From a virus (lineage: Duplodnaviria > Caudoviricetes), in the IMG/VR virus record IMGVR_UViG_3300020044_010367, positions 1 through 28,435 of that record: DNA of 28,435 bases. The stretch is one strand, 5' to 3'. A program made the translations under genes and the position numbers. The notes beneath the pieces were generated by a model. The model did not search any database. It saw only the letters and a program-made list of their open reading frames with translations, and was not told the DNA's origin. Below are positions 1 through 28,435 of the stretch, one piece after another. The first letter of the stretch is position 1. The number at the start of each line of letters is the position of its first letter.

Positions 1-121
1 TTTGACAAATAATTAAATTTGTGCATGAATCAAATTGTTTTTTTCGGTAATTCCCAATTCGAATTGGTCGAAAAAATGCAAGATTGGTTTACTTTGCAGG
101 AACACATGAAAATGTGGATAA
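1..121 (+). repeat. Terminal direct repeat, copy 1 (identical to 28315-28435)
   Basis: tttgacaaataatt...aaaatgtggataa at both ends. Confidence 0.97.
14..21 (+). promoter_or_regulatory. Bacteroidota -7 promoter box TAAATTTG, 3 nt before ATG 25
   Basis: Matches TAnnTTTG consensus; intergenic position. Confidence 0.55.
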
Positions 122-189
122 TTAAATACAATGATTATTTTGATAATGGCAAATTCACCAGAATAGTTTATTTCAAAAAAATTTCTTAA
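25..189 (+). CDS. Hypothetical protein, 54 aa (MNQIVFFGNSQFELVEKMQDWF...), not in the ORF track
   Basis: Manually translated ATG..TAA; fills the gap between 28326 and 215 on the circle. Confidence 0.6.
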   Translation: MNQIVFFGNSQFELVEKMQDWFTLQEHMKMWIIKYNDYFDNGKFTRIVYFKKIS

Positions 190-214
190 TCAGATTTAGT
201 AAATTTATAAATCA

Positions 215-619
215 ATGGAAAAATTTAATAACAACATTGTATATAATGCTATACAGACTCCTGATGGAACTATTCTTCAATCTAAACATAGACACGATTA
301 TGTTGACTATACTGATAAAAATGGTCAATATTATAGTGTTGATGGTGGTTTAGACTACCTTAGAAGAGGTTACGATAAAGATGATTTTACTGAATTAAGT
401 AAAACATTTAAGGACTGTACTTTAGATGACTGTACTAAGTACTTAAACTGGGGGCAGAATTATGATAAAGATATGAATAAATTACCTAAAACAATATTTA
501 AACCAATATGTGAATTAACTACGGATCATATAGAAGCTATTATAAATGGTAATTACTGTAGTAATATAATGTATTTGTATGTATTTAATTATGAATTAAA
601 TAAAAGAAATGAAAAATAA
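215..619 (+). CDS. Conserved phage hypothetical protein (S-x-HRHDY...VDGG-x-DYLRR motif)
   Basis: Motif I recognise from many phage hypothetical proteins; function unknown. Confidence 0.75.
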   Translation: MEKFNNNIVYNAIQTPDGTILQSKHRHDYVDYTDKNGQYYSVDGGLDYLRRGYDKDDFTELSKTFKDCTLDDCTKYLNWGQNYDKDMNKLPKTIFKPICELTTDHIEAIINGNYCSNIMYLYVFNYELNKRNEK

Positions 620-803
620 AGAACAAAAAACAAGTAATTTTGGAATAGCTACTTACATAGCAAAAAAACACGGACACAACATATCTGATATGAAATTAAC
701 AGAAGTAGCAAAAGCAATGAATCTGAAACCAAAAGTGCTTATCAAAAATTATAAATCAGTTGTATCAATAAACGAAATTGTCGAATCGCTAAATGACCTA
801 TAA
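609..803 (+). CDS. Small basic protein, possible HTH
   Basis: LTEVAKAMNLKPKVL resembles an HTH; overlaps upstream stop. Confidence 0.55.
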   Translation: MKNKEQKTSNFGIATYIAKKHGHNISDMKLTEVAKAMNLKPKVLIKNYKSVVSINEIVESLNDL

Positions 804-835
804 CATACACGCTATTTTGCTAATTCAATAATTTA

Positions 836-843
836 TATATTTG
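836..843 (+). promoter_or_regulatory. -7 box TATATTTG, 4 nt before ATG 848
   Basis: Consensus match; TTG at 817-819 upstream. Confidence 0.6.
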
Positions 844-847
844 TGAA

Positions 848-1126
848 ATGGTATATAAAAATGGAATCATTCATACAGTCGCATTTTATCAAGTCATTGA
901 TCAGACATTGGAAGCACTTGGAATTGAAAAAAATGAAAGTGATTTGATGCAAATATCATTTTTCTTTGACCATTTATCAGCATGGAATGAGGAAGACGAT
1001 GGAATGACCGGATTGATTTTATCCAATGGAAATAGGTTCGTGATTCCTTACAAATTCAAGGATTTTGGAGCATTTATTGAAGATGTATTAAATATTAATA
1101 TAAATGAGACAAGTTCAGAGAATTAA
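848..1126 (+). CDS. Hypothetical protein
   Basis: ORF track; promoter directly upstream. Confidence 0.7.
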   Translation: MVYKNGIIHTVAFYQVIDQTLEALGIEKNESDLMQISFFFDHLSAWNEEDDGMTGLILSNGNRFVIPYKFKDFGAFIEDVLNININETSSEN

Positions 1127-1280
1127 TATAACTAAAAACCGAATTTTAAAATATTCTGAAAAGAAAAAAAAAAGAATTCTTATCAATGTGCCATTTGACA
1201 GGCCTATTTTAGACGACGAGCATTATTATAGATACGAATTTAGTCAAAAAATATACAACGAGACATATTTGCCTTATTGA
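1104..1280 (+). CDS. Hypothetical basic protein, 58 aa (MRQVQRINITKNRILKYSEKKKKRIL...)
   Basis: Manual translation; TGA overlaps ATG 1280 (TGATG). Confidence 0.5.
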   Translation: MRQVQRINITKNRILKYSEKKKKRILINVPFDRPILDDEHYYRYEFSQKIYNETYLPY

Positions 1281-1579
1281 TGGTTAAGCACTATTTTATT
1301 TTATTGGCCGTTTTGGCGATTTTCATTGCTACCTACAAGCCAAACAACATTGTCAAGGCTCAGAATCAAAAAAGTACAAAATTTGTTACAATTAGGACCA
1401 AAATTGGCAAGGATTCGGTTGCGGTTATGTTTGGGAAATACGATTCGGCAATAAATGGCAAGGTGGTCAAAGTGTTATGGGACGAAGAATTGAAAATTAA
1501 TAGATTTATTGTAACTTTGCATAATAAAGCTATTTACAATAATAGACAAAATGGACTTAAAAAAGAAAGCATTTATTGA
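1280..1579 (+). CDS. Hypothetical protein with N-terminal TM/signal segment
   Basis: HYFILLAVLAIFIATY hydrophobic stretch; ATG at 1280. Confidence 0.6.
   Translation: MVKHYFILLAVLAIFIATYKPNNIVKAQNQKSTKFVTIRTKIGKDSVAVMFGKYDSAINGKVVKVLWDEELKINRFIVTLHNKAIYNNRQNGLKKESIY
1512..1519 (+). promoter_or_regulatory. -7 box TAACTTTG upstream of terS
   Basis: Consensus match ~30 nt before ATG 1551. Confidence 0.45.
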
Positions 1580-1880
1580 AGCCTACGAGAAAACTTTTGG
1601 CAACATAAGTCAATCTTGTAAATTGAGCGGAATTACCCGGCAAACGTTTTACAATTGGAAAAAAGAAGATGCGGAATTTTTGTCAATTTTGGAAGACATT
1701 GAGCCTGTTGAGGTATTTATTGATTTTGCCGAAAATGCATTAAATAAAAAAATACAGGATGGCGACACAACCGCCATCATATTTGCATTAAAAACCAAAG
1801 GTAAAAAAAGAGGTTATGTTGAAAAAACAGAAACTGATTTAAAAGTTGAAGTAATTAATGTAAGTTTAGATCTTGGCTAA
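1551..1880 (+). CDS. terS: Terminase small subunit (HTH)
   Basis: GNISQSCKLSGITRQTFYNW HTH; GDTTAIIFALKTKGKKRGY motif; directly upstream of terL. Confidence 0.85.
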   Translation: MDLKKKAFIEAYEKTFGNISQSCKLSGITRQTFYNWKKEDAEFLSILEDIEPVEVFIDFAENALNKKIQDGDTTAIIFALKTKGKKRGYVEKTETDLKVEVINVSLDLG

Positions 1881-3093
1881 AATCAACTACAAAAGGCCTT
1901 TCCTGTATCGGTATCAAAAGGCAATACTTAATTCCAATGCCCGGTACACCGTTACAGAAGCAGCGACAAAGGTCGGCAAAACTGCAAGTCACATCGTTTG
2001 GCTATTTGAACAGGCATTAACTTTGAAAACCAATCAACGAGTCTGGTGGATTGCACCCACAATTGGACAAGCAAAAATTGCATTTGACCGCATGAAGGTC
2101 CAAATTACAGATAGGTCGATTTTTACGGCCAATGAGACATTAAGGACCATTACTTTAGTCACGGGAGGGATAATCGAATTTAAAACGGCAGAAAAACCTG
2201 ACAATCTTTATGGAGATGATGTCTTTGCCTCAGTATTTGATGAATTCACCAGAGCAAGGGAGTCGGCATGGTTTGCCCTACGTTCAACATTGACGGCAAC
2301 AGGAGGCAAGTGTAAATTTATTGGTAACGTTAAAGGCAAAAAAAATTGGGGCCATAAACTTGCCATGAAAGCCAAAGCCGGAGAGGAAAATTTCGAGTAT
2401 TTCAAAATAACGGCATACGATGCTGCGAATGAGGGCATGAAAACCAAAGATGGCAGACCATTTATTGAGGAGATTGAGTCAGCAAAAAGAGAATTGCCGG
2501 AGGCCGTATTCAATGAACTTTATCTTGCAATTCCAAATGACGATGCCTCAAATCCATTTGGTAACGATTACATCAAAAGAGTTATTAAAGACTACCAATT
2601 TGAAGAGTCGGCCTGTTTTGGAATTGACCTTGCAAAAAGTTACGATTATGCAGTTATAGTTGGATTGTCAAAGAATGGAAATATTTCAATGATGGACAGA
2701 TGGCAATCAGATTGGGGAAGTACAAAAAGACGAATAGTTGAGAAGATTGGCAACAAGCCGACCTTAATTGATTCAACCGGAGTTGGTGATCCAATAGTTG
2801 AAGAAATACAAACAGGAAGGTCGAATATTGAAGGTCTAAAATTTAGTTCGACATCTAAACAACAACTTATGGAGGGGTTGGCTTTGGCTATTCAAAATCA
2901 AGAAATTACTATTCATCCAAGCATGATAACATTGATTGACGAGTTGGAGGCATTTGAGTTTGTTTATACACGAACAGGAGTAAAATACTCGGCTCCAGAA
3001 GGTATGCACGATGATTGCGTTTGTGCATTAGCTTTGGCGGTTAAAAGAATGAAGGAAAACATAAAATTCGGCAAAATTACTTATTGGGCATAA
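1873..3093 (+). CDS. terL: Terminase large subunit
   Basis: Walker A-like ATKVGKT, Walker B VFDE, nuclease motifs GIDLA, IDSTGVGD, HDDCV. Confidence 0.95.
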   Translation: MAKINYKRPFLYRYQKAILNSNARYTVTEAATKVGKTASHIVWLFEQALTLKTNQRVWWIAPTIGQAKIAFDRMKVQITDRSIFTANETLRTITLVTGGIIEFKTAEKPDNLYGDDVFASVFDEFTRARESAWFALRSTLTATGGKCKFIGNVKGKKNWGHKLAMKAKAGEENFEYFKITAYDAANEGMKTKDGRPFIEEIESAKRELPEAVFNELYLAIPNDDASNPFGNDYIKRVIKDYQFEESACFGIDLAKSYDYAVIVGLSKNGNISMMDRWQSDWGSTKRRIVEKIGNKPTLIDSTGVGDPIVEEIQTGRSNIEGLKFSSTSKQQLMEGLALAIQNQEITIHPSMITLIDELEAFEFVYTRTGVKYSAPEGMHDDCVCALALAVKRMKENIKFGKITYWA

Positions 3094-3119
3094 TTGTAAA
3101 TTTTTCAAAAACAAATAAA

Positions 3120-3127
3120 TATTTTTG
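3120..3127 (+). promoter_or_regulatory. -7 box TATTTTTG, 4 nt before ATG 3132
   Basis: Consensus match after the terL stop. Confidence 0.6.
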
Positions 3128-3131
3128 CAGT

Positions 3132-3878
3132 ATGCAATATTTTACAATCAACGGACCAAAACCATTGCAGGTTGAATTGCCATCAAGTTGGGCAGAGGTG
3201 ACCTTGGAAATTTTTCAAAAAATCTCAGCTATTAAGGGCAATTCAGAAGAAGAAAACAAACTTATTGAGTTGTCGATATTGACAGGCAGACCGGTAAACG
3301 ATTTTAGGCAATTGCCAAAATCAATTGTCATGCAAATGATAAACTTTGTCGGCAAATTTCTAAATATCGAAAAAACGGAGGTCCCAGAATTTACAGAATT
3401 TAGTCATTCCGGAGAAACGTACATTTTGCCAAAGTGGGATTATTCCGAAATGACATTCGGTGAGTGGATGGATGCAAAGACAGTCTCAACGATTAAGGAT
3501 GAATTTGAGGGCAATGTGTTTGACAATGCTCACATGCTCATTGCCGTTTTGTGCCGAAAGAAAGGTGACAAGGAGTATGATTCAAGCAAGGTCGAAAAAA
3601 TTGCCGAGTCATTTAAGACTCTTCCAATGGACAAAGTTTTTCTGATTGTCAATTTTTTTTTGCAGCAGAGGACCGAATCTTTGAAGAATTTGGTTACTTT
3701 TTCAAACCTCCTATTAAAACCGCAGATAGAGGACATGAACACATTAACCGATTCGGATATTATGGCTCGTTTATTGACCTTGTTGGATTTGGAGGATTTA
3801 CCAGACAAGGATTTACTCCTGCAAAAAGTGTCGAAATTGCGCCACTGCGTGAATGCCTTACCTACCTTAGTTACCTAA
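3132..3878 (+). CDS. Tail assembly chaperone-like protein, 0-frame product (start corrected to ATG 3132)
   Basis: LPSSWAEVTL..FQ, MTFGEWMD, NFFL slippery site; heads the tail operon. Confidence 0.7.
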   Translation: MQYFTINGPKPLQVELPSSWAEVTLEIFQKISAIKGNSEEENKLIELSILTGRPVNDFRQLPKSIVMQMINFVGKFLNIEKTEVPEFTEFSHSGETYILPKWDYSEMTFGEWMDAKTVSTIKDEFEGNVFDNAHMLIAVLCRKKGDKEYDSSKVEKIAESFKTLPMDKVFLIVNFFLQQRTESLKNLVTFSNLLLKPQIEDMNTLTDSDIMARLLTLLDLEDLPDKDLLLQKVSKLRHCVNALPTLVT

Positions 3879-3925
3879 ATGCAAAAACCGCTTTTCACCA
3901 AGCAAATGAACCCAAACCACAATGA
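3132..3925 (+). CDS. Tail assembly chaperone -1 frameshift product (~264 aa; C-terminus FAAEDRIFEEFGYFF...GYYGSFIDL...ECLTYLSYLNAK...KPQ)
   Basis: T9 run at 3653-3661; -1 frame open to TGA 3925, which overlaps the next ATG; no start codon in that frame. Confidence 0.7.
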
Positions 3926-4380
3926 CAATATCAGATTTAAGAGATAAAATACAACAGGCCGTTACCGGAGTAGCATTACAGGCTCCATTTACTCAGTTTG
4001 ACTTTATGGAGGGGTATTTGTATGATATGAATACCATACATGATAGGGTTAACCCATTTGTGATATTGAATATCTTCAAATCAGTTGAGGACAGAATTCA
4101 GCCAATTGCTGATCATTCAATAAAATTGAATTTTCTTTACAACATAACTCAGGCAATGGAGGTTGAAGTGGTGCAATATAGTCAGGATTACTACCATACT
4201 TTATTCAGTAAATTTGATGTTGACATTAATGCAGTATTGACGGCAATTTTTGCAAATGATGACATCAATTTGAAATCAAATATTACTCGGACCCGGTCAC
4301 CTTATAACTCAAACCAAAAACTTTGGCTTGTTCAAGTTGAATTCACCTTACAAACATTTAGCGAATGCTTCTTTATTTAG
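3922..4380 (+). CDS. Putative tail terminator/completion protein
   Basis: Size and position in the tail operon. Confidence 0.5.
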   Translation: MTISDLRDKIQQAVTGVALQAPFTQFDFMEGYLYDMNTIHDRVNPFVILNIFKSVEDRIQPIADHSIKLNFLYNITQAMEVEVVQYSQDYYHTLFSKFDVDINAVLTAIFANDDINLKSNITRTRSPYNSNQKLWLVQVEFTLQTFSECFFI

Positions 4381-4838
4381 ATGTACTTGAAAAAGCAGGA
4401 GAGCGGATTGACTCTCTGATTCGGGAAGAATTGTCCGAACAAGGTCATATTGCTACAGGCAAGTTGTCAAATTCAATAAGACATGAGGCAACTGATAGAG
4501 ATATTAAAGGATATGCAGAAGATTATTCAATTTTCGTAAATAACAGAAGCCGTCCGCATTATTTCAATAAGAAGGGAGTCGAGTCGCTAAAAAATTGGTT
4601 ACAAGTCAAAGGAATTTCTCCGGATGCTCTTTGGCCAATAATAAAAAAAATCCAACAGGAGGGAACTCCGACATCTGGAAGTTTTAAGTTTTCAAATAAT
4701 GGCAGAAGAACGGATTTTGTCTCCTTTGTGATAAATAATAAAAAAAACATCGTAACTGATTTAATCAAGGAGCAATTGACGGCCATGTATGGAGTCGAAA
4801 TAAAGGACATTTTAGGACAACAAAAAATATTGAAATAA
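4365..4838 (+). CDS. Putative neck/tail completion protein (HK97 gp10-like)
   Basis: ATGKLSNSI and Y..FVN motifs. Confidence 0.6.
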   Translation: MLLYLDVLEKAGERIDSLIREELSEQGHIATGKLSNSIRHEATDRDIKGYAEDYSIFVNNRSRPHYFNKKGVESLKNWLQVKGISPDALWPIIKKIQQEGTPTSGSFKFSNNGRRTDFVSFVINNKKNIVTDLIKEQLTAMYGVEIKDILGQQKILK

Positions 4839-6379
4839 TGGCAATCACCATAACACAACAACCAAACGCAGATGCTCATTTTTCGGCATTTCACCCATTG
4901 CCAATCAAATGCACATCTAACAGGGCAAACATTGTTAACATTAAGGCCGTAGTCAGAGAGGGAAGCACAGGCAATGCAATTGCCACAATTCGCAAACCTT
5001 ACGATATTGGTACAATTAACAATTTTACTATTGACATTTTCTCTATAGTTCAGTCATTGGTGACTTATGATTTGCCTTTATTCGGGTTCCATAGTCAATG
5101 CACAAACTCATATCAATATATTTACCTGAGTTTGACCGAAGAATATTTGTCTGGTGGAATTTTGGTCATTGGCTCAAACGTATCAACAAATAAATTCAAT
5201 GTCCACAATGTAGCAATTAACAGATTGGAGCAAACTGCAACCGATTTTGCGAGTACAATCCTATCATTTGACAACGGAGAGGCACGAATTCCAATAGGTA
5301 GTGAGGATTCGTATTATATCCAAGCTATTAAAACAGGGACATTTGACCATTTGCAAGTGACTGTATATTATTCAAATGGAACTACGGCCACATTCAATGA
5401 CCCAATTGCATGGGGAAGCGACGAGCGTTGGAATATCAGTTGCGGTCCGTTTTACATTGTCAATGTTTTGGGGGCAAATTCTGACATTGTAAAATATACG
5501 GTTGGAATTGCGGATGCCGGAAATATAATTGTATCAAATTTACTGACCTTTGTAATTGACAATTCTTGCTCAATTGACCCTGTTAAATTGACTTATTTAA
5601 ACCAAAGAGGGGCATTTAATACATTTACATTTAAGACCAAAATAGTTTTCAAGGAAAGTGTAAAAAAAGAACTTTGGAGCAAAAGAAAAGAGGTCGGAGT
5701 TGGTTATAGTTTATCTTCAAATACTCCAGAAGTCGGATTATTCAAAGATGAGACAATTACAAAATACGAAATTGAATCTCAACCAATACATTCGGCATTT
5801 ATGAATGAACTAAGAGAAATTCTTTACTCAAAGGCCGTATTTTTTACAATTTATCAAAGCTATATTGCAAATTATGGCTCAAATGTGGTCAATAATGGCA
5901 CATTTAACACGATTGCCGGGTGGACAACATCGGTTAGCTTATCTGGTACGCTAAGTTTTGCCGGAAATAAGGTCACATTTTACGATCCGGTCGCAGACTC
6001 AATTGCCTTAGTCGAACAATCAGGTATTTTAACTATTGGAGAAACTTACCGGGTTACGGCATCGGTTGCCAATAACAACGGAGTCCAAATTACTGCAAAC
6101 GGAAACCTATTGGCAAACCCAAACCAAAACGGCACACTATCCGTCGATTTTACGGCAAATAGTACAGGAATTAGCTTTGAACTCAGCAATGGACCAACAA
6201 CCGGAGGAGTTGAATTTGACAACGTGACTATTTACGCAATTCGCACCTACCAATTATCAATATACTTGCCAATGCTGATTGATGATGGAGAGTATACCGT
6301 TGCCGACAACAGGAAGAGAGAAAATAAATTAAGTTTTTCAGCAATTTTCGCAAATAAGAACTACAATGGAATCGGTTGA
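4838..6379 (+). CDS. Virion structural protein, probably distal-tail-like with an inserted carbohydrate-binding-type domain
   Basis: YLNQRGAFNTFTF motif; NVVNNGTF...GETYRVT...FDNVTI jelly-roll signature. Confidence 0.55.
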   Translation: MAITITQQPNADAHFSAFHPLPIKCTSNRANIVNIKAVVREGSTGNAIATIRKPYDIGTINNFTIDIFSIVQSLVTYDLPLFGFHSQCTNSYQYIYLSLTEEYLSGGILVIGSNVSTNKFNVHNVAINRLEQTATDFASTILSFDNGEARIPIGSEDSYYIQAIKTGTFDHLQVTVYYSNGTTATFNDPIAWGSDERWNISCGPFYIVNVLGANSDIVKYTVGIADAGNIIVSNLLTFVIDNSCSIDPVKLTYLNQRGAFNTFTFKTKIVFKESVKKELWSKRKEVGVGYSLSSNTPEVGLFKDETITKYEIESQPIHSAFMNELREILYSKAVFFTIYQSYIANYGSNVVNNGTFNTIAGWTTSVSLSGTLSFAGNKVTFYDPVADSIALVEQSGILTIGETYRVTASVANNNGVQITANGNLLANPNQNGTLSVDFTANSTGISFELSNGPTTGGVEFDNVTIYAIRTYQLSIYLPMLIDDGEYTVADNRKRENKLSFSAIFANKNYNGIG

Positions 6380-8744
6380 GCTAATACTTTTAATTAATAA
6401 TACAAGGTACAATTTACCTATTCCTTACGATACTGATTTTCCTTTGGCAATCAATCGGTCTGTTATGGATTTTGAAGATGTTGGAAAGCGGAAGGGAGAT
6501 TATACCAAGACAATTAAGGTACAAGCCAATTCAGAAGTAAATAAAGTATTGCAGCATTTATTTTTGTCTACAATTTCGCAAAATGACAACAAAGTTTTGT
6601 CGCTGAAAGGTGACACTATCAATGTTCAATGCGAAATCAATGTAAATGGCCTAACCCACACCAAAGGGTATTGTCTAATCAAGTCGGCAAGTTCAACACT
6701 AAAGCCAAATTTTTATGAGATAACCATATTCTCCGGAATGAACGATTGGGCAGATATTTTGTCAAAGAAAAAGCTAAGAGAATTGAATTTAGGTCGAACA
6801 ATTTGGAACTGGGCATACATTAAGGATTCAAATTTGCAAACCAAATCAGAAACTGCAAATCCATTTAATTTTGTCTATCCTTTAATCGACTACGGAGACA
6901 TTGGCAATAAGCAAAATTCCAACGATGGCATAATGGATTACGAGTTAAGAATTGCTCCTTATATCAGAGACATGGTAATTGCAATTTTTGCTCAAACAGG
7001 GTACACGTTGACTTCTGAATGGCTCAAAAATGATGACATAAGAAAATTAATTTATCCGTTTACCTCTGGCAATTGGAAGAGAAGCATGGCCGACGAGTAT
7101 AATGCAAGGGTCAGGTGGACGGCTACTCAGATTATAATTAACTCGTCTGGATTTACTCTAATTAGTAATCCAAATGCTGAGGATTATGATTATGCAAACC
7201 AAATTACTTTGTCGCAAAGTTTGGTCGTAACTCCTCCGTCTTTATTTGGTGGAGGAAATCAGAATTTGACAGGATTAAAATATACGGCAGCCGAAGGAGG
7301 AACAATTACAATTAAGGCAAATTTGGATATTACCATTACCGGAAATAACAGTTGCCAAATATGGGTACACAGAGGGCAATCAGTCTTATTACCAATAACA
7401 AGAATTACTGATGTAACCGCAGGAGTTGGTAGTGGTAATACTATTTTTGAGCATCAAATTTATGTGTCTCCCGGTGAAACAATAAGTATTTGTTTCTGGC
7501 CACTCAATAATGGTTATACTGCAATCAACCCAAATTCAACAATTGAATTTATTGCCTCAGACAATATCGAAATTGGTAGTGAATTTGACATTGCCAATAC
7601 TTTACCGGATAAGACTTGCATGGAATTTATTCAAGGATTGGCGCATTTGTTTAATTTGGTATTTGACACAGACCCTCTTGCAAGGACCATTACCATCGAA
7701 CCTATGTTTGCATGGGTTGACTCTGTAGGTAATTCGGTTGATGGGTACTATTTGGGTTTTGATGAAGCGGTTGACTATTCAGCAAAAACTCAGCAACATC
7801 TGGAATTGAAGACTGAATTTCTAAGCAATTACAACCAAGAATTATTTTGGAAATACAAAGACGATTCAAGCGATGGAATTTTGAAGGAGAGAAAGGACAA
7901 AACAGGCCATATTTACGGAGGCTATAAACATCTTCTTTATAAACGATTTCAAAAAGGCACAAAAACCTACAACAATCCGCATTTTGCACCTACTTACATG
8001 GGTTACAGGATAATCGGAAAACAAAAGTTGTTAGTCCCTTTGATAATGGAGCAAATGACGAGTGGTTACGATACTCCAAGCTACAAATGTGAGCCAAGAA
8101 TACTCTATTACCAATATTCAGATCATGATTCATACTTTGCCGGGAGTACAGGGAGCAAACATTATGAATGGAAATTAGTGGATTCTCTTTATGGATTAAG
8201 CTATAATTATAACACAGATTGCCCAAGAGTTTTTTCGGTCGATGTCGATGGAGAAGTGAATTTTAGCTTAAATTTTGATGACATGTTTGTTTTAGATGGC
8301 GGAAAATCCTATGGGCTATTCAAACGATATTGGTCCAAAGTACCTCCATTAATAAACGAAGGAGTTAAGGCCTCTGCAATGGTAAAATATGTCGAAATTG
8401 ACAACCTAAATATGAATTTTCGCAAACTTTGGTATTTACAGGATGTCTATTGGATAGTCAACCGAATAATCGACTACAAACCTCACGAAAAAGTCCATAC
8501 TAAGGTAGAATTAATCCTAAAAAACGAATTGGGCATGGCCAATGTTCAAAATCAACCAGAAGGTACAGACGGTTGGGCAAACCCATCCGATGCTAGTACA
8601 ACAGGAGAGACAATTGATTTTAATATTGACGATGAAATTTACACATCAACCGGAGACACAGTCACTACACTAACCAAAGGTCCACAAATCACAACATCGG
8701 TTAACACCAGACCGGCTACAAAACAACCACTATTAAAAGGATAA
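6366..8744 (+). CDS. Tail tip/hub (baseplate) protein
   Basis: KRKGDYTKTI, YPLIDYG and LPD..CMEFIQGLAHLFNL motifs typical of phage minor tail proteins. Confidence 0.65.
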   Translation: MESVELILLINNTRYNLPIPYDTDFPLAINRSVMDFEDVGKRKGDYTKTIKVQANSEVNKVLQHLFLSTISQNDNKVLSLKGDTINVQCEINVNGLTHTKGYCLIKSASSTLKPNFYEITIFSGMNDWADILSKKKLRELNLGRTIWNWAYIKDSNLQTKSETANPFNFVYPLIDYGDIGNKQNSNDGIMDYELRIAPYIRDMVIAIFAQTGYTLTSEWLKNDDIRKLIYPFTSGNWKRSMADEYNARVRWTATQIIINSSGFTLISNPNAEDYDYANQITLSQSLVVTPPSLFGGGNQNLTGLKYTAAEGGTITIKANLDITITGNNSCQIWVHRGQSVLLPITRITDVTAGVGSGNTIFEHQIYVSPGETISICFWPLNNGYTAINPNSTIEFIASDNIEIGSEFDIANTLPDKTCMEFIQGLAHLFNLVFDTDPLARTITIEPMFAWVDSVGNSVDGYYLGFDEAVDYSAKTQQHLELKTEFLSNYNQELFWKYKDDSSDGILKERKDKTGHIYGGYKHLLYKRFQKGTKTYNNPHFAPTYMGYRIIGKQKLLVPLIMEQMTSGYDTPSYKCEPRILYYQYSDHDSYFAGSTGSKHYEWKLVDSLYGLSYNYNTDCPRVFSVDVDGEVNFSLNFDDMFVLDGGKSYGLFKRYWSKVPPLINEGVKASAMVKYVEIDNLNMNFRKLWYLQDVYWIVNRIIDYKPHEKVHTKVELILKNELGMANVQNQPEGTDGWANPSDASTTGETIDFNIDDEIYTSTGDTVTTLTKGPQITTSVNTRPATKQPLLKG

Positions 8745-8748
8745 TAAA

Positions 8749-11184
8749 ATGGCAGAAGAATTAATTTATAGCATAGTTTTCGAAGGCACAGACAAATCTA
8801 TTGATGCCATAAAATCTATTGACCAAGAAGTTGCCCGGTTGACAGGCGAGGTTAATAAATTAAATGCCGTAAAAAAAGAAAACGGAGCGTTAAATGATGC
8901 CGAAACAAAGGCATTAATTGACTTGAAGGCACAGATAAAGGCATTGAATTCCGACCGGGCGCAACAAGAAAGACAATTAATCAATATTAATAAGTCATTG
9001 AATGCGGAAACGGCTTCCTACAATGAACTTACAACGGCCGTTAATGCTGCAAAAGCAAGGCTCAAAGAGTTACCAATTGACGAAACCAACGAGCAATTTA
9101 AAGAATTACAACAATTTGTTGCAAAAGGAACTGAGCGTTTAAAGGAATTCGACAAGAAAATTGGAGACAATCAAAGAAATGTCGGCAATTATGAGGAGGC
9201 AATTAATCGAGCTTCAAGCAAAATAACCATTTTTGGTATTAATTTAGGAGATTTAAAGGACAAATTTCAATCCGCAAAAGACGGAATTAACATAGTTAAA
9301 GGTGGATTTGCTTCATTTGACTTATTAAAGTTTAGTTTTTTTGGGCTTATAATACTTGGGTTAACTGCAATTATAGCTTTAGCGACCAAATTTGAGCCTG
9401 TTGTAGAGGCAATTGAGAGAGCATTTGCACAATTAAGCGCAACGGCCGACATTTTTGTAAATCGTCTTATAAAAATGGGAGATGCCATCAAAACAATTGT
9501 CTCTGGTAATTTCAAGGAGGGAATTGACAAGTTGAGTGGATCGTTTAAAGGCATGACCCAAGAAATGAAAGGAGCAGCAGAATTTGCCGGAAAACTTTAT
9601 GATAGAATGGACGAGTTGGACGATGTTAAGCGCAGAAATTTAATCACAGATGCAAGGTCAAGAAAGGAAATTGAGCAATTGTTGCTTCAATCAAAAGACA
9701 GGACTAAGTCAGATGCAGAACGGATTGGATTGTTGGATTTGGCCGCACAATTGGAAACAAAAGCATTGGAAAGAAAAAAGAAAGTAGCAAAGGAAGAGTT
9801 AGATTTAGCGGTTGCAAGCCTTGTCAATAAATCGCAATTGAGCCAAGACGAAATTTTACTTTTTGCGACAACCGAAGACGCTAAAACTCAGAAGCAATTC
9901 GACGAATCCTCCAAAAGAGGACAAATTACAGGAAAGGAGTTGGATGCGATTGCGGAAAAGGCCGCAGCAATTGAGCAAATTGAAAGTGATTCAATTAATT
10001 TACAGGAAAGAATTACCAACCGAAGAAATGCTTTGATTGAAGAGCAAAAAAAGGCAAAGGATGACCAAATTGCAAAAGAGAAGGAAGCAAAAGATAAGCA
10101 ATTGAAAAATGAGGAAGAAGTTGCTAAATTTCAAAAAGAAGTATCAGACGAAATTGTAAAAACAAAAGAGGAAGAAAGAATAAGGGTTGCAAAATTAGCA
10201 GCAGAACAATTAGGTTTTTTAAATAAGCAAGTTGAAGAGGAAAGTAGAATATCGGAACTAAGTAAACAATTAAAAATTGATGAATATGATTTGACTGTTG
10301 AATTTTACCAAAGTGGATATGCAACATTTAAGGAGTTTGAGGAAAAAAAATTAAACGATCTTAAGTTAGCAAATGAAAAAAAGAAAAAATTTGATGATGA
10401 ATATGCTGAATCTGTCAAAAAACATGAGGAGGATATTGCTAAAGCCAAAGAAATTGCGGCACAACAAATTAGTGGTATTTTGTCAGAAATAAATAATATT
10501 CAAAAACAAAGTGCGGATGAACAAATTGCTGCAATTGATGCACAGGCTCAAATTGAAATTGACAATGTTAATCAAAGCAATTTGAATGAAGAGGAGAAAG
10601 CGGCTAAAATCAAAGCAATACAACAACGGTCAGCCAAAGAAAAATACGATATTGAGGTAAAGGCCTTTAATGCAAACAAGGCAATTCAGGCTTTACAGGC
10701 AACAATTGCAGGGGCATTGGCAATCGTTCAGGCATTGGCTCAATTGGGCCCAATTTCGGGAGCGGTCGCAGCCGTTGGTATTGGAATTACAACTGCATTA
10801 CAAGTTGGAGCAATATTGGCTCAAAAGGCTCCGGCTCCTCCGGCATTTGCAAAAGGTGGATATGTCTCTGGTGCGGGATCGGGAACATCGGACTCAATTC
10901 CTGCAATGCTGAGTAATGGAGAATCCGTAATTAATGCAAGGTCAACATCCGCATTTGCACCCTTACTCTCTGCGATTAATCAATGGGGAGGCGGTCGGAA
11001 ATTTGCAGTTGGTGGAATTGTTGCCCCATCTTCATTTAATCAATTGGCTGAAAGCAATGCCAGAGGTCGGTCATTTGATGTTATAAACAACCGAATAGAC
11101 AGAATAAAGGTTTACCAAGTCGAGTCAGAGATGAGTTTAAGTCAGGTCAGAGTTGGAAATATTGAAGCAGAGGCAACATGGTAA
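8749..11184 (+). CDS. Tape measure protein
   Basis: Long coiled coil, QRNVGNY, hydrophobic segments, C-terminal FAKGG..GSGTSDSIPAMLSNGESVIN. Confidence 0.88.
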   Translation: MAEELIYSIVFEGTDKSIDAIKSIDQEVARLTGEVNKLNAVKKENGALNDAETKALIDLKAQIKALNSDRAQQERQLININKSLNAETASYNELTTAVNAAKARLKELPIDETNEQFKELQQFVAKGTERLKEFDKKIGDNQRNVGNYEEAINRASSKITIFGINLGDLKDKFQSAKDGINIVKGGFASFDLLKFSFFGLIILGLTAIIALATKFEPVVEAIERAFAQLSATADIFVNRLIKMGDAIKTIVSGNFKEGIDKLSGSFKGMTQEMKGAAEFAGKLYDRMDELDDVKRRNLITDARSRKEIEQLLLQSKDRTKSDAERIGLLDLAAQLETKALERKKKVAKEELDLAVASLVNKSQLSQDEILLFATTEDAKTQKQFDESSKRGQITGKELDAIAEKAAAIEQIESDSINLQERITNRRNALIEEQKKAKDDQIAKEKEAKDKQLKNEEEVAKFQKEVSDEIVKTKEEERIRVAKLAAEQLGFLNKQVEEESRISELSKQLKIDEYDLTVEFYQSGYATFKEFEEKKLNDLKLANEKKKKFDDEYAESVKKHEEDIAKAKEIAAQQISGILSEINNIQKQSADEQIAAIDAQAQIEIDNVNQSNLNEEEKAAKIKAIQQRSAKEKYDIEVKAFNANKAIQALQATIAGALAIVQALAQLGPISGAVAAVGIGITTALQVGAILAQKAPAPPAFAKGGYVSGAGSGTSDSIPAMLSNGESVINARSTSAFAPLLSAINQWGGGRKFAVGGIVAPSSFNQLAESNARGRSFDVINNRIDRIKVYQVESEMSLSQVRVGNIEAEATW

Positions 11185-11194
11185 ATTTTTTTAC

Positions 11195-11202
11195 TATATT
11201 TG
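11195..11202 (+). promoter_or_regulatory. -7 box TATATTTG (ctatatttgcaaag) of putative sRNA-1
   Basis: 14-mer identical to 20601-20614. Confidence 0.55.
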
Positions 11203-11205
11203 CAA

Positions 11206-11268
11206 AGGTTTTTTTCATTGTTTTATTAAATTTGTCAAGAAAGGTCGCAGTAAAATGTGGCCTTTTTT
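11206..11268 (+). ncRNA. Putative small RNA 1 (U-rich, antisense to an ATG-start context)
   Basis: Promoter box, ~60 nt without an ORF, terminator. Confidence 0.4.
11240..11268 (+). terminator. Intrinsic terminator after the TMP gene
   Basis: aaaggtcgca-gtaaaa-tgtggccttt stem plus T tract. Confidence 0.75.
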
Positions 11269-11282
11269 GTTTATTTTTGCAC

Positions 11283-11477
11283 ATGCAATTGTCTGAAATT
11301 GATAAGTTTAAAGAGATTATTAATTTGTCAAAGTATGACAAGTCAAAGAATTTTAGGCTTTTGCACAATTGCAATTCTATCCTAAAAAAATACCAGATAG
11401 GAGGAGTTGATAATTGTTTGAACTGTTCTTTTTTTTTAATTCAAAATCAATGCAGAAAATACCTAAATCAGATTTAA
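11283..11477 (+). CDS. Hypothetical Cys-containing protein (start corrected to ATG 11283, 3 nt after TATTTTTG at 11272-11279)
   Basis: The upstream extension in the ORF track crosses a terminator; CLNC motif. Confidence 0.6.
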   Translation: MQLSEIDKFKEIINLSKYDKSKNFRLLHNCNSILKKYQIGGVDNCLNCSFFLIQNQCRKYLNQI

Positions 11478-11659
11478 TTGATGCAGCCGAAAAAGGCTTA
11501 TTTGATAAGGGGATTCGGGAAAGAGCAATTGTTATTTATTTTGAAAAGGAATTGAGGAAATGCGGTGGCATTGCGGACCAAGCGGTCAAAGAAACATCAA
11601 TAAGGTTTGGCATTTGTGAGAGGACAATTTATTCTTACATAAAATCATATCGGTCATAA
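11450..11659 (+). CDS. Small HTH DNA-binding protein
   Basis: AVKETSIRFGICERTIYSYIK HTH; precedes the head operon. Confidence 0.65.
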   Translation: MQKIPKSDLIDAAEKGLFDKGIRERAIVIYFEKELRKCGGIADQAVKETSIRFGICERTIYSYIKSYRS

Positions 11660-11708
11660 TTGTAAGTTTTGCAAAGTTCAGACAAATTTATTGTTTGATT
11701 TTTGCGTT

Positions 11709-12797
11709 GTGAAAACTATAAATCTATTTGGCGAAATCGGTTGGGATGTCACTTTGCAAAGTGTAATTAGCGACATGAATGGCTACGTTGGGGATAGTTT
11801 GACAATAAACATAAGCGGTCCCGGTGGATATGTTGACGAAGCATTTGCAATTTATGGCTATCTGCTTAATTGGAAGAAAGAAAACAAGGCCAAAATTACA
11901 TTCAATATTATTGGCACATGTGCCTCTTGCTCTTCATTCATTCCAATGGTCGGAGACGAGATTGTTGTAAATTCTGGAAGCCGTATGATGATACATTTGG
12001 CATCCGCATTTGGTGGAGGCAACTCCGAAGACTTGCGTAAAATGGCCAACGATTTAGAGTCTTACTCAAATCAAATTGCAGACATTTATCTGAAATCTAA
12101 CAAGAAAGGTAAAACTTTAGATGAGATCAAAAATTGGATGAATGCAGAAACATACTTTAATGCTCAAGAATTAATGGACTACGGATTTGCTACAAAATTT
12201 GAGGATGTCCGGGCAATTGCAAAAATTAAAAATAATAACGATAACCAACAAATAAACATGTCTAAATTAATTGACTCAATCATGGCAAAGGTTCAAACCT
12301 TATTAGCCGTAAAAAACGAAATTACTCCTGTAAACATTGACGGATCATTAGAGGATGGCACTCCGGTCCTAATTACTCCTGTCGACGAATCACTTGGTGT
12401 GCCTGTTGCCGGAGATATGGTTTCTCCTGCATTGCCAGAAGCAACAATCGTTGTAATTGGTGGCGAAAAATACCAAATTCAGTCAGACGAAGCAGGTTTA
12501 ATTCTTTCCGTTGTTGAAGTAATGGAGGAGGAATTAATGTCTGCCCAAAAAGTGAAAGAAATTGTTGACGAATTGTCTGCAAAATTTGAGTCTGACCTTG
12601 CTGCACTAAAAAACGAAATAGAGGCTATCAACAACGAGAAAAAAAATCTGAGCGATGCTCTTGTTGCGAAAGATGCCGAAATTGTAAATCTAAAACAAGT
12701 TAAAACTCCTGCAATTGGCAAAAAAGCCAAAGAGACTGAGCCAAAAAACTTGTCAGTAAAAGAAAGAGCATTAAAATCAATTGAATCCATAAAATAA
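11709..12797 (+). CDS. ClpP-type prohead protease with C-terminal scaffold (GTG start at 11709)
   Basis: GPGGYV, CASCSS (Ser), MMIH (His), ETYFNAQE; coiled-coil tail. Confidence 0.9.
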   Translation: MKTINLFGEIGWDVTLQSVISDMNGYVGDSLTINISGPGGYVDEAFAIYGYLLNWKKENKAKITFNIIGTCASCSSFIPMVGDEIVVNSGSRMMIHLASAFGGGNSEDLRKMANDLESYSNQIADIYLKSNKKGKTLDEIKNWMNAETYFNAQELMDYGFATKFEDVRAIAKIKNNNDNQQINMSKLIDSIMAKVQTLLAVKNEITPVNIDGSLEDGTPVLITPVDESLGVPVAGDMVSPALPEATIVVIGGEKYQIQSDEAGLILSVVEVMEEELMSAQKVKEIVDELSAKFESDLAALKNEIEAINNEKKNLSDALVAKDAEIVNLKQVKTPAIGKKAKETEPKNLSVKERALKSIESIK

Positions 12798-12817
12798 CCC
12801 CTAAATAATCAAATAAA

Positions 12818-13975
12818 ATGGCATTATCTTACTCAACCAACTCCTATATCGGAGAATTCGCTAAAGAAATGGTTGCCGACATATTGTTGTCTGGTGACAC
12901 TATCGAATCTGGAAACATTTCTGTTCATCCTAACATCAAAAAAGCAGAAAAAATCCAAACAATTTCAACAGATGCAATCTTTCAAAGCAGAGCAGATAGC
13001 TTCAACGCTTCTGGAACTACAACTGTAAGCGAAAGAACTTTGTCTCCTGTAAACTTGATGTCTCAAGATGTTGTTGGAATCAATGCGCTTTTAGCTGCAT
13101 ACCAATCAGCTCAAATGCTTCCCGGTGCAAACAACAATGATTTGCCAACGGAAATGGGCCAATTCCTTATCAATCGCAAAGCAGAAGTTATCAAAAACCA
13201 AATTGACGAACTTATTTGGAGAGGAGACGTTAGCCTTACAGGTAACTTAATCCGCAAATGGCACGATGGTTTAGTTACTTTGGCAGAAGCAGATTCAGCC
13301 GTAACAAAATACGATGCCGGAACAGGCGCACTTACCCCAACATCTGTTTCAGTTGGTGCAACAACTACTTTAGGTTTTGCAGCCGCAGTTACAACTTTGT
13401 ACGTTGGTGACAAAGTAAAATGTAAAGTGTTCACCGGAGCAGATGCCGCAACTTTAAATGACCTTACTTTTAATGTATTAGATGTAAGCGGTTCAAGCGT
13501 GGTAATTGATGCCGTAACTACAGGTCTAACCATTACTACCGGAGCAAATACTCGTTTACGTTTTATCAACCAATCAAACGTGTTGTCTTATCTTGGCAAC
13601 ATAATGAGAGTTAGTTCTGAGGCCGTAGTTGAGTCACCAGATTTTCGTATCTATGTGCCTGTCCATGTTGCAAATGCTTACATTGATGCAAACATTGCTG
13701 CAGGATTAAGTGGTTCAACTTCATGGGAGCGCAATGGTCAATTAATCTACAAAGACAAGGTAATTGCTAAACAAAAATACTTCCCAGAAAACACAATTTT
13801 TGCATCAAGAGTTGGCAACTTGTACTTTGGAACTGACCTTGTAAGCGATCAAAACGAAGTGACTGCCAAATACATGAAAGAGACTACTTTAGATGACGTT
13901 TATCGTTACTCTGCAAAATTCTCTTCATCCGTTAACTACGGCTTTGCAAGTCAAATCAAAATGGTTCGCGCCTAA
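12818..13975 (+). CDS. Major capsid protein with internal beta-rich insertion
   Basis: Follows the protease; IDELIWRGD, DGLV, NLYFGTDL motifs; biased codon usage; terminator downstream. Confidence 0.85.
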   Translation: MALSYSTNSYIGEFAKEMVADILLSGDTIESGNISVHPNIKKAEKIQTISTDAIFQSRADSFNASGTTTVSERTLSPVNLMSQDVVGINALLAAYQSAQMLPGANNNDLPTEMGQFLINRKAEVIKNQIDELIWRGDVSLTGNLIRKWHDGLVTLAEADSAVTKYDAGTGALTPTSVSVGATTTLGFAAAVTTLYVGDKVKCKVFTGADAATLNDLTFNVLDVSGSSVVIDAVTTGLTITTGANTRLRFINQSNVLSYLGNIMRVSSEAVVESPDFRIYVPVHVANAYIDANIAAGLSGSTSWERNGQLIYKDKVIAKQKYFPENTIFASRVGNLYFGTDLVSDQNEVTAKYMKETTLDDVYRYSAKFSSSVNYGFASQIKMVRA

Positions 13976-13986
13976 TTAATTAACAT

Positions 13987-14010
13987 AGTGGGGAGGCAAC
14001 TCCCCATTTT
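13987..14010 (+). terminator. Hairpin/terminator after the capsid gene
   Basis: tggggag-GCAA-ctcccca followed by tttt. Confidence 0.8.
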
Positions 14011-14024
14011 AATAAATATAAAAC

Positions 14025-14633
14025 ATGGCATTAACAGTACAAGGTGGAGGCATAAATTTAACTTGTCCAGACCTAAAACAATTCGGTGGGGTAAAAAAAT
14101 TATTCTTGGCAAATCAAGAGGACATTGTAAGTTGGACTCCCGACTCTACCAACACACACGAATACACTAATATAGTATTTGCCTCAGCAGGTGTAGGATT
14201 CGAGCAAATCGAATTTAAGCCGGGCGAATGTTCTTTAAAACAAGCCGAAGCAAAGGTAGACTCTGGCGCATTGGTTAACTCAATATCAATCGAATTCGCA
14301 GAGCCAAAACTTTGGACGAGCAATTTGAAGAAATTGGTTGACATTGCCAACAATTGTAAACTTGTTGCGGTTTGTGAACTTTATTCCGATTCTACAAACA
14401 AATTTTTGGTTGCCGGATTTGATGAGGTATTTACCGACGAGTCTTTCTTAGAAGTTACCAAATCTGACTTTGATAGTGGTAAAAAGAAAGAGGACAACAA
14501 TGGTTTTGTGATTACTTTGGAGGGCAAAATGGGCGAAAAATGCCGTCAATTGACAGGCATAAGTGGGGCCACAACTCCTGCAGTTACAGTTGTTGAAATT
14601 GAGACTGAATTAGTTGCAGCAACATCAATCTAA
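14025..14633 (+). CDS. Major tail (tube) protein
   Basis: C.D...GGVKKLFL N-terminus; SGKKKEDNNGFVITLEG motif. Confidence 0.7.
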   Translation: MALTVQGGGINLTCPDLKQFGGVKKLFLANQEDIVSWTPDSTNTHEYTNIVFASAGVGFEQIEFKPGECSLKQAEAKVDSGALVNSISIEFAEPKLWTSNLKKLVDIANNCKLVAVCELYSDSTNKFLVAGFDEVFTDESFLEVTKSDFDSGKKKEDNNGFVITLEGKMGEKCRQLTGISGATTPAVTVVEIETELVAATSI

Positions 14634-14809
14634 TGCTGAAAGTTAAAGAAAAATACAAAGGTCAAACATTGACCATTCTTGGAATTGGTTGCGTTGATTT
14701 GGACAAATTAGCGCAACCGATGCTCCAAGTAATTCAAGAAAAATATCCGGATAAATTCGTTGAAAATGCAAAATCAAAAAAACCTGCCAAAGACAAGGCC
14801 GATATTTGA
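14633..14809 (+). CDS. Hypothetical protein, 58 aa (MLKVKEKYKGQTLTI...)
   Basis: Manual translation; TAATG coupling to the upstream stop. Confidence 0.6.
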   Translation: MLKVKEKYKGQTLTILGIGCVDLDKLAQPMLQVIQEKYPDKFVENAKSKKPAKDKADI

Positions 14810-16079
14810 GGTTGCAAATTTAGGAACTCCGAAAATACCTCAGCCAGTTACCAATCTTAAAAGGGTTGCAACTCCTTACATTCCTTTTGGCGATCAAAAT
14901 GACTTTCCGCAAAATGTTGCCGAATTATGCAGAGAATCTGCAACTTTGGGGGCAATTATAGCAAGTAAAGGAGATTTTGCAGCAGGGGATTCATTTCAAA
15001 TAATTTCTAATCCAAGCATTGAGGCATTTTGTAAGAAAATTAATGGCAAAAATCAAAATTTAACTCAATTTATGGAGTTGATTTTTATTGATTATTACCT
15101 ATCTGGCAATGCTTATATTAGAGTTTGCAGACCAATAAATTCAAAAATACTTGCTGAATATTCGATTGAGCATATTCCTCAGCATACAATTAGATTAGCT
15201 TCTAAAACTAAAGGTTTTTATTACGCAACAGATTGGACTCAAAGAATAAACATTGATGAGGTAATTGGAGAATTTCCAAATTTTACTTCGATTGATGAGA
15301 CTTATGAGCAAAGTATAGTTCATTTGAAAGATTACGTTCCCGGTTTTGATTTTTACGGATTGCCGACATTTATGGGTGCAATGCAATATGCAAAATTGGA
15401 ATATTTAATTGGCCTTTACAATAATAATCAGTTTGACAACCAAATGCTTCCAAGTGGAATTCTGGAGGTGGTAACTGCAAACATGGAGGAGGCCGATGCA
15501 AAAAGGTTTATTGGAGACATCAAAAACAAATACACCAATGTCGAAAAAGGCAATAACGGCAAAATCTTGGTTGTTAGCAAGGACTCAAACGAAAGTAAGG
15601 CATCTTTTACCCCAATTTCGCAAGAGCAAGAGGGTTCATTTAAAGAATTAAAGGCAATTGCAACAGAAACAATAATAACGGCTTGTCAATGGTTTCCATC
15701 ATTGGCCGGAATTGCGACAGAGGGAAAATTGGGAAGCAACCAACAAATTGCACAGGAGTTTGAGATTGCAATTAGGCATGTGGGCAAATTGCAGAATAAA
15801 TTTAAAGAAGCGTTTAGGGCAATAATCAATTTAACCAATTCTGGAGATTTTGATTTAAAGATTATTACTAATAAGCCCGGCAATGCAACAAAATTAACTG
15901 AAAAGGTAAATTCTGACCAAATTGTTGCATTCAGAGACTTATTAAATGCTGCAATTGATGCTACCAACGACCAAAAAAAGAAAGCAATATCAAACGCATT
16001 TGTGATTTTATTTGGATTTACAAAGGACGAAGCTAATTCAATGATCTATGGCACAGACATTATTAATCTCAGCAAGTGA
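14766..16079 (+). CDS. Portal protein
   Basis: Size; PFGDQNDFP, YYLSGNAY, FYGLP, PSGI motifs. Confidence 0.85.
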   Translation: MQNQKNLPKTRPIFEVANLGTPKIPQPVTNLKRVATPYIPFGDQNDFPQNVAELCRESATLGAIIASKGDFAAGDSFQIISNPSIEAFCKKINGKNQNLTQFMELIFIDYYLSGNAYIRVCRPINSKILAEYSIEHIPQHTIRLASKTKGFYYATDWTQRINIDEVIGEFPNFTSIDETYEQSIVHLKDYVPGFDFYGLPTFMGAMQYAKLEYLIGLYNNNQFDNQMLPSGILEVVTANMEEADAKRFIGDIKNKYTNVEKGNNGKILVVSKDSNESKASFTPISQEQEGSFKELKAIATETIITACQWFPSLAGIATEGKLGSNQQIAQEFEIAIRHVGKLQNKFKEAFRAIINLTNSGDFDLKIITNKPGNATKLTEKVNSDQIVAFRDLLNAAIDATNDQKKKAISNAFVILFGFTKDEANSMIYGTDIINLSK

Positions 16080-16530
16080 TGTGGTTGCGGAATGCTTCAC
16101 AATGACCAAAACGGACACAAGTTTGGTCAAAAATACGCATATTGAGGCGGCACAAATCAATTCAATAAAGCCAATTTTGGGTGATACTTTATACGCAACT
16201 ATAATTGCACATAAAGCGGCCAACACATTGACGGCAAACGAAACCATTCTTGTCAATGACTATATTAAATTACCGTTGAAATGGTATTCCTATGCGAATT
16301 GCCTAATCAATATATTTAACCAAACAGGCTCAGGAGGTATTGTCAATCACAGAGACGAATTTGGCAACCAAGTTAGTGCAAGTGGATTTAATTTAACTCA
16401 GGCAGAAGCCAACAGAATTGGAGATACTTACCGGGAAGTATTGAAAAAATATTTGGATGACAACTTTACTTTGTTTCCAGATTACAAAAAAGCAACATTT
16501 GTCAAATCTTTTGGAATAATTGTAGATTAA
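16048..16530 (+). CDS. Head-tail adaptor
   Basis: AQ...IKPILGDTLY..I motif; follows the portal. Confidence 0.65.
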   Translation: MAQTLLISASDVVAECFTMTKTDTSLVKNTHIEAAQINSIKPILGDTLYATIIAHKAANTLTANETILVNDYIKLPLKWYSYANCLINIFNQTGSGGIVNHRDEFGNQVSASGFNLTQAEANRIGDTYREVLKKYLDDNFTLFPDYKKATFVKSFGIIVD

Positions 16531-16531
16531 A

Positions 16532-16882
16532 ATGGGAGTATTACACGCAAATTTGCCCGATGACCAACTGCACAATCCAAAAGGATTTGCGGGTGCTGAC
16601 AATGAATCTGTTTGTTACAAAAATTCGTCTGGTGAATTGGAGTGGATTGGAAAATCTGCATTTTTAAACGCAGGTATGTCAATGATTACCGGAACAATCG
16701 TCGGAACTCCGTCAATTATTGCAGATGCTGAATTAGTCGGCAAATCAAAGGCATTTTTGATTGTCGATAATATTTTTAAGGGAATTTTTACAATTCTAAG
16801 CGGATTGGACACAGTTAACGGAGAATTGACAGGAATAACAGGATTGGAAGACACACAGATTTATTTTATTTTGGCAATATGA
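16532..16882 (+). CDS. Putative virion/fibre-associated protein
   Basis: H..L.D.QLH.PKG N-terminal motif seen in phage structural proteins. Confidence 0.5.
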   Translation: MGVLHANLPDDQLHNPKGFAGADNESVCYKNSSGELEWIGKSAFLNAGMSMITGTIVGTPSIIADAELVGKSKAFLIVDNIFKGIFTILSGLDTVNGELTGITGLEDTQIYFILAI

Positions 16883-18165
16883 AAAAACTAATATTATTTT
16901 TTAGCTTAATTTATTCGATTGTAGTTGGACAAACTTACAATTTTAACGGCACTCAGACATTTAAGTCAAATGTCGGAATTGGAACTGCAACCCCTACCAA
17001 AAAATTGGAGGTAATTGGTACAATTAAAGGGGATTCAATTCAAGCGACAAGGCTAAAAATTACTACAGGTGCATCAAACGGATATTTGTTAAAATCGGAT
17101 GCAAATGGCAATACTTCATGGGCTAATCCATCAACTTTAGGAATTACAGGACCAACAGGAGCGACAGGAGCAACCGGAGCAGACGGCCAATCTGCAAGTT
17201 ATTACGAATATCAAGCAAGTACAAGTCTAAGTTTACCTCCTGCAAGTGGTAGGGTGACATGGAATAACGCAACTCAAAGTTCAGCTACAAACATCTACAT
17301 TAACCATGTCAATTCAAACGGAGTCGATGTTGAGGTTTTAATTGGATTATTGCAAAGTGGCAATAAAGTAATACTACAAGACGCTAACAATTCAGCCAAT
17401 TATCAAAAATGGACAGTTAATGGAAGTGTAACAGTGGTTTCAAATAGCTATATTCAAATTCCGGTAAATAGCTATGTTGGAACTTATTCATTTCCAAACA
17501 ACCATTCCATAATTGTTGCAATTGTAGCAAGTGGCGCACAAGGAGCAACAGGACCAACAGGGGCAAATGGTGCAACCGGAGCAACAGGGGCAACAGGAGG
17601 AGTTAGTGGTTTGACTGTTGGAAGCACCACAATTACAAGCGGAACAAGTGGAAGAATTCCTTACAACAATAGTGGAGTTTATGACGAGGATGCCGGATTA
17701 ACTTATTCATCCGCAAATAAAAGGCTGACTTTAGGTGGAACAACCGCAACAATTCCGTTGATTGCAAGAAATTCAACTTGGTCAACTAACTTTATAGTTA
17801 ACTCAAACAATGGCAGAAGTAGCGGTGCAATTGGATTTTGGAACGATGCCCTATCCTCAGCAATGAGGATGTCAATTTTATACCGTACTGAGTTTTCGAT
17901 AGTTGATGAAAACGCAGGTGCGGCTAATATGTATATTTTTCCGACAAGTACCTATTTGGTTAATCAAGTTTCGGTCAAGACTGGCTCAGCACCAACGGCA
18001 CACTTGCATATTGCTGCCGGAACTGCATCATCTGGCAACGCACCGTTAAAACTAACCGCAGGGACGAACCTCACAACACCCGAAAACGGAGCATTTGAGT
18101 TTGACGGATCGTTCCTTTACTTTACTTTAGGAGGCACACGTTATAAAGTCACATTAACCCCATAG
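16879..18165 (+). CDS. Collagen-repeat fibre-like protein with predicted N-terminal signal peptide
   Basis: GXT triplets, NVGIGTATP, APLKLTAGTNLTTPENGAFEFDG; starts MKKLILFFSLIYSIVVG/Q. Confidence 0.75.
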   Translation: MKKLILFFSLIYSIVVGQTYNFNGTQTFKSNVGIGTATPTKKLEVIGTIKGDSIQATRLKITTGASNGYLLKSDANGNTSWANPSTLGITGPTGATGATGADGQSASYYEYQASTSLSLPPASGRVTWNNATQSSATNIYINHVNSNGVDVEVLIGLLQSGNKVILQDANNSANYQKWTVNGSVTVVSNSYIQIPVNSYVGTYSFPNNHSIIVAIVASGAQGATGPTGANGATGATGATGGVSGLTVGSTTITSGTSGRIPYNNSGVYDEDAGLTYSSANKRLTLGGTTATIPLIARNSTWSTNFIVNSNNGRSSGAIGFWNDALSSAMRMSILYRTEFSIVDENAGAANMYIFPTSTYLVNQVSVKTGSAPTAHLHIAAGTASSGNAPLKLTAGTNLTTPENGAFEFDGSFLYFTLGGTRYKVTLTP

Positions 18166-18169
18166 TCAC

Positions 18170-18433
18170 ATGAAAAAATTACTCTTTATTTCAGCATTAT
18201 TTTTTGCCAATTCAGCAATTGGTCAGGTATTTTATTTAAATTATACTTACAATAGTATTAAACCAATTGGGGATTCTTTGCAAGTGAATATCACAACCAA
18301 TTACCAAGTTGGAAGCATAATTAATACAATAGACTGCAACTTTAAAGTTGGAAAAAACAAAACTTGGTTGCAATTGGAGGCAATATTTGAGCAGAAGAGT
18401 TATGAATGTTTTACTGACTTAATTGGGAATTAA
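18170..18433 (+). CDS. Small secreted protein
   Basis: MKKLLFISALFFANSAIG/Q signal peptide. Confidence 0.7.
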   Translation: MKKLLFISALFFANSAIGQVFYLNYTYNSIKPIGDSLQVNITTNYQVGSIINTIDCNFKVGKNKTWLQLEAIFEQKSYECFTDLIGN

Positions 18434-18618
18434 TGGACATGCCACAATCTGCAAACTATGGCAATATCTGTAACATTGCTTTCATTTTTTTAGAAATGTC
18501 AAAGGAGGCATTGGAAGCCAATTTGGGAATTTTACTAATAATTTGTCAAATATGTTTGGCGGTTTGTGGCTCAATCTTCTACTTTTTATCAATCAAAAAA
18601 CTTAAAAAAAATGCTTAA
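18433..18618 (+). CDS. Small membrane protein, holin candidate
   Basis: TM segment followed by a basic tail. Confidence 0.45.
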   Translation: MDMPQSANYGNICNIAFIFLEMSKEALEANLGILLIICQICLAVCGSIFYFLSIKKLKKNA

Positions 18619-18802
18619 AGTTGACAAGGCTTCGCCCAAATGGTATAGAATTTTTAACACAGTTTACCCAATCGTGGAAAACGCAGTTATTGCCGGAGCA
18701 ATGATTTACGATGTCGAGTCAAATGCTAAAGGTCTTCTTGTTTTCAAACTTGCATCGTCTACAATTAGGCAGGTTATTGATGCGGTAATCGAAGAAAAAT
18801 GA
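18611..18802 (+). CDS. Small membrane-associated protein, holin candidate (ATG 18611)
   Basis: SPKWYR motif and amphipathic helices; lysis context. Confidence 0.45.
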   Translation: MLKVDKASPKWYRIFNTVYPIVENAVIAGAMIYDVESNAKGLLVFKLASSTIRQVIDAVIEEK

Positions 18803-19764
18803 AAGATATTGTATTGCCATATTTAACCAAATTTCCAGAGGTAAATACTTGGACTTTAGCTAAAATGATTGTTGCAAAATATCCGGATTTAAAAGCCGAC
18901 AACGTGCGAAGTGTAATCCGTTATTATAGAGGCAATAAGGGAGTTGAAGCAAGAAAAAAAGCATCAAACAAACAATTTTTTCGTGCAAGTGATGGAAGCT
19001 ACAACCTTAAGGCGGTCAATATTAGCACACAAGATTTTATTTTTCCGCATAAGAAGCCGTTAATAGTAAGCGACATTCATTTACCTTACCACGATATTGA
19101 TGCTATCGAAATCGCACTTGAAAAAGCGTATAAGAATAATGTGGATAGTATCTATTTAAATGGCGATATTTTAGACTTCTACCAAGTCAGTCGATTTACG
19201 AAAGAAGGTGGCGCAATGTCTATCAAGGAGGAGAGAGACATGTTCTTTGAATTTATAGGTTGGATCAAAAGTAATTTTGATGTCCCAATATACTATAAAG
19301 CCGGAAACCATGAGGAGCGGTTGGCAAAATATATTAATGACAAGGCTCCAGACCTCGCGCAATTGCCCGAATTGTCACTAAGCGGATTTTTAAAGTTGGA
19401 TGAGTTAGATGTTCAGTTTGTCGATGGCAGACAAAAGGCATTGATGGGCAAACTTATTGTTGTTCATGGACACGAATTCGGCGAAAGTATATTTAGCCCG
19501 GTAAATCCTGCAAGAGGTTTATTTCTTAGAGCCAAATCAAGTACATTGGCTGGTCATAACCATCAAACTTCTGAACACCACGAAAACAATCTTAAAAACG
19601 ATTCTATGGCTTGTTTTTCGACAGGATGTCTTTGCCAATTAACTCCTAATTATCGGCCATTTGCATACACAAAATGGAATCATGGCTTTGCAATTGTGGA
19701 AATTGATGCGGACGATACTTTTGAAGTGAGTAACTATCGAATTATTGACGGAAAAGTAAAATAA
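18799..19764 (+). CDS. Calcineurin-like metallophosphoesterase
   Basis: SDIH, GDILD, GNHE, HGH, GHNH motifs. Confidence 0.92.
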   Translation: MKDIVLPYLTKFPEVNTWTLAKMIVAKYPDLKADNVRSVIRYYRGNKGVEARKKASNKQFFRASDGSYNLKAVNISTQDFIFPHKKPLIVSDIHLPYHDIDAIEIALEKAYKNNVDSIYLNGDILDFYQVSRFTKEGGAMSIKEERDMFFEFIGWIKSNFDVPIYYKAGNHEERLAKYINDKAPDLAQLPELSLSGFLKLDELDVQFVDGRQKALMGKLIVVHGHEFGESIFSPVNPARGLFLRAKSSTLAGHNHQTSEHHENNLKNDSMACFSTGCLCQLTPNYRPFAYTKWNHGFAIVEIDADDTFEVSNYRIIDGKVK

Positions 19765-19765
19765 C

Positions 19766-19966
19766 ATGCAACGGCAACTTTACGAATACAACAAAAACCA
19801 ACAAATTCCTGTCGATTCTATTATTAAGATAGGGGAATCAGTTCTTTCGTTTATTGTGGCACTATTTGCAACAAAAAGGAGCAAAGACAAACGATTGGAC
19901 GACTTGGAGATTACTGTTAAATACATTCTAAAAAAACTTGAAAATGACAATAACTTTGGAATTTGA
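19766..19966 (+). CDS. Small single-TM protein with coiled-coil tail
   Basis: SVLSFIVALFA then KRLDDLE. Confidence 0.55.
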   Translation: MQRQLYEYNKNQQIPVDSIIKIGESVLSFIVALFATKRSKDKRLDDLEITVKYILKKLENDNNFGI

Positions 19967-20159
19967 CAATTTCGAAGATGCTCAAACGGCAATGAATGGC
20001 CATATTTACCAAATGGCTATTTTTGAATTTGACCAATATATTAGGTCGGAGACAAAGTACAATTCCGACAACATGTCTGAAGAAACTTACATTGCCTACA
20101 ATCATTTAAGAGAAAAATTAAGGGAAATATTAAACGAAAACAATTTAAGCATAAGATAA
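19944..20159 (+). CDS. Conserved phage hypothetical protein
   Basis: MTITLEF...DQYIRS..KY pattern common in phages. Confidence 0.65.
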   Translation: MTITLEFDNFEDAQTAMNGHIYQMAIFEFDQYIRSETKYNSDNMSEETYIAYNHLREKLREILNENNLSIR

Positions 20160-20160
20160 C

Positions 20161-20592
20161 ATGATGATAAGTGAGCATTTTGATGTAAGAGAGTTCGTCT
20201 CTCCGGAAACATGGGAAAGAAACGGAGCCGATTCCGTCAAATTCATTGATCCTAAATTAGTGGCATTGGCAGAATTTCTGAGAAAGTATTTTGGTGCAAG
20301 TGTAATTATCAATAATTGGCACACCGGAGGCAATTTTAAAAATCGAGGATTTAGAGATTACGATTCAAAAGTAGGTGGGTTTACCTCTCAGCATAGGCAA
20401 GGCAAGGCATTTGATTGCAATATTAAAGGCTTTACAATTGCAGATTTGCATAAAGCTATAAAGAAAGACGAGCGGACCTTTTACAATGCCGGATTAAGGA
20501 GAATTGAGGACATAAAAGATGCACCAACTTGGCTACATTGCGACATCAAGGACGGAATTGACAATAAAATTGTGACATTTAGGGCGAAATAA
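20161..20592 (+). CDS. Endolysin, peptidase M15 family
   Basis: RGFR, SQH..GKAFD, WLHCD Zn ligands. Confidence 0.88.
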   Translation: MMISEHFDVREFVSPETWERNGADSVKFIDPKLVALAEFLRKYFGASVIINNWHTGGNFKNRGFRDYDSKVGGFTSQHRQGKAFDCNIKGFTIADLHKAIKKDERTFYNAGLRRIEDIKDAPTWLHCDIKDGIDNKIVTFRAK

Positions 20593-20601
20593 AAAAATTG
20601 C

Positions 20602-20609
20602 TATATTTG
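20602..20609 (+). promoter_or_regulatory. -7 box TATATTTG of putative sRNA-2
   Basis: Consensus match; no ORF before the terminator. Confidence 0.6.
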
Positions 20610-20612
20610 CAA

Positions 20613-20673
20613 AGATTCTTTATTTGCTGACCCATTAAAGAAAAAGGAGACCAAGAAATTGGTCTTTTTTTTT
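20613..20673 (+). ncRNA. Putative trans-acting antisense small RNA 2 (two hairpins)
   Basis: Stem ttcttta/taaagaa with loop tttgctgacccat; complementary to 20717-20729 and 21517-21534. Confidence 0.6.
20643..20673 (+). terminator. Intrinsic terminator at the end of the late region
   Basis: agaccaa-GAAA-ttggtct plus long T tract. Confidence 0.85.
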
Positions 20674-20704
20674 GAAAAAAAATTTGCAGAATCAAAAATC
20701 TGTA

Positions 20705-20712
20705 TACATTTG
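20705..20712 (+). promoter_or_regulatory. Early promoter: -7 TACATTTG with -33 TTTG at 20683-20686
   Basis: Both Bacteroidota elements present. Confidence 0.7.
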
Positions 20713-20734
20713 CGCAGTCAGTAAATAAATTATA

Positions 20735-20899
20735 ATGGAAACAATAATCTTAACTCAGCCGTCTTTGCGAGGCTTCAAATATTCGCAATGCTTACCTCTA
20801 TTGTCGGTAATTGCCGACCAAAATGGACTGAATTTGTCCAAAATTCGGGATTTTCGGATTGCTAAGAGAATTTTGCTTATAAGTATGGCCCAAAATTAA
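20735..20899 (+). CDS. Hypothetical protein, 54 aa (METIILTQPSLRGFKYSQCL...)
   Basis: Manual translation; A-rich start after the promoter. Confidence 0.6.
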   Translation: METIILTQPSLRGFKYSQCLPLLSVIADQNGLNLSKIRDFRIAKRILLISMAQN

Positions 20900-20903
20900 T
20901 ATC

Positions 20904-21038
20904 ATGGGCAAAAAATCAAAAATTTTACTTATGTTTTATGTCATAATGGTATTTTTTACTTACATGGCAATCGAATTCTTTAAACATGCACAAATTTCTG
21001 TCAATCCATCTGCCAAATCTCATTATTCGCAATTTTAA
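20904..21038 (+). CDS. Small membrane protein, 44 aa (MGKKSKILLMFYVIMVFFTYMAIEFF...)
   Basis: Manual translation; single TM. Confidence 0.55.
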   Translation: MGKKSKILLMFYVIMVFFTYMAIEFFKHAQISVNPSAKSHYSQF

Positions 21039-21104
21039 AGCGATTTTTGAGTATTTCTTGGCAATTTCAATCATTTTATTAACTATTTATTTTTTTACGC
21101 TAAT

Positions 21105-21491
21105 ATGAATCTTTACGACTATTTACAAATTCCGCAAACTGAGTGGCTAATTGCCGACGAAACTGAGGCCAATTGGTTTTTAATTCATGTTATGAATGCC
21201 AACATTTACAAATATACTGTTAACCGGGGCGATTATTTTTATGAGTTTACCTTAAATGCTCCAGAATACAACTTACTCAAACTTAAAAAAACATGGTCCA
21301 AAAGAAAGGAAGTTTCTCAACCATTTAGTCTATTCGCTGCGGTCCATGCTTTGCAGGATCTAAGGGAAAAACATATTGGCGAAAAGGTCACAATCCGGAT
21401 GGAAAGCCATGCCAAATGTTCGGATTCTTCCCTATATTTAAAGGAGGTTGGATTCAAGGAATTGAATCAGTTTAAAAAAAGTTTATATTAA
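21105..21491 (+). CDS. Hypothetical protein
   Basis: ORF track. Confidence 0.7.
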   Translation: MNLYDYLQIPQTEWLIADETEANWFLIHVMNANIYKYTVNRGDYFYEFTLNAPEYNLLKLKKTWSKRKEVSQPFSLFAAVHALQDLREKHIGEKVTIRMESHAKCSDSSLYLKEVGFKELNQFKKSLY

Positions 21492-21504
21492 TCAAATTAA
21501 TTGT

Positions 21505-21512
21505 TATATTTG
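21505..21512 (+). promoter_or_regulatory. -7 box TATATTTG of the recombination operon
   Basis: Consensus match, intergenic. Confidence 0.65.
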
Positions 21513-21534
21513 CAAATCTTTAATCGTCAGCAAA

Positions 21535-21795
21535 ATGTTTTACAAAACCGAAATGCATGTCATTGGCTATGTCTGCCAATTCTGCAAACAATCTTATCTT
21601 GATTCTGAATATCATATCGACATGGTAGACCTTTGTCCACTATGCGATGAATGTTTTGAGTCAACCAATGAATTAATCTATAAATACGAAGGCAAAGCCG
21701 AATTTGATAGGCTATTTGCGAAGTATGGTCGCAAAGCGCAATGGGATTGCAGCGAGGACCAATTAATTTTTAAGTACGAGGACATTTACGTTTAA
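21535..21795 (+). CDS. Small putative Zn-finger protein
   Basis: CQFC...CPLCDEC. Confidence 0.65.
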   Translation: MFYKTEMHVIGYVCQFCKQSYLDSEYHIDMVDLCPLCDECFESTNELIYKYEGKAEFDRLFAKYGRKAQWDCSEDQLIFKYEDIYV

Positions 21796-21806
21796 TTTTT
21801 AATACA

Positions 21807-22187
21807 ATGATAAAACCAAAAAACATCGCCATACCTATGGCACAATTTGAGGATTTGACAGTTGGCAAACAATATGTCATTGAATCCGTTTCGGCAAAAG
21901 AATTCATTATTATAGACGATAATGAAGATTTCCAAGCCTTTCCGCTAAATATCAAAGGATTCAAATTTGATAAGCCGGAGCAAAGACTTATTCAGACAAC
22001 TAAATTGGAAGTCATGTCTAACTTTCTTGTTACTTATGAAATTGTTAAAATTGAGGACGGCATGAAGGTATTTGTTCGGACACTTGAGCAGACGGATATT
22101 CAGAATTTCCGCAACGATGTCGAGCATGAATTGGAAAATGCAATTGCTAACCCATCGGATTGGGTTTTTCGAACTATTTGGGAATAA
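21807..22187 (+). CDS. Hypothetical protein
   Basis: ORF; LTVGKQYVI SH3-like start. Confidence 0.65.
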   Translation: MIKPKNIAIPMAQFEDLTVGKQYVIESVSAKEFIIIDDNEDFQAFPLNIKGFKFDKPEQRLIQTTKLEVMSNFLVTYEIVKIEDGMKVFVRTLEQTDIQNFRNDVEHELENAIANPSDWVFRTIWE

Positions 22188-22213
22188 TTAATAATCAATA
22201 AATAAATAAAAAA

Positions 22214-23095
22214 ATGAATCTCACAACTAAAGATTTTTTCAAACAAGACTCGGTCCAATCTAAATTCAAAGAACTATTGGGCAACCGGGCAAATCAATTT
22301 ATCACATCGGTTTTGCAAATCGCAAACAACAATGCAATGTTGTCAAATGCGGATCCGGTCTCAATATACAATGCTGCGGCAACGGCTGCGGTCTTGGATT
22401 TGCCAATTAACCCTAATCTCGGATTTGCTTATATCATTCCATTTAATGAAAAACAAAAGGATGGAAGCTATGTGAGTAAGGCACAATTTCAAATCGGATA
22501 CAAAGGATTTATCCAATTGGCTCAAAGGAGCGGTCAGTTCAAAACTCTTAATTGCGTTGCAGTTTACGAGGGTGACGAGGATGGGGATGTTTACCAGAGA
22601 TTGATTAACATTATTCCAAAAAAGCCAAGCACCAATAACATAGTTGGATATGCGGCATTTTTTCAGTTATTAAACGGATTTGAGAAAGTGTACTACATGG
22701 ATAAATCTCAAATTGAGAGCCACGCTTTGAAATTCAGTCAAACCTACAAAAAGAATTTCGGAGTATGGAAAGACGATTTTGACTCGATGGCTAAAAAGAC
22801 GGTCATAAAATTGCTATTGAATAAATATGCCCCATTGAGCATTGAAATGCAAAAGGCGGTTATTACGGACCAAGCTATTATTAACGATGTTAATGGCGAG
22901 GATGTGACCTATTTGGACAATATTGCCAACCGACCAGAGAAGCAAAATCCAAAGGAAATTGAGCAGGAAAGATTGTGCCAATTAATAAAATCCTCTAAGT
23001 CGATTGACGATTTAAAGAAAGTTACAAAGGATGCCATATTTGGCGAAAAAGCTAACCAATTGTTTGACCAAAAATTAAAGGAATTAGATGTTTAA
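22214..23095 (+). CDS. recT: RecT-family single-strand annealing protein
   Basis: LPINPNLGFAYIIPF, QFQIGYKGFIQLAQRSG, W..DFDSMAKKTV. Confidence 0.93.
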   Translation: MNLTTKDFFKQDSVQSKFKELLGNRANQFITSVLQIANNNAMLSNADPVSIYNAAATAAVLDLPINPNLGFAYIIPFNEKQKDGSYVSKAQFQIGYKGFIQLAQRSGQFKTLNCVAVYEGDEDGDVYQRLINIIPKKPSTNNIVGYAAFFQLLNGFEKVYYMDKSQIESHALKFSQTYKKNFGVWKDDFDSMAKKTVIKLLLNKYAPLSIEMQKAVITDQAIINDVNGEDVTYLDNIANRPEKQNPKEIEQERLCQLIKSSKSIDDLKKVTKDAIFGEKANQLFDQKLKELDV

Positions 23096-23846
23096 CAATT
23101 ATTTATTCAGGTGTTCGGGCCTTGGCTACCTAATGACTGAGGCCCGGTCGAAGTCGAAAACCTTATCCGCAACCACAAAGAGTTATCTAAGGGACCAATT
23201 TATCAAAGTTAGGTTTGGAAGGACACAAGATTTGTCTAACAAATACTTAATTAAAGGAATTGCGGTCGAGGATGACTCAATAACTTTACTTTCGATGCAC
23301 ATGAGAGAAATGCTCACCAAAAACGAGGCAAAACTTACAAATGATTATTTGTCTGGAACTCCGGATTTAATTTATGGAGATGTTGTAATTGACATTAAAT
23401 CAAGGTGGGATATTTATTCCTATTTCAAAACAATTGACGAGCCAATGGATAAAATGAACTATTGGCAACTTGTCGGCTACATGGAACTAACCGGGTGCAA
23501 TAAAGCCAAAATTGTCAATACTTTAATTAATACTCCATTTGAGCAGATTAATAGTGAATTAAAGCGAGAGCAATACCAATGGTCCAATTCCGTCCCGGCA
23601 TGGAGAGAAATTGAAATTATAAAGAATTTGGTTTATGATTTCGAGACATTTGACAGATATGTTAATATGGTCACGACGGTCCAATCAGATGATGATAAAA
23701 AAATGTTTGATTCATTTGTTGAAGTAAATGGCCGGGTTAATATTGTTGAGATTCAGCGCAATGATAAAGATGTTGAGGACCTTTATAATAGAATTTTTGA
23801 GTCAAGAATTTACCTAAATTCTCTATGTAATAAATTCAGCAATTAA
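23088..23846 (+). CDS. YqaJ/lambda-exonuclease-like nuclease
   Basis: FRCS, GTPD, DIKS, YWQLVGYM (PD-(D/E)xK); adjacent to recT. Confidence 0.85.
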   Translation: MFNNYLFRCSGLGYLMTEARSKSKTLSATTKSYLRDQFIKVRFGRTQDLSNKYLIKGIAVEDDSITLLSMHMREMLTKNEAKLTNDYLSGTPDLIYGDVVIDIKSRWDIYSYFKTIDEPMDKMNYWQLVGYMELTGCNKAKIVNTLINTPFEQINSELKREQYQWSNSVPAWREIEIIKNLVYDFETFDRYVNMVTTVQSDDDKKMFDSFVEVNGRVNIVEIQRNDKDVEDLYNRIFESRIYLNSLCNKFSN

Positions 23847-23930
23847 TTTTTTTTTGCCTAAAAATCAACTACTTACATTTTTTTATTATAATTATTTTTG
23901 GTTGATGTATACACATATCAAAATGGGATA

Positions 23931-23938
23931 TATCTTTG
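23931..23938 (+). promoter_or_regulatory. -7 box TATCTTTG
   Basis: Consensus match, intergenic. Confidence 0.6.
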
Positions 23939-23963
23939 TCTCATAAAATTAATACTTAACACA

Positions 23964-24272
23964 ATGAAACAAATGACCAAAAACTCCGCTCTAAAAAGAT
24001 TAAACAATCTTACAATTCTGTCGGATGACAATCTTCGACCAATTTCAAAGAGGTCGCTAATCTACCAAACAATTGCCAACGTGATTGAAGGAGAAAATTT
24101 TATTAGACCATGTTACTCAACAGGCTCTGGTAAATGGACCAGAAATGTTGACAATACATGGAATTTTGAAGCAGCACTTAGGCGCATGAATTTTGAATTC
24201 ACATCCACAAACGATTCTCCAAGAGGTGGCATGTTAGGCAAACTTATTATTGTAACAACTAAAATCAAATAG
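23964..24272 (+). CDS. Hypothetical protein (start corrected to ATG 23964)
   Basis: RPCYSTGSGKWT...NDSPRGG..G motif; A-rich start. Confidence 0.7.
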   Translation: MKQMTKNSALKRLNNLTILSDDNLRPISKRSLIYQTIANVIEGENFIRPCYSTGSGKWTRNVDNTWNFEAALRRMNFEFTSTNDSPRGGMLGKLIIVTTKIK

Positions 24273-24274
24273 CC

Positions 24275-24484
24275 ATGATAAAAGATTATCAAAATTTCAA
24301 AGTGTTATCTACCAAAAAATACCTAAATACGGCCAATGACTACATTGGAGTCGAAGTTGAGCATTTATTTTTTGGAAAAGGCATAATTGTTAAGGCCAAA
24401 GACAATCTGGACAATACCGGGTACATGCTATTGATTCAATTTGGCAAGGAGTATTTAACTATTAATTTCACAAACATAATCTAA
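24275..24484 (+). CDS. Small Tudor/SH3-like beta protein
   Basis: GVEVEHLFFGKGII resembles the V.H..FG.G.I motif. Confidence 0.5.
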   Translation: MIKDYQNFKVLSTKKYLNTANDYIGVEVEHLFFGKGIIVKAKDNLDNTGYMLLIQFGKEYLTINFTNII

Positions 24485-24642
24485 TGGGATCCGGAGGTAA
24501 ACGTGCAAATAGTGGCCGTAAAAAGGCCTTAATTCAAAAGGATGTTGTTTCCTTTCGTGTGCCAAAACCAATTAAGGCAGATTTTAAGAAATTGGCTTTA
24601 GATTTGATTAAAGGTTTGCAAAATAATGACCTAAATATTTAA
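24484..24642 (+). CDS. Small DNA-binding protein, 52 aa (GGKRANSGRK plus ribbon-helix-helix-like VSFRVP)
   Basis: Manual translation; TAATG coupling. Confidence 0.65.
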   Translation: MGSGGKRANSGRKKALIQKDVVSFRVPKPIKADFKKLALDLIKGLQNNDLNI

Positions 24643-24673
24643 GGTTTTTTGTTTAACAAGATGCTTTGTTTTT

Positions 24674-24681
24674 TATATTTG
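24674..24681 (+). promoter_or_regulatory. -7 box TATATTTG of the replication operon
   Basis: Consensus match, intergenic. Confidence 0.65.
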
Positions 24682-24692
24682 CAAATTACAAC

Positions 24693-24778
24693 GATGTGGA
24701 CGGACATCTATAATTACATTTATGCTCAAATTGGGGGAAGGCCCGTCCGCCCGAACCCGATTTGGGCTTTTTTATTTT
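24693..24778 (+). promoter_or_regulatory. Structured 5' leader/attenuator with complementary loops GGACGG and CCGTCC
   Basis: Two hairpins; the second is a 12-bp stem followed by a T tract just before ATG 24780. Confidence 0.65.
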
Positions 24779-24779
24779 C

Positions 24780-25448
24780 ATGAATTCATATGAACTGACC
24801 AGACGATGGTTTGATTTTGCATTTGAGAATCCAGAGGCAAAAGTTCAGCATACGGCTTTGTTTTGTTGGATTATTGAACTCAACAACCGTCTTGGTTGGA
24901 AAGAGCAATTTGGACTGCCTACAATTTCGACAATGGAAGGTTTATCCATTGGAAACAAAAAAACATATTTGGCCGCACTAAATGAACTTGAAAAGTGGGG
25001 ATTTATTAAGATTATCAAGCTCAGCAAAAATCAATTTCAAGCGAATATTATTCAAATATGCCGTAGCAAAAAAGCCCCGGCATTGCAACCAGCATTAGAT
25101 ACGGCACTGCAACGGCACTGCAACGGCATTGCAACCGGCAGTGACCCTATAGATAAACAAGGAAACAATGAAACAAAGAAACAAGTAAACAATATTGCCA
25201 ATCGACAAATCGAATTTTTTGAAGAACTGAAAAATCATACTGAAAAGTACGGCAAGGAAATGGTCCGAAAGTTTTACGATTATTGGTCTGAAAAAACAAC
25301 AGACGGCCAAAAGATGAGGAAAGAAATGGAAAAAACATGGGAGACTGAAAAGAGATTGGCAAAATGGAAATCGAACAATTTTAATAACAACAATAAAAAT
25401 CAAAATGAACAACCGGAATTCAAAAAATTCAAAGGATATGAAGATTGA
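24780..25448 (+). CDS. Replication initiator (wHTH N-terminus, lambda O-like architecture)
   Basis: NRLGWK, wHTH, internal iterons, FYDYWSE..W C-terminus; upstream of dnaB. Confidence 0.75.
   Translation: MNSYELTRRWFDFAFENPEAKVQHTALFCWIIELNNRLGWKEQFGLPTISTMEGLSIGNKKTYLAALNELEKWGFIKIIKLSKNQFQANIIQICRSKKAPALQPALDTALQRHCNGIATGSDPIDKQGNNETKKQVNNIANRQIEFFEELKNHTEKYGKEMVRKFYDYWSEKTTDGQKMRKEMEKTWETEKRLAKWKSNNFNNNNKNQNEQPEFKKFKGYED
25078..25193 (+). repeat. Iteron-like repeats (cggcaYtgcaa x4 plus degenerate copies) then AAACAA repeats: probable origin
   Basis: Copies at 25078, 25102, 25113, 25124; A-rich tract at 25154-25193. Confidence 0.7.
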
Positions 25449-26802
25449 TGGTAAGATGCCTCCTCAGAATGTAGAATTGGAGGAAATTGTTTTAGGAGCA
25501 TGTTTATTGGAAAAGCAAGGAATGGACATCGCAACCGAAATTTTAACAAAGGATTCCTTTTACAATCAAAATCATGCAACCATATTTGAGGCATCCAGAA
25601 ATGTGTATTTGAGAAATGATCCTGTGGACATTATGACTGTTGTTCAAGAATTAAGAACTTTGGGCAAATTAAACGATGTCGGAGGACCCTACTTTGTCTC
25701 TCAATTAACTAACCGGGTAGCATCTTCGGCCAATACTGAATACCATTGCCGGATTATTCAGCAGAATTATCTTAAAAGACAACTAATATCAGAGTCAACA
25801 GGATTAATTGGCGAATGTTATGATGAGTCGACGGATGTTTTTGAACTTTATGATATGTTTTTAAAGAAATTAATGAATTTGGAAAGTGGAATTAATCAAG
25901 ACAAAGTAAAATCTTTGTCCGAAATTAGCCATGAACAGATAAAATTGATGCAAAAAATCAGAGAAGGGGAGCAAAAATCGGGCATTAAAACCCCTTTCGA
26001 GGAACTTGATAAGATAATAGGCGGTTGGTATGGAGGTGAATTCTATATTTTTGCAGCAAGGCCGGGCATGGGAAAGTCTATTTTAGGAAAAGAAATTGCA
26101 ATTGTTGGGGCAAAATTAGGCTTTAGTGCATTAATTGTAAACTTGGAGATGAATGATACTCAATCTTTCCATAGAATTGCCTCCGGAGAGTCTGATATTG
26201 CGCTTTGGAGATTTAGAAATGCTGAGTTGGAAGACTATCAATGGGATAGACTAAACCAAACTAATATGAATTTGCCCATATTCTTTCATAATGAGGGCAA
26301 TATTAATATTGTCCGGATGTTTCGGATGACCAGAAAAATGATAAAGGAGAAGAATATTAAAATTTTAATTGTCGATTACCTGCAATTGATGGAGGGAAGT
26401 GGCGATGAGGGTACAAGAGAGCAAGAAATTAGCAAAATAAGCAGAGGTTTAAAGATGATTGCAAAGGAATTCAATATTCCGGTCATTGCATTTAGTCAAT
26501 TATCCAGAAAAGTCGAGGAACGGCCGGGAAAGATTCCAATGTTGTCAGATTTAAGGGAGAGCGGATCACTTGAACAGGATGCGGATATTGTTGGTTTTAT
26601 TCATAGACCAGAAAAGTATGGGTTGCCTTTAATAGTTGACGGACAAGAATATGACTCAACAGGCAAGGGAGTTGTTATTATCGCCAAAAATAGGCAGGGA
26701 AAAACAGGAGAAGTCATGTTTCAATTTGAGGAAAAAACTGCATCATTTAGAGATATGAATTATGAAAAACCAACTGCATTAACAAGTAATTTAAATTTTT
26801 AA
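25405..26802 (+). CDS. dnaB: Replicative DNA helicase (start may be ATG 25438)
   Basis: PPQN.E.E..VLG, AARPGMGKS, VDYLQLM, SQLSR, DLRESGSLEQDAD, IAKNRQG. Confidence 0.96.
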   Translation: MNNRNSKNSKDMKIDGKMPPQNVELEEIVLGACLLEKQGMDIATEILTKDSFYNQNHATIFEASRNVYLRNDPVDIMTVVQELRTLGKLNDVGGPYFVSQLTNRVASSANTEYHCRIIQQNYLKRQLISESTGLIGECYDESTDVFELYDMFLKKLMNLESGINQDKVKSLSEISHEQIKLMQKIREGEQKSGIKTPFEELDKIIGGWYGGEFYIFAARPGMGKSILGKEIAIVGAKLGFSALIVNLEMNDTQSFHRIASGESDIALWRFRNAELEDYQWDRLNQTNMNLPIFFHNEGNINIVRMFRMTRKMIKEKNIKILIVDYLQLMEGSGDEGTREQEISKISRGLKMIAKEFNIPVIAFSQLSRKVEERPGKIPMLSDLRESGSLEQDADIVGFIHRPEKYGLPLIVDGQEYDSTGKGVVIIAKNRQGKTGEVMFQFEEKTASFRDMNYEKPTALTSNLNF

Positions 26803-26812
26803 TAAATAAACA

Positions 26813-28090
26813 ATGATTAAAGTAGGTGGTCAATTTTCTGGTGTTGGTGCTTTCGACCAAGCATTAAAAAGGCTTAATATTAAATATGAAAATATATATC
26901 AAGCAGAGTGGGATAAATATGCTAGGCAAACCTATTTACATAATTACGAAGAACCTATTTATTATGTAAAAGATGTGAATGATACTCCAAGCCAAGAAAT
27001 AACTGAAAAATATGGCTCATTGGATATTGCTATGTTTTCGCCACCTTGCCAAGCATTTAGTTTGGCTGGTAAAAGATTAGGCAAGGAAGATAAGCGAGGT
27101 ATTTTATTCTTCAACTCCCACGAATTTATCCAAGTGAACAAGCCACGTTATTTTATTTTCGAGAATGTCAAAGGATTGCTATCCGATGACGGTGGAAAGA
27201 CATTTAGCGAATGGATAAATATGTTAGGCGGCAAATCAGTTAATGGCAATGCAGTTTTATTTCCTTACGAGGATTCAGTACCTTATCACATTTACTGGCA
27301 AGTATTGAATGCTAAAGATTATGGAGTTCCACAAAATAGGGAGCGTGTTTTTATTATTGGCATTAGAGATGATGAGGATAATACTTTTCAATTTCCAAAA
27401 GAAGAGTATCTTACCAAGCGATTAAAGGATGTATTGGAAGATGATGTTGATAGGAAATATTATTTAAGTGAGAAACTAATTAATGGATTTTTGGAACACA
27501 AAAAAAGACATGAAGAAAAAGGTAATGGATTTGGATTTAGTTTAAATGATATAAATAAACCAGCAAGAGCAATTAATACAAAAGAAGGAACAAGACATTG
27601 CGACAATTACATACAAGTCAAATCCGCTACCAAACAAGGCTACGAAATTGCCACCGATGGAGATTCTATTAATTTCAGTCAACCAAACTCTGAAACAAGG
27701 CGAGGTAGAGTAGGTAAGCAAGTGGCGCAAACTTTAGAAACGAGTTGCAATCAAGGTGTAATGGTTTATAATATAAAAAGATTAAATGAAACATTAAAAA
27801 AACACACATTACCGAAAGGAGAAGTAAGATTTGTTGATTCATATAATAAATCAATTCACGAAAATTCTGGTTGTATAAATGCAAGAATAAATGCTACAAA
27901 TGATAGACATTTATGGGATGGATATAAAATCAGAAGACTGACCCCTCGGGAATGTTTCCGACTTATGGACTTTCCTGATTCGTTTACTTGGACTGTAAGT
28001 GATAGTCAAGCCTACAAACAAGCTGGAAACTCAATCGTAGTTAACGTATTATGTAAAATAATTAATAATTTAAAAATAAATAAACAATGA
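26813..28090 (+). CDS. DNA (cytosine-5) methyltransferase
   Basis: FSGVG, PPCQAFS, ENV, QNRER, RRLTPREC, AGNS. Confidence 0.95.
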   Translation: MIKVGGQFSGVGAFDQALKRLNIKYENIYQAEWDKYARQTYLHNYEEPIYYVKDVNDTPSQEITEKYGSLDIAMFSPPCQAFSLAGKRLGKEDKRGILFFNSHEFIQVNKPRYFIFENVKGLLSDDGGKTFSEWINMLGGKSVNGNAVLFPYEDSVPYHIYWQVLNAKDYGVPQNRERVFIIGIRDDEDNTFQFPKEEYLTKRLKDVLEDDVDRKYYLSEKLINGFLEHKKRHEEKGNGFGFSLNDINKPARAINTKEGTRHCDNYIQVKSATKQGYEIATDGDSINFSQPNSETRRGRVGKQVAQTLETSCNQGVMVYNIKRLNETLKKHTLPKGEVRFVDSYNKSIHENSGCINARINATNDRHLWDGYKIRRLTPRECFRLMDFPDSFTWTVSDSQAYKQAGNSIVVNVLCKIINNLKINKQ

Positions 28091-28326
28091 CCTACTATCT
28101 TAATCAAAATCCTTTGACGCATGATATACCTTTCGAATACAATGGAAAAACCTATTTGTTCAGAAAACAATTTGAACCATATAGATTGACCTTAATTGGA
28201 ACAATCGACAGATATGTTTTTGTCGGTAAAAAAAAGGAGATGACATCAATTCAATGGTCAATGTTTAGATCGGAGGCGATGAGTAAACTTATTTCTAAAC
28301 CAACTCCTAAAGTATTTGACAAATAA
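28087..28326 (+). CDS. Hypothetical protein
   Basis: ORF with ATGA coupling. Confidence 0.6.
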   Translation: MTYYLNQNPLTHDIPFEYNGKTYLFRKQFEPYRLTLIGTIDRYVFVGKKKEMTSIQWSMFRSEAMSKLISKPTPKVFDK

Positions 28327-28435
28327 TTAAATTTGTGCATGAATCAAATTGTTTTTTTCGGTAATTCCCAATTCGAATTGGTCGAAAAAATGCAAGATTG
28401 GTTTACTTTGCAGGAACACATGAAAATGTGGATAA
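28315..28435 (+). repeat. Terminal direct repeat, copy 2 (probably assembly overlap)
   Basis: Exact copy of 1-121. Confidence 0.97.

Follow-up and report, generated by a model that had tools for sequence, protein, structure and literature searches.

The window, by which we mean the whole 28,435-nt stretch analysed here, is the IMG/VR virus record IMGVR_UViG_3300020044_010367 (Duplodnaviria; Caudoviricetes). The record carries a 121-nt terminal repeat and 28,314 bp of unique sequence; CheckV put its completeness at 56, and the completeness call rests on the terminal repeat instead. Its 44 ORFs all lie on the + strand, and those named by PHROGs include a terminase, tape measure, head protease, portal, metallophosphoesterase, endolysin, RecT, exonuclease, DnaB and methylase. 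PHROGs found no integrase, repressor or antirepressor among the 44, in agreement with the original prediction of a phage without a recognisable CI; many small ORFs have no family, and one of these functions could be hidden there. A 69-aa ORF at 11450 has a weak HTH match (E 0.0012, below the cut-off).

The expression signals of the genome look Bacteroidota-like: a Shine-Dalgarno-like word is found at 2 of 38 ATG starts, and A stands at −3 in 23, at −6 in 24 and at −12 in 26 of them, which agrees with the available text of PMC6847099. It is from these signals that we infer the host of the phage. A genome scan by capsid alignment returned a single 3.2-kb contig from a bin labelled Terrimicrobiaceae, which is too short for naming a host and does not support Bacteroidota. 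The sequencing runs in which the genome is best represented are freshwater or lake metagenomes, and a contig in run X1 spans the region with 108 differences. The only run recorded as RNA (a metatranscriptome) yielded a single contig, which covers only 22028–22246 and not the intergenic unit described below; contigs show neither ends nor strand. Among cultured phages, blastn of 20580–21600 gave eight records, all short matches at E 0.3, and the best terL match was 30%.

The locus comprises the end of the late genes, a short intergenic unit and two early operons:

20161..20592, + strand: peptidase M15 endolysin, the last late gene (phrog_894, E 5e-21; PF08291, E 4e-5)
20602..20609, + strand: P1, a TAnnTTTG promoter-like box, TATATTTG, with predicted start at 20614
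20614..20673, + strand: candidate 60-nt small RNA, a hairpin followed by a terminator (from sequence and folding)
20617..20641, + strand: predicted hairpin with a 13-nt loop at 20623–20635
20623..20631, + strand: seed TTTGCTGAC, within the 13-nt loop in the predicted fold
20649..20673, + strand: intrinsic terminator-like stem (20649–20664) and nine T (20665–20673), common to P1 transcripts and late read-through transcripts
20683..20712, + strand: P2, early promoter (TTTG at 20683–20686, 18-nt spacer, TACATTTG at 20705–20712), with predicted start at 20717
20717..20729, + strand: target 1, positions +1 to +13 of the 18-nt leader (20717–20734) of the 54-aa ORF, predicted to pair with loop and 5' arm
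20735..21491, + strand: P2 operon, ORFs of 54, 44 (hydrophobic) and 128 aa, none with a family at the curated cut-off
21505..21512, + strand: P3, early promoter box, with predicted start at 21517
21517..21534, + strand: target 2, the whole 18-nt leader of the 86-aa ORF, predicted to pair with loop and 3' arm
21535..23846, + strand: P3 operon, an 86-aa Cys-rich ORF, a 126-aa ORF, RecT (22214–23095) and exonuclease (23088–23846)

Because the TAnnTTTG box is placed at −12 to −5 (PMC9723704, available text), we took the unit as 20614–20673 and both leaders as 18 nt. The endolysin stop codon sits 9 nt upstream of the P1 box, and no ORF of at least 40 aa starting with ATG, GTG or TTG is listed within the 60 nt. 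Folded as a whole, the unit scored z = −3.39, a value reached by 0 of 200 shuffles. The box at 20602, the ORF-less stretch of ~60 nt and the strong terminator were thus found where the original prediction had put them. Its ttcttta/taaagaa hairpin was also reproduced, with an arm pairing probability of ~0.9, though it is weak by itself (−3.2 kcal/mol; 20 of 200 shuffles equally good). Rfam returned no match at E≤1 in the window, its covariance models of the C4 and P4 CI RNAs included, and none at the gathering score in L082, L153, L372 and L374.

The RNA is complementary to both early leaders. Positions 20619–20631 pair with 20717–20729 over 13 of 13 nt with one G-U, and 20623–20641 pair with 21517–21534 as 9 + 8 bp across an internal loop of 2x1, both as had been claimed. 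Co-folding with the P2 and P3 leaders gained −14.6 and −12.2 kcal/mol, respectively, with the terminator retained. The two leaders share the box GTCAGYAAA, which occurs at four sites on the + strand (2478, 12752, 20717 and 21526), all four anticipated, and at three on the − strand (5547, 18418 and 20631). Downstream of P2 there is no strong terminator as far as 24749, only a weak one at 23353, so that P2 transcripts would also carry target 2. Within the P3 operon, recT has a leader of its own, 26 nt past the preceding stop. The 54-aa ORF of the P2 operon has no match among cultured phages, one 98% homolog elsewhere and no usable Atlas match; several short hairpins lie within it (20760–20910; z −1.84 for 20800–20945, reached by 9 of 200 shuffles). 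The 44-aa ORF of this operon (20904–21038), also without a family, has a basic N-terminus and a hydrophobic stretch and is possibly a membrane or exclusion peptide.

We compared this pairing with chance by scoring the RNA against all start regions and against shuffled controls. With accessibility included, the two leaders ranked first and second among 54 start regions (−12.9 and −11.7; next −7.8). When the 5' part was dinucleotide-shuffled 400 times, the best score was reached by 15 shuffles, the second by 2 and the sum by 3, and 2 of the 400 placed these same two leaders on top. Among 161 promoter-proximal leaders, taken from fetched loci of at most 45% GC with an A-content filter that removed the window's own P3 leader, the P2 leader ranked first (−13.0; next −9.8), and GTCARYAAA occurred only in the window and in its relative G001. 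Of 154 other leaders, 3 matched the window RNA and 4 the G001 RNA perfectly over 9 nt. On the + strand of the whole genome, the strongest site was a terL coding site at 2475–2495 (−16.3), with 21517 at rank 3 and 20717 at rank 7; by duplex energy without accessibility, the P2 target was not in the top 15. The terL site fits a chance site: in a 98% terL relative the first nine letters of its 9-mer are kept and the extension is altered by silent substitutions, and in G001 and G011 the core is absent, a serine codon being replaced. Complementarity to several start regions beyond chance, by which a trans-encoded base-pairing sRNA is recognised, is present at this locus.

Strain variants gave a second view of the unit. 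L168 and L169 align across the region, and variable positions numbered 0 of 60 in the unit, 0 of 18 in the P2 leader and 0 of the 16 covered in the P3 leader. Third codon positions varied at 40 of 144 in the endolysin, 33 of 129 in the 128-aa ORF and 6 of 55 and 6 of 45 in the two small ORFs, and another spacer varied at 7 of 66. The spacer ahead of P2 is nearly invariant too (1 of 43), and L168 and L169 are identical to each other over the unit. For these reasons the invariance shows a constraint on the unit but not its cause.

A more distant comparison came from G001 (L081, L082 and L090), which we counted as one lineage because two contigs are identical here. It is 83% identical to the window in terL, 74% in the capsid, 73% in the endolysin and 56% in RecT, and has the same order of endolysin, box (TACCTTTG), hairpin with an unrelated stem, and terminator. 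The box lies ~10 nt past the stop and differs from that of the window only at the two free positions of TAnnTTTG. The G001 hairpin loop holds TTTATTGAC, and its recT-operon leader, 2.6 kb downstream, begins GTCAATAAA; relative to the window, the same two positions are changed in the seed and in the leader. Cognate duplexes (window and G001) reached −19.2 and −11.8, compared with −8.5 and −6.8 for the crossed pairs. The recT-operon leader is the only target common to the two genomes, and the G001 P2 leader, which adjoins the unit, does not match the seed.

The statistics for G001 are mixed. In a pre-chosen test with the start trimmed, the energy was reached by 37 of 2000 shuffles, and the 9-nt perfect match by 165 of 5000, or 333 of 5000 over three leaders. 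The G001 duplex is weak (−6.5, rank 5 of 161), and when the scoring took in all 45 start regions and kept the upstream DNA, 17 and 46 of 60 shuffles did as well, which is not significant. An 11-mer common to the window and G001 RNAs is not significant alone (484 of 2000 shuffles). The compensatory change between loop and leader that the original prediction had called for is thus seen as a joint difference, in a single lineage, at two positions and with a weak duplex.

Scans of viral, metagenome and genome sequences gave no third lineage; seven endolysins at 69–91% identity were also found. In viral contigs covering about half of the collection, the promoter-plus-seed pattern occurred at 119 loci, with a terminator only in the G001 lineage; the other 118 were taken as chance. 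The leader opening GTCAATAA is found in G002–G005 and G011, and no matching unit was found in these genomes (G004 complete, the others partial) or, with this seed, in five terL relatives at 58–67% (G016–G020). Several other candidates were set aside: the G007 and G008 sequences stop within the endolysin, the region is missing from G011 and G013, and G005 and G006 share the late genes and have a different lysin and an inverted early module without this seed. A 99% RecT piece, L009, is rearranged and lacks the region; at 5001–5009 its RecT fragment stands head-on against an inverted exonuclease-dnaB block, probably an assembly chimera. A late-early leader is common to G001 (22024), G005 (4913) and G011 (8004). 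It starts GTCAATAAC in G005 and G011 and is without GTC in G001, the genome whose own RNA would pair with it, a possible case of avoidance and the only one.

The observation is thus confirmed as a real feature of the sequence, and the unit is probably a regulatory RNA. Our preferred reading, to which we incline with some reserve, is that the 60 nt are a gene for a trans-acting sRNA that would dampen early translation via both leaders. The antisense reading is partly supported, by the start-region ranking, the strain invariance and the joint seed/target difference in G001. Both leaders are predicted to meet the same 9-nt loop seed, after which the P2 leader would go on to pair with the 5' arm and the P3 leader with the 3' arm, and the weak stem would open. 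The predicted duplex would cover −18 to −6 (P2) or −18 to −1 (P3) relative to the start codon, and ribosome loading on the first genes of both operons would be blocked. P1, P2 and P3 all follow the housekeeping consensus and would become active together when the phage enters; the RNA, if stable, would accumulate and lower early synthesis after a delay, and late transcripts ending at the same terminator would reinforce the shut-down. Delayed negative feedback would be the simplest role, given that the three promoters share one consensus.

The original prediction went further, to a multi-target sRNA that silences early operons and might act as a timing, carrier-state or superinfection switch. 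Its antisense part gained the support just described, but the pairing is confined to the leaders in front of the first genes (the 54-aa and 86-aa ORFs). Since recT moreover has its own leader, operon-wide silencing would need polarity or decay, by which downstream genes would follow the first. A bolder version, which we regard as rather doubtful, would make this one RNA the early-gene off switch of a phage without integrase or repressor. The two-armed hairpin would read a 9-nt address shared by the 5' ends of the two early messages, time their shut-off and, when enough RNA has built up, block incoming phages that carry this address; seed changes would define exclusion groups, and related Bacteroidota phages would fill the slot between late and early genes with interchangeable anti-leader RNAs.

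The nearest rival concerns the source of the RNA, because 20649 is the first strong terminator-like site past the late genes. If P1 is weak or idle, the loop could act from the 3' end of late mRNA or from a cut fragment, and late transcription would then shut off early translation. P1 has only TTTA at −33 and G001 has no clear −33 sequence, as this would predict; yet G001 keeps the TAnnTTTG box ~10 nt past the stop, changed only at free positions, and on average one such box falls in every 860 nt or so of each strand (33 on the + strand). We consider this source unlikely. We also find it improbable that the unit is a chance product or relic, namely a late-operon terminator with an A/U-rich 3' UTR whose matches stem from composition and from duplicated promoter-proximal sequence at P1 and P3, so that any hairpin there would mirror the P3 leader. 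P1 and P3 are indeed 87% alike over 23 nt and both continue TCTTTA, the terL coding site outscores both targets, other leaders have perfect 9-nt matches to the two RNAs (3 and 4 of 154), and shuffles also give the G001 match (165 and, over three leaders, 333 of 5000). Against this, two separate leaders stand at the top of the ranking, the G/C-bearing seed lies outside the shared promoter stretch, only the G001 lineage has a terminator among the 119 promoter-plus-seed loci, and the extension of the terL site changes silently in the 98% relative, its core being absent in G001 and G011.

Two further explanations would leave the complementarity without a trans-acting RNA. GTCAGYAAA might be bound as a DNA operator by a protein of the phage or its host, just past three promoters and inverted at P1: the box stands at +10 to +18 of P3 and, inverted, of P1, promoters in other phages are likewise followed by GTCAATAA, and the 69-aa ORF at 11450 has its weak HTH match. 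Against an operator, the complementarity continues along the two arms of the stem (13 and 17 bp), two lineages whose stems are unrelated both have the inverted copy in a predicted loop, the single variable base is one that a G-U pair allows, and the box is not palindromic, and we hold this explanation to be quite unlikely. Alternatively, the inverted repeat 20602–20631/20717–20746, with its 85-nt spacing, could let read-through transcripts fold the seed onto the P2 leader 85 nt downstream, a cis insulator keeping late read-through from re-expressing early genes. The stronger target lies 900 nt off, and in G001 the adjacent leader is unmatched and the only matching one is 2.6 kb away; an insulator therefore seems very improbable to us.

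A trans-acting sRNA of the preferred kind would have partial counterparts among known systems. The c4 RNA of P1/P7 is, in the available text of PMC12197685, a 77-nt phage RNA that acts in trans, close to the start region of an mRNA of the same phage; its pairing sequences are believed to sit in loops. The candidate is likewise a short phage RNA, predicted to aim in trans at start regions of its own mRNAs. Unlike c4, which controls an antirepressor in temperate coliphages, its targets would be the genes that head two early operons; the window yielded no antirepressor, repressor or integrase, and the Rfam C4 model is unmatched. P22 sar, a 68/69-nt phage RNA blocking translation initiation of a phage mRNA (same source), has one target, ant, in a temperate phage, whereas here two distant leaders would be met with partial complementarity. 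The CI RNA of the satellite phage P4 is a processing product of the transcript under its control and brings about early termination (PMC10111431, available text). The likeness to it is looser, namely RNA-only repression of early functions through predicted pairing with phage transcripts; unlike P4 CI, the unit has its own promoter box and terminator, would cover translation starts and has no Rfam match. Because of the missing Rfam match and the lack of a linked antirepressor, we did not file the unit as a member of the c4, sar or CI kind.

Host sRNAs offer a further parallel, as far as the available text of PMC7366714 and PMC11697453 describes them. GibS and FopS of Bacteroides thetaiotaomicron repress translation by pairing at start regions, and the downstream genes of the operon follow. 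In sequence features the unit resembles them: it has the TAnnTTTG promoter of the phylum, is intergenic, carries its own terminator and is of similar length (FopS ~65–70 nt), and its predicted pairing lies near the start codon of the operon's first gene. By the same descriptions, GibS and FopS differ in being host RNAs with single-stranded 5' seeds (R1/R1') and metabolic or transporter targets, as against a predicted-loop seed for the phage's own leaders here. According to the available text of PMC11697453, a FopS sequence is present in one phage. A search of the open-licence literature turned up no Bacteroidota phage RNA described as targeting the early leaders of its own phage.

A mechanism of this kind would bear on how phages without a repressor or polymerase of their own shut off early genes in most uncultured groups, and, with its address read from short leaders, it would suit hosts not using Shine-Dalgarno pairing. 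The case is unusually easy to test: the RNA has 60 nt, its two targets have 18 nt each, and nature supplies a seed/target variant from which the failing crossed pairs can be predicted. If the preferred reading is true, a class of self-targeting, multi-leader phage sRNAs would be added for Bacteroidota, together with a small element for adjusting gene expression in these bacteria.

Short units of a box plus a terminator also occur elsewhere. A detector run over 246 loci gave 52 distinct units. G002–G004 each have one directly 3' of the last late gene, and G005 and G006 have one divergent from the first early promoter; these units are U-rich, mirroring A-rich leaders or start codons. On their own start regions the best score was reached by 0 of 60 shuffles for G004 and 1 of 60 for G005, and the units score well on foreign genomes too. 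The best G006 match was the opposite strand of the unit itself and hence not a target. Units opposite the early-gene strand lie at G005 12408 (+), G006 2647 (−), G016 30956 (+) and G011 10817 (−), the first of which pairs best with its own early leaders. In another phage family (L153 3187–3260, L155 5960, L160 and L166 8975), a box, U-rich stretch and terminator follow the metallophosphoesterase gene directly and precede the first early promoter, and the terminator stem carries substitutions between members.

Within the window, five terminator-like sites lie on the + strand between 100 and 28200, three of them with a G/C-closed stem and a long T run. The boxes at 11195, 20602, 21505 and 24674 all read TATATTTGCAAA, and this box is found 40–75 nt upstream of each of the three strongest terminators. 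At 11195–11270 (+), between the tape-measure gene and the HTH-like ORF, a promoter box, a 30-nt U-rich stretch and a terminator mirror AUG-AAA-type start codons; the opposite strand is a 23-codon ORF. This unit is kept in G007 and G013, with a similar 5' end in G006 (2647, −); it was equalled by 8 and 3 of 60 shuffles and scores higher on three other genomes than on its own. At 24674–24780 (+), a promoter box is followed by a ~60-nt leader, a G/C hairpin with a T run and then the ATG of a replication-initiator-like ORF. This element looks like an attenuator and is kept, with substitutions, in L009 and L169.
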